Source: Escherichia coli
Lineage (GTDB): Bacteria; Pseudomonadota; Gammaproteobacteria; Enterobacterales; Enterobacteriaceae
DNA: 64,000 nt
Direction: 5' to 3' (one strand)
Assembly (NCBI RefSeq): GCF_003334335.1
Contig: NZ_QOWQ01000021.1
The translations under genes were made by a program, and so were the position numbers. Positions 1-64,000 of the stretch are shown in pieces. Under the pieces are notes generated by a model that ran no database searches, was not told the DNA's origin, and saw only the letters and a program-made list of their open reading frames with translations. Positions within the stretch are counted from its first letter, which is position 1; each line of letters begins with the position of its first letter.

Positions 1-617
1 TTTTCCAGAATCAGCGGCCAGGAGGTCTGCTGTTCATACACCTCTACAGAACCGACCACATGCGGCATGATCACCTGTGCCGCCCCGGTTGAATAATCGC
101 CGCTATGCCCGGAATAACCGCCCGCCAGGTTCATATAACGTTGCAGTAAGGTTTGCGCTTTATGCAACACGCCAGAAGAGCGCCAGCCGTATGATCCGGC
201 AAAAATAGCCGATGGTCCGTTAGCTTTGCGAATGCGATCGTGTTGCTCATGAATCAGTTTTAATGCTTGTTCCCAGCTCACCTGTACATAGGTATCTTCG
301 CCACGACCTTTCGTCGGTTGCAGTGGATTATCGAGATAGCTTTTTCTCACCATCGGATGCTGAATACGCGTCGTGGTGTGTACCTGATCCGCCGCCGTAG
401 ACTGTAAGGAATTCGGTATGGTTTTCGCCAGCGCGCCTGTTGAAGAAACAATCTTGCCGTCCTTCACTTCTACGTTCATCGCTCCCCAACGTCCCGCGGT
501 GAGGATTTTACCGCCCTTCTCTTCTGCCCATGCGGGGAGCGGTGCTGCCGATGTCACCACCAGCGCTCCAGCGGCAATACCGCTGTGTTTAATAAATTCA
601 CGTCTTGTTAATGTCAT
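1..617 (-). CDS. torZ: TMAO/N-oxide reductase catalytic subunit TorZ (BisZ), 5-prime part only; gene continues past window start
   Basis: Reverse-strand frame starts at an ATG (complement about 615-617) and encodes a twin-arginine signal [10 protein letters not shown]...; sits directly downstream of torY as in the torYZ operon. Coordinates from manual counting. Confidence 0.8.
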
Positions 618-641
618 AACTTCCTCCCTGATCAACGAGGA

Positions 642-1742
642 TCACTGTTTCTCGGTAATATCTTTGGCGTTGTACTGGAAATACCGCGTTAAAATGTCCA
701 GTTCGTTTTCGCTCATGCTGGTTCGTGCCCCCATTCCTTTGGCAATGGACGGCCACGCATTGACGGTGTAATGGTCGGCGGCAATAGGGGCATGACAACC
801 AGCGCAATAGGTATCGTCAAGTTTTTCAGCGTATTGCCATAGCGGTTTACGGTCCGCTAATGCGGGGACGGTAAGCGCACCCTGTAAAGACGCCTGACGC
901 CATTGATTGCCGTATTCGTCAGCCTGCCATTCCCCGTTTACCGTGAGCGCCTTGATACCTTCTTCACTTAATGTGGCTAGCGCCAGCCGTTGACCTGCCG
1001 CCAGGTAGAGCGTGTTTTCACTGCCCTGCATTTGATAACCCTGCAACAGAACGATCGGCTGTTTGCCACTGGCATCAACGACGGTGAGATCGGTACCAGG
1101 ATTCACGGTAGCCAGCTCGCCTATGCGAGAAGTTTTGAAAGGATAAATATGTGCGCCATTAGTCACTGAAGTAGCGGCCTGACTTTCCAGCTCATGCGCC
1201 GCGTTGTCATCCATTTTTATTTCTGGCGGAAAATGGGCAATGCCTTTATGACAATCGATACAGGTTTCGCCGCCCTTTTGTGCTTTGTTATGCATTTTCT
1301 GCGCAGATTCACTTTGCGAGGCAATATCCATGGCATCAAAAGAATGGCAACTACGGCACGTTGCAGAGTCAGTTGCTTTTAATTCTTTCCATACTGTTTC
1401 GGCCATTTCCTGGCGATGAGTTTCGAACTTATCGTCACTGTCTATTTTGCCGCTAACAAATTCATGATAAATATCTTTAGATGCTTTTAATTTAGCAAAT
1501 AAATAATCCATCCCTGACTTTGGAATATGGCAATCTGCACATTCCGCACGTATCCCTTTCTGGTTCGAAAAGTGGACAGTTCCCTGATATACCTCAAAAG
1601 GTTTACTCATCGAGTGGCAGGAAAGGCAAAATGCTGTATCCGACGTTTTATGTAAGGCTTTTTGCGCCAGCAATAACCCGCCGCCACCAACCACAACCGC
1701 TATCAGCAAAAACAATAACCCAATGCGTTTTTTCCCTCGCAT
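642..1742 (-). CDS. torY: NapC/NirT-family multihaem c-type cytochrome TorY
   Basis: 366 aa track ORF with N-terminal membrane anchor and several CxxCH haem motifs (CLSCH, CADCH, CRSCH, CIDCH, CAGCH). Confidence 0.92.
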
Positions 1743-2050
1743 AGATTCCTCTAAATAAATTCCAGAACACCGAAATCATTGTATAATTAAATACACAACG
1801 AATTAACCGCTTGCATAACTCGGCACAACACTGCCTGAAATAATCGATAAAGAATATGATTTATTACAATGTAATCATTAATTGCTAAGGAATAACCCAG
1901 TTGCTATTTAGAATATATATTTATCAGTTTTAGCAATTTAAATCCCATAATCAATGTGAATATAAAAAATATTATTAGCACAACGCTATGTTCACTGTCA
2001 CCCGCTCAACAGATCACGGTTATCGTTCGTTTTTTATACTGCTCAGGGAT

Positions 2051-2082
2051 AAAAAAAGGCCCCTGTTGAAATTGCAGGGGCC
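2051..2082 (-). terminator. putative rho-independent terminator after cutC
   Basis: Inverted repeat ggcccctg...caggggcc preceded on the + strand by an A-run (T-run on the - strand), about 50 nt past the cutC stop. Confidence 0.55.
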
Positions 2083-2129
2083 TGGTACGAGCAAGCATCA
2101 TATTGGGCGACATGATGCAACGGTAAAAA

Positions 2130-2885
<756 letters not shown>

Positions 2886-2889
2886 TTAA

Positions 2890-3456
2890 TTACGCTGACT
2901 GCTCGCTGGCAACGATCTCTTCAATGGACCACGGATGAAACTTAATAGTTGTTTTGCCATCGGTGACCGCCAGCGTCGGATTCGGTAATCGCTCATGCTC
3001 ACCTTTTGGTGAACTGGTTTTAACTGAGATCCCCGGTAGGCTGAGTCCTTCATCAGAAAGCAATGCCAGCGCACGGGCATTCAGCGTTTCTGGATCACCC
3101 GGCAGAACGATTTCAATATGTTCCCAACCTTCGTGTGGGTAACGTTTTTCCCCGGGCCACGGTAGCTCCACAATAGAAAACTGCCAGTGCGCAACCTGTA
3201 CCGGTTCATGCAATTTAAACAGACAAATCGGTCTGCCATTGATCATATTTTCTGACAAAAGCTCGCCACACTGTTCAAACCCGCGACGCCAGCGTTCAGC
3301 AGTGGCGTTTTGATGGCAACGCAAAGAAATGTGATCGGCAGTCAGCGGAGTGATATTCAACCCCAGACGGAGGGAAAGTTCATCTAATGCGTGGGTAAAT
3401 CGCGGTAAATCCGATGCAATATCCTGCAGCTCGTCGATAGATTGCCAGTTCGCCAT
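2890..3456 (-). CDS. yecM: YecM, VOC/glyoxalase-fold protein
   Basis: Track ORF 2890..3462; the known protein starts at the second Met (MANWQSIDELQ...), 188 aa; flanked by cutC and argS. Confidence 0.88.
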   Translation of the reverse strand: MANWQSIDELQDIASDLPRFTHALDELSLRLGLNITPLTADHISLRCHQNATAERWRRGFEQCGELLSENMINGRPICLFKLHEPVQVAHWQFSIVELPWPGEKRYPHEGWEHIEIVLPGDPETLNARALALLSDEGLSLPGISVKTSSPKGEHERLPNPTLAVTDGKTTIKFHPWSIEEIVASEQSA

Positions 3457-3671
3457 AATCACTCTTCGTCTTTCAGTAAAAGCGTTAATTTACCCTGTTG
3501 CCCTGCGCCAACCAACCGCTGATTTCACGCCGCTTCTGATGCAATAGTGAAAACGGCAATACGCCACGCGCACGTTGCTGACGAAAACAGCCATTTGCAG
3601 TATACTCCCGCCCTAATTTCTTTAACTGGTGCGGGCAATTTTTGCTCGCTTCATCAATGTAAGGTATTCCG

Positions 3672-5405
3672 GTGAATATTCAGGCTCTTCTCTCAGAAAA
3701 AGTCCGTCAGGCCATGATTGCGGCAGGCGCGCCTGCGGATTGCGAACCGCAGGTTCGTCAGTCAGCAAAAGTTCAGTTCGGCGACTATCAGGCTAACGGC
3801 ATGATGGCAGTTGCTAAAAAACTGGGTATGGCACCGCGACAATTAGCAGAGCAGGTGCTGACTCATCTGGATCTTAACGGTATCGCCAGCAAAGTTGAGA
3901 TCGCCGGTCCAGGCTTTATCAACATTTTCCTTGATCCGGCATTCCTGGCTGAACATGTTCAGCAGGCGCTGGCGTCCGATCGTCTCGGTGTTTCTACGCC
4001 AGAAAAACAGACCATTGTGGTTGACTACTCTGCGCCAAACGTGGCGAAAGAGATGCATGTCGGTCACCTGCGCTCTACCATTATTGGTGACGCAGCAGTG
4101 CGTACTCTGGAGTTCCTCGGTCACAAAGTGATTCGCGCAAACCACGTCGGCGACTGGGGCACTCAGTTCGGTATGCTGATTGCATGGCTGGAAAAGCAGC
4201 AGCAGGAAAACGCCGGTGAAATGGAGCTGGCTGACCTTGAAGGTTTCTACCGCGATGCGAAAAAGCATTACGACGAAGATGAAGAGTTTGCCGAGCGTGC
4301 ACGTAACTACGTGGTAAAACTGCAAAGCGGTGACGAATATTTCCGCGAGATGTGGCGCAAACTGGTCGACATCACCATGACGCAGAACCAGATCACCTAC
4401 GATCGTCTCAACGTGACGCTGACCCGTGATGACGTGATGGGCGAAAGCCTCTACAACCCAATGCTGCCAGGAATTGTGGCGGATCTCAAAGCCAAAGGTC
4501 TGGCAGTAGAAAGCGAAGGGGCGACCGTCGTATTCCTTGATGAGTTTAAAAACAAGGAAGGCGAACCGATGGGCGTGATCATTCAGAAGAAAGATGGCGG
4601 CTATCTCTACACCACCACTGATATCGCCTGTGCGAAATATCGTTATGAAACACTGCATGCCGATCGCGTGCTGTATTACATCGACTCCCGTCAGCATCAA
4701 CACCTGATGCAGGCATGGGCGATCGTCCGTAAAGCAGGCTATGTACCGGAATCCGTACCGCTGGAACACCACATGTTCGGCATGATGCTGGGTAAAGACG
4801 GCAAACCGTTCAAAACCCGCGCGGGTGGTACAGTGAAACTGGCCGATCTGCTGGATGAAGCCCTGGAACGTGCACGCCGTCTGGTGGCAGAAAAGAACCC
4901 GGATATGCCAGCTGACGAGCTGGAAAAACTGGCTAACGCGGTTGGTATTGGTGCGGTGAAATATGCGGATCTCTCCAAAAACCGCACCACGGACTACATC
5001 TTCGACTGGGACAACATGCTGGCGTTTGAGGGTAATACCGCGCCATACATGCAGTATGCTTACACGCGTGTATTGTCCGTGTTCCGTAAGGCAGAAATTA
5101 ACGAAGAGCAACTGGCTGCAGCTCCGGTAATCATCCGTGAAGATCGTGAAGCGCAACTGGCAGCTCGCCTGCTGCAGTTTGAAGAAACCCTCACCGTGGT
5201 TGCCCGTGAAGGCACGCCGCATGTGATGTGTGCTTACCTGTACGATCTGGCTGGTCTGTTCTCTGGCTTCTACGAGCACTGCCCGATCCTCAGCGCAGAA
5301 AACGAAGAAGTGCGTAACAGCCGTCTGAAACTGGCACAACTGACAGCGAAGACGCTAAAGCTGGGTCTGGATACGCTGGGTATTGAGACAGTAGAGCGTA
5401 TGTAA
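3672..5405 (+). CDS. argS: arginine--tRNA ligase
   Basis: 577 aa ORF with class I aminoacyl-tRNA synthetase HIGH-type motif (HVGHLRS) and ArgRS-like sequence throughout; GTG start. Confidence 0.97.
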
Positions 5406-5424
5406 TCGATTTTTCGTGAGAGTA

Positions 5425-5460
5425 AAGCCTGATCAGGGTTACCTGATCAGGCTTTTTTAT
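5425..5460 (+). terminator. rho-independent terminator of argS
   Basis: Perfect hairpin agcctgatcagg / cctgatcaggct followed by T6, about 20 nt after the argS stop. Confidence 0.8.
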
Positions 5461-5581
5461 TGCCATCTAAATGTATTCTGAAAATGGACATGCCATTGTT
5501 TTCTGACTGTTGGATAAGAGGCCAGAAGCGTAATATCCGGCCCCAGGGAAACGATAACGGTTGAATTTAAGGAATACCGCA

Positions 5582-6070
5582 GTGTTTAAATTTCTTGTAT
5601 TAACATTAGGCATTATCTCTTGCCAGGCTTACGCAGAAGATACGGTTATAGTAAACGACCATGACATTTCAGCCATCAAAGATTGTTGGCAAAAAAATTC
5701 AGATGATGATACTGACATTAACGTGATCAAATCATGCCTGCGACAAGAATACAATCTCGTCGATGCGCAATTAAATAAAGCCTATGGTGAAGCTTATCGT
5801 TATATAGAACAAGTGCCACGCACAGGTGTAAAAAAACCTGATACCGAACAACTTAACTTGCTTAAAAAATCACAGCGAGCCTGGCTGGATTTTAGGGACA
5901 AAGAATGTGAATTAATCCTTTCAAATGAGGACGTTCAGGATTTAAGTGACCCTTATTCTGAATCAGAATGGCTCTCATGTATGATCATACAGACCAATAC
6001 GCGAACTCGCCAGTTGCAGCTATACCATAACTCTGAAGATTTTTATCCAAGCCCTTTGACAAGAGGATAA
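5582..6070 (+). CDS. yecT: YecT, secreted DUF1311-family protein
   Basis: Track ORF 5561..6070; a GTG at about 5582 preceded by aagga gives a 162 aa product with signal peptide VFKFLVLTLGIISCQAYA. Confidence 0.8.
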   Translation: MFKFLVLTLGIISCQAYAEDTVIVNDHDISAIKDCWQKNSDDDTDINVIKSCLRQEYNLVDAQLNKAYGEAYRYIEQVPRTGVKKPDTEQLNLLKKSQRAWLDFRDKECELILSNEDVQDLSDPYSESEWLSCMIIQTNTRTRQLQLYHNSEDFYPSPLTRG

Positions 6071-6189
6071 TTCACATCTTTTTGGCATGTTTTGTTGCAA
6101 GCTATTCCTGATAAATAATTGCAACAAGACATCGAGCCTTTTTCACTGAGTTATTAAACATACTCGCGAGCGCGTAATTTTTTTGTCCT

Positions 6190-6582
6190 TCAGCGATAAT
6201 TCACAATCACTTCATTACGTTGTACCTTTAGCGGTGGAATTAACCGCCCACCGCCTGGCACTTCCCAGATAAATCGCAACGGTTCTGCTGCCGCTATACC
6301 GGAAAAGGCCACGGTGGTTCCGCTCTGCCCCTCTAATTCGACACAACGAGATTGCGAACACAAGCGAACCCGCAGTCCTGAAGGTGTCGGGCCGATAAGC
6401 TGATAACGCCACGCTACCAGCGTCATCAATCCTGAAGCAGGTTGTCGCGTAGAAAGAGGCGCAGACGACATCGACTCACCGCGATGATTTAGCGTAATTC
6501 CTACACTACTTGCCTGCCACATCCCCTCCCCGGCGGCTTGCACCAGCAGCGGAAACAATAATATTGCTAATAAGGTTCTCAT
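6190..6582 (-). CDS. flhE: flagellar protein FlhE
   Basis: 130 aa ORF with signal peptide MRTLLAILLFPLLVQA; last gene of the flhBAE cluster. Confidence 0.92.
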   Translation of the reverse strand: MRTLLAILLFPLLVQAAGEGMWQASSVGITLNHRGESMSSAPLSTRQPASGLMTLVAWRYQLIGPTPSGLRVRLCSQSRCVELEGQSGTTVAFSGIAAAEPLRFIWEVPGGGRLIPPLKVQRNEVIVNYR

Positions 6583-8660
6583 TATTTGCCGCCAATTGTC
6601 GCCGTCATGCGGATATGTCGGTTATCAGACAGTTCCAGATTCGACAGGACCACTAACTGCGGCAAGCTGCGGCGCAGGAAGCGAGACAATAATGGTCGCA
6701 GCGCGTGGTTCACCAACAATACTGGCGGCGCACCCAGCATCTCCTGACGGGATAGCGCTTCCTGAGTTTGCGCCAGTAAACGATCCGCCAGCCCTGGCTC
6801 CAGTCCTCCCCCGCCCTGCAGCGCCTGTAGTAACAAACGTTCCAGCGGTGTATCGAGGCCAATAACATGGACTTCATCTTTGCCAGGAAACCACTGCTGG
6901 GTAATCGCCCGTCCCAACGCCACGCGCACGACGGCGGTTAATTCATGTGGATCGCTTTGGATGGGCGCATGTTCCGCCAGCGTTTCGAGAATGGTGCGCA
7001 TATCGCGAATCGGTACTTTTTCATCGAGGAGATTTTGCAGCACTTTATGCAGTGTGGTGAGCGTGACGACGCCAGGAACGAGATCTTCCGTCAGCTTTGG
7101 CATCTCCTGGGCGACGCGATCCAACAGCTGTTGCGCCTCCTGACGACCAAACAGCTCTGCGGCATGCTGGCTAATGAGGTGGTTAAGATGCGTTGCTACC
7201 ACCGTGCTGGCCTCAACCACTGTGTACCCCTGAATCTGCGCCTGTTCTTTTAGCGCACTTTCAATCCAGATAGCATTCAGGCCAAATGCCGGATCGACGG
7301 TCGCCTCACCAGGTAACGTCCCGGCAGCGGTTCCAGGGTTAATCGCCAGCCAGCGCCCCGGATAAGCATCACCACTGCCAATCTCCACGCCTTTCATCAA
7401 AATGCGATAGCGGGCAGGTTGCAGATCCATATTGTCGCGAATGTGCACCACTGGCGGCAGAAATCCCATCTCCTGGGCAAATTTCTTGCGGATACTGCGT
7501 ATACGGCCCAACAACTCACCATCCTGCTGGAAATCGACCATCGGGATCAGTCGATAACCCACTTCCATTCCCAGAGAATCTTCCAGTTGTACATCGTTCC
7601 ACGTCGCTTCGACAACGGTATTATTCTCTGCCATTTTTACCGGTTTGGGTTCGGCAGGCGCTTTTTGTTCGCGTCCGCGTATCCACCAGGCCAGCCCCAG
7701 CAATCCGGCAGTGAACAGCAAAAATACCAGGTTCGGCATTCCAGGCACCAGGCCGAGTAAACCGAGCACGGCGGCGCTTAACAACATAACGCTTGGGTTA
7801 CTGAAAAGCTGATTCACCATCTGCTCGCCAACATCCTGATCGGTGCTGACACGCGTAACGATGACCCCCGCGGCGGTAGAAATCACCAGCGCCGGAATTT
7901 GTGCCACCAGACCGTCGCCAATGGTCAATAGCGTATAACTTTCCGCCGCGTGTCCCATGCTCATGCCATGTTGCAGCACGCCGACCAGCAACCCGCCGAC
8001 AACGTTAATGACCATGATGAGGATCCCGGCGATGGCATCGCCGCGAACAAACTTACTTGCCCCGTCCATTGAGCCGTAAAAATCGGCTTCCTGAGTCACT
8101 TCGGAGCGGCGTTTTTTCGCCTCATCTTCACCAATCAATCCAGCGTTAAGGTCGGCGTCAATCGCCATCTGCTTACCCGGCATACCATCGAGAACAAAGC
8201 GCGCACCCACTTCTGCGATACGCCCGGCACCTTTGGTAATGACCATAAAGTTGATGATCACGAGAATGACAAACACCACGATACCGATAGCGAAATTGCC
8301 ACCAACGAGGAAGTGACCGAACGCTTCGACCACCTTCCCAGCCGCCGCCGCGCCGGTATGCCCTTCCATCAAAATGATACGGGTTGAAGCCACGTTAAGT
8401 GCCAGACGCAACAACGTAGTAAACAACAGAATGGTCGGAAACGCAGCAAACTCAAGCGTGCGCTGGGTAAACATCGCCACCAGCAACACCATGATCGACA
8501 AGGCAATATTGAAGGTAAACAACAGGTCGAGTATGAATGCGGGCAGTGGCAGCACCATCATCGACAAGATCAACAGGATCAAAATCGGTCCGGCAAGGAT
8601 CTGCCATTGTGTCGATTTCAGGTTTGCGGGCAGGCGCAGCATCGCGGCCAGATTACTCAT
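6582..8660 (-). CDS. flhA: flagellar type III export apparatus protein FlhA
   Basis: Track ORF 6582..8735 carries a 25-codon upstream extension; the conserved FlhA N-terminus MSNLAAMLRLPANLK starts at 8660 (692 aa). Confidence 0.95.
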   Translation of the reverse strand: MSNLAAMLRLPANLKSTQWQILAGPILILLILSMMVLPLPAFILDLLFTFNIALSIMVLLVAMFTQRTLEFAAFPTILLFTTLLRLALNVASTRIILMEGHTGAAAAGKVVEAFGHFLVGGNFAIGIVVFVILVIINFMVITKGAGRIAEVGARFVLDGMPGKQMAIDADLNAGLIGEDEAKKRRSEVTQEADFYGSMDGASKFVRGDAIAGILIMVINVVGGLLVGVLQHGMSMGHAAESYTLLTIGDGLVAQIPALVISTAAGVIVTRVSTDQDVGEQMVNQLFSNPSVMLLSAAVLGLLGLVPGMPNLVFLLFTAGLLGLAWWIRGREQKAPAEPKPVKMAENNTVVEATWNDVQLEDSLGMEVGYRLIPMVDFQQDGELLGRIRSIRKKFAQEMGFLPPVVHIRDNMDLQPARYRILMKGVEIGSGDAYPGRWLAINPGTAAGTLPGEATVDPAFGLNAIWIESALKEQAQIQGYTVVEASTVVATHLNHLISQHAAELFGRQEAQQLLDRVAQEMPKLTEDLVPGVVTLTTLHKVLQNLLDEKVPIRDMRTILETLAEHAPIQSDPHELTAVVRVALGRAITQQWFPGKDEVHVIGLDTPLERLLLQALQGGGGLEPGLADRLLAQTQEALSRQEMLGAPPVLLVNHALRPLLSRFLRRSLPQLVVLSNLELSDNRHIRMTATIGGK

Positions 8661-9801
8661 GGGTCGGTTTCTCGTTAATAAAATCCAGGGCTTCCGGCAC
8701 CGGAAGATGAGTAGGTTGTACAGGGCGCTGTCCACCAGCCAGACGCCAGCGTTTCAGTTGCCAGACCCAGGCCAGCACTTCCGCCACCGCGGCGTACAGT
8801 TGACCCGGGATTTGTTGACCAATCTCCGCATGTCGATACAGCGCTCGCGCCAGCGGCGGCGCTTCAAGCGTCGGGACGTTATTTTCAGCGCCAATTTCAC
8901 GAATGCGCAGCGCGACCAGCCCTGCACCTTTAGCGACCACTTTCGGTGCGCTCATTTTGTTTTCGTCATACTGCAACGCTACCGAATAGTGGGTCGGGTT
9001 ATTGACAATGACATCCGCTTTCGGCACATCGGCCATCATCCGACGCCGTGCGGCAGCTCGCTGCATCTGACGGATCCGTCCTTTAACATGGGGGTCGCCT
9101 TCGCTTTGTTTGAACTCATCACGAATATCCTGCCGCGACATTCGCAGCTTTTTCAGGTGGCTGAATATTTGGAAAAAGACGTCAAATCCCACCATTGGAA
9201 TGACACCAAGCACCACCAGCAGTGCGCATAGCCCTACCAAATCCATCGCATTACCCATGGCGGTAATCGGAGACTCGGCCATTAAGCGCATCATCTGCGG
9301 CCAGTGATGCCAGAGATAAAACCCCGTCACGCTGCCAACCAGGATGTTTTTCAAAATTGCTTTAAGCAACTCCGCGCCAGTCTGAGCCGAGAACATCCGT
9401 TTAATGCCCGGTAGCGGGTTGAGTTTGGAAAACTTCGGCTGCAAGGATTTGCCGCTAAATACCAGCCCTCCCAGCATGACCGGAGAAATGAGCGCCACCA
9501 GCACCACGCCGCTAATCAGCGGCAGCAGCGCCAGCATGGCTTCTCTGATCAGCAGAATAATCTGCCCGAGGATCAGATTCGGGTCATTGATAATACTGTG
9601 ATCAAAATGCAGCCCAGCGGAGAGCATGCCCGACAATCGACGGGCCAGCGACACACCGCCAAACCAGATAACACTAACGCCCACCAGCAAAATCAGCAGT
9701 GAGGTCAGTTCACGGGAACGCGGGATTTGCCCCTCTTCCCGCGCTTTTTCTAGTCGGTGAGGTGTGGGGGCTTCTGTTTTGTCGTCGCTCTCGTCAGACA
9801 C
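8653..9801 (-). CDS. flhB: flagellar export apparatus switch protein FlhB
   Basis: 382 aa ORF MSDESDDKTEAPTPHRLEKAREEGQIPRS... with the NPTH autocleavage motif (VIVNNPTHYSVAL). Confidence 0.95.
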   Translation of the reverse strand: MSDESDDKTEAPTPHRLEKAREEGQIPRSRELTSLLILLVGVSVIWFGGVSLARRLSGMLSAGLHFDHSIINDPNLILGQIILLIREAMLALLPLISGVVLVALISPVMLGGLVFSGKSLQPKFSKLNPLPGIKRMFSAQTGAELLKAILKNILVGSVTGFYLWHHWPQMMRLMAESPITAMGNAMDLVGLCALLVVLGVIPMVGFDVFFQIFSHLKKLRMSRQDIRDEFKQSEGDPHVKGRIRQMQRAAARRRMMADVPKADVIVNNPTHYSVALQYDENKMSAPKVVAKGAGLVALRIREIGAENNVPTLEAPPLARALYRHAEIGQQIPGQLYAAVAEVLAWVWQLKRWRLAGGQRPVQPTHLPVPEALDFINEKPTHE

Positions 9802-9929
9802 GTCGCCAATCCTGGAAAGAGTATTAAGCGTGAATGATGCCAGAGCGCAAAGCGTTCAATGGTTTGAGTAAGGGGCAAAACAGGCGGGATTTAGGGCTTT
9901 TGCTGCCACACATCAAGCATAGTGTGCGT

Positions 9930-9995
9930 TTGTCGGATGCGGCGTCATCGCCTTATCAGACCGCCTGATATGACGTGGTCACGCCACATCAGGCA
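9930..9995. repeat. REP-like extragenic palindromic element
   Basis: Intergenic sequence tcggatgcggcgtcatcgccttatcagaccgcctgatatgacgtggtcacgccacatcaggc resembles enterobacterial REP units (GCCGGATGCGGCG...CGCCTTATC). Confidence 0.55.
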
Positions 9996-10002
9996 ATACA
10001 AA

Positions 10003-10647
10003 TCAAAATCCAAGACTATCCAACAAATCGTCCACCTGATCCTGACTGGCTACCACGCCGGCTTTGCTGGTATCGACCTGAGGTCCATTAAGCAAACTCT
10101 GGTTTTCACGTTTTGGACGCGACTCCTGTTCCGGGATGTTTTCCAACAGCACCATCAGCAACTGGCGTTCGATCTCCTGAATGACATCCATCATCCGCTT
10201 AATGACCTGCCCGGTGAGATCCTGAAAATCCTGCGCCATCATGATTTCCAGCAGTTGCGCGTTAGTAAAGCTGGTATGCGCGGGTACATCTGCCAGAAAT
10301 TGTCGTGTATCTGTTACCAGTTCACGGGCGTCGGCAAGGTCAATCGGATCGGCAAACCAGTCATCCCAACGTTGGGTTAACGCTTTTGCTGATTTCTCCA
10401 TTTGATCCTGATGCGGTTGTGACGCCTCAACACTGTTCAGCGCCCGCTCCGCAGCCTGGGCGGTCATCTGCACAACATAGTACAAACGATCGCGCGCATC
10501 GGGGATGGCTTCCGCCGCTTCGGCAATGGCCTGATCCAGCCCCAGTTCCCGCAAACTGTCGCGCAGCATACGCGTCAGGCTGCCGATGCGCGCAATGATA
10601 TCGCCAGCTGAATGCTCGTCAGCAGGTTTGATTGATGGTTGCATCAT
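10003..10647 (-). CDS. cheZ: CheY-phosphate phosphatase CheZ
   Basis: Track ORF has a 10-codon extension; the CheZ start [18 protein letters not shown] gives 214 aa. Confidence 0.95.
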
Positions 10648-10657
10648 AGTCGCATCC

Positions 10658-12111
<1,454 letters not shown>

Positions 12112-12113
12112 CG

Positions 12114-12974
12114 TTAATCCTTACTTAGCGCATACACCGTCTGACCACGCAGCGTGAAGCGGCGCTCAAGGTGGCTAAAGTTTTCAGAGTGACCCGCAAA
12201 CAGCAATCCGTCGGGTTTAAGGAGCGGAACAAAGCGGCGCAAAATCTCCTGCTGGGTATTTTGATCGAAGTAGATCATGACGTTACGACAGAAGATCGCA
12301 TCAAACGGCCCCGGCACGGTGTACTGTTTCTCCAGTAGATTCAGCGGGGCAAAATCAACATAGTTCGCCAGCTCCTGACGCACGCGTACCAGCCCTTCAT
12401 GCGGTCCCGTCCCTCGCATGAAATACCGTTGCAGTTGCTGCGGCGTCAGGTTTTTCAACTCTTCATGGCGATAAATACCGCTTCTGGCTTTTTCCAGCAC
12501 TTCGGTGTCGATATCACTGGCAAACACTTTCCAGCGTCCGGGCGCGGTGCCCAATGTGTCAGCCAGCGTCATCGCAATGCTGTACGGCTCTTCGCCGGTC
12601 GAAGCCGCCGCGCTCCATACGCGATACTCGCCAGAACGGCGACGTGCGTGATCCGCGAGCAGAGGGAAATGGTGTGCCTCACGGAAAAATGCCGTCAGAT
12701 TCGTGGTCAGCGAATTGATAAACGCCTGCCACTCACCGCTGTGCTGATTAGATTCCAGCAAGTTCAGATAATGACCGAAATCCGTCAGTCCCAGCGAACG
12801 CAAACGACGAACCAGTCGGTTGTAAACCATGTCGCGTTTATGGTCAGCCAGAACGATCCCGGCTCGTTGATAGATCAATTGACTTATCCGCCGAAAATGC
12901 GCGTCGGAAAGCGCCAGGCGCTCGGTCATCTGTAACAATAAAGACGTTTGCCCACAGGGCAGAGATGAAGTCAT
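12114..12974 (-). CDS. cheR: chemotaxis methyltransferase CheR
   Basis: 286 aa SAM-dependent methyltransferase in the operon position between tap and cheB. Confidence 0.96.
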
Positions 12975-12992
12975 AGCGCCTTCTCAATCACT

Positions 12993-14594
12993 TCAGGATA
13001 CCACTGGCGCAATTTGTAACTGCGCCGACTCATGTCGTGCTACTTCATGTTCTTCAAGGGTAAATACCGCCACACGCGACGAAAGATGGTCGGCCTGATT
13101 CGCCAGTTGTTCCGTTGCCACCGCCGCTTCTTCTACCAGCGAGGCGTTCTGCTGAGTCACCTGATCCATCTGGCTGACAGCCTGTGCAACCTGCTCAATC
13201 CCCCGCTGTTGTTCTTCCGACGCAGAGGCAATTTCTCCCATAATGTCGTTCACGCGGGTCACCGAACTGACAATATCGATCATGGTCGCGGCGGCGTTAT
13301 TCACCAGTTTCGAACCCTGCTGGACACGATTGACTGACTCTTCGATCAGCCCTTTGATCTCTTTTGCTGCCTGCGCGCTACGGCTGGCAAGATTGCGCAC
13401 TTCACCTGCCACTACCGCAAAACCACGCCCCTGCTCTCCGGCGCGAGCCGCTTCCACTGCCGCATTCAGGGCCAGAATATTGGTCTGGAAAGCAATTCCG
13501 TCGATAACGCTGATAATGTCGCCAATTTTTTGCGAGCTGGTGGCGATCTCCTGCATGGTGTGAGTCATGGTACTGACCTGAACACCGCCCGCCTGCGCCG
13601 TTGTCGCGGCATTTTTTGCCAGTTCCGACGCCTGTCGTGCGTTATCGGCGTTTTGCCCTACCGTGGCGGTTAATTGCTCCATACTGGCGGCCGTTTGTGC
13701 CAGCGATGCCGCCTGCTGTTCGGTACGACTTGAGAGATCGTTATTGCCTGCGACAATCTCCGCGATCCCAATGTGCATCTCATGGCTTCCCTTACGCACA
13801 TCACTCACCGTCCCACGCAAAGCCTGCTGCATGGTCTTCAGGCTGGCAAAAATGGCGGTGATCTCATTACGACCATATACCGCAATCGGACGCGCCAGAT
13901 TACCCGCAGCAATGCTGTCAAAATGGCTACCAATAATGGCCAGTGGTTGAACAATCATCTTGCGCGTCCACCACAGCGCACTGCTGATGTAGATTGCCGC
14001 AACAATAATCATGCTGATAAACACCAGCGCCGAAATCTGATAGTTACGCTGACTTTGCGCACTGGCGGCTTCCAGCACATGGTTGATCTCCAGCTGCCAG
14101 GCCTCAAAGTTAACGTCAAACGCATTCTGTGATCCCTGCACCGGCGCAGTGAGGAAATCCGAAAGTTGATTACTTTCAAGCCAGGTCGCCTGATGTTCGA
14201 GATCGTTGTGCCAGCGGGCAAAACTTTTCTCCGTCTCTTTTTGCAATGCCCTGACGTGCTCGTTGCCCGCAGTCATCGCCATAAAACTTTTAAACAGCGT
14301 GGTGGATTGCGTCAGACTGGCGCGCGCCGTCGTCATCAACGTTTTAATGTCATCCGCCGGATAGCTAAGTGCCGTCAGAGTGCCCGCTTTGTTCAGCGCG
14401 GTACTGGCCTGTAACATTACCGCCCGAGTTTGCGCTAATGCCGCACGTTGCTGATTGCTCTGCTCGACCTGATTCAGTCGTTGCAAATCGTCGCGAAATG
14501 CCCAAAAAGACATGCCGTTACTGCCAATCTGCAAGATCCCGCAGAGAATCAAAATTAAAAACAGCGTGGTCGAAATTCGAATACGATTAAACAT
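12993..14594 (-). CDS. tap: methyl-accepting chemotaxis protein IV (dipeptide/pyrimidine sensor) Tap
   Basis: Track ORF 12993..14597; start at second Met (MFNRIRISTTLFLILILCG), 533 aa; HAMP and MCP signalling domain with methylation sites. Confidence 0.93.
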   Translation of the reverse strand: MFNRIRISTTLFLILILCGILQIGSNGMSFWAFRDDLQRLNQVEQSNQQRAALAQTRAVMLQASTALNKAGTLTALSYPADDIKTLMTTARASLTQSTTLFKSFMAMTAGNEHVRALQKETEKSFARWHNDLEHQATWLESNQLSDFLTAPVQGSQNAFDVNFEAWQLEINHVLEAASAQSQRNYQISALVFISMIIVAAIYISSALWWTRKMIVQPLAIIGSHFDSIAAGNLARPIAVYGRNEITAIFASLKTMQQALRGTVSDVRKGSHEMHIGIAEIVAGNNDLSSRTEQQAASLAQTAASMEQLTATVGQNADNARQASELAKNAATTAQAGGVQVSTMTHTMQEIATSSQKIGDIISVIDGIAFQTNILALNAAVEAARAGEQGRGFAVVAGEVRNLASRSAQAAKEIKGLIEESVNRVQQGSKLVNNAAATMIDIVSSVTRVNDIMGEIASASEEQQRGIEQVAQAVSQMDQVTQQNASLVEEAAVATEQLANQADHLSSRVAVFTLEEHEVARHESAQLQIAPVVS

Positions 14595-14639
14595 CAACGC
14601 TCCCCATCAGGCGGCAATGACCGCGTTAGTAAATACTCG

Positions 14640-16301
14640 TCAAAATGTTTCCCAGTTTGGATCTTGTTCAGCAATTCGCAGTCGTGGCTGTGCCGGTGGT
14701 TGCTCACTGGCAGGACGGGATGGTGTTTGCGGTTTATTGGTGAGTGGGCTGGCTGCCAGACGGAACGCGGAAACCGCTTGCGTTAAACGACTCGCCTGTT
14801 CTTCCAGCGCAGCGGCGGCGGCAGCTGATTCCTGCACCAGCGATGCGTTCTGTTGCGTGACGCGATCCATTTCCGAAACCGCCAATGCGACTTGATCGAT
14901 GCCACGGCTCTGTTCATCCGATGCCGATGCAATCTCGCCCATAATGTCAGTCACGCGAGTGACAGCATTGACGATATTGTTCATTGTTTCCCCGGCGCTT
15001 TCGACCAGCACCGAACCGGTATCAACGCGTGAGACGGAGTCTTCAATGAGGGCTTTGATCTCTTTTGCCGCCTGGGCGCTGCGACTGGCAAGATTACGCA
15101 CTTCACCCGCCACCACGGCAAAACCACGGCCCTGTTCACCCGCACGCGCGGCTTCAACCGCGGCATTCAGCGCGAGGATATTAGTCTGGAAGGCAATACC
15201 GTCGATAACGCTGATAATGTCGGCAATTTTCTTCGAACTATCGGCGATCTCATGCATCGTTTTCACTACGCCATCCACCACTTTGCCGCCGTGCTGGGCG
15301 GTGTCGGAGGCACTTTGCGCCAGTTGCGAGGCCTGGCGGGCGTTATCGGCGTTTTGCTTCACTGTCGCGGTGAGCTGCTCCATGCTGGCGGCAGTTTCTT
15401 CCAGCGCGGATGCCTGCTGTTCAGTACGGGAGGAAAGATCGGTGTTGCCCGCCGCAATTTCACGGGTACCGGCATAGATGGCATCTGAACCTTCGCGGAC
15501 ATGAGTGACGGTGTCAGTCAAAGAGCGTTGCATATGTGAAACGCTCTGCGCCAGGTCGCCCATTTCACTGCGCCCGTCAATGGTCAGGGTATTCGCCAGG
15601 TTACCACCGGCGATTTCGCGAATGTGAGCAATAATTTTTGCCAGCGGAGTAAGCAACATACGGCGAATGCCGTACCACGCCACCAGCAGAATCAATACCA
15701 CCACCAGCGCGATAACCGCCAGTTGCCACTGGGCAAATCGGTAATCATCTGCGTTGTCAGTGACGATATCGCGATACAGTTTTTCACTGCTGAGGGCGTA
15801 CTGAGCAAACGCTTCGCCCATTGCATTTTGCATTCCCTGGGTTGGCTGAGCGAAATAAGCTCCAGTATTGCCATAATCTAGATAATCAATCAGTTCAGTT
15901 AACGCTGTGTAATAGTTTTTATATTTTTCATCAATATTACGACTGGTAGCGACCATTTCAGGTAACGGTGCCATGCTTTTGAATTTTTTATAATGCGTCG
16001 CTGCCTGCGCCAATGTTTTCCTGGCGCTATCGAGCAATTCAACTTTGGCGTTACTTTGTTGATTGGAGGAATCCATCATCATCCGTACCGCTGAACGACT
16101 CAGGTTAATGCGCGTTTGCAGCATTAAATCCCAGGTTGACGTCAGCTCGCCCTGCTGTTCCCGTAATTGATTGGAAACCACAAAGCTCTTCTGGCTATGG
16201 TGAAGGGAAGAAAAAAACAGACTGCCGGAAATAAGCTGTAACAGTGCGAATACCCCCAGCACCATTACCAACAGCGTGACTACGCGGATACGGTTAATCA
16301 T
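14640..16301 (-). CDS. tar: methyl-accepting chemotaxis protein II (aspartate/maltose sensor) Tar
   Basis: Track ORF 14640..16322 has a 7-codon extension; the Tar start [18 protein letters not shown] gives 553 aa; C-terminal NWETF pentapeptide present. Confidence 0.94.
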
Positions 16302-16332
16302 AAGGCACCTTCCTGAAAACAAGTTGATCTCG

Positions 16333-16362
16333 TTATCGGCAAGAAGGGGGGAAACTTTATTG
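16333..16362 (-). promoter_or_regulatory. sigma-28 (FliA) class 3 promoter upstream of tar
   Basis: Reverse strand reads TAAAGTTT-N11-GCCGATAA, matching the sigma-28 consensus TAAA-N15-GCCGATAA, roughly 35-60 nt upstream of the tar start. Confidence 0.75.
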
Positions 16363-16445
16363 CTGATGCCACCCGCCGCGAAATTGAAATAAAAAACCCG
16401 ATGCGCAGATCATCGGGTTCATTTCAATTGAGGAAATCGGGAGAA

Positions 16446-16949
16446 TTACGCCACTTCTGACGCCGCGCTATCTAACAGCGCCATCTCTTCGCTGTTCAGC
16501 AGTTTTTCGATGTTCACCAGAATCAACATACGGTCGCCCAGTGCGCCCAGTCCAGTGAGATATTCTGTTGAAAGCGTCACGGCAAATTCTGGTGCCGGAC
16601 GAATTTGCTCCGCCGTCAATGAAAGCACGTCTGAAACGCCGTCAACCACGATGCCAACCACCCGTTGTCCGAGATTCAGGACGATAACTACCGTGTTGTC
16701 GTTATAGTCCACATCCACCTGGCTGAACTTAATTCGTAAGTCAACAATCGGCACAATAACCCCGCGCAGATTCGTGACGCCTTTGATAAACGCTGGCGTG
16801 TTCGCAATCCGTGTTACCTGATCGTAGCCACGGATCTCCTGCACTTTCAGGATATCAATACCGTACTCTTCATCACCAAGGGTAAATACCAGAAATTCCT
16901 GGCCTGACGGCTCGCTGGCCAGCTTTGTTACATTCGTCATACCGGTCAT
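16446..16949 (-). CDS. cheW: chemotaxis coupling protein CheW
   Basis: 167 aa [42 protein letters not shown]... Confidence 0.97.
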
Positions 16950-16969
16950 ATTGTTACCTTTTTACTCAT

Positions 16970-19861
<2,892 letters not shown>

Positions 19862-19865
<4 letters not shown>

Positions 19866-20749
19866 GCTTCCTCGGTTGTCGTCTGTTGTTGCGGATTTTT
19901 CACCGCACGCACATGCTCTTCCAGTTCAATAAACGACGGACGTTCGCTGGAATAGAGCGTTTTGCGACCAAACTCAACGGCGATAGGCGGTGCGTAACCG
20001 TTCAGATTAGAAAGCAGAGTGACTTTGACGCACTGCATCATTTTGCTGGTTTCGGCGCTTTTCTGACGTAAAACACTCGCTAATGGGGAAATAAATCCGT
20101 AAGCCAATAAAATGCCGAGGAAAGTCCCCACCATCGCATGTGCGATAAGCGCACCCAGCTCGGCGGCAGGACGATCGGCTGAACCTAACGCGTGAACGAC
20201 CCCCATTACAGCCGCGACAATACCAAACGCCGGAAGTGAGTCCCCGACCAGCGCCAGACTGTTCGCCGGGACTTCTGCCTCGCTTTCGTGCGTCTCAATC
20301 TCTTCATCCATCAGGGCTTCGATTTCGAAGGTGTTCATATGACCGCTGATAATCAGACGCAGATAATCGACGATAAAATCAAGCATGACGCTATCCGCGA
20401 GGATGCGTGGGTAGCTGGCGAAGATCTCGCTCTCACGGGGATTTTCAATATCACGTTCCAGCGAAAACATCCCCATCTGCCGCGATTTCGCCATCAACCG
20501 ATAAAGCAGAGCCAGCAGATCCATATACATTGCTTTGGTGTATTTGGAGCGACGAAACAGCAACGGCAGCGCCTTCAGCGTGCCTTTAATCGCTTTGCCA
20601 TTATTGCCGACGATAAACGACCCAATCCCTGCACCGGCAATAATCACCAGTTCAGCGGGTTGATAGAGTGCTCCAAGGCTTCCACCGGTCATCAAATAAC
20701 CGCCGAAAACTGTACCGAGAACAACCAGGTAACCTAATAAGATAAGCAC
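19862..20749 (-). CDS. motA: flagellar motor stator protein MotA
   Basis: 295 aa, four TM segments, (V/M)[17 protein letters not shown]-terminus. Confidence 0.96.
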
Positions 20750-20817
20750 GACATCATCCTTCCACTGTTGACCATGACAGGATGTTCAGTCGTCAGGCGT
20801 TAACGCGCGATTGGGGC

Positions 20818-20850
20818 AAAAAAAAGCAGCGGTACGTCGTTACCGCTGCT
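20818..20850 (-). terminator. rho-independent terminator after flhC
   Basis: Perfect inverted repeat gcagcggta...taccgctgc preceded on + by A8 (T-run on the - strand), about 30 nt downstream of the flhC stop. Confidence 0.75.
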
Positions 20851-20875
20851 GGAATGTTGCGCCTCACCGTATCAG

Positions 20876-21454
20876 TTAAACAGCCTGTACTCTCTGTTCA
20901 TCCAGCAGTTGTGGGATAATATCGGCAGGATTCTGGGAAAGTTTACGTCTTTTTACTGCCCGGGATGGCGGTTGACATAAGCTGCAGGCAAAGCTGCCAA
21001 CAGGCTGGTGAGCGTGGGTAATAAAATTGCCGCCGCAGCAGTTGCAGCTGGAAAGTTGCAGTAATCCACTTTCAACAAACCGCACCAATGTCCAGGCACG
21101 GGTTAATGCCAGCAGTGGTCCTTCTTCTGCTTGTGGGCACTGTTCAAGGTATAAACGGTAGGCTTTGATCACCGCATCGACGCCATTACACAAACCGGTT
21201 TTCAGTAAAAACTGCCATGCATTACAGAACATCGAAGCATGAACGTTTTGTTCCCAGGTCATAAACCAGTCGGTTGAGAATGGCAGCATGCCTTTCGGCG
21301 GTGGGCTTCCGCGCAGTTCTTTATAAAGTTTTATCAGGCGTCCGCGACTTAACTGTGTTTCGCTTTCCAGCATCTGCAAACGAGCGCCCAGGGTGATCAA
21401 TTCCATTGCCAGCTGAATATCCCGCGCTTCCTGAACAATGCTTTTTTCACTCAT
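20876..21454 (-). CDS. flhC: flagellar master regulator subunit FlhC
   Basis: 192 aa [30 protein letters not shown]... with zinc-binding cysteines. Confidence 0.97.
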
Positions 21455-21456
21455 GA

Positions 21457-21807
21457 TCAGGCCCTTTTCTTGCGCAGCGCTTCTTCAGGCTGATTAACAT
21501 CATTCAGCAAGCGTGTTGAGAGCATGATGCCGGTATGAATTTGCTGGAGATCGTCAACGCGGGAATCTTGCGTCAACTGAGTAATCGTCTGGTGGCTGTC
21601 AAAACGGAAGTGACAAACCAGTTGATTGGTTTCTGCCAGCTTAACCATTTGCGGAAGAGTCAGTGCCGCTAACGTTGTCGCCATTTCTTCATTTATGCCG
21701 AGACGAAACATAGCGGACGCTTTGTCCTGAACAATCAAACGCTGTGCAAGTAGTAAATATGACAAGTTGATGTCATAAATGTGTTTCAGCAACTCGGAGG
21801 TATGCAT
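21457..21807 (-). CDS. flhD: flagellar master regulator subunit FlhD
   Basis: Track ORF 21457..21816; conserved start [19 protein letters not shown] gives 116 aa. Confidence 0.95.
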
Positions 21808-22587
21808 TATTCCCACCCAGAATAACCAACTTTATTTTTATGCGGTTTCACCGCACCCCGTGATGTCGCCGGGAAGCCCCGGTAAAAAATAATTAGCATT
21901 AGAATAGTTGCGATAAGCTGCAATAAGCAGAACCACCTTTTTTGGTTTAATATGTCCTTACAAATAGAAATGGGTCTTTACACTTATCTAAGATTTTTCC
22001 TAAATCGACGCAACTGTACTCGTCACTACACGCACATACAACGGAGGGGGGCTGCGATTTTCAATAATGTGTGATGCAGATCACACAAAACACTCAATTA
22101 CTTAACATAAATGTATAAGTCATACTTTTGTTTTGGGTGTATTTCAATCTGTTAAAAAGTTTTTCGCTACGCTAGCAAGCAAAAATGAAACAGGAATAAT
22201 CGAAATGGGATGCTGCGCACAGTTAAAATAACTCACCGTAAATAATCATCTGCTATAAATAATCACTTTCATGCAATACCAGATAAGCTATTTTTAAACA
22301 GACACTTACCGCACAACAAACTAATTAAATACAAAGAAAGGCAACAATCAACTTAATGTTAATGAAATGTTTTACATATATTAACCACTTATTTAATGCG
22401 GAGAATCAGTACACTATTTTCTTATAATTACATTTGAAATTATATGATCACCGGGAGTGATTGATTAATTGTCTTTACTAATAATCAGACTAATATTTAC
22501 CTGTTTGACCGAGTTGGGATTGCGTCGTTTCTCCATTAGGAGTAAAGCTTTAATGTCACCTGAAGTTCACAGAATAAGGAACAGGTT
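21808..22587. promoter_or_regulatory. flhDC / uspC divergent control region (long AT-rich leader and promoter)
   Basis: About 780 bp AT-rich intergenic region upstream of flhD with no ORFs; individual binding sites not resolved. Confidence 0.6.
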
Positions 22588-23016
22588 ATGAGCTATAGCA
22601 ATATTCTTGTCGCTGTTGCGGTTACACCGGAAAGTCAGCAACTGCTGGCAAAAGCGGTATCTATCGCCAGGCCAGTAAAGGGACACATCAGTTTAATTAC
22701 TCTCGCTTCCGACCCGGAAATGTACAATCAATTAGCCGCGCCGATGCTTGAAGATTTACGCAGCGTGATGCAAGAAGAAACGCAAAGCTTTCTTGATAAG
22801 TTAATTCAGGATGCGGGGTATCCCGTTGACAAGACGTTTATTGCCTACGGTGAGTTAAGCGAACATATTCTGGAAGTATGTCACAAACATCATTTCGATT
22901 TGGTGATTTGCGGTAATCACAATCACAGTTTCTTTTCGCGAGCATCCTGCTCGGCGAAAAGAGTGATTGCCTCAAGTGAGGTCGATGTGCTGTTAGTTCC
23001 ACTTACGGGTGATTAA
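22588..23016 (+). CDS. uspC: universal stress protein C
   Basis: 142 aa UspA-family ORF MSYSNILVAVAVTPESQQLLAKAVSIARPV... Confidence 0.92.
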   Translation: MSYSNILVAVAVTPESQQLLAKAVSIARPVKGHISLITLASDPEMYNQLAAPMLEDLRSVMQEETQSFLDKLIQDAGYPVDKTFIAYGELSEHILEVCHKHHFDLVICGNHNHSFFSRASCSAKRVIASSEVDVLLVPLTGD

Positions 23017-23022
23017 CCGCTC

Positions 23023-26375
<3,353 letters not shown>

Positions 26376-26389
26376 CATACTCTCCTTAC

Positions 26390-27904
26390 TCAGGCAACTG
26401 CCTGGCTGACTTTAGGCATCGCAAGGCTCAGTGCCTGACGCTCATCTGCCTGCTCGTGTAACAATTCACCGGCGATTTCACCTTCCCGCATCACCACAAT
26501 CCGGTCGGCAACGCCGAGGACTTCAGGTAAGTCGCTGGAGGCAAACAGCACCGCCACACCCTGCGCCGCCAGCGCATAAATTACGTTATATATTTCGTGC
26601 TTAGCACCAACATCAATGCCGCGCGTAGGTTCATCCAGCAAAATGACCTTCATCTCTTCCGATAACCAGCGGCCCAGAATGGCTTTTTGCTGATTTCCGC
26701 CTGAGAGATTCATGATCAGTTGCTCAGCGCCCGGCGTTTTGATGTTGAGCGAACGAATGTGGTGATCGGCATTGTTTTCTTCCCAACCGTTGTTGATTAC
26801 ACAACCGCCGAGCACATGTTTACGTCTGGCACTGATGTTGATATTGTCGCGAACGGAGTGCACGGGAATAATGCCTTCCGCTTTGCGATCTTCCGGGCAG
26901 AGCATCATGCCTGCGGCAATGGCGTGGCTCGGTTTACGAATATCGATCGGCTGTTGGTCGATATAAACCTGACCGGCGGTGATTTGCGTCCCGCCAAACA
27001 AGCCTTTCATTAATTCGCTACGCCCCGCCCCTACCAGACCAAACAGCCCAACAATTTCACCACTGCGAACCGCCAGACTTATTGGCGTACGCACGCCTGG
27101 TGCTTTCACAGCATCAAGACGCAGGCGCTCCTCGCCATAACTACGAGGTTGCCAGCCGTAGATATCGCCAATGTCGCGCCCGACCATCGCCTGCACCAGC
27201 GCGTCGTGGTCAACCTGCTGCATATCGGTAAAGGTTTTGACATAACGTCCATCTTTAAAGACAGTGATGGCATCGCTGAGGGCAAATATTTCTTCCATAC
27301 GGTGAGAAACGTATAAGATCACCCGCCCCTCTTTTCGCAGTTCACGAATAACGCGGAAAAGATTGTCGATTTCGCGGGCAGAAAGGGAGCTGGTTGGCTC
27401 ATCAAAGGCGATAATTTTAGCGTTACGCGCCAGCGCCTTGGCGATTTCAACCATCTGCCACTGACCAATGGAGAGATATTTCAGCGGCGTGTCCGGGTCA
27501 ATATCCATACCAAGATGTTTAAGTTGTAAACCCGCCTCATAATTCAGCAATGAGCGATTCACAATGCCGCCTTTATGCGGCAGCTGGCCGAGATAGATGT
27601 TTTCCGCGACGGTCATTTCCGGCACGAGATGCAGTTCCTGGTAAATAATCGCCACACCCGCGTTAAGTGCTGCGGTCGTGTCGGAAAAGGACATTTCCTG
27701 CCCATTAATCACTACAGAACCCGTGGTTGGCGCATAGTTGCCGCTGAGGATTTTTAAGAGAGTTGATTTTCCTGCGCCATTTTCACCCATCAACGCATGA
27801 ACCTGACCGGCATAGCAGTCAAAACTAATATCCGTCAGCGCCTTAACGCCGGGAAACGTTTTACCGATGCCGCGAAATGAGAGATACGGGGTAGACTGTT
27901 GCAT
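26390..27904 (-). CDS. araG: arabinose ABC transporter ATP-binding protein AraG
   Basis: Track ORF 26390..27949; start [19 protein letters not shown] gives 504 aa; two Walker A motifs ([16 protein letters not shown]). Confidence 0.94.
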
Positions 27905-27973
27905 AACGTCTCCGTGAATCACTGGTCGTTCACACCCCCTCTGCATCATGCAGAGGGGAATTTTTCCGGCAAA

Positions 27974-28963
27974 TTACTTACCGCCTAAACCTTTTTTCTC
28001 CAGTTCTTCTTTAAAGTTGTCACGCGTGATCAGCACCACGTCGGTAACTTCGGTAAATTTTGGCGGTTCAACGTCTTTTGCTACCCAGTTGTAAAGCATT
28101 TCGCTGGATTTATAGCCATGTACGTCCGGGCTTGGCAGCAGGGAACCGTAGAAGCCGGTTGCCTGTGCTTTAGACAGTTCGCTCACCGCATCCACACCGT
28201 TAATGCCAATGCCGATGATATCGGCAGCTTTAAAGCCCTGACCTTCCGTCGCGCGTACGCCGCCCAGCACGGTGCTGTCGTTCATACCGACGATCAGCCA
28301 ATGTTTAACTTCCGGATGTTGAACCAGCATTGAGTTGGCAGCGTCAAATGCCCCCGGGATGTCGTTAGATTTGGTAGGTACCTGATAAATTTGTTTTTCC
28401 GGGAATCCGGCCGCTTTCAGCGCATCCATAGAACCCGTTGTACGGCGACGTGCCGTATCCAGTTCGTTGGCGGTAATCGCCATCACCGCGCTTTCTTTGA
28501 CATCCCAGCCACGTTTCTGCATCTCTTTATACAGTTCCTGACCCTGACGTTCGCCAATTTTAGTCGCCGCCATCATCACCAGCGGAACGGTATCCATTGG
28601 CTTACCTTTGGCGTTAACAAACTGGTCATCCACGGCAATGACTTTCATATCGTAGCCACGCGCTTTCGCGACGATGGCAGAGCCGAGTTTGGGGTCCGGA
28701 GTACAAATAACGAAACCTTTTGCGCCACTGGCAGCCAGGCTGTCGATCGCGTTCAATGTTTTTTCGCCATCCGGCACGGCAATCTTAATAACCTCAAACC
28801 CTAAATCCTTCCCGGCTTTATCGGCAAACTTCCATTCGGTCTGGAACCACGGCTCTTCCGGTTGCTTCACCAGGAAACCGAGCTTCAGGTTCTCCGCCAT
28901 AGCGGATTGTGACATAACGGCTGCCAGACCAATGGCTGCCAGGGCTTTAGTAAATTTGTGCAT
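27974..28963 (-). CDS. araF: arabinose-binding periplasmic protein AraF
   Basis: Track ORF 27974..29014; start MHKFTKALAAIGLAAVMSQSAMA (signal peptide) gives 329 aa. Confidence 0.94.
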   Translation of the reverse strand: MHKFTKALAAIGLAAVMSQSAMAENLKLGFLVKQPEEPWFQTEWKFADKAGKDLGFEVIKIAVPDGEKTLNAIDSLAASGAKGFVICTPDPKLGSAIVAKARGYDMKVIAVDDQFVNAKGKPMDTVPLVMMAATKIGERQGQELYKEMQKRGWDVKESAVMAITANELDTARRRTTGSMDALKAAGFPEKQIYQVPTKSNDIPGAFDAANSMLVQHPEVKHWLIVGMNDSTVLGGVRATEGQGFKAADIIGIGINGVDAVSELSKAQATGFYGSLLPSPDVHGYKSSEMLYNWVAKDVEPPKFTEVTDVVLITRDNFKEELEKKGLGGK

Positions 28964-29759
28964 GGTTCTCTCCAGCTTTAGTGTCGTTTTGTGTAGGGCA
29001 AAAACGAATGACATTCGTTAAATTAATCGGAAAACAAAGCATTACCTTTTAACTAAAAGATAAGTGACTGTGTTGACATAGTTTTAGCGAGAAATTAATT
29101 CTCCATAGGAGAGCAATATCACATCGCAGAATTACAGTGAGAACGTGCATAAATTTAGCGGGAAAAGACATAAGGGAAAGCCAATTTGTCAGACAAATTG
29201 TCGAATGCACAGCAGATTAATCCATAAGATTAGCCTGGAAATCCTTGTTGTCTTTGGTACCCATGCGGGATGTCTTCTTTTTAACCAGTCAATAGGCCGC
29301 ATTACCTGGCGTTGAGTTTTTGAAATGGTGTAATAACCACAACTCAAAGATGTGGAAAATGCGCGTCATTCATTTCGCCATTAATTATCACCGTGCTCAT
29401 TAATTAACAGAACACGTATAATGAGAGCCATCTCGCAAAAATGAAAAAACGTTTTATAAAATCATCATTTCATCATGAATTCAAATTAATCGTTTAATAT
29501 CAACAAGATACAAAAAGCACTATCATTAAAATTCATTGCAGTTACATTGATTTCATCAATGAAATGTAAAAATATATAAACTTGATGATTTAAGCATTTT
29601 CTTATACCCGTTCAGACGTTATTCTTATTTCAGATCATCGTCAGAATTGACTCCACGATCACATTTCGGACCGGCAGAAAGGAATTATTCTGCAAACAGT
29701 AATTATGGTGTTTTGATTTATCTTGCACCTCTCCACTTCTGGATATAAGGATATTAGGT
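28964..29759. promoter_or_regulatory. araFGH promoter / ftnB upstream intergenic region
   Basis: About 800 bp non-coding, AT-rich region between divergent araF and ftnB; AraC/CRP sites expected from the literature but not pinpointed here. Confidence 0.5.
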
Positions 29760-30263
29760 ATGGCAACCGCTGGAATGCTTCTCAAACTCAACTCTCAAAT
29801 GAACCGCGAGTTTTACGCATCCAATCTCTACCTTCACCTGAGTAACTGGTGTTCTGAACAGAGTCTGAACGGCACCGCCACTTTCCTTCGCGCCCAGGCA
29901 CAGAGTAATGTGACCCAAATGATGCGCATGTTTAACTTTATGAAGAGTGTCGGCGCTACCCCCATCGTTAAAGCCATTGATGTTCCCGGTGAAAAACTGA
30001 ACTCTCTGGAAGAACTGTTCCAAAAAACGATGGAAGAATACGAGCAACGTTCAAGCACGCTGGCGCAGTTAGCCGATGAAGCGAAAGAACTGAATGATGA
30101 TTCAACCGTCAATTTCCTGCGCGATCTTGAAAAAGAACAGCAGCATGATGGCCTGTTGCTGCAAACCATTCTTGATGAAGTGCGCAGTGCGAAACTTGCG
30201 GGTATGTGCCCTGTGCAGACCGACCAACATGTTCTGAATGTCGTGTCACACCAGCTGCATTGA
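29760..30263 (+). CDS. ftnB: ferritin-like protein FtnB
   Basis: 167 aa [41 protein letters not shown]... Confidence 0.93.
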
Positions 30264-30341
30264 TCATCATCGGCGCTAATGCATTGCGCCGATGAAGGTT
30301 TTGAGAAACCGCTGCCTCATCTGTTTGAAGCAGCGGTTTTT

Positions 30342-30593
30342 TTAATGGGATTCACCCTGTGGGGTAAACTTGAGTTCAATAAGCGCGATGGCTTTTTGGA
30401 TTGCCCGCATGGTGACCGGGTCTGCGGCGGCGGGATGGTTAGTAAAGTCGATATTCTTCAGCTGACTGGACATTTTTTCACGAACTTCAACGGGCGCGAT
30501 TACATCGAGAACATCCAGAATTTGTTTGATAACCAACTGGCAAGCAACCACATCAGAAACCAATTCCTGATCGGCATTCAGCGGCTGGGACAT
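30342..30593 (-). CDS. yecJ: YecJ (DUF2766 family)
   Basis: 83 aa [30 protein letters not shown]... in the conserved position after ftnB. Confidence 0.85.
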
Positions 30594-30680
30594 CGTAAAC
30601 TCCTGATAGCATTTTGAAAGCCGTTATAGTAGCGACTTCACATCTTCAGCGATAGTCACATCCACCGTCATCAGGACACA

Positions 30681-30706
30681 AAAAAACCTGCCGGAGCAGG
30701 TTTTTT
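30681..30706 (-). terminator. hairpin terminator downstream of azuC
   Basis: aaaaaacctgccggagcaggtttttt: stem cctgc/gcagg flanked by A-run and T-run, so it could act in both directions. Confidence 0.6.
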
Positions 30707-30707
30707 G

Positions 30708-30794
30708 TTATCGGAACATATTGCCTGGCGGTACGTCTTTGAACGTCTTGCAATAGTTATTGAACATACTTTTCAGGATTTTGCGCAGTTTCAT
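30708..30794 (-). CDS. azuC: small protein AzuC (28 aa)
   Basis: Reverse strand reads ATG AAA CTG CGC AAA ATC CTG AAA AGT ATG TTC AAT AAC TAT TGC AAG ACG TTC AAA GAC GTA CCG CCA GGC AAT ATG TTC CGA TAA = MKLRKILKSMFNNYCKTFKDVPPGNMFR; below the ORF-track length cutoff. Coordinates by manual count. Confidence 0.85.
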   Translation of the reverse strand: MKLRKILKSMFNNYCKTFKDVPPGNMFR

Positions 30795-31056
30795 CGCGGC
30801 ACTCCGACCATTTGTTATACAGGTGTTATTGTCTTTGCGCTTATAATATGACAACCATCACAAAAATCAATCTTTATGTGATACAAATCACATAAATACC
30901 CCTTTAATGTTATAAAAATGATAATCAAAAAACAGCCCCCCTATTTCTGACACCTACAGATGGCAAGAAATAGCGCCTGCCAGGCGTCTTTTCCGGCCAT
31001 TGTCGCAGCACTGTAACGCGTAAAATAGTGCTTTCTCTTACTCTTCTGGCTGGACC

Positions 31057-31380
31057 ATGAGACTTCTGATTCTGACTCTTTCATTAATAACGCTGGCGGG
31101 GTGTACGGTTACTCGCCAAGCCCATGTGAGCGAAGTTGACGTGGCAACAGGTATTGTACGGTTAGTTTATGACCAGGCTTTTTTGCAGCATGCCCATACC
31201 GATCGTTATGTCAGTCGCGGGATCGCCGATCGCGCATGCCAGCAGGAAGGCTATACCCACGCGGTCCCCTTTGGTCAGCCAGTAGGCAACTGTAGCCTTT
31301 TTGCGGGTTCCTTATGTTTGAATACGGAATTCACTTTGTCATATCAGTGCCATCATTCCGCCTTCCCTGTCTTTCTCTAA
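31057..31380 (+). CDS. yecR: lipoprotein YecR
   Basis: 107 aa ORF with lipobox LITLAGC in MRLLILTLSLITLAGCTV... Confidence 0.88.
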   Translation: MRLLILTLSLITLAGCTVTRQAHVSEVDVATGIVRLVYDQAFLQHAHTDRYVSRGIADRACQQEGYTHAVPFGQPVGNCSLFAGSLCLNTEFTLSYQCHHSAFPVFL

Positions 31381-31550
31381 ATATTTTAATCAGCGAGGGG
31401 ATCTTCGCTGATTAAAGAAATAGCGGTAATGCGTTTTATTCCCATTCGTATTTTTAATAATTGAAGTTTATATTTTACCTTTTGCAAATAATAAAATAAC
31501 AAATTATAGTGACGCCACAGCAACAAATATAACCTTTGTGGAGCACTATC

Positions 31551-32048
31551 ATGCTGAAACCAGAAATGATTGAAAAACTTAATGAGCAGATGAACCTGGA
31601 ACTGTACTCTTCACTGCTTTATCAGCAAATGAGCGCCTGGTGCAGCTATCATACCTTCGAAGGTGCTGCCGCGTTCCTGCGCCGTCACGCCCAGGAAGAG
31701 ATGACGCATATGCAGCATCTGTTTGATTACCTGACTGATACCGGCAATTTACCGCGTATTAATACCGTTGAATCTCCGTTTGCTGAATATTCCTCACTTG
31801 ATGAATTATTCCAGGAAACCTATAAACACGAACAATTAATCACCCAGAAAATTAACGAACTGGCTCATGCTGCAATGACCAATCAGGACTACCCAACATT
31901 TAATTTCCTGCAATGGTATGTTTCTGAGCAGCATGAAGAAGAGAAACTGTTCAAATCGATTATTGATAAATTAAGCCTGGCAGGCAAAAGCGGCGAAGGT
32001 CTGTATTTTATCGACAAAGAACTCTCTACCCTCGACACACAAAACTAA
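31551..32048 (+). CDS. ftnA: ferritin FtnA
   Basis: Track ORF 31536..32048; start [21 protein letters not shown] gives 165 aa. Confidence 0.95.
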
Positions 32049-32055
32049 TGCTCTC

Positions 32056-32083
32056 CGGCGGCAGGTTTACTGCCGCCGTTTCA
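32056..32083 (+). terminator. terminator between ftnA and convergent yecH
   Basis: Hairpin cggcggcag gtttac tgccgccg followed by ttt, immediately after the ftnA stop. Confidence 0.7.
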
Positions 32084-32085
32084 AA

Positions 32086-32325
32086 TCAGTGACGGCAAAT
32101 CTTACTCTGATCGGTCGAAAAACCGTCTTCCGAAGGTATAAATTTGCCTTTTGCTGCCAGAAACGCTACCAGCTCTCCCGCAGTCATCCCTTCTGCCGAG
32201 CAGGTGTGAAAACGTGCCTGTTCACCAAAACGCGCTTTAATCGCAGCTTCCAGACTGGCATGCGTATATTGCTCGCCTGATTCAATCATCATATTTAACA
32301 CTTCATGACCGTGAATAGAGTCCAT
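32086..32325 (-). CDS. yecH: YecH (DUF2492 family)
   Basis: 79 aa ORF MDSIHGHEVLNMMIESGEQYTHASLEAAIKARFGEQARFHTCSAEG... Confidence 0.88.
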   Translation of the reverse strand: MDSIHGHEVLNMMIESGEQYTHASLEAAIKARFGEQARFHTCSAEGMTAGELVAFLAAKGKFIPSEDGFSTDQSKICRH

Positions 32326-32515
32326 CGTTCCTCCTCAAAAAAAAGCCTAGCGTAGCGATTACCGCTTATGAAGACTTTGCGCCAGCGCAGGACTGAATGC
32401 TTTTATTGTACATTTATATTTACACCATATGTAACGTCGGTTTGACGAAGCAGCCGTTATGCCTTAACCTGCGCCGCAGATATCACTCATAAAGATCGTC
32501 AGGACAGAAGAAAGC

Positions 32516-33727
32516 GTGAAAAACAGAACCCTGGGAAGTGTTTTTATCGTGGCGGGAACCACAATTGGCGCAGGCATGCTGGCAATGCCGCTGGCTGCGG
32601 CAGGTGTTGGTTTTAGCGTCACGTTAATCTTGTTGATTGGGCTTTGGGCGTTGATGTGCTACACGGCGCTATTACTGCTGGAGGTGTACCAGCATGTTCC
32701 GGCAGATACCGGTCTTGGCACGCTGGCAAAACGCTATCTGGGACGCTACGGTCAGTGGCTGACGGGCTTCAGTATGATGTTCTTAATGTATGCTCTGACT
32801 GCGGCATACATCAGCGGTGCCGGTGAATTGTTGGCCTCCAGCATCAGCGACTGGACAGGTATTTCAATGTCGGCAACCGCTGGCGTGCTGTTGTTCACTT
32901 TTGTTGCCGGTGGCGTGGTTTGTGTCGGGACATCGCTGGTCGATTTGTTTAACCGTTTTCTGTTCAGCGCCAAAATTATTTTTCTGGTGGTGATGCTGGT
33001 ATTGCTGCTACCGCATATTCACAAAGTGAATCTTTTAACCCTGCCGTTGCAACAGGGGCTGGCTCTGTCAGCAATCCCGGTGATTTTTACCTCATTTGGT
33101 TTTCACGGTAGCGTGCCGAGTATTGTCAGCTATATGGATGGCAACGTTCGTAAGCTACGCTGGGTGTTTATAACCGGTAGTGCGATCCCCCTGGTGGCAT
33201 ATATTTTCTGGCAGGTGGCAACGCTTGGCAGCATTGATTCAACAACCTTTATGGGATTGCTGGCTAATCATGCTGGATTAAACGGGCTGTTACAGGCGTT
33301 ACGCGAAATGGTGGCCTCTCCGCATGTTGAGCTGGCAGTGCATTTATTTGCTGATTTAGCCCTCGCCACGTCATTTCTCGGCGTTGCGTTAGGCTTATTT
33401 GATTATCTGGCTGATTTATTTCAGCGTTCAAATACCGTTGGTGGACGGTTGCAAACTGGTGCAATTACCTTTCTGCCGCCGTTGGCGTTTGCACTGTTTT
33501 ATCCACGAGGATTTGTGATGGCGCTGGGTTACGCCGGTGTGGCGCTGGCGGTACTGGCATTGATTATCCCTTCGCTGTTGACCTGGCAAAGCAGAAAGCA
33601 CAATCCTCAGGCGGGTTACCGGGTGAAAGGTGGTCGTCCGGCGCTGGTGGTGGTGTTTCTCTGTGGTATTGCTGTGATTGGCGTGCAATTTTTGATTGCG
33701 GCAGGGTTGTTACCAGAAGTGGGGTGA
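32516..33727 (+). CDS. tyrP: tyrosine-specific transporter TyrP
   Basis: 403 aa multi-TM aromatic amino acid permease; GTG start. Confidence 0.95.
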
Positions 33728-33788
33728 TCAGATAGCCTCAAATTCCTTATTGGGTGCCAGAATTAACGCTGACACCCAATTTGACCTC

Positions 33789-34454
33789 TTAATGCAGGCA
33801 GCACTGCTTAAATTTCTTACCACTACCGCACGGGCAAGGATCGTTACGCCCCGGTTTCTCTTCTGCTTTGATCGGTTGCTGAACAGCTTTTTCCTGCGGA
33901 TGCGCCATCCAGTACGCATGTAGATCAAGCGCCGCCAGTCGAATGGCATCTACGCTCTCTTCAAACGCTTCTGGCGACATTTTCTCTACCCGCTCGAAGT
34001 TTTCCTCAGTACCGTGCAGCGCAATCGCCTCCAGCGCTGGTTTTAACGAATCGGGCAACGTTGACCAGTCAGAAAGTGCCACGCCCCGCATATAGCCAAA
34101 GCACCACTCCTCAACAATCGTCAGCTCGCTGCCATCAACTTCTCGCAAGCCGAATAACGGCTCAAACTGCTCCGGGAATTCGTTCAGACGCTCTGCGGTA
34201 TCGGCCATATGTTGAAAAGCCAGATTCATAAAGCGCGTCATCTCTTTCTCTGACGCCCAGCGCGGCACATAGTCAGCCCCACCCCACACGGCAACCAGCC
34301 ACTGTTCCGGTTCAATCTCTTGCGGAGAACTCAACACCGCCGTCAATAAACCGTCCAGCTCCGCCACATCAAGGATGGCGTGGTCAGTGTTGTATTTGGT
34401 CAGAATATCGTCCAGCCATTCCAACTCACTTTCGTTTAACGGTCCCGTTTTCAT
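33789..34454 (-). CDS. yecA: YecA, UPF0149 protein with C-terminal SEC-C zinc motif
   Basis: 221 aa ORF ending ...[19 protein letters not shown] (SEC-C motif). Confidence 0.92.
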
Positions 34455-34649
34455 ACGCTTTTCCTTGTGGATCTCAACTCGCCAGCACCTATCTTACATG
34501 CCGGTCCGTATCAGAGATACTTTTTGAGTGGCTTTGCTGGTGATTAAAAATTAGGGAGGGTGTAACGACAAGTTGCAGGCACAAAAAAACCACCCGAAGG
34601 TGGTTTCACGACACTGCTTATTGCTTTGATTTTATTCTTATCTTTCCCA

Positions 34650-34704
34650 TGGTACCCGGAGCGGGACTTGAACCCGCACAGCGCGAACGCCGAGGGATTT
34701 TAAA
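34650..34704 (-). tRNA. leuZ: truncated tRNA-Leu (leuZ-type, anticodon UAA), 3-prime ~55 nt only; prophage attachment-site remnant
   Basis: tggtacccggagcgggacttgaacccgcacagcgcgaacgccgagggattttaaa is the reverse complement of the tRNA-Leu 3-prime end through the anticodon loop; identity stops there and the D-arm/acceptor 5-prime half is absent. Not an intact tRNA. Confidence 0.8.
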
Positions 34705-34810
34705 AACTATCAACCACCATTTATAAATCATAACGTTATGATTTTATTAAGTATACAGATAAAGCAATATGGCGCTATTTGATGCTTTTGTTACTTTTCA
34801 TCGCCACTTT

Positions 34811-35812
34811 TTACCCTCTATTGTCAAAGGGATTCAGTTCAACAGCAGCCTCTAAATGACCCGGCGCAAAGTGTGCATAACGCATAGTCATTTTTATATC
34901 GCTATGCCCCAGTATTTTTTGCAACACAAGAATATTTCCTCCCCGCATCATAAAATGGCTGGCAAACGTATGACGTAGCACATGAGTTAATTGTCCGTCA
35001 GGAAGTTCGATCTTTGCTCTCTTAATAGCGGCGTCAAAAGCCTCATAACATGGTGAAAAAAGCGCCCCGCGTTTTTTAGGAAGCATGGCCTGCAATTGAG
35101 GTGAAATAGGTACAGTGCGGTTCTTCTTTCCTTTGGTTTTAACAAATGTGATTCGTCCAGGCAGTATTTGAGATTGCTTTAATCCCTCTGCTTCACTCCA
35201 CCTGGCACCAGTCGCAAGCCCAATACGGACGACAACACCCAAATCTTTATTCCGTGACTCATCACATGCAATCAGAAGGCGTTCAATCTCATCTGCATAC
35301 AGAAACGCCTGTTCCTTTTCTTCCTCACGAAACTTGCGAATACCTGTCAATGGATTTTCACCAGACCACTCCCCAAGGCGCTTCAGTTCAGCAAAAACAG
35401 CATGTAAATATGACTGTTCGCGATTAACGGTTGCTTCACTAAGTTTTTTCTTCCCCTTTGGATTCCATTCACCTGATAACCGCCGCTCCCTGTAGATGGC
35501 AAACATATTTTTATCAAATTGAGAAGCAAACGGATCACCCAACCTAGAACAAATCGCCTCAAGTTTAGCCTTGCGCTCTTCACCGGAAGACAACGTTTTA
35601 CCGTACATTTCAAACCAGCGAGCAACCAACTCGGAAAGACGGGGGCCAGAACCATCCTGAAACTCGCCCCCTAAATTACCGTTCATTAAACGGCGCTCAT
35701 AAGAGAGCGCCTCACCTTTAGTAGCAAACTGCTTACGAATGCGTTTTCCTGCTGCTCCGTAGGGATAGCATTCACAGAGCCATTTACCAGTAGATAGTTT
35801 ACGAACAGACAT
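34811..35812 (-). CDS. int: P2-type tyrosine integrase
   Basis: Track ORF 34811..35887; start MSVRKLSTGKW aligns with the P2 Int N-terminus; catalytic R...HxxR...Y motifs (ATGARWSEA, HVLRHTFASH, MRYAHFAP). Confidence 0.9.
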   Translation of the reverse strand: MSVRKLSTGKWLCECYPYGAAGKRIRKQFATKGEALSYERRLMNGNLGGEFQDGSGPRLSELVARWFEMYGKTLSSGEERKAKLEAICSRLGDPFASQFDKNMFAIYRERRLSGEWNPKGKKKLSEATVNREQSYLHAVFAELKRLGEWSGENPLTGIRKFREEEKEQAFLYADEIERLLIACDESRNKDLGVVVRIGLATGARWSEAEGLKQSQILPGRITFVKTKGKKNRTVPISPQLQAMLPKKRGALFSPCYEAFDAAIKRAKIELPDGQLTHVLRHTFASHFMMRGGNILVLQKILGHSDIKMTMRYAHFAPGHLEAAVELNPFDNRG

Positions 35813-35846
35813 ATTAAAAAGTGCACACCAAGGAAAATTTTCGTGA

Positions 35847-36104
35847 TTAAGATGGTTGCTCAACCCGCATAAAGAGCTTTTCATCAACTAACTGCTCCCA
35901 TTCATCGGGATCAAGCTCCCAAGAAGGAGCCGACATATCATCCTCATCCCCCTCATTTACAAAAGTAACCAAATAGAAAGGAAGATCTCCGGGCTCATCG
36001 TCATCGTCCTTGACAATATGAACATTAGTAACAACTATACGATTAGATGGATTAACTTTAGATACATATAAACCAATTAATGGAATTTGCGGATTAGTTA
36101 CCAT
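35847..36104 (-). CDS. hypothetical highly acidic 85 aa protein (cargo between repressor and integrase)
   Basis: ATG with upstream agagg SD; product has runs of D/E (VKDDDDEPGDLPFYLVTFVNEGDEDDMSAPSWELDPDEWEQLVDE); no family recognised. Confidence 0.6.
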   Translation of the reverse strand: MVTNPQIPLIGLYVSKVNPSNRIVVTNVHIVKDDDDEPGDLPFYLVTFVNEGDEDDMSAPSWELDPDEWEQLVDEKLFMRVEQPS

Positions 36105-36302
36105 AATTCATTTACCTCTTTGGACTTCCTCATGAACAAAGACTTACTTTTCTTTAAGACCATAACAAGTAATTCACACCATTTCTTACATCACTAGTTG
36201 CCCCCTCCCACCTTTGTCAGCTCGCTTAATTTATCTTTTTCATTTCTTTTAAAGTCGGTAAAGCAAGCTTTTGTCACAATATCTTTCTCCAACAACTATC
36301 TA

Positions 36303-36947
36303 TCAGAAAAGAACACTGCCTAATAAAACACCAACAACGAAACACATTCCTGTTTCTTTCGGGTATTTTCTAATTATTTGCTGAAAATTCATCTGTAATT
36401 GACTACCGGCAGAATTGTTGGCAGTTAATTTCTTTTCTCCTTCCACTGATTGTTGGTCTAACCAGGAAAGAGCCATCTGAAGCTGAGAACGAGTAAGATC
36501 GTTTAAGCGACCCGTTCCGAAATTGATATGGCAATAGCGGATAAGTTTTTGACGAAGCACTCCATCTTCACTATTACGAAGTAAAATACTTACAAGCGCC
36601 TTACGCGCATCATGATCTTTACATCGTTCAAGCATCGCACACAGAAAGCTCTCTGCGGTCTTATATTGATTCATTGTTATATCATCAATACTGTCTACAC
36701 CAATCTCTGCATGCAATTTTTGCCAAATAATAAACGCCTCGGTATTGCTGGCATCTACAATAGCAGCAACTAATCTATTTAATGCCTTCCGTTGCCCCTT
36801 AAGTAAGGGGCGTGGATCACTGTTATTGCTCGAAGGAATTGCGATATTGACGGTATGAGAGCCATCATATCGCCCTATCTGAATATTCTTTTCTTGGTAA
36901 TCTCGCCCAGCAATACGATTATCTGAACCGTTTGAGTTGACCGTCAT
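36303..36947 (-). CDS. hypothetical 214 aa protein with C-terminal hydrophobic anchor (cargo between repressor and integrase)
   Basis: Long ORF with good SD (ggaggtgg before ATG), C-terminal TM-like tail MCFVVGVLLGSVLF; N-terminus shares NRIAGRDY motif with the upstream repressor C-terminus. Confidence 0.7.
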   Translation of the reverse strand: MTVNSNGSDNRIAGRDYQEKNIQIGRYDGSHTVNIAIPSSNNSDPRPLLKGQRKALNRLVAAIVDASNTEAFIIWQKLHAEIGVDSIDDITMNQYKTAESFLCAMLERCKDHDARKALVSILLRNSEDGVLRQKLIRYCHINFGTGRLNDLTRSQLQMALSWLDQQSVEGEKKLTANNSAGSQLQMNFQQIIRKYPKETGMCFVVGVLLGSVLF

Positions 36948-36962
36948 GCCACCTCCTTGCTA

Positions 36963-37367
36963 TCACTTACCCTTTGTTTCGTTATAGTCACGGCCTGCGA
37001 TGCGGTTATTCCCGCCAGAGATATTTAACCCTCCCCCTGATGACTGACTCTCCTTTTCAGTGACTGCACCTTTCAAAGCACCAATCACCGCGTTTTTCAC
37101 ATCTAGTGAGGCACTCCGAAAACGTGTGATCAACTCCTGCTCATCATCGTTATAAGTTTCAGGTGAATGAATTCCCAACACGACATACTGAACATCAAGG
37201 CCAAAACGCGACAACGCTGATAAGTACGCCGCATCAGGAAAGCTATCCCCTTTCTCATATCTAAGTTGGGTTAACTTTTTAACCCCACCAATATCACTCA
37301 TAGCGACTTGGCTAAGACCCAGCCGTTCCCTTTCCTCACGCAACCGTTGGCCAATATCATTTTTCAT
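36963..37367 (-). CDS. XRE-family HTH repressor (immunity repressor, P2 C / CI equivalent)
   Basis: 134 aa; N-terminal HTH_XRE (IGQRLREERERLGLSQVAMSDIGGVKKLTQLRYEKG); leftward, divergent from the cox-like gene as in P2 immunity regions. Confidence 0.8.
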   Translation of the reverse strand: MKNDIGQRLREERERLGLSQVAMSDIGGVKKLTQLRYEKGDSFPDAAYLSALSRFGLDVQYVVLGIHSPETYNDDEQELITRFRSASLDVKNAVIGALKGAVTEKESQSSGGGLNISGGNNRIAGRDYNETKGK

Positions 37368-37376
37368 ACAAAAACC

Positions 37377-37405
37377 TTGACAGGTATCTTTTTTGATACC
37401 AAAAT
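37377..37405 (+). promoter_or_regulatory. candidate early promoter with embedded operator palindrome GGTATC-N6-GATACC
   Basis: TTGACA -35 hexamer, 17 bp spacer containing the perfect inverted repeat ggtatcttttttgatacc, then caaaat; lies between divergent repressor and cox-like genes. Confidence 0.5.
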
Positions 37406-37442
37406 ACTTTCATGAGCCATTAGATGAACACAATATACCACT

Positions 37443-37661
37443 ATGAAACAAGTTGTTCACGACACCAGATCACGGATTCCGCGTAACACAGCTACAGGAC
37501 CGCGACTGGCACTTCGATTGTCAGCAGAAGAGCGAGCCGTCATTGATGAAATGGCAACTAAAGAACAGCGCTCATCCTCTAACATGGCACGCATGATCTT
37601 CCTTCGTGGCCTTGAGATTATCCAGAAAGAGCAAAACCAATCTTCATGCTCAGGAGGTTAA
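37443..37661 (+). CDS. ribbon-helix-helix DNA-binding protein (Cox/Cro/Apl-equivalent first early gene)
   Basis: 72 aa; RLALRLSAEERAVIDEMATKEQRSSSNMARMIFLRGLE fits a strand-helix-helix pattern; first rightward gene after the repressor. Confidence 0.6.
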   Translation: MKQVVHDTRSRIPRNTATGPRLALRLSAEERAVIDEMATKEQRSSSNMARMIFLRGLEIIQKEQNQSSCSGG

Positions 37662-37665
37662 CGGG

Positions 37666-37869
37666 ATGCAAGGTATAACAATAAACATCAACGTTAATGC
37701 CCCTTACGTATCTCTGAAGAAATACGCCGAGATAACAGGCATTCCTCTTAACACATGCAAAAAGATGTTGGCTGACGGTCGAATTATTATCCGCCCCAAA
37801 CGCGCCAAAATGGAAAAACCAGAAGTAAACCTTATAGCTATGTTAAAAGACGCAATAGCCAACAGCTAA
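37666..37869 (+). CDS. small HTH regulatory protein (AlpA/excisionase-like fold, tentative)
   Basis: Internal Met of track ORF 37606..37869; YVSLKKYAEITGIPLNTCKKMLADGRI looks like a short HTH. Confidence 0.5.
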   Translation: MQGITININVNAPYVSLKKYAEITGIPLNTCKKMLADGRIIIRPKRAKMEKPEVNLIAMLKDAIANS

Positions 37870-37936
37870 ACAATGAAGCGAGCATAACTATGAAGAAAAC
37901 GTTTCATTAAAAACATCAAGATTTGAAGGTGTTGAC

Positions 37937-38131
37937 ATGACTGACTCCACTCAAACAAAAGACTTATACAGCGATTTACGATTCATCATCATACAACAGC
38001 AATCAGGCAGACTGGATCCAACACGTGCAAGCAAGGCCTGGAAAGAAGCACTTACCGATCAGGGGATCGATGTAATTAGCGAAGTCATGGCTGAAGTGAT
38101 TTTTAAGCTAACAAGAGACGAATCACTGTAA
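37937..38131 (+). CDS. hypothetical protein, 64 aa
   Basis: Track ORF in the early operon; no family recognised. Confidence 0.45.
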   Translation: MTDSTQTKDLYSDLRFIIIQQQSGRLDPTRASKAWKEALTDQGIDVISEVMAEVIFKLTRDESL

Positions 38132-38156
38132 TCATCGCATAAGGACCGAGTGAAGA

Positions 38157-38480
38157 ATGAAGCAACAACGAAATGCACGCATCAATAACAACACCGAACG
38201 CCACGTTGCACGCCAGCACTTCCGTAAAAATAGTGCGACCGCAACCACTGAAATCCATACCACACCAGACGGTCATCAGATAAAACAAACCGGAAAGCAC
38301 ACCTGGGCGATTGGCGACACTGGCATCGTTATTCACAAAAGTTTTCGTAGCCCTGTTACTGGCAGAATTAATTTTACCCTGACTCGCGGAGATGATTACT
38401 TCGGACAGGACTTCACATTTTTTGAAGCCTTAAGAACGGTCGATCGGTTAATGACTGGTCGTAATTTTCACGCTAAATGA
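38157..38480 (+). CDS. hypothetical basic protein, 107 aa
   Basis: Track ORF, co-directional and tightly packed in the early operon. Confidence 0.5.
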   Translation: MKQQRNARINNNTERHVARQHFRKNSATATTEIHTTPDGHQIKQTGKHTWAIGDTGIVIHKSFRSPVTGRINFTLTRGDDYFGQDFTFFEALRTVDRLMTGRNFHAK

Positions 38481-38493
38481 TACAGATGAAAAC

Positions 38494-38709
38494 ATGGAAA
38501 CATACAAAATTAAAGATATTGAACACCATGACGGTTTTTTCAGCGCTGAACATGTTGCTTGTGTTGTCAGGATTTTCAATGAAGTAGATGTGATTTTGAA
38601 GCAAAACATAAAGCTTGAAATCATCGCAAAAAGCGAAGCAGACGCCATTGAAATAAAAAAAGCTATTGAACGTCAGATAATACAGTTGACAAGTACCATT
38701 GTATTTTAA
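38494..38709 (+). CDS. hypothetical protein, 71 aa
   Basis: Track ORF, early operon. Confidence 0.45.
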   Translation: METYKIKDIEHHDGFFSAEHVACVVRIFNEVDVILKQNIKLEIIAKSEADAIEIKKAIERQIIQLTSTIVF

Positions 38710-38727
38710 GCAACAGGAAAAATAACC

Positions 38728-38967
38728 ATGACCAGAAATTACAAAGAAATCGTCAATCAGATCATTAAGGCTTACAGCCACCGCATTGCAAAATTACCCG
38801 AGTTCATACGCATAATGGAGACGCATTCATTAATGCAAGGACTGAACGGGTTGGCACTGGCCGCATTGGCAGCTAACGATATTGATGCCACCATCGAAAT
38901 AAACAACCTGTTATTAGACATTGAAAAAGGCGGAAACATAGAACCCTACAATCTGGAGGCCGCATGA
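38728..38967 (+). CDS. hypothetical protein, 79 aa
   Basis: Track ORF, early operon; stop overlaps the next small ORF (ATGA). Confidence 0.5.
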   Translation: MTRNYKEIVNQIIKAYSHRIAKLPEFIRIMETHSLMQGLNGLALAALAANDIDATIEINNLLLDIEKGGNIEPYNLEAA

Positions 38968-39089
38968 GCGTATTTCTTTCATGGCTAATTCTGATTATCT
39001 CCGTACTTATGGCAATCGGCATTATGCGAATTATCCACACACTGAAGGATATCGAATTATTCTTTACCGGCGATAAACGCCGTAAATAA
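38964..39089 (+). CDS. small hydrophobic peptide, 41 aa (single TM)
   Basis: ATG preceded by ggagg SD; MSVFLSWLILIISVLMAIGIMRIIHTLKDIELFFTGDKRRK; below ORF-track cutoff, found by manual translation. Confidence 0.5.
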   Translation: MSVFLSWLILIISVLMAIGIMRIIHTLKDIELFFTGDKRRK

Positions 39090-39101
39090 AGCGAAAACGT
39101 T

Positions 39102-39197
39102 ATGAAGAATGTAAAAGCAATACTCACCATTGCCAGTGTGTGGCTGATATTTCAGGTGTGTGCGCTTATCTGGTTAGCCCTGAAGATCTGGGAATAA
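39102..39197 (+). CDS. small hydrophobic peptide, 31 aa (single TM)
   Basis: MKNVKAILTIASVWLIFQVCALIWLALKIWE; weak SD; found by manual translation. Confidence 0.35.
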   Translation: MKNVKAILTIASVWLIFQVCALIWLALKIWE

Positions 39198-39302
39198 CCT
39201 TAAGCTTCAAATAAGAACGCAATAACACCAGAAAACATACGAACAATTAATTAAGGCATTCATGCCATCGGGTTCCCTTTGTCTTTTTTCAGGAGTCAAC
39301 AA

Positions 39303-39527
39303 ATGAGAACAGTCGAATCACCCGCAACCGCCAGACCAGTTAACCATCATGCACATATCAGCATGGCCGCGAGAAAAGCCGAGCGTGCGCATATCTGCGA
39401 ATTGCTCCGAGACCTGGTTAACACGGCGAAAGAGAAGCACTCCTCCCCGCTGGAAACCTGTTCAGCCATTGAACGACTGATTGCAACGCTCACGAACAAC
39501 ACCGAACTGAAGGGGTCAGCGCAATGA
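39303..39527 (+). CDS. hypothetical protein, 74 aa
   Basis: Internal ATG of track ORF 39279..39527 preceded by aggag; stop overlaps the exonuclease start. Confidence 0.5.
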   Translation: MRTVESPATARPVNHHAHISMAARKAERAHICELLRDLVNTAKEKHSSPLETCSAIERLIATLTNNTELKGSAQ

Positions 39528-40105
39528 ACCATCTCATGATTGACACCGAAACACTGGGTAACGGACCGGACGCAGCCATATTCGCGATCGGGGCGGTGTT
39601 TTTCGACCCGTTCACCGGAAAGCTGGGCAAGCAGTTTGAGAAATTCATCGACCCGGTAGATTCAGAACGCAACGGCGGAACCGTCAATGCAGCCACCGCT
39701 GTATGGTGGGCCGGACAATCCGTGGAGGCCAGATCCTGCCTGCGCAACGCAGAGGGAACAGAGCTTGCGGCAGTAACCGAATTTCTGGCGTTCATTTCAC
39801 GCAATATGCATGACGAAAGCACGGGCAATTCACTGACCATATGGTGTAAGGGCGCATCCTTCGATTTCCCGATCCTGAAATCCGCCATAACACGCACAGC
39901 CGGAGAAAAAAGCATCCCCTGGTGCTACTGGAACGAGCGCTGTATGCGCCCGCTTATCGCCATGGCTGAATCAACTGGATGGAAAATGCCAGGCAGATCA
40001 GGAAAAGAGGCCATTGCTCACACCGCGCTGGGCGACGCCATTTACCAGGCAAAGGTCGTGTCAGAAATCTGGCAGCGCTTCACAACACCATTCCTGAACA
40101 TATGA
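39524..40105 (+). CDS. DnaQ-like 3-prime-5-prime exonuclease (DEDDh family)
   Basis: 193 aa; Exo I motif MIDTETLG and Exo III motif HTALGDA. Confidence 0.75.
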   Translation: MNHLMIDTETLGNGPDAAIFAIGAVFFDPFTGKLGKQFEKFIDPVDSERNGGTVNAATAVWWAGQSVEARSCLRNAEGTELAAVTEFLAFISRNMHDESTGNSLTIWCKGASFDFPILKSAITRTAGEKSIPWCYWNERCMRPLIAMAESTGWKMPGRSGKEAIAHTALGDAIYQAKVVSEIWQRFTTPFLNI

Positions 40106-40338
40106 GGTGAAGCCATGGTCGCCATCCTGAATGTGTGTTGCTGCCCCCCCCTGAACGTGGAAAGAAAAGCCCGCGCATCGCTGCGTTTATTCCGCGACGG
40201 CGTGCGGAATTTTTCACGCATAAAACCCCACGACTACCTGGTAATAAGAATCGGTTTCCGCTGGCGATTACTGAGCAAAAACAACGGGGCGTCATGGGAT
40301 TTATTAACGCACGAAACCTATAACAAAGAGGCCGCGTT

Positions 40339-41319
40339 ATGAGCAAAGAACTGTTATCCGGTACGCCACTGAAATGGGTGGGCGGAAAAAGCCGCATCAT
40401 GAACACACTGAAGGCGCACCTGCCAGAAGCCGACTGTCTGGTTGAGCCGTTCGTGGGCGGCGCATCGGTATTCATGAACACCAGTTACAAGCGTTACATC
40501 CTGGGTGATTCCAATGGTGCGCTGATTAATTTCTACCGGCAAGCTAGGGACAACACCGACAGCCTGATCGACGAGGCGAAAACCCTGTTCCTGAACCACA
40601 ACAACAGGGGTGACTATCTCATCATTCGCGAAACCTTTAACGCAGAGAATCATGCCTTCCTGAACAGCAGAACGGGAATAAGCGACCGCCGTGAACTGCG
40701 ACTGGCCGCCATGTTTTTGTACCTGAACCGACACAGCTTTAACGGTTTGTTCCGCGTGAACGGAAAAGGCGATTTTAACGTGCCTTTCGGCTGCTACCGC
40801 AAGCCCTACTTCCCTGAGCGTGAAATCCGCGCATTTGCAGACAAGGCAAACAGCACCCGAACGCTGCTTATCCACGCAGATTTTAAGGATACGCTGAACT
40901 CTGCCAGTCACCTGTTCGGCATGGGCAACACGCTTTGCGTGTACTGCGATCCCCCTTACCTGCAATTCAGTGGCCGGGACAATTTTACCGCCTACGGAAA
41001 ACCATTCGATGAAGACGAGCACGTTCGTCTGAGGGCAGCGCTTGACCGCCTTTCACAGGAAACGGGCGGCATGACCAGCATCACCATCTCCAATTCCGAC
41101 ACACCGGAAACACGACGCATTTATCGGGGTTACCGGATGAACTGCATACAGGCACCACGAAGCGTTGGCGCAAGAACCCGGGAATCAGCACCGGAGGTTA
41201 TCGCCACCCTGAGACAGTGCGACGCCTGCGGTCACCATGGCGGTGGCTACTGCCCGGACTGCGGACCTGTAACGGGAGATGCAACTTACAGCGTGATGTT
41301 TACCCCTGCCAGTACGTGA
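40339..41319 (+). CDS. Dam-family DNA N6-adenine methyltransferase with C-terminal Cys-rich extension
   Basis: 326 aa; FxGxG SAM motif (VEPFVGGASVF) and catalytic DPPY; C-terminus CDACGHHGGGYCPDCGP looks like a zinc ribbon. Confidence 0.85.
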   Translation: MSKELLSGTPLKWVGGKSRIMNTLKAHLPEADCLVEPFVGGASVFMNTSYKRYILGDSNGALINFYRQARDNTDSLIDEAKTLFLNHNNRGDYLIIRETFNAENHAFLNSRTGISDRRELRLAAMFLYLNRHSFNGLFRVNGKGDFNVPFGCYRKPYFPEREIRAFADKANSTRTLLIHADFKDTLNSASHLFGMGNTLCVYCDPPYLQFSGRDNFTAYGKPFDEDEHVRLRAALDRLSQETGGMTSITISNSDTPETRRIYRGYRMNCIQAPRSVGARTRESAPEVIATLRQCDACGHHGGGYCPDCGPVTGDATYSVMFTPAST

Positions 41320-41354
41320 ATAAACAGATGAATCAGTAACACCGGAGTCAGGAA

Positions 41355-41591
41355 ATGAATAGCGAAAACAACAAAGAGCTTTTGCGGGAATTGCGTCTCA
41401 TCGCCCGTGCACATGAGGAAGCAGCAAAAGTTATCGCTGCTGCTGGAAGACCAGAGCTCGTTATCGCTTCAGCAATCTCACTGAGGATCACCATGGAAGC
41501 AATCCGGGTGATTCAGGATCAGGAAAGTGAAATCGCCACCCTTAAAAAGCAGCTCAACGAGAAATCTGCCGGGCAAAGGAGTCAGCAATGA
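41355..41591 (+). CDS. hypothetical protein, 78 aa
   Basis: Track ORF; predicted helical; early operon. Confidence 0.45.
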   Translation: MNSENNKELLRELRLIARAHEEAAKVIAAAGRPELVIASAISLRITMEAIRVIQDQESEIATLKKQLNEKSAGQRSQQ

Positions 41592-41806
41592 TCCAGGAAT
41601 CAACCGTTATCCGGTTCACAGCCAACGGCCGTCAGTACGAGGTAGACGAAGCCCTGATTGATTACAGCATGACCCGCCAGAGCTCACGCTTTCAGGACAT
41701 GTACCACATCCGGCTAATCAACGGTTCGTCTTTCAACGCCACAAACGTGGAAGAAGTACGCGTGCTGACAGCAACACGCAACACGGGAGGTAAAGCGTGG
41801 CAGTGA
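41588..41806 (+). CDS. hypothetical protein, 72 aa
   Basis: Track ORF overlapping neighbours by a few nt, indicating translational coupling. Confidence 0.45.
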   Translation: MIQESTVIRFTANGRQYEVDEALIDYSMTRQSSRFQDMYHIRLINGSSFNATNVEEVRVLTATRNTGGKAWQ

Positions 41807-42147
41807 TTTATATCGCCGGCCCCATGACCGGATACGAAGACTGCAATAGAACGGCGTTTTGCCTGGAGGATCTGAAGCTTCGGTGCGCCGGAAACATCGT
41901 TCTTAATCCTGCCGTACTGCCTGACGGATTAAGCCAGCAGCAGTACATGAGTATTTGTATTCCGATGCTCATGTGTGCCGATGCCATTTACTTACTGGAT
42001 GGATGGGAAGAATCCGCTGGCGCACGGGCTGAGTACGCAATGGCGCTCAAACTGAACATGCCAGTGTCATTCCCGGAAAACCGGGCAGCCGTCGAAACCG
42101 TCGCGCAGCTGCTTCACAAATCAAAAGCCACACAGGCGACTGAGTAA
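41797..42147 (+). CDS. DUF4406 / nucleoside 2-deoxyribosyltransferase-like protein
   Basis: 116 aa; VIYIAGPMTG ... LLDGWEESAGARAEYAMALKLNMPV resembles the small Rossmann-like DUF4406 family common in prophages. Confidence 0.6.
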   Translation: MAVIYIAGPMTGYEDCNRTAFCLEDLKLRCAGNIVLNPAVLPDGLSQQQYMSICIPMLMCADAIYLLDGWEESAGARAEYAMALKLNMPVSFPENRAAVETVAQLLHKSKATQATE

Positions 42148-42585
42148 CCGACCGGAGATCGAAACATGATTGCGCGAAGAGCTGCCAACCGCCTCACAGG
42201 CTTTATTCCAGGCAAGGTTGATCATGCACTCCATCACGGCGCTGTCACTTTCCTCAACAAAGGAGAGGCGCGCAATCATGCATTCTGGGGTGAGCACGTG
42301 GCGCTGGCTAATCAGTCTTTGATAGCTAAGCGCCTGCCATTCAGCCTTTTCAGCTCTGATAGAAAGAGAGGCAGCCATGACCTGCCACACCAGAAAGAGC
42401 ACCACACTGGCGAAAACAAACGTTGCGCTGTCGCAAAAAATGAATGCGGCAACAATCGCAAGGAAAGCGCTAATCCTCAGAACCAAGGAAGCGCGACGGT
42501 GGAGAAGGCTTGTCATGTGTTCAAGCCAGTAGCTGTACCACAGGTCAAAAAGAATTTCGTAATCAGAAGGGAGCTTATCACTCAT
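42121..42585 (-). CDS. hypothetical membrane protein (about 154 aa, 2 TM) encoded antisense to the early operon
   Basis: Track ORF 42121..42768; first ATG at 42585 gives MSDKLPSDYEILFDLWYSYWLEHM... with two hydrophobic helices; its 3-prime end overlaps the DUF4406 gene convergently by about 27 nt. Confidence 0.55.
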   Translation of the reverse strand: MSDKLPSDYEILFDLWYSYWLEHMTSLLHRRASLVLRISAFLAIVAAFIFCDSATFVFASVVLFLVWQVMAASLSIRAEKAEWQALSYQRLISQRHVLTPECMIARLSFVEESDSAVMECMINLAWNKACEAVGSSSRNHVSISGRLLSRLCGF

Positions 42586-42765
42586 CAGAAACACCCCGCG
42601 TATGCAGACAATCACCAGTTGCCAGGTGATATTAATTCGCAACATTCTAACCACATCAGCACGCAACACAAAAACCGCTTGCCAGCGCTCGTCGTGTCGG
42701 GTTACATTTCCGCTGCACCTCATAAAACGGGTGCCGGGATTTCCACCCCGCTGACAAACGAAGCG

Positions 42766-42790
42766 CACAGCCGCGCCAGCGGTTTTTTTG
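42766..42790 (+). terminator. terminator-like hairpin plus T-run in non-coding gap
   Basis: ccgc-gcca-gcgg followed by ttttttt. Confidence 0.35.
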
Positions 42791-43258
42791 TGCGTACTGT
42801 ATCGCCACGTCTTTTTCGCGTCAGAATTATGGCGGGGCGTACAGGGCCGACTTCGGTCGGGCCGGTTTCTTCGTTTGCCGGTTGTGGAAACCCTGTACGT
42901 CTCGCCACCCTGAGTTTTCCACCTCTGGTTGGTGAGTTTTCAAAATTCACAAACGAAGAGGCCACACCATGGCAAACCGCAAGCAACAGCGCGCCCGCGC
43001 TGAGCGTCTTCACATCCACAGCGAAATCAACCGCAGACTTTTCCGCGCAACACGCGTCGCGCAAATCATGCATATCAACATGCTGCATGAGCGCACGCAC
43101 GCACTATCAAACCGTTACTGCGCTGCCGTCTTCAGCTATCTGGCCGAAGACCTGGCAGAACTGCAAAGCCTCATCAACCAGCACCGATAAACCACATCCG
43201 GAAGCTATCCCACACCTGCACGCGGGAGGCTTCCGCACATCTGTTACCGGAGGTTCTC

Positions 43259-43675
43259 ATGAAGAGCGTTAAGGGACTTTCAGATATTCAGGACTTTTTT
43301 AACTGGATGTGGGCGGAGGATCCCCTGCTGGCTTCCCGCCTGAACGACTGGCACGACTGTTACCGTCGCGCCTGTAAACAGGCTGCCCGCAGCGTCACCA
43401 CATACGGGGATTTCTCCTTCACCGTTGACGATCGTTACCGCGTGGACGTGAAAGGTGATGGTGATGGCTTTGGTTTATTTCACATCAACGGCATCGACAG
43501 CACCACCATCAGCTGGTCGTCATCAGAGATGGCGCTTGTGCTGGAGATGACAAACCACAGCGTGGCCGTGAAAGGTATATACACCGCAGAAGACTTTATC
43601 GGTGAATACCAGCGCCTTCTCATGCTGTACCGCGCGGCGTTTCAGGCGGCAACTGCCGGGGAGTGCGACGCATGA
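43259..43675 (+). CDS. hypothetical protein, 138 aa (upstream of A; B/orf-equivalent position)
   Basis: Track ORF; stop overlaps the start of gene A (ATGA). Confidence 0.55.
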   Translation: MKSVKGLSDIQDFFNWMWAEDPLLASRLNDWHDCYRRACKQAARSVTTYGDFSFTVDDRYRVDVKGDGDGFGLFHINGIDSTTISWSSSEMALVLEMTNHSVAVKGIYTAEDFIGEYQRLLMLYRAAFQAATAGECDA

Positions 43676-46185
43676 GCGACCATAACGCACAACTGGCGTA
43701 CCCGTGGAACGCCCCGCTGCAAGTTATCGATCCTGAAACGTTCGGCAGAGCGCAACCAACCGCATTACGCCAGGTCATTCAGAGCTACATCAACGAAGAC
43801 ATTCGCATTGATGCCAGACTAGATGAAGAAACCGTCGCCTTCCTGACAAACACAGACGAAGGCAAGCGAATTAATTTGCATCTTCACCGCGACGAAGAGC
43901 GTCGGATCAGACTGGAAAAAGTGGTGCGGCGCAAACGCGAATATCCGCCCACGCTGGTATCGAAAGCCATGGCAGAACTTCGCGCCCTGCCCTCGTTTCT
44001 TGGTAACGCGCTCATTCGTGATCTGGCGCGTTTAAACCGCAAACAGCAAAGCGCCCGCCATGAAGGCGTGAAAAACAACAATACACACGTGGCTGATAAC
44101 TTTGTTCGCCGTGGACTGCGCACACGCCTGAAACGCATCGAACAGGTGAATGAACGCTTCGCCACGACAGCATTCAAAGCCACCGCAGCGCGTCATCGCC
44201 TTGATGAATTACTCATGCTGCCACAACTCAACCGTGATCAAATTCAGCGCCTTGCCACACTAACGGCGGCGGCATTTTCCACCGAACTGGAACGCATATG
44301 TGATGAAGTTACTGAGCGGACAGGAAAAGGTGACGATAACCTGTTCACCTGGTTGCTGACTTACCAGCAGCTGGCGCGCATGGCGTTAAAACTGGGCGTG
44401 ACCCCACCATACTGGCCGTCACTCGAGATCAGACGTGACCGCCGCACGGCACCAGACCCTGAACTGGTACCGGGTGCGGTAATGCGTATCACCTGCGCCA
44501 CCTGGTGGAACAACCAGCTGCGCCACCTCGCAGATCTCTGGCGGGAGGAATTACTGCGTGCCGCCGGAAGAGTATCGCGCAAGGCATCCCCCTACATCAG
44601 TCATGAGTCACTCCAGGAATTCCGGGAGAAACGCCAGCGCACCCGTGATTTTCTCAAAAGCTGGGACATTGAAAACGAAGACGGTGAACGCCTGAGTCTG
44701 GAGGACGTGTACTGGTCAGGGCTGGGGAATCCGCGCAACCGCCGCAACGAGATGATGGCCTGCGTCAGAGGGATGGAACAGGTCGCCGAATCGCGTGGTG
44801 ACTCCGCGTTCTTCGTGACAGTAACCTGCCCTTCCCGCTTTCACAGCGTGAACGAGGACGGCAGCCTGAACCCGAAATACAACGGTGCCACCGTGCGCGA
44901 TGCCAGTGATTATCTGGTTTACGACGTCTTTGCAGCTGCAAGAAAAAAACTCAACAAAGAAGGCCTGAGCTGGTACGGGGTGCGCACCGTTGAGCCACAC
45001 CATGACGGCACACCACACTGGCACATGCTAGTATTCACTTCCCCGGACAATGAAGAACGCATCATTGAAATCATGCGTGACGCAGCAATCAAATCAGATC
45101 GCGCAGAACTGGGGAATGATATTTCTCCGCGCTTCAAGTGCGAAAAAATCGACCCGGCAAAAGGCACACCGGCAAGCTACATCGCAACCTATATCGGCAA
45201 GAACCTGGACACCAGCACCTTCCATAACAATGACCCGAAAACCGGCAAACCTTACGCCGATAAAGAATCGGGAAAAACCATGGCGGAAACCGTGGAAAAC
45301 GCCATTGCCTGGGCGAGTCTCCATCGCATCCGTCAGTTCCAGTTCTTCGGAATCCCGCCCCGCCAGGTATGGCGTGAACTCCGCCGCCTTGCCGGACAGA
45401 TGGAGCGCAACCCCGCATCACCGAAGCGCCTGGACCATGACGACATTGACGCCATTCTGGCCGCCGCTGACGTGGGGTGTTTTGCCACCTACATCAACCG
45501 TCAGGGCGGCGTGCTCATTCCACGCAACCTGTACCTGATCCGCACCGCATACGAAACCGCAGATGAGGCCAATGATTACGGGGAATTTCCTCAACGTATC
45601 TGGGGAATATGCGCCCCGTCGCTCGGCGAGCGCTACACCATCTGTACCCATCCGGACGAATGGAAACTGGTCAGAAAAGAAGCGAAAACCGACAACAGCA
45701 CGGACGAGGATTTTGACGTTGGGGGCGGCTTCGCCGCACCTTGGACTCGTGGCAATAACTGTCCCCATGATGAAAAAACAGACACCGGAGAGGGTAAAAC
45801 CCCACCACCGGAAACCAGGAAAGAACAAAAACTGGTCGTCCCGGGAGGTGATTTGGGTGAGTGGTTAAGGTCACTGACCCCCACAGAGCGAAAACAACTC
45901 ACCAGGCAGCTGAAAGATGCGCCATCTGACACAAAAACCGTGAAAACCGGCGGCCCCACCACGCCCGATGACGTCATACATGTGCGTACAGCATTGCCGC
46001 TGACTGACGTCACCACCACCGTAATCAAGTCGGCACTGAGCGCGACGGGCGAGGAGCTACACAGTGGCGCAGCACTTTCCGTACACAGAGGTGCACGCGT
46101 TCGCCTGCCTGACGGGCGGATTGTGCACTGGGATGAGAAATCACGAAGCCTGGTGGCAGCAGATCAACCGGAGGTGAACCCATGA
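43672..46185 (+). CDS. A: rolling-circle replication initiator endonuclease (P2 gpA family)
   Basis: Track ORF 43663..46185; HUH-type motif HWHMLVF and twin-tyrosine motif ASYIATYIGKN as in P2 A. Confidence 0.88.
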   Translation: MSDHNAQLAYPWNAPLQVIDPETFGRAQPTALRQVIQSYINEDIRIDARLDEETVAFLTNTDEGKRINLHLHRDEERRIRLEKVVRRKREYPPTLVSKAMAELRALPSFLGNALIRDLARLNRKQQSARHEGVKNNNTHVADNFVRRGLRTRLKRIEQVNERFATTAFKATAARHRLDELLMLPQLNRDQIQRLATLTAAAFSTELERICDEVTERTGKGDDNLFTWLLTYQQLARMALKLGVTPPYWPSLEIRRDRRTAPDPELVPGAVMRITCATWWNNQLRHLADLWREELLRAAGRVSRKASPYISHESLQEFREKRQRTRDFLKSWDIENEDGERLSLEDVYWSGLGNPRNRRNEMMACVRGMEQVAESRGDSAFFVTVTCPSRFHSVNEDGSLNPKYNGATVRDASDYLVYDVFAAARKKLNKEGLSWYGVRTVEPHHDGTPHWHMLVFTSPDNEERIIEIMRDAAIKSDRAELGNDISPRFKCEKIDPAKGTPASYIATYIGKNLDTSTFHNNDPKTGKPYADKESGKTMAETVENAIAWASLHRIRQFQFFGIPPRQVWRELRRLAGQMERNPASPKRLDHDDIDAILAAADVGCFATYINRQGGVLIPRNLYLIRTAYETADEANDYGEFPQRIWGICAPSLGERYTICTHPDEWKLVRKEAKTDNSTDEDFDVGGGFAAPWTRGNNCPHDEKTDTGEGKTPPPETRKEQKLVVPGGDLGEWLRSLTPTERKQLTRQLKDAPSDTKTVKTGGPTTPDDVIHVRTALPLTDVTTTVIKSALSATGEELHSGAALSVHRGARVRLPDGRIVHWDEKSRSLVAADQPEVNP

Positions 46186-46586
46186 CACGATTCCATTGTG
46201 TACTCCAGCGCCATGATTTCAGCGCCATCATGAGTGGACGCATTCCGGCACTGACGCTGAGCGGCGTCAGTGTTCGACCACAGCCAGGCGACGAACTGGA
46301 GATCACGATCGCAAACCCCGATCGCAGCACAGATACCGTCATGACCGACATCCTGACTGCAAGAATCAACACCGACAGAAGCGCATTCATCGTTGCCGTG
46401 CGCCCTCGTCGCGCCATATCAGAGCCTGAACCACTGACTCCCGTAGGAAAAATCATGCAGGCATACCACGAAAAACAGACCAGAAAACTCAACGAAGAAC
46501 TGGCAAGAACGCTGGCCGTCGTTAACCGAAAAGCGGCAATTGTCCGCTATGTGCATTCGGCCGCCAGCAGGCAATCACACAGGTAA
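46182..46586 (+). CDS. hypothetical protein, 134 aa (first gene after A)
   Basis: Track ORF; ATGA overlap with the stop of A. Confidence 0.5.
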   Translation: MTRFHCVLQRHDFSAIMSGRIPALTLSGVSVRPQPGDELEITIANPDRSTDTVMTDILTARINTDRSAFIVAVRPRRAISEPEPLTPVGKIMQAYHEKQTRKLNEELARTLAVVNRKAAIVRYVHSAASRQSHR

Positions 46587-46595
46587 CAAAAGACC

Positions 46596-46805
46596 ATGAA
46601 CATGACCAGAAACAGCAAACCGAAGGAGCACACCATGAACGACATCAGGAGGATCAGCGACAAAGAGCTTACGAAAATGATTGAGTCGGCGCAGCAGCTG
46701 CTTTCACGACGAAATCCGGTTGTGGAAGAAACATGGTGGGAAAATTTACTGGCAGCACTGACCGAACTCCGCGAACGCCGGAACAACGAAGGAGCCGCCA
46801 AATGA
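46596..46805 (+). CDS. hypothetical protein, 69 aa
   Basis: Track ORF; stop overlaps the next start. Confidence 0.45.
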   Translation: MNMTRNSKPKEHTMNDIRRISDKELTKMIESAQQLLSRRNPVVEETWWENLLAALTELRERRNNEGAAK

Positions 46806-47140
46806 AGACACCCAGAATGACCGGAAAGGTAATCATTTTACGCTACCTGGAAACGCACGCACGCTTCAGCACACCAGAGCTGGTTGAAAAACTGGGCGTG
46901 AAAAGGACCATCATTAATCAGGCCGCCGGAAAGATGGTACGCGAAGGGCTGCTGGTTGTGGACGGGTACACGGACAAGATAACGCATTACCGGAAGCCAA
47001 CGGAAAAGGAACGACTGGAGCTGGAGCGGCGGGCTGAACAGCAACAAAAGCCGTCCGTAATCCAGGACTGCAAGCGAAGCGAAATCATGAAGCGAATTCT
47101 GTTTATCTACGGCGCTGGCGAAGAGCTGCCAGTCATCTAA
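46802..47140 (+). CDS. winged-helix DNA-binding protein (about 112 aa)
   Basis: Internal ATG of track ORF 46733..47140 overlapping the previous stop; ILRYLETHARFSTPELVEKLGVKRTIINQAAGKMVREGLLVVDG resembles a MarR/winged-helix fold. Confidence 0.55.
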   Translation: MKTPRMTGKVIILRYLETHARFSTPELVEKLGVKRTIINQAAGKMVREGLLVVDGYTDKITHYRKPTEKERLELERRAEQQQKPSVIQDCKRSEIMKRILFIYGAGEELPVI

Positions 47141-47172
47141 CCCCAACAATAAAACCAACACGGGAGACAAAT

Positions 47173-47490
47173 ATGCCAACACAGGTTGCAACAGAGGGAC
47201 GACTGGCAGCAGACCCGAACACAAGGAGAACAACCAAAGGAACCAACGTCACAACGGCACAACTGGCGGTATCACTACCCTGCCATGGAGCAGAACAGCC
47301 AACCACAATGTGGCTTTACTTTATTGCATTCGGGAAGCAGCACGAAGAACTGGCAAAACACAGAAAAGGCGATCTGATTCTGGTGCACGGAAACTTGCAG
47401 GTAAACAGGTATCAGGACAAGTACGGGCAACAGAAAGAGAGCTGGCAGTTGCTGGCGCAAAGCATTATCAGCTCAAGAACCGGGCGATGA
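47173..47490 (+). CDS. SSB-like OB-fold protein lacking the acidic C-terminal tail
   Basis: 105 aa; pattern G-L-DP--R-T--G-----LA ... W--V--FGK-AE ... KG--V-V-G-L---RY-D--G mirrors the SSB N-terminal OB domain; no DDDIPF-type tail. Confidence 0.6.
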   Translation: MPTQVATEGRLAADPNTRRTTKGTNVTTAQLAVSLPCHGAEQPTTMWLYFIAFGKQHEELAKHRKGDLILVHGNLQVNRYQDKYGQQKESWQLLAQSIISSRTGR

Positions 47491-47508
47491 CTTCTCGCAT
47501 GTTACCCT

Positions 47509-47552
47509 CAGCAGCGAGGGTAACACAGGATTTCTTTTTTCAGTCAAACCGA
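47509..47552 (+). terminator. rho-independent terminator ending the rightward A operon
   Basis: Perfect inverted repeat gttaccctc agcagc gagggtaac followed by a T-rich run (tttcttttttc). Confidence 0.75.
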
Positions 47553-48268
47553 AATCGGCCGCTTGTCGCGTATGCATAGGTGACCACCGCACCCAGCGCA
47601 TTCACACGCTTCTTCACATAAATCACATTACCATCCTGATAGTCACCGTATGGGTAGCAAATAAATATTGTTTTTTGCAAATCAGGATCATCAACAAATG
47701 CCCCTGAACAACTTTTTGAGCTACCGCGACTGTACTCATAGGGAGCGGAATAGAATGAATCTTCACCCGGAAGAAAATATATCAGCGTAACCAGGAGGGT
47801 AAACAGAATCATCCAGGTAAGAAGGCACATACCCGAAAAAAACTTAAGATACGATGTAACCCCGGTAAATTTAGACCGATCAACCAGGTTCTTTTTCAAC
47901 AGGCACAGTGAGGCAAAAACCGAAAGCACCACAGACACTGAAACAAGGCAGTTTGTCGTGAACGAATAAAGGTAGGTAATTCTGTAAACATCGTTTCGCC
48001 ACCAAATAAAAAGAAAAATCCCCCCCAAAACAGAAAGCGTGACAAAAGTTAAATAAGGATATGAGTAATTTTTCACAGTTCTCACCCGGCAGTCTCCCAC
48101 TGATTCAGACAGATGAATATCATCACCACCTGCCACAAAAAATCGCAAGATCAAAACTGCACAAAAGCGCACGAAATTGCACAATTTTTCTAATGTACTT
48201 TTTCCCCATTCCGCCCGGTAACGGCGCTGGCTGAGGCCGGTTTGCACGGTGCACGAAAAACGAGGCAA
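47540..48268 (-). CDS. hypothetical multi-pass membrane protein in the A-Q cargo hotspot (start uncertain; likely GTG near 48076, about 178 aa)
   Basis: Track ORF with three hydrophobic helices and about 75 aa C-terminal soluble domain; body looks markedly AT-rich by eye; candidate GTG start preceded by ggtgag SD. Confidence 0.6.
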   Translation of the reverse strand: MPRFSCTVQTGLSQRRYRAEWGKSTLEKLCNFVRFCAVLILRFFVAGGDDIHLSESVGDCRVRTVKNYSYPYLTFVTLSVLGGIFLFIWWRNDVYRITYLYSFTTNCLVSVSVVLSVFASLCLLKKNLVDRSKFTGVTSYLKFFSGMCLLTWMILFTLLVTLIYFLPGEDSFYSAPYEYSRGSSKSCSGAFVDDPDLQKTIFICYPYGDYQDGNVIYVKKRVNALGAVVTYAYATSGRFRFD

Positions 48269-48269
48269 T

Positions 48270-48310
48270 TGCAGCGCGCAGGCGACGAGGGAAGGGCGCC
48301 CGAATTGAGG
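48270..48310. other. candidate cos (cohesive end) region
   Basis: GC-rich tract gcgcaggcgacgagggaagggcgcc between hotspot and portal, where P2-type cos lies; about 13 of 19 positions match my recollection of the P2 cohesive end GGCGAGGCGGGGAAAGCAC. Confidence 0.3.
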
Positions 48311-48630
48311 GGTGGAAGGCAGGTTGCTTTATTTGGGGTCGTATTGCGCGTGATACGCACGCAGTGAAGCCGGTTCTGAAAAAACCACACCGAAACAGAG
48401 TCAGAAAAACAGGCCGCCAGAATGCGTCTGGTTGAGTTTTACGGGGTCGGGATTAAATGCGGAAACATCACACCGCAGGCATGACGCGAAAAAGAGAAAA
48501 ACCACAGCAAAACATAATGTTAAATGTTATTGATGAGTTGAGAAGCGAAAGGTGTATTGCGTTGACAGAGCTGGAGAGTCGGGGCATAAATTTTTTATGC
48601 CCCGGCGAAGCAGCCGACAAGCGAAGCGCG

Positions 48631-49674
48631 TCAGCTGGCGCCATCCTGAAGCAGCGAATAGGGATTAAAGCGCATCACTTCAACCCCAAGCCATTCATTG
48701 ACATGCTTCATCGCTTCCATGACCGGTTGCAACTCGTTGATGAAAAATACCCTCGCCGCCTTCTCAACGTCACCGAACGCCGCGTTCCCGTCAGGCATTG
48801 CCCCCATCAGCTGAGGCGGTACACGGTGAGCCGCAAGGATATCGTCGCGGGCACTCCCCTTGATGTTAAGGAATTCGTCCTTCGCGGTGATTTGCTGGAA
48901 CGGCAGTATTTGCACACCATCCTTGCCGCCACCTGGCGCGTGCAGAAGGATATTGCGGAACGCCCCCTTGCCACGGGATTCCGTGAGTGTTTTCTTGATG
49001 GCTTCCACGCTTTCAGCGTTTGCCTGGGCGGCACCAACATAGACAATGCACCCGGCATGTGAACCGTTGTCATAGTAGAGCTTGCGGAACGTATCCGCTG
49101 AGTTCGACAGACTCACCGACAGCAACCCACCGATATACTCCGGCATCCCGTAGATTTCCTGGTTGATATCGGGGTTCAGAACGTGGCACACAGCCCCCTT
49201 ACGGAAAGCAAATTCAGAACCATCATCATTGAGGTACCAGTACGTATCGAGATCACTGCCCCGCCGCGTGTATTTCGCCAGCGCAGGACGAAGCGCAATG
49301 GGTTCACCGAACTTGTTGCGGCGGACTTCAAGATAGGCATTACCGAACACGAACCAGTCCAGCGCAAACGCGGAAAACGCCTGGCGGGACAGTAGCGGAT
49401 GAGGAACAAAGCAGCCGTTCAGGGCATTACGCTTAAAATACAGGGCCGACTGGTGCCATGATGCACGACGCGAGGCGCGAGCAATGGCATTCCAGTCCAT
49501 GGGGGTGTCATAGTAGCGGCCATTATCGGCGCACGACATGTTATCAAGCAGATCAAGACGGCTTGCTTCATAAGGACCGTCAAACGTGAAAGCACTGAGT
49601 GACGGCGCTGATTTCAGTGCATCAGCCAGTGAGCCCGTGCCGCGCTTTCCGGTGTATTTTTTACGTTTACTCAT
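48631..49674 (-). CDS. Q: portal protein (P2 gpQ family)
   Basis: 347 aa; position next to terminase large subunit, leftward as in P2. Confidence 0.85.
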   Translation of the reverse strand: MSKRKKYTGKRGTGSLADALKSAPSLSAFTFDGPYEASRLDLLDNMSCADNGRYYDTPMDWNAIARASRRASWHQSALYFKRNALNGCFVPHPLLSRQAFSAFALDWFVFGNAYLEVRRNKFGEPIALRPALAKYTRRGSDLDTYWYLNDDGSEFAFRKGAVCHVLNPDINQEIYGMPEYIGGLLSVSLSNSADTFRKLYYDNGSHAGCIVYVGAAQANAESVEAIKKTLTESRGKGAFRNILLHAPGGGKDGVQILPFQQITAKDEFLNIKGSARDDILAAHRVPPQLMGAMPDGNAAFGDVEKAARVFFINELQPVMEAMKHVNEWLGVEVMRFNPYSLLQDGAS

Positions 49675-49679
49675 TGTGT

Positions 49680-51458
49680 TCAGAACTCCATTGCAAAGCC
49701 ACGATTATCCTCACGCTCTGCGCCGATTGGCTCATTGATAACAGCAAGCATGGTTGCCCAGGCGAGATCACCATGACTGACACCGCGTGAGCGGTCAGTG
49801 TCATAGGTGATATAGCCGCCGGGCGTCTGTATTTTTCGCACCGATGCAAAGGCCTGTACCAGGTCGCGCTCGCTGCGGTCATACTCCCAGCGTCCGGCAC
49901 GGACCACCTGAAGCATCTTCATGACCAGCGCCCGCTTTGAAGCGATATTAAAGTTATACGGAACAGCCAGGGGGAAGAATTTTTTCACTATCTGATAAAC
50001 CCCTTCCCCGTTCCCGCCGGTGACATCAATCCCGATATGCTTCACATTGTATTTTTGGGTGTACTCCTCAATCAGGGCGGCCTGCTGTTCAAACTCCATG
50101 CCCTGAACCCTGACGGTTTCCACCGTACGAAAACGCCCACCGGCAACAAGGGGTGGCACGCACACCGACAGCGCCCCGCAGTCCCCCTTCCCGCTGCTGC
50201 CGTTGGCGTCATACCCGAGCCAGACTTCCCTCACCCCCATAGGGCGGACAGCAAAAGGCTTCCAGTCCGGCCATTCGTCATAGCCATCAACACCGCACCC
50301 GACGAGCGTATTCAGACTGAAGGCTGCCTCACCATCACGGACAAATTCGCACATGTACAGATTGCGAAATTCACTTTCTGTATTTTCGCCGCGAATATCA
50401 TCAATACTGGTGAACTGCCATCCGTTAGCGACAGCATCCTCAATGGTGACAATCTGCCGCCACGTTTTGTCGGGAAAGAGCACGCCCCTCTTCAGGTGAG
50501 CATGTGAAACATCAAACTCACTGCGTTTTGAGCGTGGCTGTTCGCTGTTCCAGCGGTCCCCCGTCCAGAACTGATACGCCTCATGCATTTCCCCCGACGG
50601 CGTCGAGAAGTAAGTGCGCGTAAGCCCTTCCAGGGTCGCCATTGCCCCGGCAACCTTCCTGAGGTTCACAAAGTTACTGACCCAGAAAAATTCGTCGAAT
50701 TTAAGATGACCGGTATAGGACTGCGCGGTGGCAGCTGACGTACCGAGGAAGTGCAGCTCCGCGCCGTTGGACAGCACGATCTTGTCGCCCCCTTTCAGCT
50801 CAACATCCACTTCCAGCGCCGCCTGCTGAATAAAATGCTTGAACTGATACGCCTGACGACGGGAGGCGGACAAAAATATCTGGTTGCGCTGACACCCGGC
50901 GGAGACGTCATCACGCAGTGCATCAAGGAGCGCCTCGCGCGCAAAATACCAGGTCGCACCAATCTGACGCGACTTCAGGATCATACGGTTGCGGTGGTGA
51001 CGGTTTTCGTACCATTCACGTTGATGCCACGCCAGCGTCGGGAGGATTTTTTCACGAAGCGCGACAATCTGTTCTTCGGTGAAGTGATTTTTCAGTCTGC
51101 GTTTACGGGGCTTTTTACCGGAAACGGCCTGTTCTCCCTGACCGTCATTCAGTTTTTTCAGCTGGCGCGTGAGAAGGTCAATTTCCTTAAAATCGCTGCC
51201 GCTTTTCTCTGTTTTTGTGGTGAGCTGGATCAGGCGCGCATCAATGGACTGGGTGACCCGCTGGATCGGAGGTGTGGCATCCCACTCATCGCGTTTTTTC
51301 CATGAGTAAATCGTGTTCTGGCTGATCCCCATCAGTTGCGAGATTTCCGCAGGTGTGTACCCTTGCCAGTAAAGTTGTCTTGCCCTTATGCGGACAAATG
51401 CATCCTGAATCATTGACGCCCCCTTGCTGTTTGATCTCAAGAGTAAACGCCCGCGCAT
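49680..51458 (-). CDS. P: terminase large (ATPase) subunit (P2 gpP family); start may be internal
   Basis: 592 aa track ORF; N-terminal HTH-like segment and downstream ATPase/nuclease regions; size matches P2 gpP. Confidence 0.85.
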   Translation of the reverse strand: MRGRLLLRSNSKGASMIQDAFVRIRARQLYWQGYTPAEISQLMGISQNTIYSWKKRDEWDATPPIQRVTQSIDARLIQLTTKTEKSGSDFKEIDLLTRQLKKLNDGQGEQAVSGKKPRKRRLKNHFTEEQIVALREKILPTLAWHQREWYENRHHRNRMILKSRQIGATWYFAREALLDALRDDVSAGCQRNQIFLSASRRQAYQFKHFIQQAALEVDVELKGGDKIVLSNGAELHFLGTSAATAQSYTGHLKFDEFFWVSNFVNLRKVAGAMATLEGLTRTYFSTPSGEMHEAYQFWTGDRWNSEQPRSKRSEFDVSHAHLKRGVLFPDKTWRQIVTIEDAVANGWQFTSIDDIRGENTESEFRNLYMCEFVRDGEAAFSLNTLVGCGVDGYDEWPDWKPFAVRPMGVREVWLGYDANGSSGKGDCGALSVCVPPLVAGGRFRTVETVRVQGMEFEQQAALIEEYTQKYNVKHIGIDVTGGNGEGVYQIVKKFFPLAVPYNFNIASKRALVMKMLQVVRAGRWEYDRSERDLVQAFASVRKIQTPGGYITYDTDRSRGVSHGDLAWATMLAVINEPIGAEREDNRGFAMEF

Positions 51459-51480
51459 TCATCCAGGTATCCGGTGCCAT

Positions 51481-51498
51481 TGTCGCCACGCTCTTACA
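51481..51498 (+). promoter_or_regulatory. candidate Ogr/Delta-type late-promoter activator site (TGT-N12-ACA)
   Basis: tgt cgccacgctctt aca about 75-90 nt upstream of the O start codon in the divergent P/O intergenic region. Confidence 0.45.
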
Positions 51499-51570
51499 AC
51501 ATCGCCGCCTTGAGGCGCAGCCATCCCCTTATCATCATGAAGAAAAGCAACCCACAGAAAGGGGATTTAC

Positions 51571-52407
51571 ATGGCAAGTAAAAACGCGCCAGTACGGAAA
51601 AAATTCCGCGTCGCCGTCTCGGGCACCACCATCGACGGGCGTGAGATTTCGGGGCTGATGTTGCGTCAGGCCGCTGAGAATTACGACCCGGAAGTGTGGG
51701 GGTCACGGGTGAACGTGGAGCACATGCTTTCACGTATGCCATCCAGTGAATTCAGTGCCGTGGGCGATGTGATTTCACTGTCCACCGAAGAAATCAGGGA
51801 AGGCAAACTGGCCGGCCGCACCGCACTGTATGCCGAAATTGAGCCCACCGACCGCATGACGCAGATGCTGAATGATGGCAAGAAAATCTACTCAAGCATT
51901 GAGCTTGAACCCAACATTGATGCCGTTGGCGGCCCTTACGTAATTGGCCTGGCAATGACCGATACCCCGGCAAGTCTCGGCACTGAACGACTGAAGTTTG
52001 CCGCCCAGCAGCGCGCCAGCATCATGCAGTTCAACAGCCGCAACGGTGAGCCAGTCATGTTCACCGAATGTATGGAAGCGGAACTCGCGGCCTCCGTACA
52101 GGACAGCACCGAAGAAAGCCAGAAATGGTTTTCGCGCGTCATGGCGCTCATCAGCAAAACCCGTGACACGGACAGCGAGCAGTTCGCTCACGTGCGCGAA
52201 GCCGTCGAGAGCATTGCCACGGAACAGGCCGGCCTTCTGGATCGCTTCCATGCGATGGAAGAGCAACAGCGCAGTGATAAGGCATCACTGGAAACCCTGA
52301 CCCGCGAACTGACTGAACTGAAGGCGCAGCTGAAAACCGAAGATGCAGACAAGGAACAGCGCTTTGCTTCAACCGGTGGCAACAGCCACGCCCTGGCTGA
52401 TTTTTAA
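51571..52407 (+). CDS. O: capsid scaffolding protein (P2 gpO family)
   Basis: 278 aa; conserved segments (F..GV.G.T.DGR.IS, Y.S.E..PN, G.Y..GLA.TD.PASLGTE.L.F) align with my recollection of P2 gpO. Confidence 0.85.
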   Translation: MASKNAPVRKKFRVAVSGTTIDGREISGLMLRQAAENYDPEVWGSRVNVEHMLSRMPSSEFSAVGDVISLSTEEIREGKLAGRTALYAEIEPTDRMTQMLNDGKKIYSSIELEPNIDAVGGPYVIGLAMTDTPASLGTERLKFAAQQRASIMQFNSRNGEPVMFTECMEAELAASVQDSTEESQKWFSRVMALISKTRDTDSEQFAHVREAVESIATEQAGLLDRFHAMEEQQRSDKASLETLTRELTELKAQLKTEDADKEQRFASTGGNSHALADF

Positions 52408-52422
52408 CTGAGGAACAAAATC

Positions 52423-53517
52423 ATGGGAAACCGCTTAACGCTTTCTCGCGAAGGTCGCAGCAATCTTGAGGCCTATCTTGCACGCCAGGCTGAACTGGCC
52501 GAAACCACCGTAGAACGACTGGGGAAAACCTTCAGCGTTGATCCGGCTGTTCATCAGAAGATGGAAAACGCCATCAAAGAGAGCGACGAGCTGCTGAAAA
52601 GAATCAACAGCATCGGCGTTGACGATCAGGAGGGTGAAAAAGTCCTGGTGAATACCAGCGGCCCCATCGCCAGCACCAACTCAACCAGTGACGGCGTGAA
52701 GCGACGCAATCCCGCTGACGTCTCTGATCTGGCATCACGTCGTTATCGCTGCGAACAGGTGAACTACGACACCTTCATCAGCTACGCACAGATTGACGCG
52801 TGGAGCAGCCAGAAAAACTTCCAGCAACTGCTGAGTGCACAAATCACCCGACAGATTGCACTGGACCGTATCATGATTGGCTTTAACGGTGAGTCGCACG
52901 CCATCATCTCCGATCGTTCTGCCAACCCGAAACTTCAGGACGTTAACACCGGGTGGCTGAAACACATCCGTGAACACGCCACGACGCGTGTCGTGAAGGC
53001 AATGACGCTGACCCGTCGCGATCATGAAAACAAACTGGTTGCAAAAGGCGACTACGGCAACGCTGACGCGATGGTTAACGACATTCGTTCTTCCGTACTG
53101 GATGAGTGGCACAAGGACGCCCCGGATCTGGTTGTTGTCATGGGCCGCAACCTGTTCAACACGCTGCGTCTGCCTATGATTAACGCCATCAGCACCACCA
53201 ACCCGAACACGGAGCTGGTCGCCGGACAGCTGATTACAGCCTCCCGCACCATTGGCGCGCTGCCGACCTTCTTTGCGCCGTACTTCCCGGACGATGCCAT
53301 GCTGATCACGTCGTTCAGCAACCTTTCGGTGTACTTCCAGAAAGGGTCACTGCGTCGCTTCATCCGTGAAGAGCCGGAGTACAACCGTATCGCCACCTAC
53401 CAGTCCATGAACGACTGCTACGTGGTGGAAGACTACGGCAAATGTGCGCTGATTGAGGGCATTTCTTTCGCCGGTGAAGATCCGGAAGACAAGGAAGAGG
53501 CAGAAGCGCAGGCGTAA
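52423..53517 (+). CDS. N: major capsid protein (P2 gpN family)
   Basis: 364 aa, directly after scaffold with SD agga before ATG. Confidence 0.85.
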   Translation: MGNRLTLSREGRSNLEAYLARQAELAETTVERLGKTFSVDPAVHQKMENAIKESDELLKRINSIGVDDQEGEKVLVNTSGPIASTNSTSDGVKRRNPADVSDLASRRYRCEQVNYDTFISYAQIDAWSSQKNFQQLLSAQITRQIALDRIMIGFNGESHAIISDRSANPKLQDVNTGWLKHIREHATTRVVKAMTLTRRDHENKLVAKGDYGNADAMVNDIRSSVLDEWHKDAPDLVVVMGRNLFNTLRLPMINAISTTNPNTELVAGQLITASRTIGALPTFFAPYFPDDAMLITSFSNLSVYFQKGSLRRFIREEPEYNRIATYQSMNDCYVVEDYGKCALIEGISFAGEDPEDKEEAEAQA

Positions 53518-53566
53518 CGCATCATGGCGGGCACATGCGCCCGCCGGTTAATCAGGAGTCGAATAC

Positions 53567-54376
53567 ATGCTGACACCGGCACAACGATACCTTCAGCGCG
53601 TGATGGCGCATCATCGGGCTGATCCATTCAGTCGCGAAGAGCAGCGAACACGAACGGCACATGAACAGGTTCTTCACCAGTTACGCCTCGCCCAGTTGCA
53701 GCTGAAGGGCGTGCAGTCGAACATCGCGAAAGCGGAGCTGAAGAAGCACCTGATACCGAATTTTGAAGGCTGGATAGACGGCACGCTGGCAGGCGACAGC
53801 GGACGCCAGGACGAAGTCATTACCACCATGATGGTGTGGGCAATTGACTGCCGGGATTATCCGCTGGCACTGCGTATCGGTGAGTACGTCATTCGTCACC
53901 GGCTGGCACTGCCGGACAACTTCGGGCGCGATTCGGCGACCGTGCTCACCGAAGAAATTGCCGAAGTTGTGCTGACAGAAGCCGCCACCAACAGCGAAAC
54001 CGACTTATCCGGCTATATCCGTATGCTGGACGAGCTGGATGCACTGGTTCACGACCAGGACATGCCGGATCAGGTTCGTGCAAAACTACATAAGGCGCGG
54101 GCATTTTCACGGCGCGCATCAGGCAGTACGGAAGACATGACTGTGTCACTTGGTCTGCTGCGTGAAGCCATGCGCATCAATCCGGCAGCGGGCGTGAAGC
54201 GTGAAATCGCCACGCTGGCCAGAAAGGTATCAAAGGTTCAGCCGGAACCGGAAAAACCGGCAGAAGAGAAAAGTAAATCGAAAGCAACATCAGGGCGCAA
54301 AAAGCCGACTACAAAAGCGACGGCCAGAAAAGCCACGAAAAAAACCGCCGCAAAACCGGCGCGCAAGGCGACCTGA
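53567..54376 (+). CDS. M: terminase small/endonuclease subunit (P2 gpM family)
   Basis: 269 aa with lysine-rich C-terminus; position after N. Confidence 0.75.
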   Translation: MLTPAQRYLQRVMAHHRADPFSREEQRTRTAHEQVLHQLRLAQLQLKGVQSNIAKAELKKHLIPNFEGWIDGTLAGDSGRQDEVITTMMVWAIDCRDYPLALRIGEYVIRHRLALPDNFGRDSATVLTEEIAEVVLTEAATNSETDLSGYIRMLDELDALVHDQDMPDQVRAKLHKARAFSRRASGSTEDMTVSLGLLREAMRINPAAGVKREIATLARKVSKVQPEPEKPAEEKSKSKATSGRKKPTTKATARKATKKTAAKPARKAT

Positions 54377-54484
54377 TAACACCGGACCCGACCTCGTCGG
54401 CAGGCGGCGCGACCGGTGATCTGATCGCTGACTCCCGGTCATTTTCACCGGTCGCCCACCGCCTGATCTACAGGAGAAGACATC

Positions 54485-54979
54485 ATGAGCATGGTAGCCA
54501 GACCCCGTGTGAACGACGCCACGGATGACACGACAGACATCGACGACGGAGAAGCGCGCATCAGTACAGACGCGTTCTGGCCGGATATCGTGCTGAAAGA
54601 GCTGCGCCTTGCCATGCGCATTCCCGGGCGCACCACCACCTCACGTCTGCTGCATTCGGCCACCGAAGCTGTGGCACATGTAACGGCAGAGCTTGACGCC
54701 TGGAAACAGAAACAGGAGGCGGCGGGACGGTCGACACTGGCGGACGTTCCGGCAGCACACATCAACGGTGAGAGCGTGAACGTGCACCGGTATCGACGCG
54801 CGGTGTATGCACTGACCCGCGCGGGCGTTCTTGAGCGTTCGCGGGATGTGGACACCACCGACAAAGGTGATCGCCGGGCCGATGCGCTGGACATGCAGAT
54901 TGAAGATATGTGGCGCGATGCACGCTGGGCAATATCCGATATTCGCGGCGTCAGACGGATTTATGCGGAGCTGATTTAA
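54485..54979 (+). CDS. L: head completion/stabilisation protein (P2 gpL family)
   Basis: 164 aa in the conserved position. Confidence 0.75.
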   Translation: MSMVARPRVNDATDDTTDIDDGEARISTDAFWPDIVLKELRLAMRIPGRTTTSRLLHSATEAVAHVTAELDAWKQKQEAAGRSTLADVPAAHINGESVNVHRYRRAVYALTRAGVLERSRDVDTTDKGDRRADALDMQIEDMWRDARWAISDIRGVRRIYAELI

Positions 54980-55179
54980 TGAAGGTAACCGCGCATGACG
55001 GCGACACCGTTGACTTACTCTGCCAGCGTCATTACGGCATGACAAAGGGCGTGACAGAGCGCGTTCTGGCTGCCAATCCGGGGCTGAGTAACACGGTATT
55101 CCTCACTGCCGGGCAGGAAGTTGAATTACCGGAAATCACACAGGAAAAACAGCGCGAAACCGTTCAGTTGTGGGATTGA
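54979..55179 (+). CDS. X: tail protein X (P2 gpX family)
   Basis: 66 aa MKVTAHDGDTVDLLCQRHYGMTKGVTERVLAANPGL...; start overlaps the L stop (TAATG). Confidence 0.7.
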   Translation: MKVTAHDGDTVDLLCQRHYGMTKGVTERVLAANPGLSNTVFLTAGQEVELPEITQEKQRETVQLWD

Positions 55180-55181
55180 TT

Positions 55182-55472
55182 ATGTTTCAGAGAATTTACG
55201 ACCACATTACGTTTTTCACATCCGTCATGGTCACCGGTATAGGGGTTATGACGCTGAGCGAGAAGATGGCGCTGGCAGGACTGATTCTGGGGGCGCTTTC
55301 ACTGCTGCGCGGATGGATGCACAGAACACGTATGGAGCAGGCACAGGAGCGGCGCAATGAGCTTATTGCACGCATTGCCGACCAGATGCAGCACCGACCA
55401 CTAAAAGGCAGCGAGAAGCGCGCTCTGGAAGCCCTGAATGCAGACGGGGAATCACATGCCAGGACAGATTAA
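55182..55472 (+). CDS. Y: holin (P2 gpY-like)
   Basis: About 96 aa from internal ATG of track ORF 55170..55472; hydrophobic helices (FFTSVMVTGIGVMTL, ALAGLILGALSLL) then charged C-terminus. Confidence 0.7.
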   Translation: MFQRIYDHITFFTSVMVTGIGVMTLSEKMALAGLILGALSLLRGWMHRTRMEQAQERRNELIARIADQMQHRPLKGSEKRALEALNADGESHARTD

Positions 55473-55995
55473 ACGCTATGCCGTTGCCGCCATCGTGGCG
55501 CTGGGTTTTTCGCTGGCCCCCGGGGAGCTGAGAACCTCACAGGAGGCACAGGAAAAAATTGCCACCTGGGAAGAGTGTCGGGCATTCCCGTACAGGGATA
55601 TCGCTGGCGTGAAAACCGTGGGTTGTGGCTCAACGGGAAACGTCCCCGACCGCCACCATACCAAACAGGAAGTTGCCGGTCGATGGGTGAACGATTTACG
55701 ACGGGCGGAGAACTGCATCAATCAGAATTTCAATGGCCGCGACATGCCACAACGCCACTTTGAGGCAATGACGGATGCTGCCTTTAATCTGGGGTGCAAA
55801 GGCCTGATGTGGTTTAAGGGGCGTGACGGGAGGATGCACAGAACAACCATCTGGAAGTTCGCTCAGGGAAAGAACTGGAGCGCAATGTGCGGCAGGCTGA
55901 CGGATTTTGTGAACAGCGGCGGACGCTATTCACAGGGGCTGTTTAACCGGCGCAATGACTTCAGGAACTGGTGTATGAACGGAGTGAAGCAATGA
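55456..55995 (+). CDS. K: endolysin (lysozyme-like, possible SAR N-terminus)
   Basis: Track ORF 55438..55995; N-terminal hydrophobic stretch RYAVAAIVALGFSLAPG then lysozyme-like domain; directly after holin. Confidence 0.75.
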   Translation: MPGQIKRYAVAAIVALGFSLAPGELRTSQEAQEKIATWEECRAFPYRDIAGVKTVGCGSTGNVPDRHHTKQEVAGRWVNDLRRAENCINQNFNGRDMPQRHFEAMTDAAFNLGCKGLMWFKGRDGRMHRTTIWKFAQGKNWSAMCGRLTDFVNSGGRYSQGLFNRRNDFRNWCMNGVKQ

Positions 55996-56426
55996 AAACA
56001 CCTGCCGTGTTGCTCTGGTTTCTTGCCACCCTGTTGCTTTGTGGCCTGACAGGCTGGGAAGCATACCGCAAAGGGAAGGAAAGTCTCGGACGGGAACAGA
56101 TGATGGACATCATAGAGGACAACCGCGCCGCCATGCAGGAAGTTCGCCATGCATACACAGACTTTTCCAGGGTGATAAACGTGATCCGCATTCTGGACCA
56201 GCAACGGATTGCAGAAGGAGAGCAACGACGTGAAGAAATGCAAAAAGACGCGCAGGGTGACACGTGTGCCAGCGCTTATCCTCCCGCTGCTGTTACTGAG
56301 CGGTTGCAGCAACACGCAGCACACATTGAAAACCAGACTCGTTTACGAGCCGGTGCCGACAGTTCTGACAAGGCAGACCCCGGTTCCGGCACTGGAAATA
56401 CCCGTGACATGGTACAGGGTGACTGA
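55992..56426 (+). CDS. i-spanin (Rz/LysB-like)
   Basis: Start overlaps endolysin stop; single N-terminal TM (MKTPAVLLWFLATLLLCGLTGW) followed by charged helical periplasmic domain. Confidence 0.7.
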   Translation: MKTPAVLLWFLATLLLCGLTGWEAYRKGKESLGREQMMDIIEDNRAAMQEVRHAYTDFSRVINVIRILDQQRIAEGEQRREEMQKDAQGDTCASAYPPAAVTERLQQHAAHIENQTRLRAGADSSDKADPGSGTGNTRDMVQGD

Positions 56427-56541
56427 ATGGAGCGATCGGCTACTGGAAGCACTCGACACATGCAACGCAGACAAGGCTGCGATCGCCTGGCTGGATAAAC
56501 AAAGAGCAGAGCGGGCGCAAGATGCGCCCCATCAGGAGTAA
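56230..56541 (+). CDS. o-spanin (Rz1/LysC-like outer-membrane lipoprotein), alternate frame overlapping the i-spanin gene
   Basis: GTG preceded by aaggag; lipoprotein signal (V)KKCKKTRRVTRVPALILPLLLLSGC; starts inside the i-spanin gene in another frame and extends past it. Confidence 0.7.
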   Translation: MKKCKKTRRVTRVPALILPLLLLSGCSNTQHTLKTRLVYEPVPTVLTRQTPVPALEIPVTWYRVTEWSDRLLEALDTCNADKAAIAWLDKQRAERAQDAPHQE

Positions 56542-56544
56542 ACG

Positions 56545-58515
56545 ATGAGCAAAAAACACTTTGAACTGATTACTGCCACCAACCGCGCAGAATTCGCTGA
56601 AAAAGTTAACAAGCGATTACAGGAAGGCTGGGAACTTCTCGGTAATGCCGGTATTGCATCAGAGCCGGGAGTCCCCTGGTATCTCATGCAGGCTATGGTT
56701 TCAGGCAGTGATGACCAGGGAGGCACCATTATCACCCCGACATCCGACAGCGAACCGGAGTGGTATTACGTTGTGGTGAGCGCTGGTCAGTCCAACTCTA
56801 TGGCATACGGTGAGGGGTTACCTCTCCCGGACAGTTACGATAAACCCGATTCGCGCATTCGCCAGCTGGCACGCCGCAGCACCGTAACCCCGAGCGGAAA
56901 AGCCTGTGCCTATAACGACATCATTCTGGCGGATCACTGCCTGCATGACGTGCAGGATATGAGCCAGTACAACCACCCGAAAGCCGACCTGAACAAAGGT
57001 CAGTATGGCTGTGTGAGTCAGGGATTGCACATTGCGAAGCGCCTGCTGCCATTTATCCCGGCAAATGCGGGGATCCTTCTGGTCCCATGCAGCCGTGGCG
57101 GTTCCGGCTTTACAACCGGTGATGCGGGGCAATTCAGCGAGATCGGCGGCGCAACTGAAAAATCCTGCCGCTGGGGAACGAACACGCCGCTGTACAAGGA
57201 TTTAATCAGCCGCACAAAAGCAGCGCTGGCGAAAAATCCGAAAAACGTCCTGCTGGCCGTCTGCTGGACACAGGGCGAGGCAGATCTTGAGAAAGAACAA
57301 AACGCCGCACAGCATAAAGATCTTTTCACAGCCATGGTGAAGCAGTTCCGGGCTGACCTGGCCGATGTTGCGAAGCAGTGCAACCAGGGCAACCCTGAAA
57401 GCGTGCCGTGGATTTGTGGAGATACCACCTACCACTGGAAAAAAACCTACGAAGCACAGTACGCAACCGTGTATGGCGGATACAAAAACAGCACTGAGAA
57501 GAATATTGTTTTTGTGCCTTTTGTTACGGATGAGTACGGGAAAAACACCCCAACAAACGAGCCGACAGAAGATCCGGATATTGCGGAAGCGGGTTATTAC
57601 GGTGCCGCATCCCGCAGTAGCGGAAACTGGGTAAGCCATCTGCGTGGAACGCACTTCAGCTCATGGGCCCGCCGGGGCATTATTGCCGATCGCATGGCGT
57701 CAGCAATCCTGCTTAACGTCGGCCGCACGCTGCCATTTATTGCGGGTACAGAGCCGGAACGCGTGGCAAAACCATCACAGGATGCACCGGGCGGCATCAG
57801 TAAGCCATCTTCACCGGAAGCAGAACAACCGGCAGTCAGACCGGGGCCGGTCACGCTCATGAGTCTGCTGGCATCATCTCCTGAACTGGAAAGCCAGGGC
57901 TGGACGCTGAGCGAAGGCAAAAACGGGGCCAACACACCAAAACAACTGAAAGACACGCTGATCGGTGATGAGGAAGCAACAGGGAAAAAAGCCCTGAAAC
58001 TGACCAAACAGGAAGGCAATACCTGGTATCTGGAGCATAAGGCCGGTAATGGTGCTGACCTTCTGAAAAATGGCGGGACTGTAAGTTGCCGATTCAAAAT
58101 CGAGGGTGAGCTGAAAAAAGACCAGTACGCAATGGCGATGTACTGGAAAACATCAGCATTACCGCAGGATGTGAAATTACTGGGGGCAGATCCAAATAAT
58201 TTATTGCTCTCATTCTTTCTTCAGACAGACAGCGCAAACCTGAATCTGATGTATCACAAAACGCCAAACGAACAACTGGGAACCTTTGGTCAGTTCAATA
58301 ACAACTGGCACACCATAGCGTTTCGTTTTGCGGGAAACAACAGCACCCAGGTAACACCGGTTCTGGATGGCGTGGACGGAAAACCGTTCATGCTTTCCAC
58401 ATCAAAAGCCGATGTTACCAACGACACGTTACGCGTGACCGATATCACGTATCGGCCGACCTATACCGTACTGATTGACAGCCTGAGCGTTGTCGTAAAT
58501 CAGCCACCGGCATAA
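56545..58515 (+). CDS. NanS-p-like prophage sialate O-acetylesterase (DUF1737 + SGNH hydrolase + C-terminal domain)
   Basis: 656 aa; N-terminal MSKKHFELITATNRAEFAEKVNKRLQEGWELLG (DUF1737-like), SGNH block VVVSAGQSNSMAYGEG, overall size as in prophage NanS-p esterases. Confidence 0.75.
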   Translation: MSKKHFELITATNRAEFAEKVNKRLQEGWELLGNAGIASEPGVPWYLMQAMVSGSDDQGGTIITPTSDSEPEWYYVVVSAGQSNSMAYGEGLPLPDSYDKPDSRIRQLARRSTVTPSGKACAYNDIILADHCLHDVQDMSQYNHPKADLNKGQYGCVSQGLHIAKRLLPFIPANAGILLVPCSRGGSGFTTGDAGQFSEIGGATEKSCRWGTNTPLYKDLISRTKAALAKNPKNVLLAVCWTQGEADLEKEQNAAQHKDLFTAMVKQFRADLADVAKQCNQGNPESVPWICGDTTYHWKKTYEAQYATVYGGYKNSTEKNIVFVPFVTDEYGKNTPTNEPTEDPDIAEAGYYGAASRSSGNWVSHLRGTHFSSWARRGIIADRMASAILLNVGRTLPFIAGTEPERVAKPSQDAPGGISKPSSPEAEQPAVRPGPVTLMSLLASSPELESQGWTLSEGKNGANTPKQLKDTLIGDEEATGKKALKLTKQEGNTWYLEHKAGNGADLLKNGGTVSCRFKIEGELKKDQYAMAMYWKTSALPQDVKLLGADPNNLLLSFFLQTDSANLNLMYHKTPNEQLGTFGQFNNNWHTIAFRFAGNNSTQVTPVLDGVDGKPFMLSTSKADVTNDTLRVTDITYRPTYTVLIDSLSVVVNQPPA

Positions 58516-58579
58516 CAATGCTTCCCAGCCATCCGGCGGGGAAGCTCGCTGACAACCGGGAAAATAAAAGGAGCAAGCC

Positions 58580-58744
58580 ATGGGATTTATTCATCAGATA
58601 ATGTTGTATTTCAGTACCGCCGTATCCCTTCTGTATCTGATCTCAGGGGGATATAAAGCCGTCCGCAATTTCTGGAACAAAAAGATAGATGAAGCAGCCG
58701 CCAGGAAATCAGCTGGCGGAGCGGTCAACGGGGTATTGCCATAA
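58580..58744 (+). CDS. small hydrophobic protein, about 54 aa
   Basis: ATG preceded by aaggag; MGFIHQIMLYFSTAVSLLYLISGGYKAVRNFWNKKIDEAAARKSAGGAVNGVLP; found by manual translation. Confidence 0.45.
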   Translation: MGFIHQIMLYFSTAVSLLYLISGGYKAVRNFWNKKIDEAAARKSAGGAVNGVLP

Positions 58745-58796
58745 CAACAGGCACAGCGCATCAGAACGGCACCACTGTCCACAGCAAAAGAAACAA

Positions 58797-58820
58797 AAAA
58801 CCCTCCGGTATACGGAGGGT
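58797..58820. other. stable hairpin in the esterase-R intergenic region
   Basis: ccctccg gtatac ggaggg, preceded by an A-run but not followed by a T-run on the + strand. Confidence 0.4.
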
Positions 58821-58916
58821 GCAAGAGGGGAAAGGTGAGCAAGAAAGAACCCGAATTAAAAGCCATTTAATTTTGAGATTTTTAATTGCCACACGCAACA
58901 CGTTCTACGGTGTTTT

Positions 58917-59387
58917 ATGCTGAAACTGAATTCATTACGCGAAGCTCTGACCAGCAACTGCCGGTGGTGTAAGGCCAGCCCGGAAAAATTCACGGTATTC
59001 ATTGAATCGGGTGGCATTGAAACCACCGGTGAATCCCCCTCATTCCTGTACCGCTACAACCTGGTGTTGTTCGTCATGGACTTCACAGAAAGTATCGACA
59101 ACATCATGCTGCCGGTCATGGCGTGGCTGTACAGGAATCAGCCGGATCTTCTTCTCAATCCGGAGAAGAACAAAAGCATCAAATTTTCGACGGCCATCAA
59201 CGATGACGACAGTGCCGATATCCTGCTGGAAATCCCGGTATGGGAGCGCGTGATTGTGCGCCGTAATGACGACGGCACGGTGACGGCAGAGCACATCGGT
59301 GAGCCCCCGATAAGCCGGGCACTGGAAGCATGGCGCGTAGTGTTTGAAGACATGACGTGGCGAACCGGAACGGAGACCAGCACATGA
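58917..59387 (+). CDS. R: tail completion protein (P2 gpR family)
   Basis: 156 aa in the conserved position before S. Confidence 0.75.
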   Translation: MLKLNSLREALTSNCRWCKASPEKFTVFIESGGIETTGESPSFLYRYNLVLFVMDFTESIDNIMLPVMAWLYRNQPDLLLNPEKNKSIKFSTAINDDDSADILLEIPVWERVIVRRNDDGTVTAEHIGEPPISRALEAWRVVFEDMTWRTGTETST

Positions 59388-60019
59388 GAGCGGACCGCGA
59401 ACTGGATGTCATCTTTCAGGATATTCTTTCCGGCCTGTCGGCAGCCGGAATTCAGCGCACGGCAATGAGCGTGGGTAAGGTCGTCCGACAGCTACAGACA
59501 AAACGCATCAGAAGCCAGGTATCCCCGGAAGGCCAGCCATGGGAGAAACGAAAACGCCGCATCATGCGCATACAAAAAGGCGTGAAGTTTATCTGGAAGG
59601 ACGGCCAGGTAAGAAACCTGAAAAACTGGAGCACGTCACAGGGATGTTTCGGGCAGAAAATCACCGGCTACGATACGGACGCCGGGGGGATCAGGACGTT
59701 TTACAAGGCAGACATCGGGGACTACCTGGAAATTAACACACAGCGCGTCGCAGCAAGAGCATCACGTCGCTCACCTATGTTCGAAAAGCTGAGAACAGCA
59801 CGCTTTCTGAGAATCATCCCCGACACAAACGGCGTAAGTGTCGGCTTTCAGGGCCGGGCCGCGCGTATTGCCAGAGTGCATCAGTTCGGTGAGGTGGGCC
59901 TGGTATCACCCGGGAACGCCACGAAATACCCCGTGCGCGAGCTGCTGGGCCTGAACGAAAAAGACAAACAGCAAATCACAGAAACCGTGATTGCCGGACT
60001 GGGGAAAGCAGCGAAATGA
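59384..60019 (+). CDS. S: virion morphogenesis / tail completion protein (P2 gpS family)
   Basis: Internal ATG of track ORF 59357..60019 overlapping the R stop (ATGA). Confidence 0.7.
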   Translation: MRADRELDVIFQDILSGLSAAGIQRTAMSVGKVVRQLQTKRIRSQVSPEGQPWEKRKRRIMRIQKGVKFIWKDGQVRNLKNWSTSQGCFGQKITGYDTDAGGIRTFYKADIGDYLEINTQRVAARASRRSPMFEKLRTARFLRIIPDTNGVSVGFQGRAARIARVHQFGEVGLVSPGNATKYPVRELLGLNEKDKQQITETVIAGLGKAAK

Positions 60020-60597
60020 ACATCGAGCTTATGCGTCTGCTGGAAAACATTGTGCGGATTGGTGTGGTTACGGAAATCAACACCGACACCTGGAAGGTGC
60101 GTGTGCAGACCGGCGGCCTGACCACAAACTGGATCCAATGGAACAGCGGGCGGGCCGGAAAATTTAAAATCTGGATCCCCCCATCACCGGGCGAACAGGT
60201 GTTTCTCCTATGCCCGGGCGGCAATCCGGAAACCGCAGTCAGCGCAGGAAGTCTGTACAGCAACGACAACCCGCCACCGGGATCGCTGGAAAACGAAATG
60301 GTCATTACCGCGCCGGACGGTGCGGAATTTCGCTATAACGCACAGGAAAGCAGCCTGACGGCCAGAGGTATAAAAACCGCAACCATTACGGCTGAAACCA
60401 GTATCACGCTGGACGCGCCAAAGGTGGAATGTACGCAGTTGCTGAAGACAAAGACATTCGAGCTGACCAGCGGCGGAACAATGAAAGGCAACGTGAAACA
60501 CAGTGGCGGCAGCCTCGAATCAAACGGCATCACCGTACACACCCACGTACACAGCGGAGTGAAGAGCGGTAGCGATACGAGCGGAGGCCCACAATGA
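60016..60597 (+). CDS. V: baseplate spike/assembly protein (P2 gpV family)
   Basis: 193 aa; overlaps neighbours by 4 nt. Confidence 0.75.
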   Translation: MNIELMRLLENIVRIGVVTEINTDTWKVRVQTGGLTTNWIQWNSGRAGKFKIWIPPSPGEQVFLLCPGGNPETAVSAGSLYSNDNPPPGSLENEMVITAPDGAEFRYNAQESSLTARGIKTATITAETSITLDAPKVECTQLLKTKTFELTSGGTMKGNVKHSGGSLESNGITVHTHVHSGVKSGSDTSGGPQ

Positions 60598-60962
60598 GTA
60601 CCGGCTACACAGGCATGAATCACGCAGGCTACGGAACGCTGACAGACATCGACCATCTGAACCAGTCAATCACGGATATTATCCTGACACCGGAAGGTTC
60701 GCGTGTTATGCGGCGCGAGTATGGCAGCAACCTGCCCGTTCTTCTTGACAGTCCGGCAAATGAAATAACCAGACTGCGCTGTATGAGTGCTGCCGTGATC
60801 GCCATTACACGATGGGAGCCACGCGTTGCCATAAACAGCGTGGACCTGACGTGGAGAAACAATGGCAGCGCAGTGTTATCCATGAGCTATCTGATTGTAA
60901 GCACCATGCAGAGCGCCAGTATTTCCGTTGATATACAGGGAGGGAAGGATGCCGACAATTGA
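60594..60962 (+). CDS. W: baseplate wedge protein (P2 gpW / gp25-like)
   Basis: 122 aa; conserved position. Confidence 0.75.
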   Translation: MSTGYTGMNHAGYGTLTDIDHLNQSITDIILTPEGSRVMRREYGSNLPVLLDSPANEITRLRCMSAAVIAITRWEPRVAINSVDLTWRNNGSAVLSMSYLIVSTMQSASISVDIQGGKDADN

Positions 60963-61845
60963 TTTATCCCAGCTGCCGCAACCGGCGATCATTGAATCGC
61001 TGGATTATGAAGTGATTCTGGCACAGACAAAGACATTCATGATTAGCGTCTTTCCGGAAGCCATGCGCGATGAAGTGGCGGCAGCCCTTGAACTGGAGTC
61101 AGAACCACTGAACATCATCGCTCAGGCTATGGCATGGCGGGAGCTGTTACTGCGGCAGCGAATCAATGATGGCGCAGCGGCCTGTATGCTGAGTCATTCA
61201 TCAGGAAGCGATCTTGACAATCTGGGTGCAAACATGAATGTGCAGCGCCTGGTTATCACCGAAGCAACGGAGACCACACCGGCGGTAATGGAAAGTGACG
61301 CCGCGTTCCGGATGCGGATACAGAGCGCCTTTGAAGGGATGAGTGTTGCCGGGCCTTCCGGCTCATATGAGTATTTTGCACGCAGCGCAAGCGGAAAAGT
61401 GGCAGATGCCAGAGCAACCAGCCCGGCACCGGCGGAAGTTGTGGTTGCGCTCCTTTCAGCCGACGGAGACGGAACGGCGAACGAAGCACTGATTAACGAA
61501 GTGAAAGCCGTACTGAACGACGAAACAGTTCGCCCCGTGGCGGACAGACTGACGGTGAAAAGCGCGGAAATCATCAGCTACAAGATTGATGCGACACTCT
61601 ATTTTTACCCGGGGCCGGAATCAGAACCCATACTTCAGGCCGCACGAGCACAACTGGAGGCGTGGCTGGCAGAGCAGCGAAGAATTGGTCGTGACGTTGC
61701 CCGTTCAGCCATCATGGCGGCCCTGCATGTGCCCGGAGTTCAGCGGGTGGAGTTAACACAACCAGCGAAGGATCTGGTGATCAGCGAAACACAGGCGGCG
61801 CGATGCTCCGCCACAGAGATTCGCGCCGGGGGGACCGATGAGTAA
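60949..61845 (+). CDS. J: baseplate assembly protein J
   Basis: Internal ATG of track ORF 60928..61845; about 298 aa. Confidence 0.75.
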   Translation: MPTIDLSQLPQPAIIESLDYEVILAQTKTFMISVFPEAMRDEVAAALELESEPLNIIAQAMAWRELLLRQRINDGAAACMLSHSSGSDLDNLGANMNVQRLVITEATETTPAVMESDAAFRMRIQSAFEGMSVAGPSGSYEYFARSASGKVADARATSPAPAEVVVALLSADGDGTANEALINEVKAVLNDETVRPVADRLTVKSAEIISYKIDATLYFYPGPESEPILQAARAQLEAWLAEQRRIGRDVARSAIMAALHVPGVQRVELTQPAKDLVISETQAARCSATEIRAGGTDE

Positions 61846-62557
61846 AACGGTGCTTCCGCCGTCTGCCAGTGTTTTTCTGAAAACCGTTGATCGCTCCGGG
61901 GAAAAAATCAGCCAGCTGCCGGTGAAACTTAACACCCTGTGGAATGCGGACGAATGCCCTGAAGTACTGCTGCCATGGCTCGCATGGACGCTTTCAGTGG
62001 ACAGATGGGATAAGGCATGGACGGAAGAGACTCGCCGGGACGTTATACGCGAGTCGTGGATGGTTCACCGTCATAAGGGGACCATCAGCGCCATGAGAAG
62101 AGCTATTGCCCCGTTCGGCGCGCTGCTGAGCATTACAGAGTGGTGGGAAAACGGCGACCCTCCAGGCAGTTTTCGTCTCAACATCGATGTTACACATGCA
62201 GCCCTGACAGAGGCGACCTATCAGGAAATGGAGCGCATGATTGCGCTGGCGAAGCCGGTAAGCCGTCACCTGAAAGCACTGAGGCTGACATACATTGCAA
62301 AAGGGGAAGTCTTTACCGGGGCAGTGAGTCATAGCGGAGACATCATACAGGTATATCCGGACGCAACACTGCCGAACCCCTGCATTACCGGAGGAGAAAT
62401 TTATTGTGCTGGCGCGATTTACGACAGTGACATAACCCGGGTTAAACCGGATACGGAGATACCGTCACCGTGCGCCGCACAAGCCGCTATCTGTATAGCC
62501 GGAACAACATACGACGGCACAACGACCATCGTAAAACCGGCACCGGAGGAACCATGA
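61838..62557 (+). CDS. I: baseplate/tail formation protein I, with C-terminal extension
   Basis: 239 aa, overlaps J stop; longer than my recollection of P2 gpI. Confidence 0.65.
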
Positions 62558-64000
62558 CACAGAAATACAAAACCATTATCACCACTGAGGGCCGCCGGAA
62601 GCTGGCCGAAGCCCTGAAGCCCGGTGGAAAAAAAGTCACCCTGGCAAAGATGCAGGTGGGCGACGGCAACGGCCAGGAAGTGGAGCCATCAGAAGGGCAA
62701 AAACAACTGGTGAAAAAAGTCTGGGAAGGGAATATCTCCAGCATCACACAGGATGCGGAGAATGAAAGCTTTGTCACCGCAGAGCTGGTTATTCCTGCTG
62801 ACCAGGGCGGCTTCTGGGTGAGGGAGATTGGGTTATTCGATGATGAAGGTGCCCTGATTGCTGTTGGCAACGTAGCAGAAGGTTACAAACCGAAGCTGGA
62901 GGAAGGTTCAGGTCGGGAGCAGGTATTCAGGATGGTTATTCTCCTGAGTAATATTTCTGCGCTGAATATTAAACTGGATCAGTCAGTTGTCATGGTCACA
63001 AAAGCCGCTCTGGATCAGGCCATCAAAGAACATGAAAAAAGCGGCACCCACCAGTCTGCATCCACAAGCACAAAGGGATTTGTGCAACTGAGCAGTGCCA
63101 CCGACAGTGACAGCGAAGAAACAGCCGCAACCTCTAAGGCCATCAAAACGCTGAAAGGAATGATTAATGAAAAATCTTCAGTCACTGACGCCACGACCAG
63201 CCAGAAAGGCATCGTCCGGCTGAGCAGCGAAACGGGCAGCGCCGCCGAAAACGCCGCTGCAACACCAAAGGCAGTCCAGCTCACCATGCAGAAAGCCACT
63301 GAAGCCGAAAAACTGGCTGAACAGGCTAAACAGAGTGCACAGGCAGCAAGTGAGAAAGCCTCAACACTGGAGCAACAAATCAATGCCACAAACCAGACCG
63401 TACAACAACTTCAACAGTCAACACAAAGCGGAGCACAGAAGGCGAAATATACCGCGCTGACCGTTGATCTCAATACACTGGGAAAACCAGAACACCACGG
63501 GGATTACTATCAGTCGGCCAATAAAGATGCAACCACCGCCATGCACTACCCCGTTGAACAGGCGGGATACCTGTCCGTGAAAATGGGAGCCTGGGGTTTC
63601 TGTCAACAGGAATACACTACATGGAACCCCATCAGGAAGTTTGTCAGGGCTGTCAACGGTAATTTCACCGGAAATGGTCCATGGACGGACTGGAAGGAAC
63701 TGGGGGCCGAGGGGCCAGCGGGTCAACAAGGACCTGCCGGGCCGACGGGGCCGCAGGGGAACACCGGGCCACGAGGTTCGCAGGGAGAAACAGGAAGACA
63801 GGGCCCGGCAGGTCCACAGGGCCCGACAGGTGAAACCGGACCACAGGGACCACAAGGGCCAACCGGAAGGCTGGTACCCGGGGAAATTTACAGCATCGGA
63901 ACATACATTATTGCCGCACTAGCCCCGTATATAACCGACATCGGCAGAACCTATCAGCCAGGAGAAACTGTATCGGGTTCACGCCTTAAGCGATGCGCCC
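62554..64000 (+). CDS. H: tail fibre protein (P2 gpH-like), 5-prime part; open to window end
   Basis: ATG overlapping I stop; [40 protein letters not shown]... conserved tail-fibre N-terminus; frame stays open to the window end by manual translation, so absent from the ORF track. Confidence 0.75.
63714..63870 (+). repeat. collagen-like Gly-X-Y triplet repeat tract within the tail fibre gene
   Basis: Translation reads [52 protein letters not shown]; the DNA shows periodic ggnccn units. Confidence 0.7.

Follow-up and report, generated by a model that had tools for sequence, protein, structure and literature searches.

A collagen-like Gly-X-Y tract between the knob and the tip of a P2 gpH-type prophage tail fibre of Escherichia coli

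What does a run of Gly-X-Y triplets near the 3' end of a prophage locus contribute to the tail fibre in which it lies, and is it a site at which such fibres recombine? The locus occupies the end of a 64,000-nt stretch of Escherichia coli DNA (contig NZ_QOWQ01000021.1), hereafter called the window. Collagen-like fibre proteins of E. coli prophages are already known and were characterised biophysically in 2012, when Ghosh et al. defined the EHEC prophage collagen-like proteins EPclA to EPclD (PMC3368898). The locus thus reveals no new kind of system; what is new is the combination of a gpH-type anchor, a pyocin-type knob, a short, charge-poor collagen tract and a tip that is probably of EPclC type. 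We consider it highly probable that the tract forms a collagen-like (Gly-X-Y)19 rod in the distal part of a gpH-type fibre, and that its DNA also serves as a crossover and slippage zone.

The tract and the fibre gene that carries it

The features of the locus are as follows.

60016..62557, + strand: baseplate genes V (60016-60597), W/gp25 (60594-60962), J (60949-61845) and I (61838-62557), from the open reading frames
62554..64000, + strand: tail-fibre gene (P2 gpH-type), 482 of ~532 codons inside the window, frame open to the window end
62554..63003, + strand: N-terminal baseplate-attachment domain, Phage_tail_fib (PF12571), aa 1-150, Pfam E 1.9e-51
63061..63309, + strand: two Phage_fiber_2 repeats (Pf2, PF03406), aa 170-200 and 214-252, E 5.8e-13 and 2.1e-9
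63310..63441, + strand: Ala/Gln/Ser-rich low-complexity segment, aa ~253-296, from the sequence
63442..63702, + strand: pyocin-type fibre knob domain, aa ~297-383, directly 5' of the collagen tract
63703..63873, + strand: collagen-like tract of 19 uninterrupted Gly-X-Y triplets, aa 384-440, 57 aa, from translation, Pfam and shuffles
63874..64000, + strand: start of the 92-aa C-terminal tip (42 residues), truncated at the window end, full domain in relatives

The V, W, J and I genes adjoin and overlap the fibre gene from its upstream side; their names come from the RefSeq annotation of a ~99%-identical E. coli locus (L001). The gene order V-W-J-I-H and the PF12571 domain are those of P2 gpH-type fibres. 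PHROG tail and tail-fibre families also match the protein, with E values down to 5e-124, and the initial annotation of the gene as a tail-fibre gene was thus confirmed by domains, protein families and position. Its final ~50 codons and stop fall past the window end and were read from full-length 532-aa relatives, which share 99.4% DNA identity with it. The terminase and portal genes are ~72-74% identical to those of P88/Xuanwuvirus-type P2-like phages, a distant likeness only.

The Ala/Gln/Ser-rich segment is, from its composition, a probable alpha-helical coiled coil similar to the 'PCoil' of EPcl proteins (PMC3368898). The knob was identified with a profile of nine homologues, which matches the R2/R1 pyocin fibres 6CL6, 6CT8 and 6CL5 (E 3e-13). 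Its AF2 model has a pLDDT of 84, and Foldseek aligned it with 6cl6_A (TMq 0.71). No knob relatives were returned by a word-indexed protein search; tblastn placed homologues within the fibres of many phage genera (109 records, 31-49% identity).

Translation from the ATG at 62554 yields 19 Gly-X-Y triplets without a break. The initial annotation, which had placed about 17 consecutive triplets at 63714-63870, was therefore right about a genuine, uninterrupted tract, which extends 11 nt further upstream and 3 nt further downstream and contains two more triplets than reported. It had also described the tract as rich in Pro and Gln, and indeed Pro occupies 11 of the 19 X positions (58%), and the Y positions contain mostly Gln (7), Thr (6) and Ala (3). 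Charged residues are few, with Glu at two of the 19 X positions and Arg at one of the 19 Y positions. The Pfam Collagen family (PF01391) matches residues 384-439 (E 2.6e-8), and the defining repeat of its members, a Gly at every third residue without interruption, is present. Across the six frames of the window, this tract is the only Gly-X-Y run of at least five triplets. Given a Gly frequency of 0.082 outside the tract, fewer than 1e-13 such runs are expected in six frames of 64 kb, and the longest run obtained in 20,000 shuffles of the fibre protein was 6; a chance origin is therefore excluded.

The GC content of the tract is 0.71 vs 0.51 for the remainder of the gene. TRF detected a weak 9/18-bp periodicity with weak scores, and we thus rejected a simple DNA tandem repeat in favour of a diverged, codon-level repeat; a 9-bp Gly-Pro-Thr array found in relatives is an exception. 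The top PDB sequence matches of the tract are BclA (1WCK, E 2e-8) and animal collagens. Membership among the collagen-like adhesins (Lcl, SclA/B) was rejected, as the NCBIfam matches are sub-threshold and driven by the G-X-Y composition.

By analogy with EPclA, which is trimeric and dumbbell-shaped, gives a collagen CD signal (Tm 42 °C) and has a C-terminal domain that trimerises and nucleates refolding (PMC3368898), the window fibre would be a trimer, with the tract wound into a triple helix. At 0.286 nm per residue, 19 triplets would form a rod of ~16 nm that keeps the tip away from the knob, and these two domains, on the C- and N-terminal sides, respectively, would hold the three chains in register. 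The collagen domains of EPcl proteins vary by multiples of three residues and range from 27 to 322 aa; Pro is the leading residue at their X positions (48%) and their Y positions favour Gln and Thr, with 36% Asp/Glu at X and 31% Arg/Lys at Y (PMC3368898). The tract of the window is at the short end of this range. It is much poorer in charge than the EPcl collagens, and its stability could therefore be lower. The experimentally studied EPclA and EPclB carry a C-terminal domain (PF06820) different from that of the window fibre.

Length variation and homology breakpoints

The full fibre gene is present in 14 of 5,426 complete E. coli genomes, and these 14 alone contain the 5' third of the tract. 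The initial annotation had proposed comparing repeat number across related prophages. We did so for 17 P2-like relatives, namely, the 14 E. coli chromosomes and three IMG/VR contigs, with the following result.

18 triplets: 7 genomes
19 triplets: 4 genomes, the window and L017
20 triplets: H6, H7, L015 and L016
22 triplets: H5

Repeat counts thus differ among relatives rather than being identical in all of them. The corresponding rods would measure ~15.4-18.9 nm. All tract indels in the P2-like relatives are of 9, 18 or 27 bp, i.e. multiples of 9 bp, so that both the reading frame and the Gly register are preserved. The last collagen tract has no Gly interruption in any of the 29 fibres examined, including lambdoid and Stx-phage-like fibres, in which it reaches 30-50 triplets. 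Synonymous changes at Gly and Pro codons likewise leave the protein pattern intact. The intact register in 29 relatives and the 9-bp-multiple indels suggest that an unbroken helix is under selection.

A DNA alignment of 11 P2-like relatives showed an abrupt change along the gene, with four variable sites in its first 1100 nt and, from the tract onward, dense substitutions and three indel sites. These sites and the shared part of the tract are located as follows.

63739..63747, + strand: indel hotspot 1, a Gly-Pro-Thr unit (GGNCCGACG), single here, in tandem arrays of 3 or 4 in relatives
63797..63814, + strand: indel hotspot 2, 18 bp (two triplets), present here, missing from L003, L010 and L017
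63838..63846, + strand: indel hotspot 3, 9 bp (Gly-Pro-Gln), present here, missing from L003, L008, L009, L010, L015 and L016
63766..63873, + strand: distal two-thirds of the tract (3' side), ~97% nt identity to EPclC-type lambdoid side-tail-fibre genes

Hotspot 2 is flanked by a 10-bp direct repeat, ACAGGGCCCG. For the 9-bp unit changes, slippage and homologous recombination are indistinguishable.

The distal part of the gene is shared with other fibre lineages. By ungapped extension from the tract end, we located three positions at which this homology begins, 63766 (triplet 8), 63833 (triplet 15) and 63841 (triplet 16), and the BLAST hits H15-H28 begin at query positions 1203-1276. The tip DNA within the window differs by 0-1 mismatches over 129 nt from that of L002, L005, L006, L012 and L013, the last four of which are lambdoid prophages or phages with the fibre gene behind J and Lom. 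The last 105 nt of the tract are also matched by L005, L006, L012 and L011, with three mismatches in L005, L006 and L011 (L011 belongs with the PhiR5_2 group and not with the lambdoid group). Lambdoid similarity collapses upstream of 63766. The break is at 63841 for L013, and at 63833 for PhiR5_2, L014 and IMG/VR loci such as L024. PhiR5_2 (61.5 kb) resembles short-tailed Stx-converting phages, e.g. Min27 and Stx2a phages, in its structural genes (~86% identity); our literature search found no publications on the PhiR5/PhiR12 phages that bear the same tip.

From the 3' part of the tract through the tip and into the 5' half of the downstream gene, a putative chaperone gene, identity is ~97-100% in lambdoid and Stx-phage-like fibres. 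Residues 1-86 of the downstream protein are near-identical in all three backgrounds, and its DUF4376 half diverges. From these shared left and right limits, the mobile unit therefore comprises the distal collagen and the tip together with the tip-proximal chaperone half. Its left junction lies in collagen-coding DNA in every lineage mapped. In addition, each of the two tract alleles is found with each of the two tip alleles (the window, L001, L002 and L003). The in-tract start points and the allele combinations bear out the earlier proposal that the tract is recombination-prone.

The run of similar GGN-CCN-NNN codons is common to the collagen tracts of other prophage fibres, and this similarity would make the tract a zone of crossover and slippage. 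Gain or loss of whole triplets would produce the 18-22 triplets observed, and the cassette of distal collagen, tip and chaperone 5' half has probably been exchanged among three backgrounds: P2-like with contractile tails, lambdoid with long non-contractile tails and Stx-phage-like with short tails.

The tip and its downstream gene

The initial annotation had also suggested that a receptor-binding domain and a tail-fibre assembly gene be sought beyond the window, and the relatives contain a 92-aa tip and a gene for a DUF4376 protein at these places. The model of the tip is all-beta, of moderate confidence (pLDDT 71), and no solved structure matched it; a direct sequence search of the PDB with the tip found nothing meaningful. 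Among 1.84 billion representatives scanned in full with HMMER, all whole-domain relatives are at least 87% identical to the tip and come from E. coli, and word-indexed searches returned partial E. coli proteins only. Giant Ig-like-repeat proteins were rejected as tip relatives, as their weak matches in multiple stretches read as compositional or repeat artefacts.

A distant homologue surfaced only via the IMG/VR loci L018 and L029, where it forms the end of the fibre, in L018 a gpH-type one (26% identity, pairwise E 2e-7). It has the motifs GSFILAA, PGxTxPGSKLR, PGTWRAC and GIGIFERIA in common with the window-type tip. The L018 fibre is 41% identical to the window-type fibre over its full length and has no collagen; its knob and tip homologue are linked by a Pf2 repeat and a short coiled coil instead. 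The collagen tract therefore sits where another trimeric spacer can sit.

The tip shares ~90-100% identity with the tips of lambdoid fibres 520 aa long. One of these, L006 (520 aa, collagen domains of 118 and 117 residues), fits the published EPclC table row of ECED1_2081 by its lengths, and on the strength of that table the distal collagen and the tip of the window fibre would thus be of EPclC type. The tip is presumably a receptor-binding, trimerising head, and tract length or tip allele may affect host range. Two other ways of forming or changing a tip were considered and rejected: an intramolecular-chaperone tip of the Peptidase_S74 type has no Pfam match in the fibre protein, and for Gin/Cin-type DNA inversion, neither an invertase nor an inverted fibre segment is found downstream in relatives.

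In close relatives, the gene of the 200-aa DUF4376 protein begins 17 nt after the fibre stop, outside the window. Pfam places DUF4376 at residues 73-182 of the relatives' protein and reported this domain alone, with no match to Caudo_TAP. DUF4376 proteins are given as tail-fibre chaperones in the Alteromonas phages V22 and A5 (PMC10579305). The H-fibre of Campylobacter CJIE1 is functional only when the downstream DUF4376 gene is co-expressed, and the same study describes DUF4376 as a homologue of the Mu Tfa C-terminus (PMC7882524). By analogy with these systems, the neighbouring DUF4376 protein probably acts as a chaperone that assists folding of the tip.

Relation to known fibres and alternative readings

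The window fibre shares several features with EPcl proteins. It occupies a prophage tail-fibre position, after V-W-J-I and with relatives in 14 E. coli chromosomes, and it contains the Pf2 repeats found in the EPclB and EPclC types, here preceding the collagen rather than lying between two collagen domains. In contrast, Pfam detected neither PF08400 (PfN, lambda Stf-type) nor PF06820 (PfC) in the window fibre protein. The gpH-type anchor replaces PfN, and the window fibre therefore lacks the PF08400 domain of EPcl proteins. The closest type is EPclC (ECED1_2081, 520 aa, collagen domains of 118 and 117 residues; P-EibA ORF-401). In DNA, the window fibre and lambdoid fibres such as L006 are ~97-100% identical over the distal 12 triplets, the tip and the first half of the chaperone gene, and both have the same style of Pro at X and Gln or Thr at Y. 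However, EPclC has a PfN N-terminus, is encoded behind J-Lom in long-tailed prophages and contains two collagen domains of ~39 triplets each, whereas the window fibre has a gpH-type N-terminus, a pyocin-type knob and 19 triplets only. EPclA and EPclB (ECs2717; ECs1228, which is Sp5 ORF67; phi24B gp61) are likewise prophage fibres with a Gly-X-Y rod between globular ends, but they have PfN and PfC (PF06820) at their ends and a collagen richer in charge. In Sp5, an EPclB-type protein is essential and located at the ends of the tail (PMC5155283).

With the P2 gpH and R-type pyocin fibres (PA0620; 6CL6, 6CT8), the window fibre shares PF12571, the position after gpI and a homologous knob. Unlike in these fibres, its knob is followed by collagen and an unrelated small tip, and its putative chaperone is of the DUF4376 type. 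A second knob and a 'foot' form the end of the R-type pyocin fibre, and P2 gpH is not known to contain a collagen tract.

Outside these families, BclA of the Bacillus anthracis exosporium (1WCK) is also a bacterial collagen-like rod that carries a trimeric globular head at its C-terminus, and the number of its repeats is polymorphic. However, it is not a phage protein, its match is confined to the G-X-Y region and its head is unrelated. The antireceptors of Streptococcus thermophilus and lactococcal phages offer an analogy of mechanism only, as the proteins and hosts are unrelated. In them, Gly-X-Y repeats separate host-range-determining domains, and collagen repeats were proposed as recombination hotspots by Duplessis & Moineau 2001, as cited in PMC5601072 and PMC7242381.

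The main alternative to a collagen-like rod is that the tract is a flexible Pro/Gly-rich linker without a stable triple helix, which tethers the tip while the flanking domains trimerise. With its 19 triplets the tract is short, and it has fewer charged residues than the EPcl collagens of proven stability. Prolyl hydroxylation is absent in E. coli (PMC3368898), and in phage phi24B, gp61 forms trimeric lateral fibres whose collagen-like shaft is flexible and was not resolved by cryo-EM (bioRxiv 10.64898/2026.04.10.717836). A mere linker would nevertheless fit poorly with the Gly register, which is perfect in every relative, with indels that are multiples of 9 bp and not merely of 3, and with the proportion of Pro at X, higher than in EPcl collagens (58 vs 48%). 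Both flanking domains are expected to be trimeric, which would favour nucleation of the helix, and in L018, the equivalent position is occupied by a structured spacer. Register conservation, the 9-bp indels and the positional equivalence with a coiled coil thus all disfavour the linker, which we regard as improbable. More remote still, indeed scarcely credible, is that the G-X-Y periodicity was not selected and merely reflects repetitive, GC-rich DNA or another frame or strand. The GC content of 0.71 and the long antisense ORFs that overlap the tract (63418-63855 and 63665-63904) might suggest so. However, such ORFs are expected, because GGN-CCN codons yield open frames on the other strand. 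Moreover, the sense frame is continuous with a 383-residue fibre N-terminus and a conserved tip, synonymous variation maintains the protein pattern, and Pfam Collagen matches the sense-frame protein (the sense frame alone was searched).

Regarding the variation, the differences in length could be due to neutral replication slippage at 9-bp units, as at a contingency locus, unconnected to tip exchange. Hotspot 1 is a pure tandem array of the GGNCCGACG unit (n = 1, 3 or 4), and the 18-bp indel lies between 10-bp direct repeats, which speaks for slippage. As the whole explanation, this is very unlikely, since it does not account for the homology with non-P2 fibres, which starts abruptly at three in-tract positions and runs through the tip into the chaperone gene, for the jump in substitution density at the tract or for the four combinations of tract and tip alleles. 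Slippage and tip exchange probably coexist. Thus, we favour a collagen-like rod whose coding DNA undergoes both.

A broader proposal, for and against which we see the balance as even, is that collagen tracts are a frame- and register-preserving 'splice zone' through which a ready-made host-recognition cassette, composed of distal collagen, tip and the tip-binding chaperone half, moves across the three tail types. Crossovers would be possible at many triplets, as any Gly-X-Y register joins any other. Evolvability would then weigh as much as structure in the selection of the tract, and tip exchange across morphotypes in E. coli prophages would be predictable and could be engineered by joining within the collagen.

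Tail-fibre tips set which bacteria a phage or prophage reaches, and such prophages carry virulence genes among E. coli. The locus is a small, clean case in which the anchor is almost invariant and variation begins at the collagen tract, with one cassette of tip and chaperone gene on three tail architectures and the junctions within collagen DNA. It lends support to an earlier proposal that collagen repeats act as hotspots of recombination in the antireceptors of phages, and suggests a practical rule for the engineering of fibres and pyocin-like particles, namely, to join them within the Gly-X-Y repeats and to keep the cognate N-terminal half of the chaperone.

The tip cassette and its flanks

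In P2-like relatives, the fibre gene is directly followed by the gene of a DUF4376 chaperone, at a position that lies beyond the window end. Its place and that of the genes beyond it are given for L001, a 99.4%-identical P2-like E. coli locus:
7616-8218, DUF4376 chaperone gene, directly after the fibre gene
8254-13446, tail sheath, tube, assembly, tape-measure and gpU-like genes, 3' of the fibre gene, on the opposite strand to it

In P2, the sheath-to-U tail genes come after H and G, with the strand unchanged. No invertase gene was seen 3' of the fibre gene in the relatives (L001 8254-13446). Since chaperone residues 1 to ~86 are nearly identical among P2-like, lambdoid and Stx-phage-like backgrounds and divergence among the same three is clearly higher in the C-terminal DUF4376 half, the right recombination boundary of the tip cassette seems, from these sequence comparisons, to fall about halfway along the chaperone gene.

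Where this tip occurs in a lambdoid or Stx-phage-like locus, the chaperone gene usually has, a short way 3' of it, a gene whose product carries a YadA C-terminal domain:
L005 (lambdoid), 5676-6749, annotated as 'putative adhesin/invasin'
L006 (lambdoid), 5803-6885
L013 (lambdoid), 4143-5200
L011 (Stx-phage-like), 4303-5244
L014 (Stx-phage-like), 4229-5171

P2-like loci with this tip have no YadA C-terminal-domain gene. These YadA-domain genes resemble those by which P-Eib prophages encode their immunoglobulin-binding Eib proteins. A P-EibA fibre was classed as EPclC by Ghosh et al. (PMC3368898).

Module order in other fibres

Fibres of two IMG/VR contigs contain modules as in the window gene, arranged differently:
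L029, 1562-3625, lambda Stf-type N-terminal domain, two collagen tracts, Phage_fiber_2 repeat, pyocin-type knob, Phage_fiber_2 repeat, coiled coil, distant tip homologue
L018, 2962-4338, gpH-type fibre with knob, Phage_fiber_2 repeat, coiled coil and the same distant tip homologue as L029, devoid of collagen

Other reading frames in the window

Two antisense ORFs overlap the collagen tract, and a gene is found within the P2-like prophage, close 5' of the tail genes:
63418-63855, minus strand, ORF of 145 aa
63665-63904, minus strand, ORF of 79 aa
56545-58515, plus strand, 656-aa protein with DUF1737 (3-52), SASA sialate O-acetylesterase (148-274) and DUF6645 (507-620) domains

The periodicity of GGN-CCN codons is expected to give rise to such antisense ORFs, and they are no sign of genes. 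The domain layout of the 656-aa protein is recognisable as NanS-p-like, a type found in Stx prophages. In phi24B, a processed esterase is reported to decorate the capsid (preprint, bioRxiv 10.64898/2026.04.10.717836).

Two probable fibre loci in one genome

Two places in the genome of E. coli JNEC-KY204 (NZ_AP045180.1), 2041865-2041976 and 4708503-4709958, match the tract's 5' part, which is specific to the P2 lineage. Judging from these matches, this strain probably harbours two related prophages with such a fibre; if so, a template for gene conversion would be present inside one cell.
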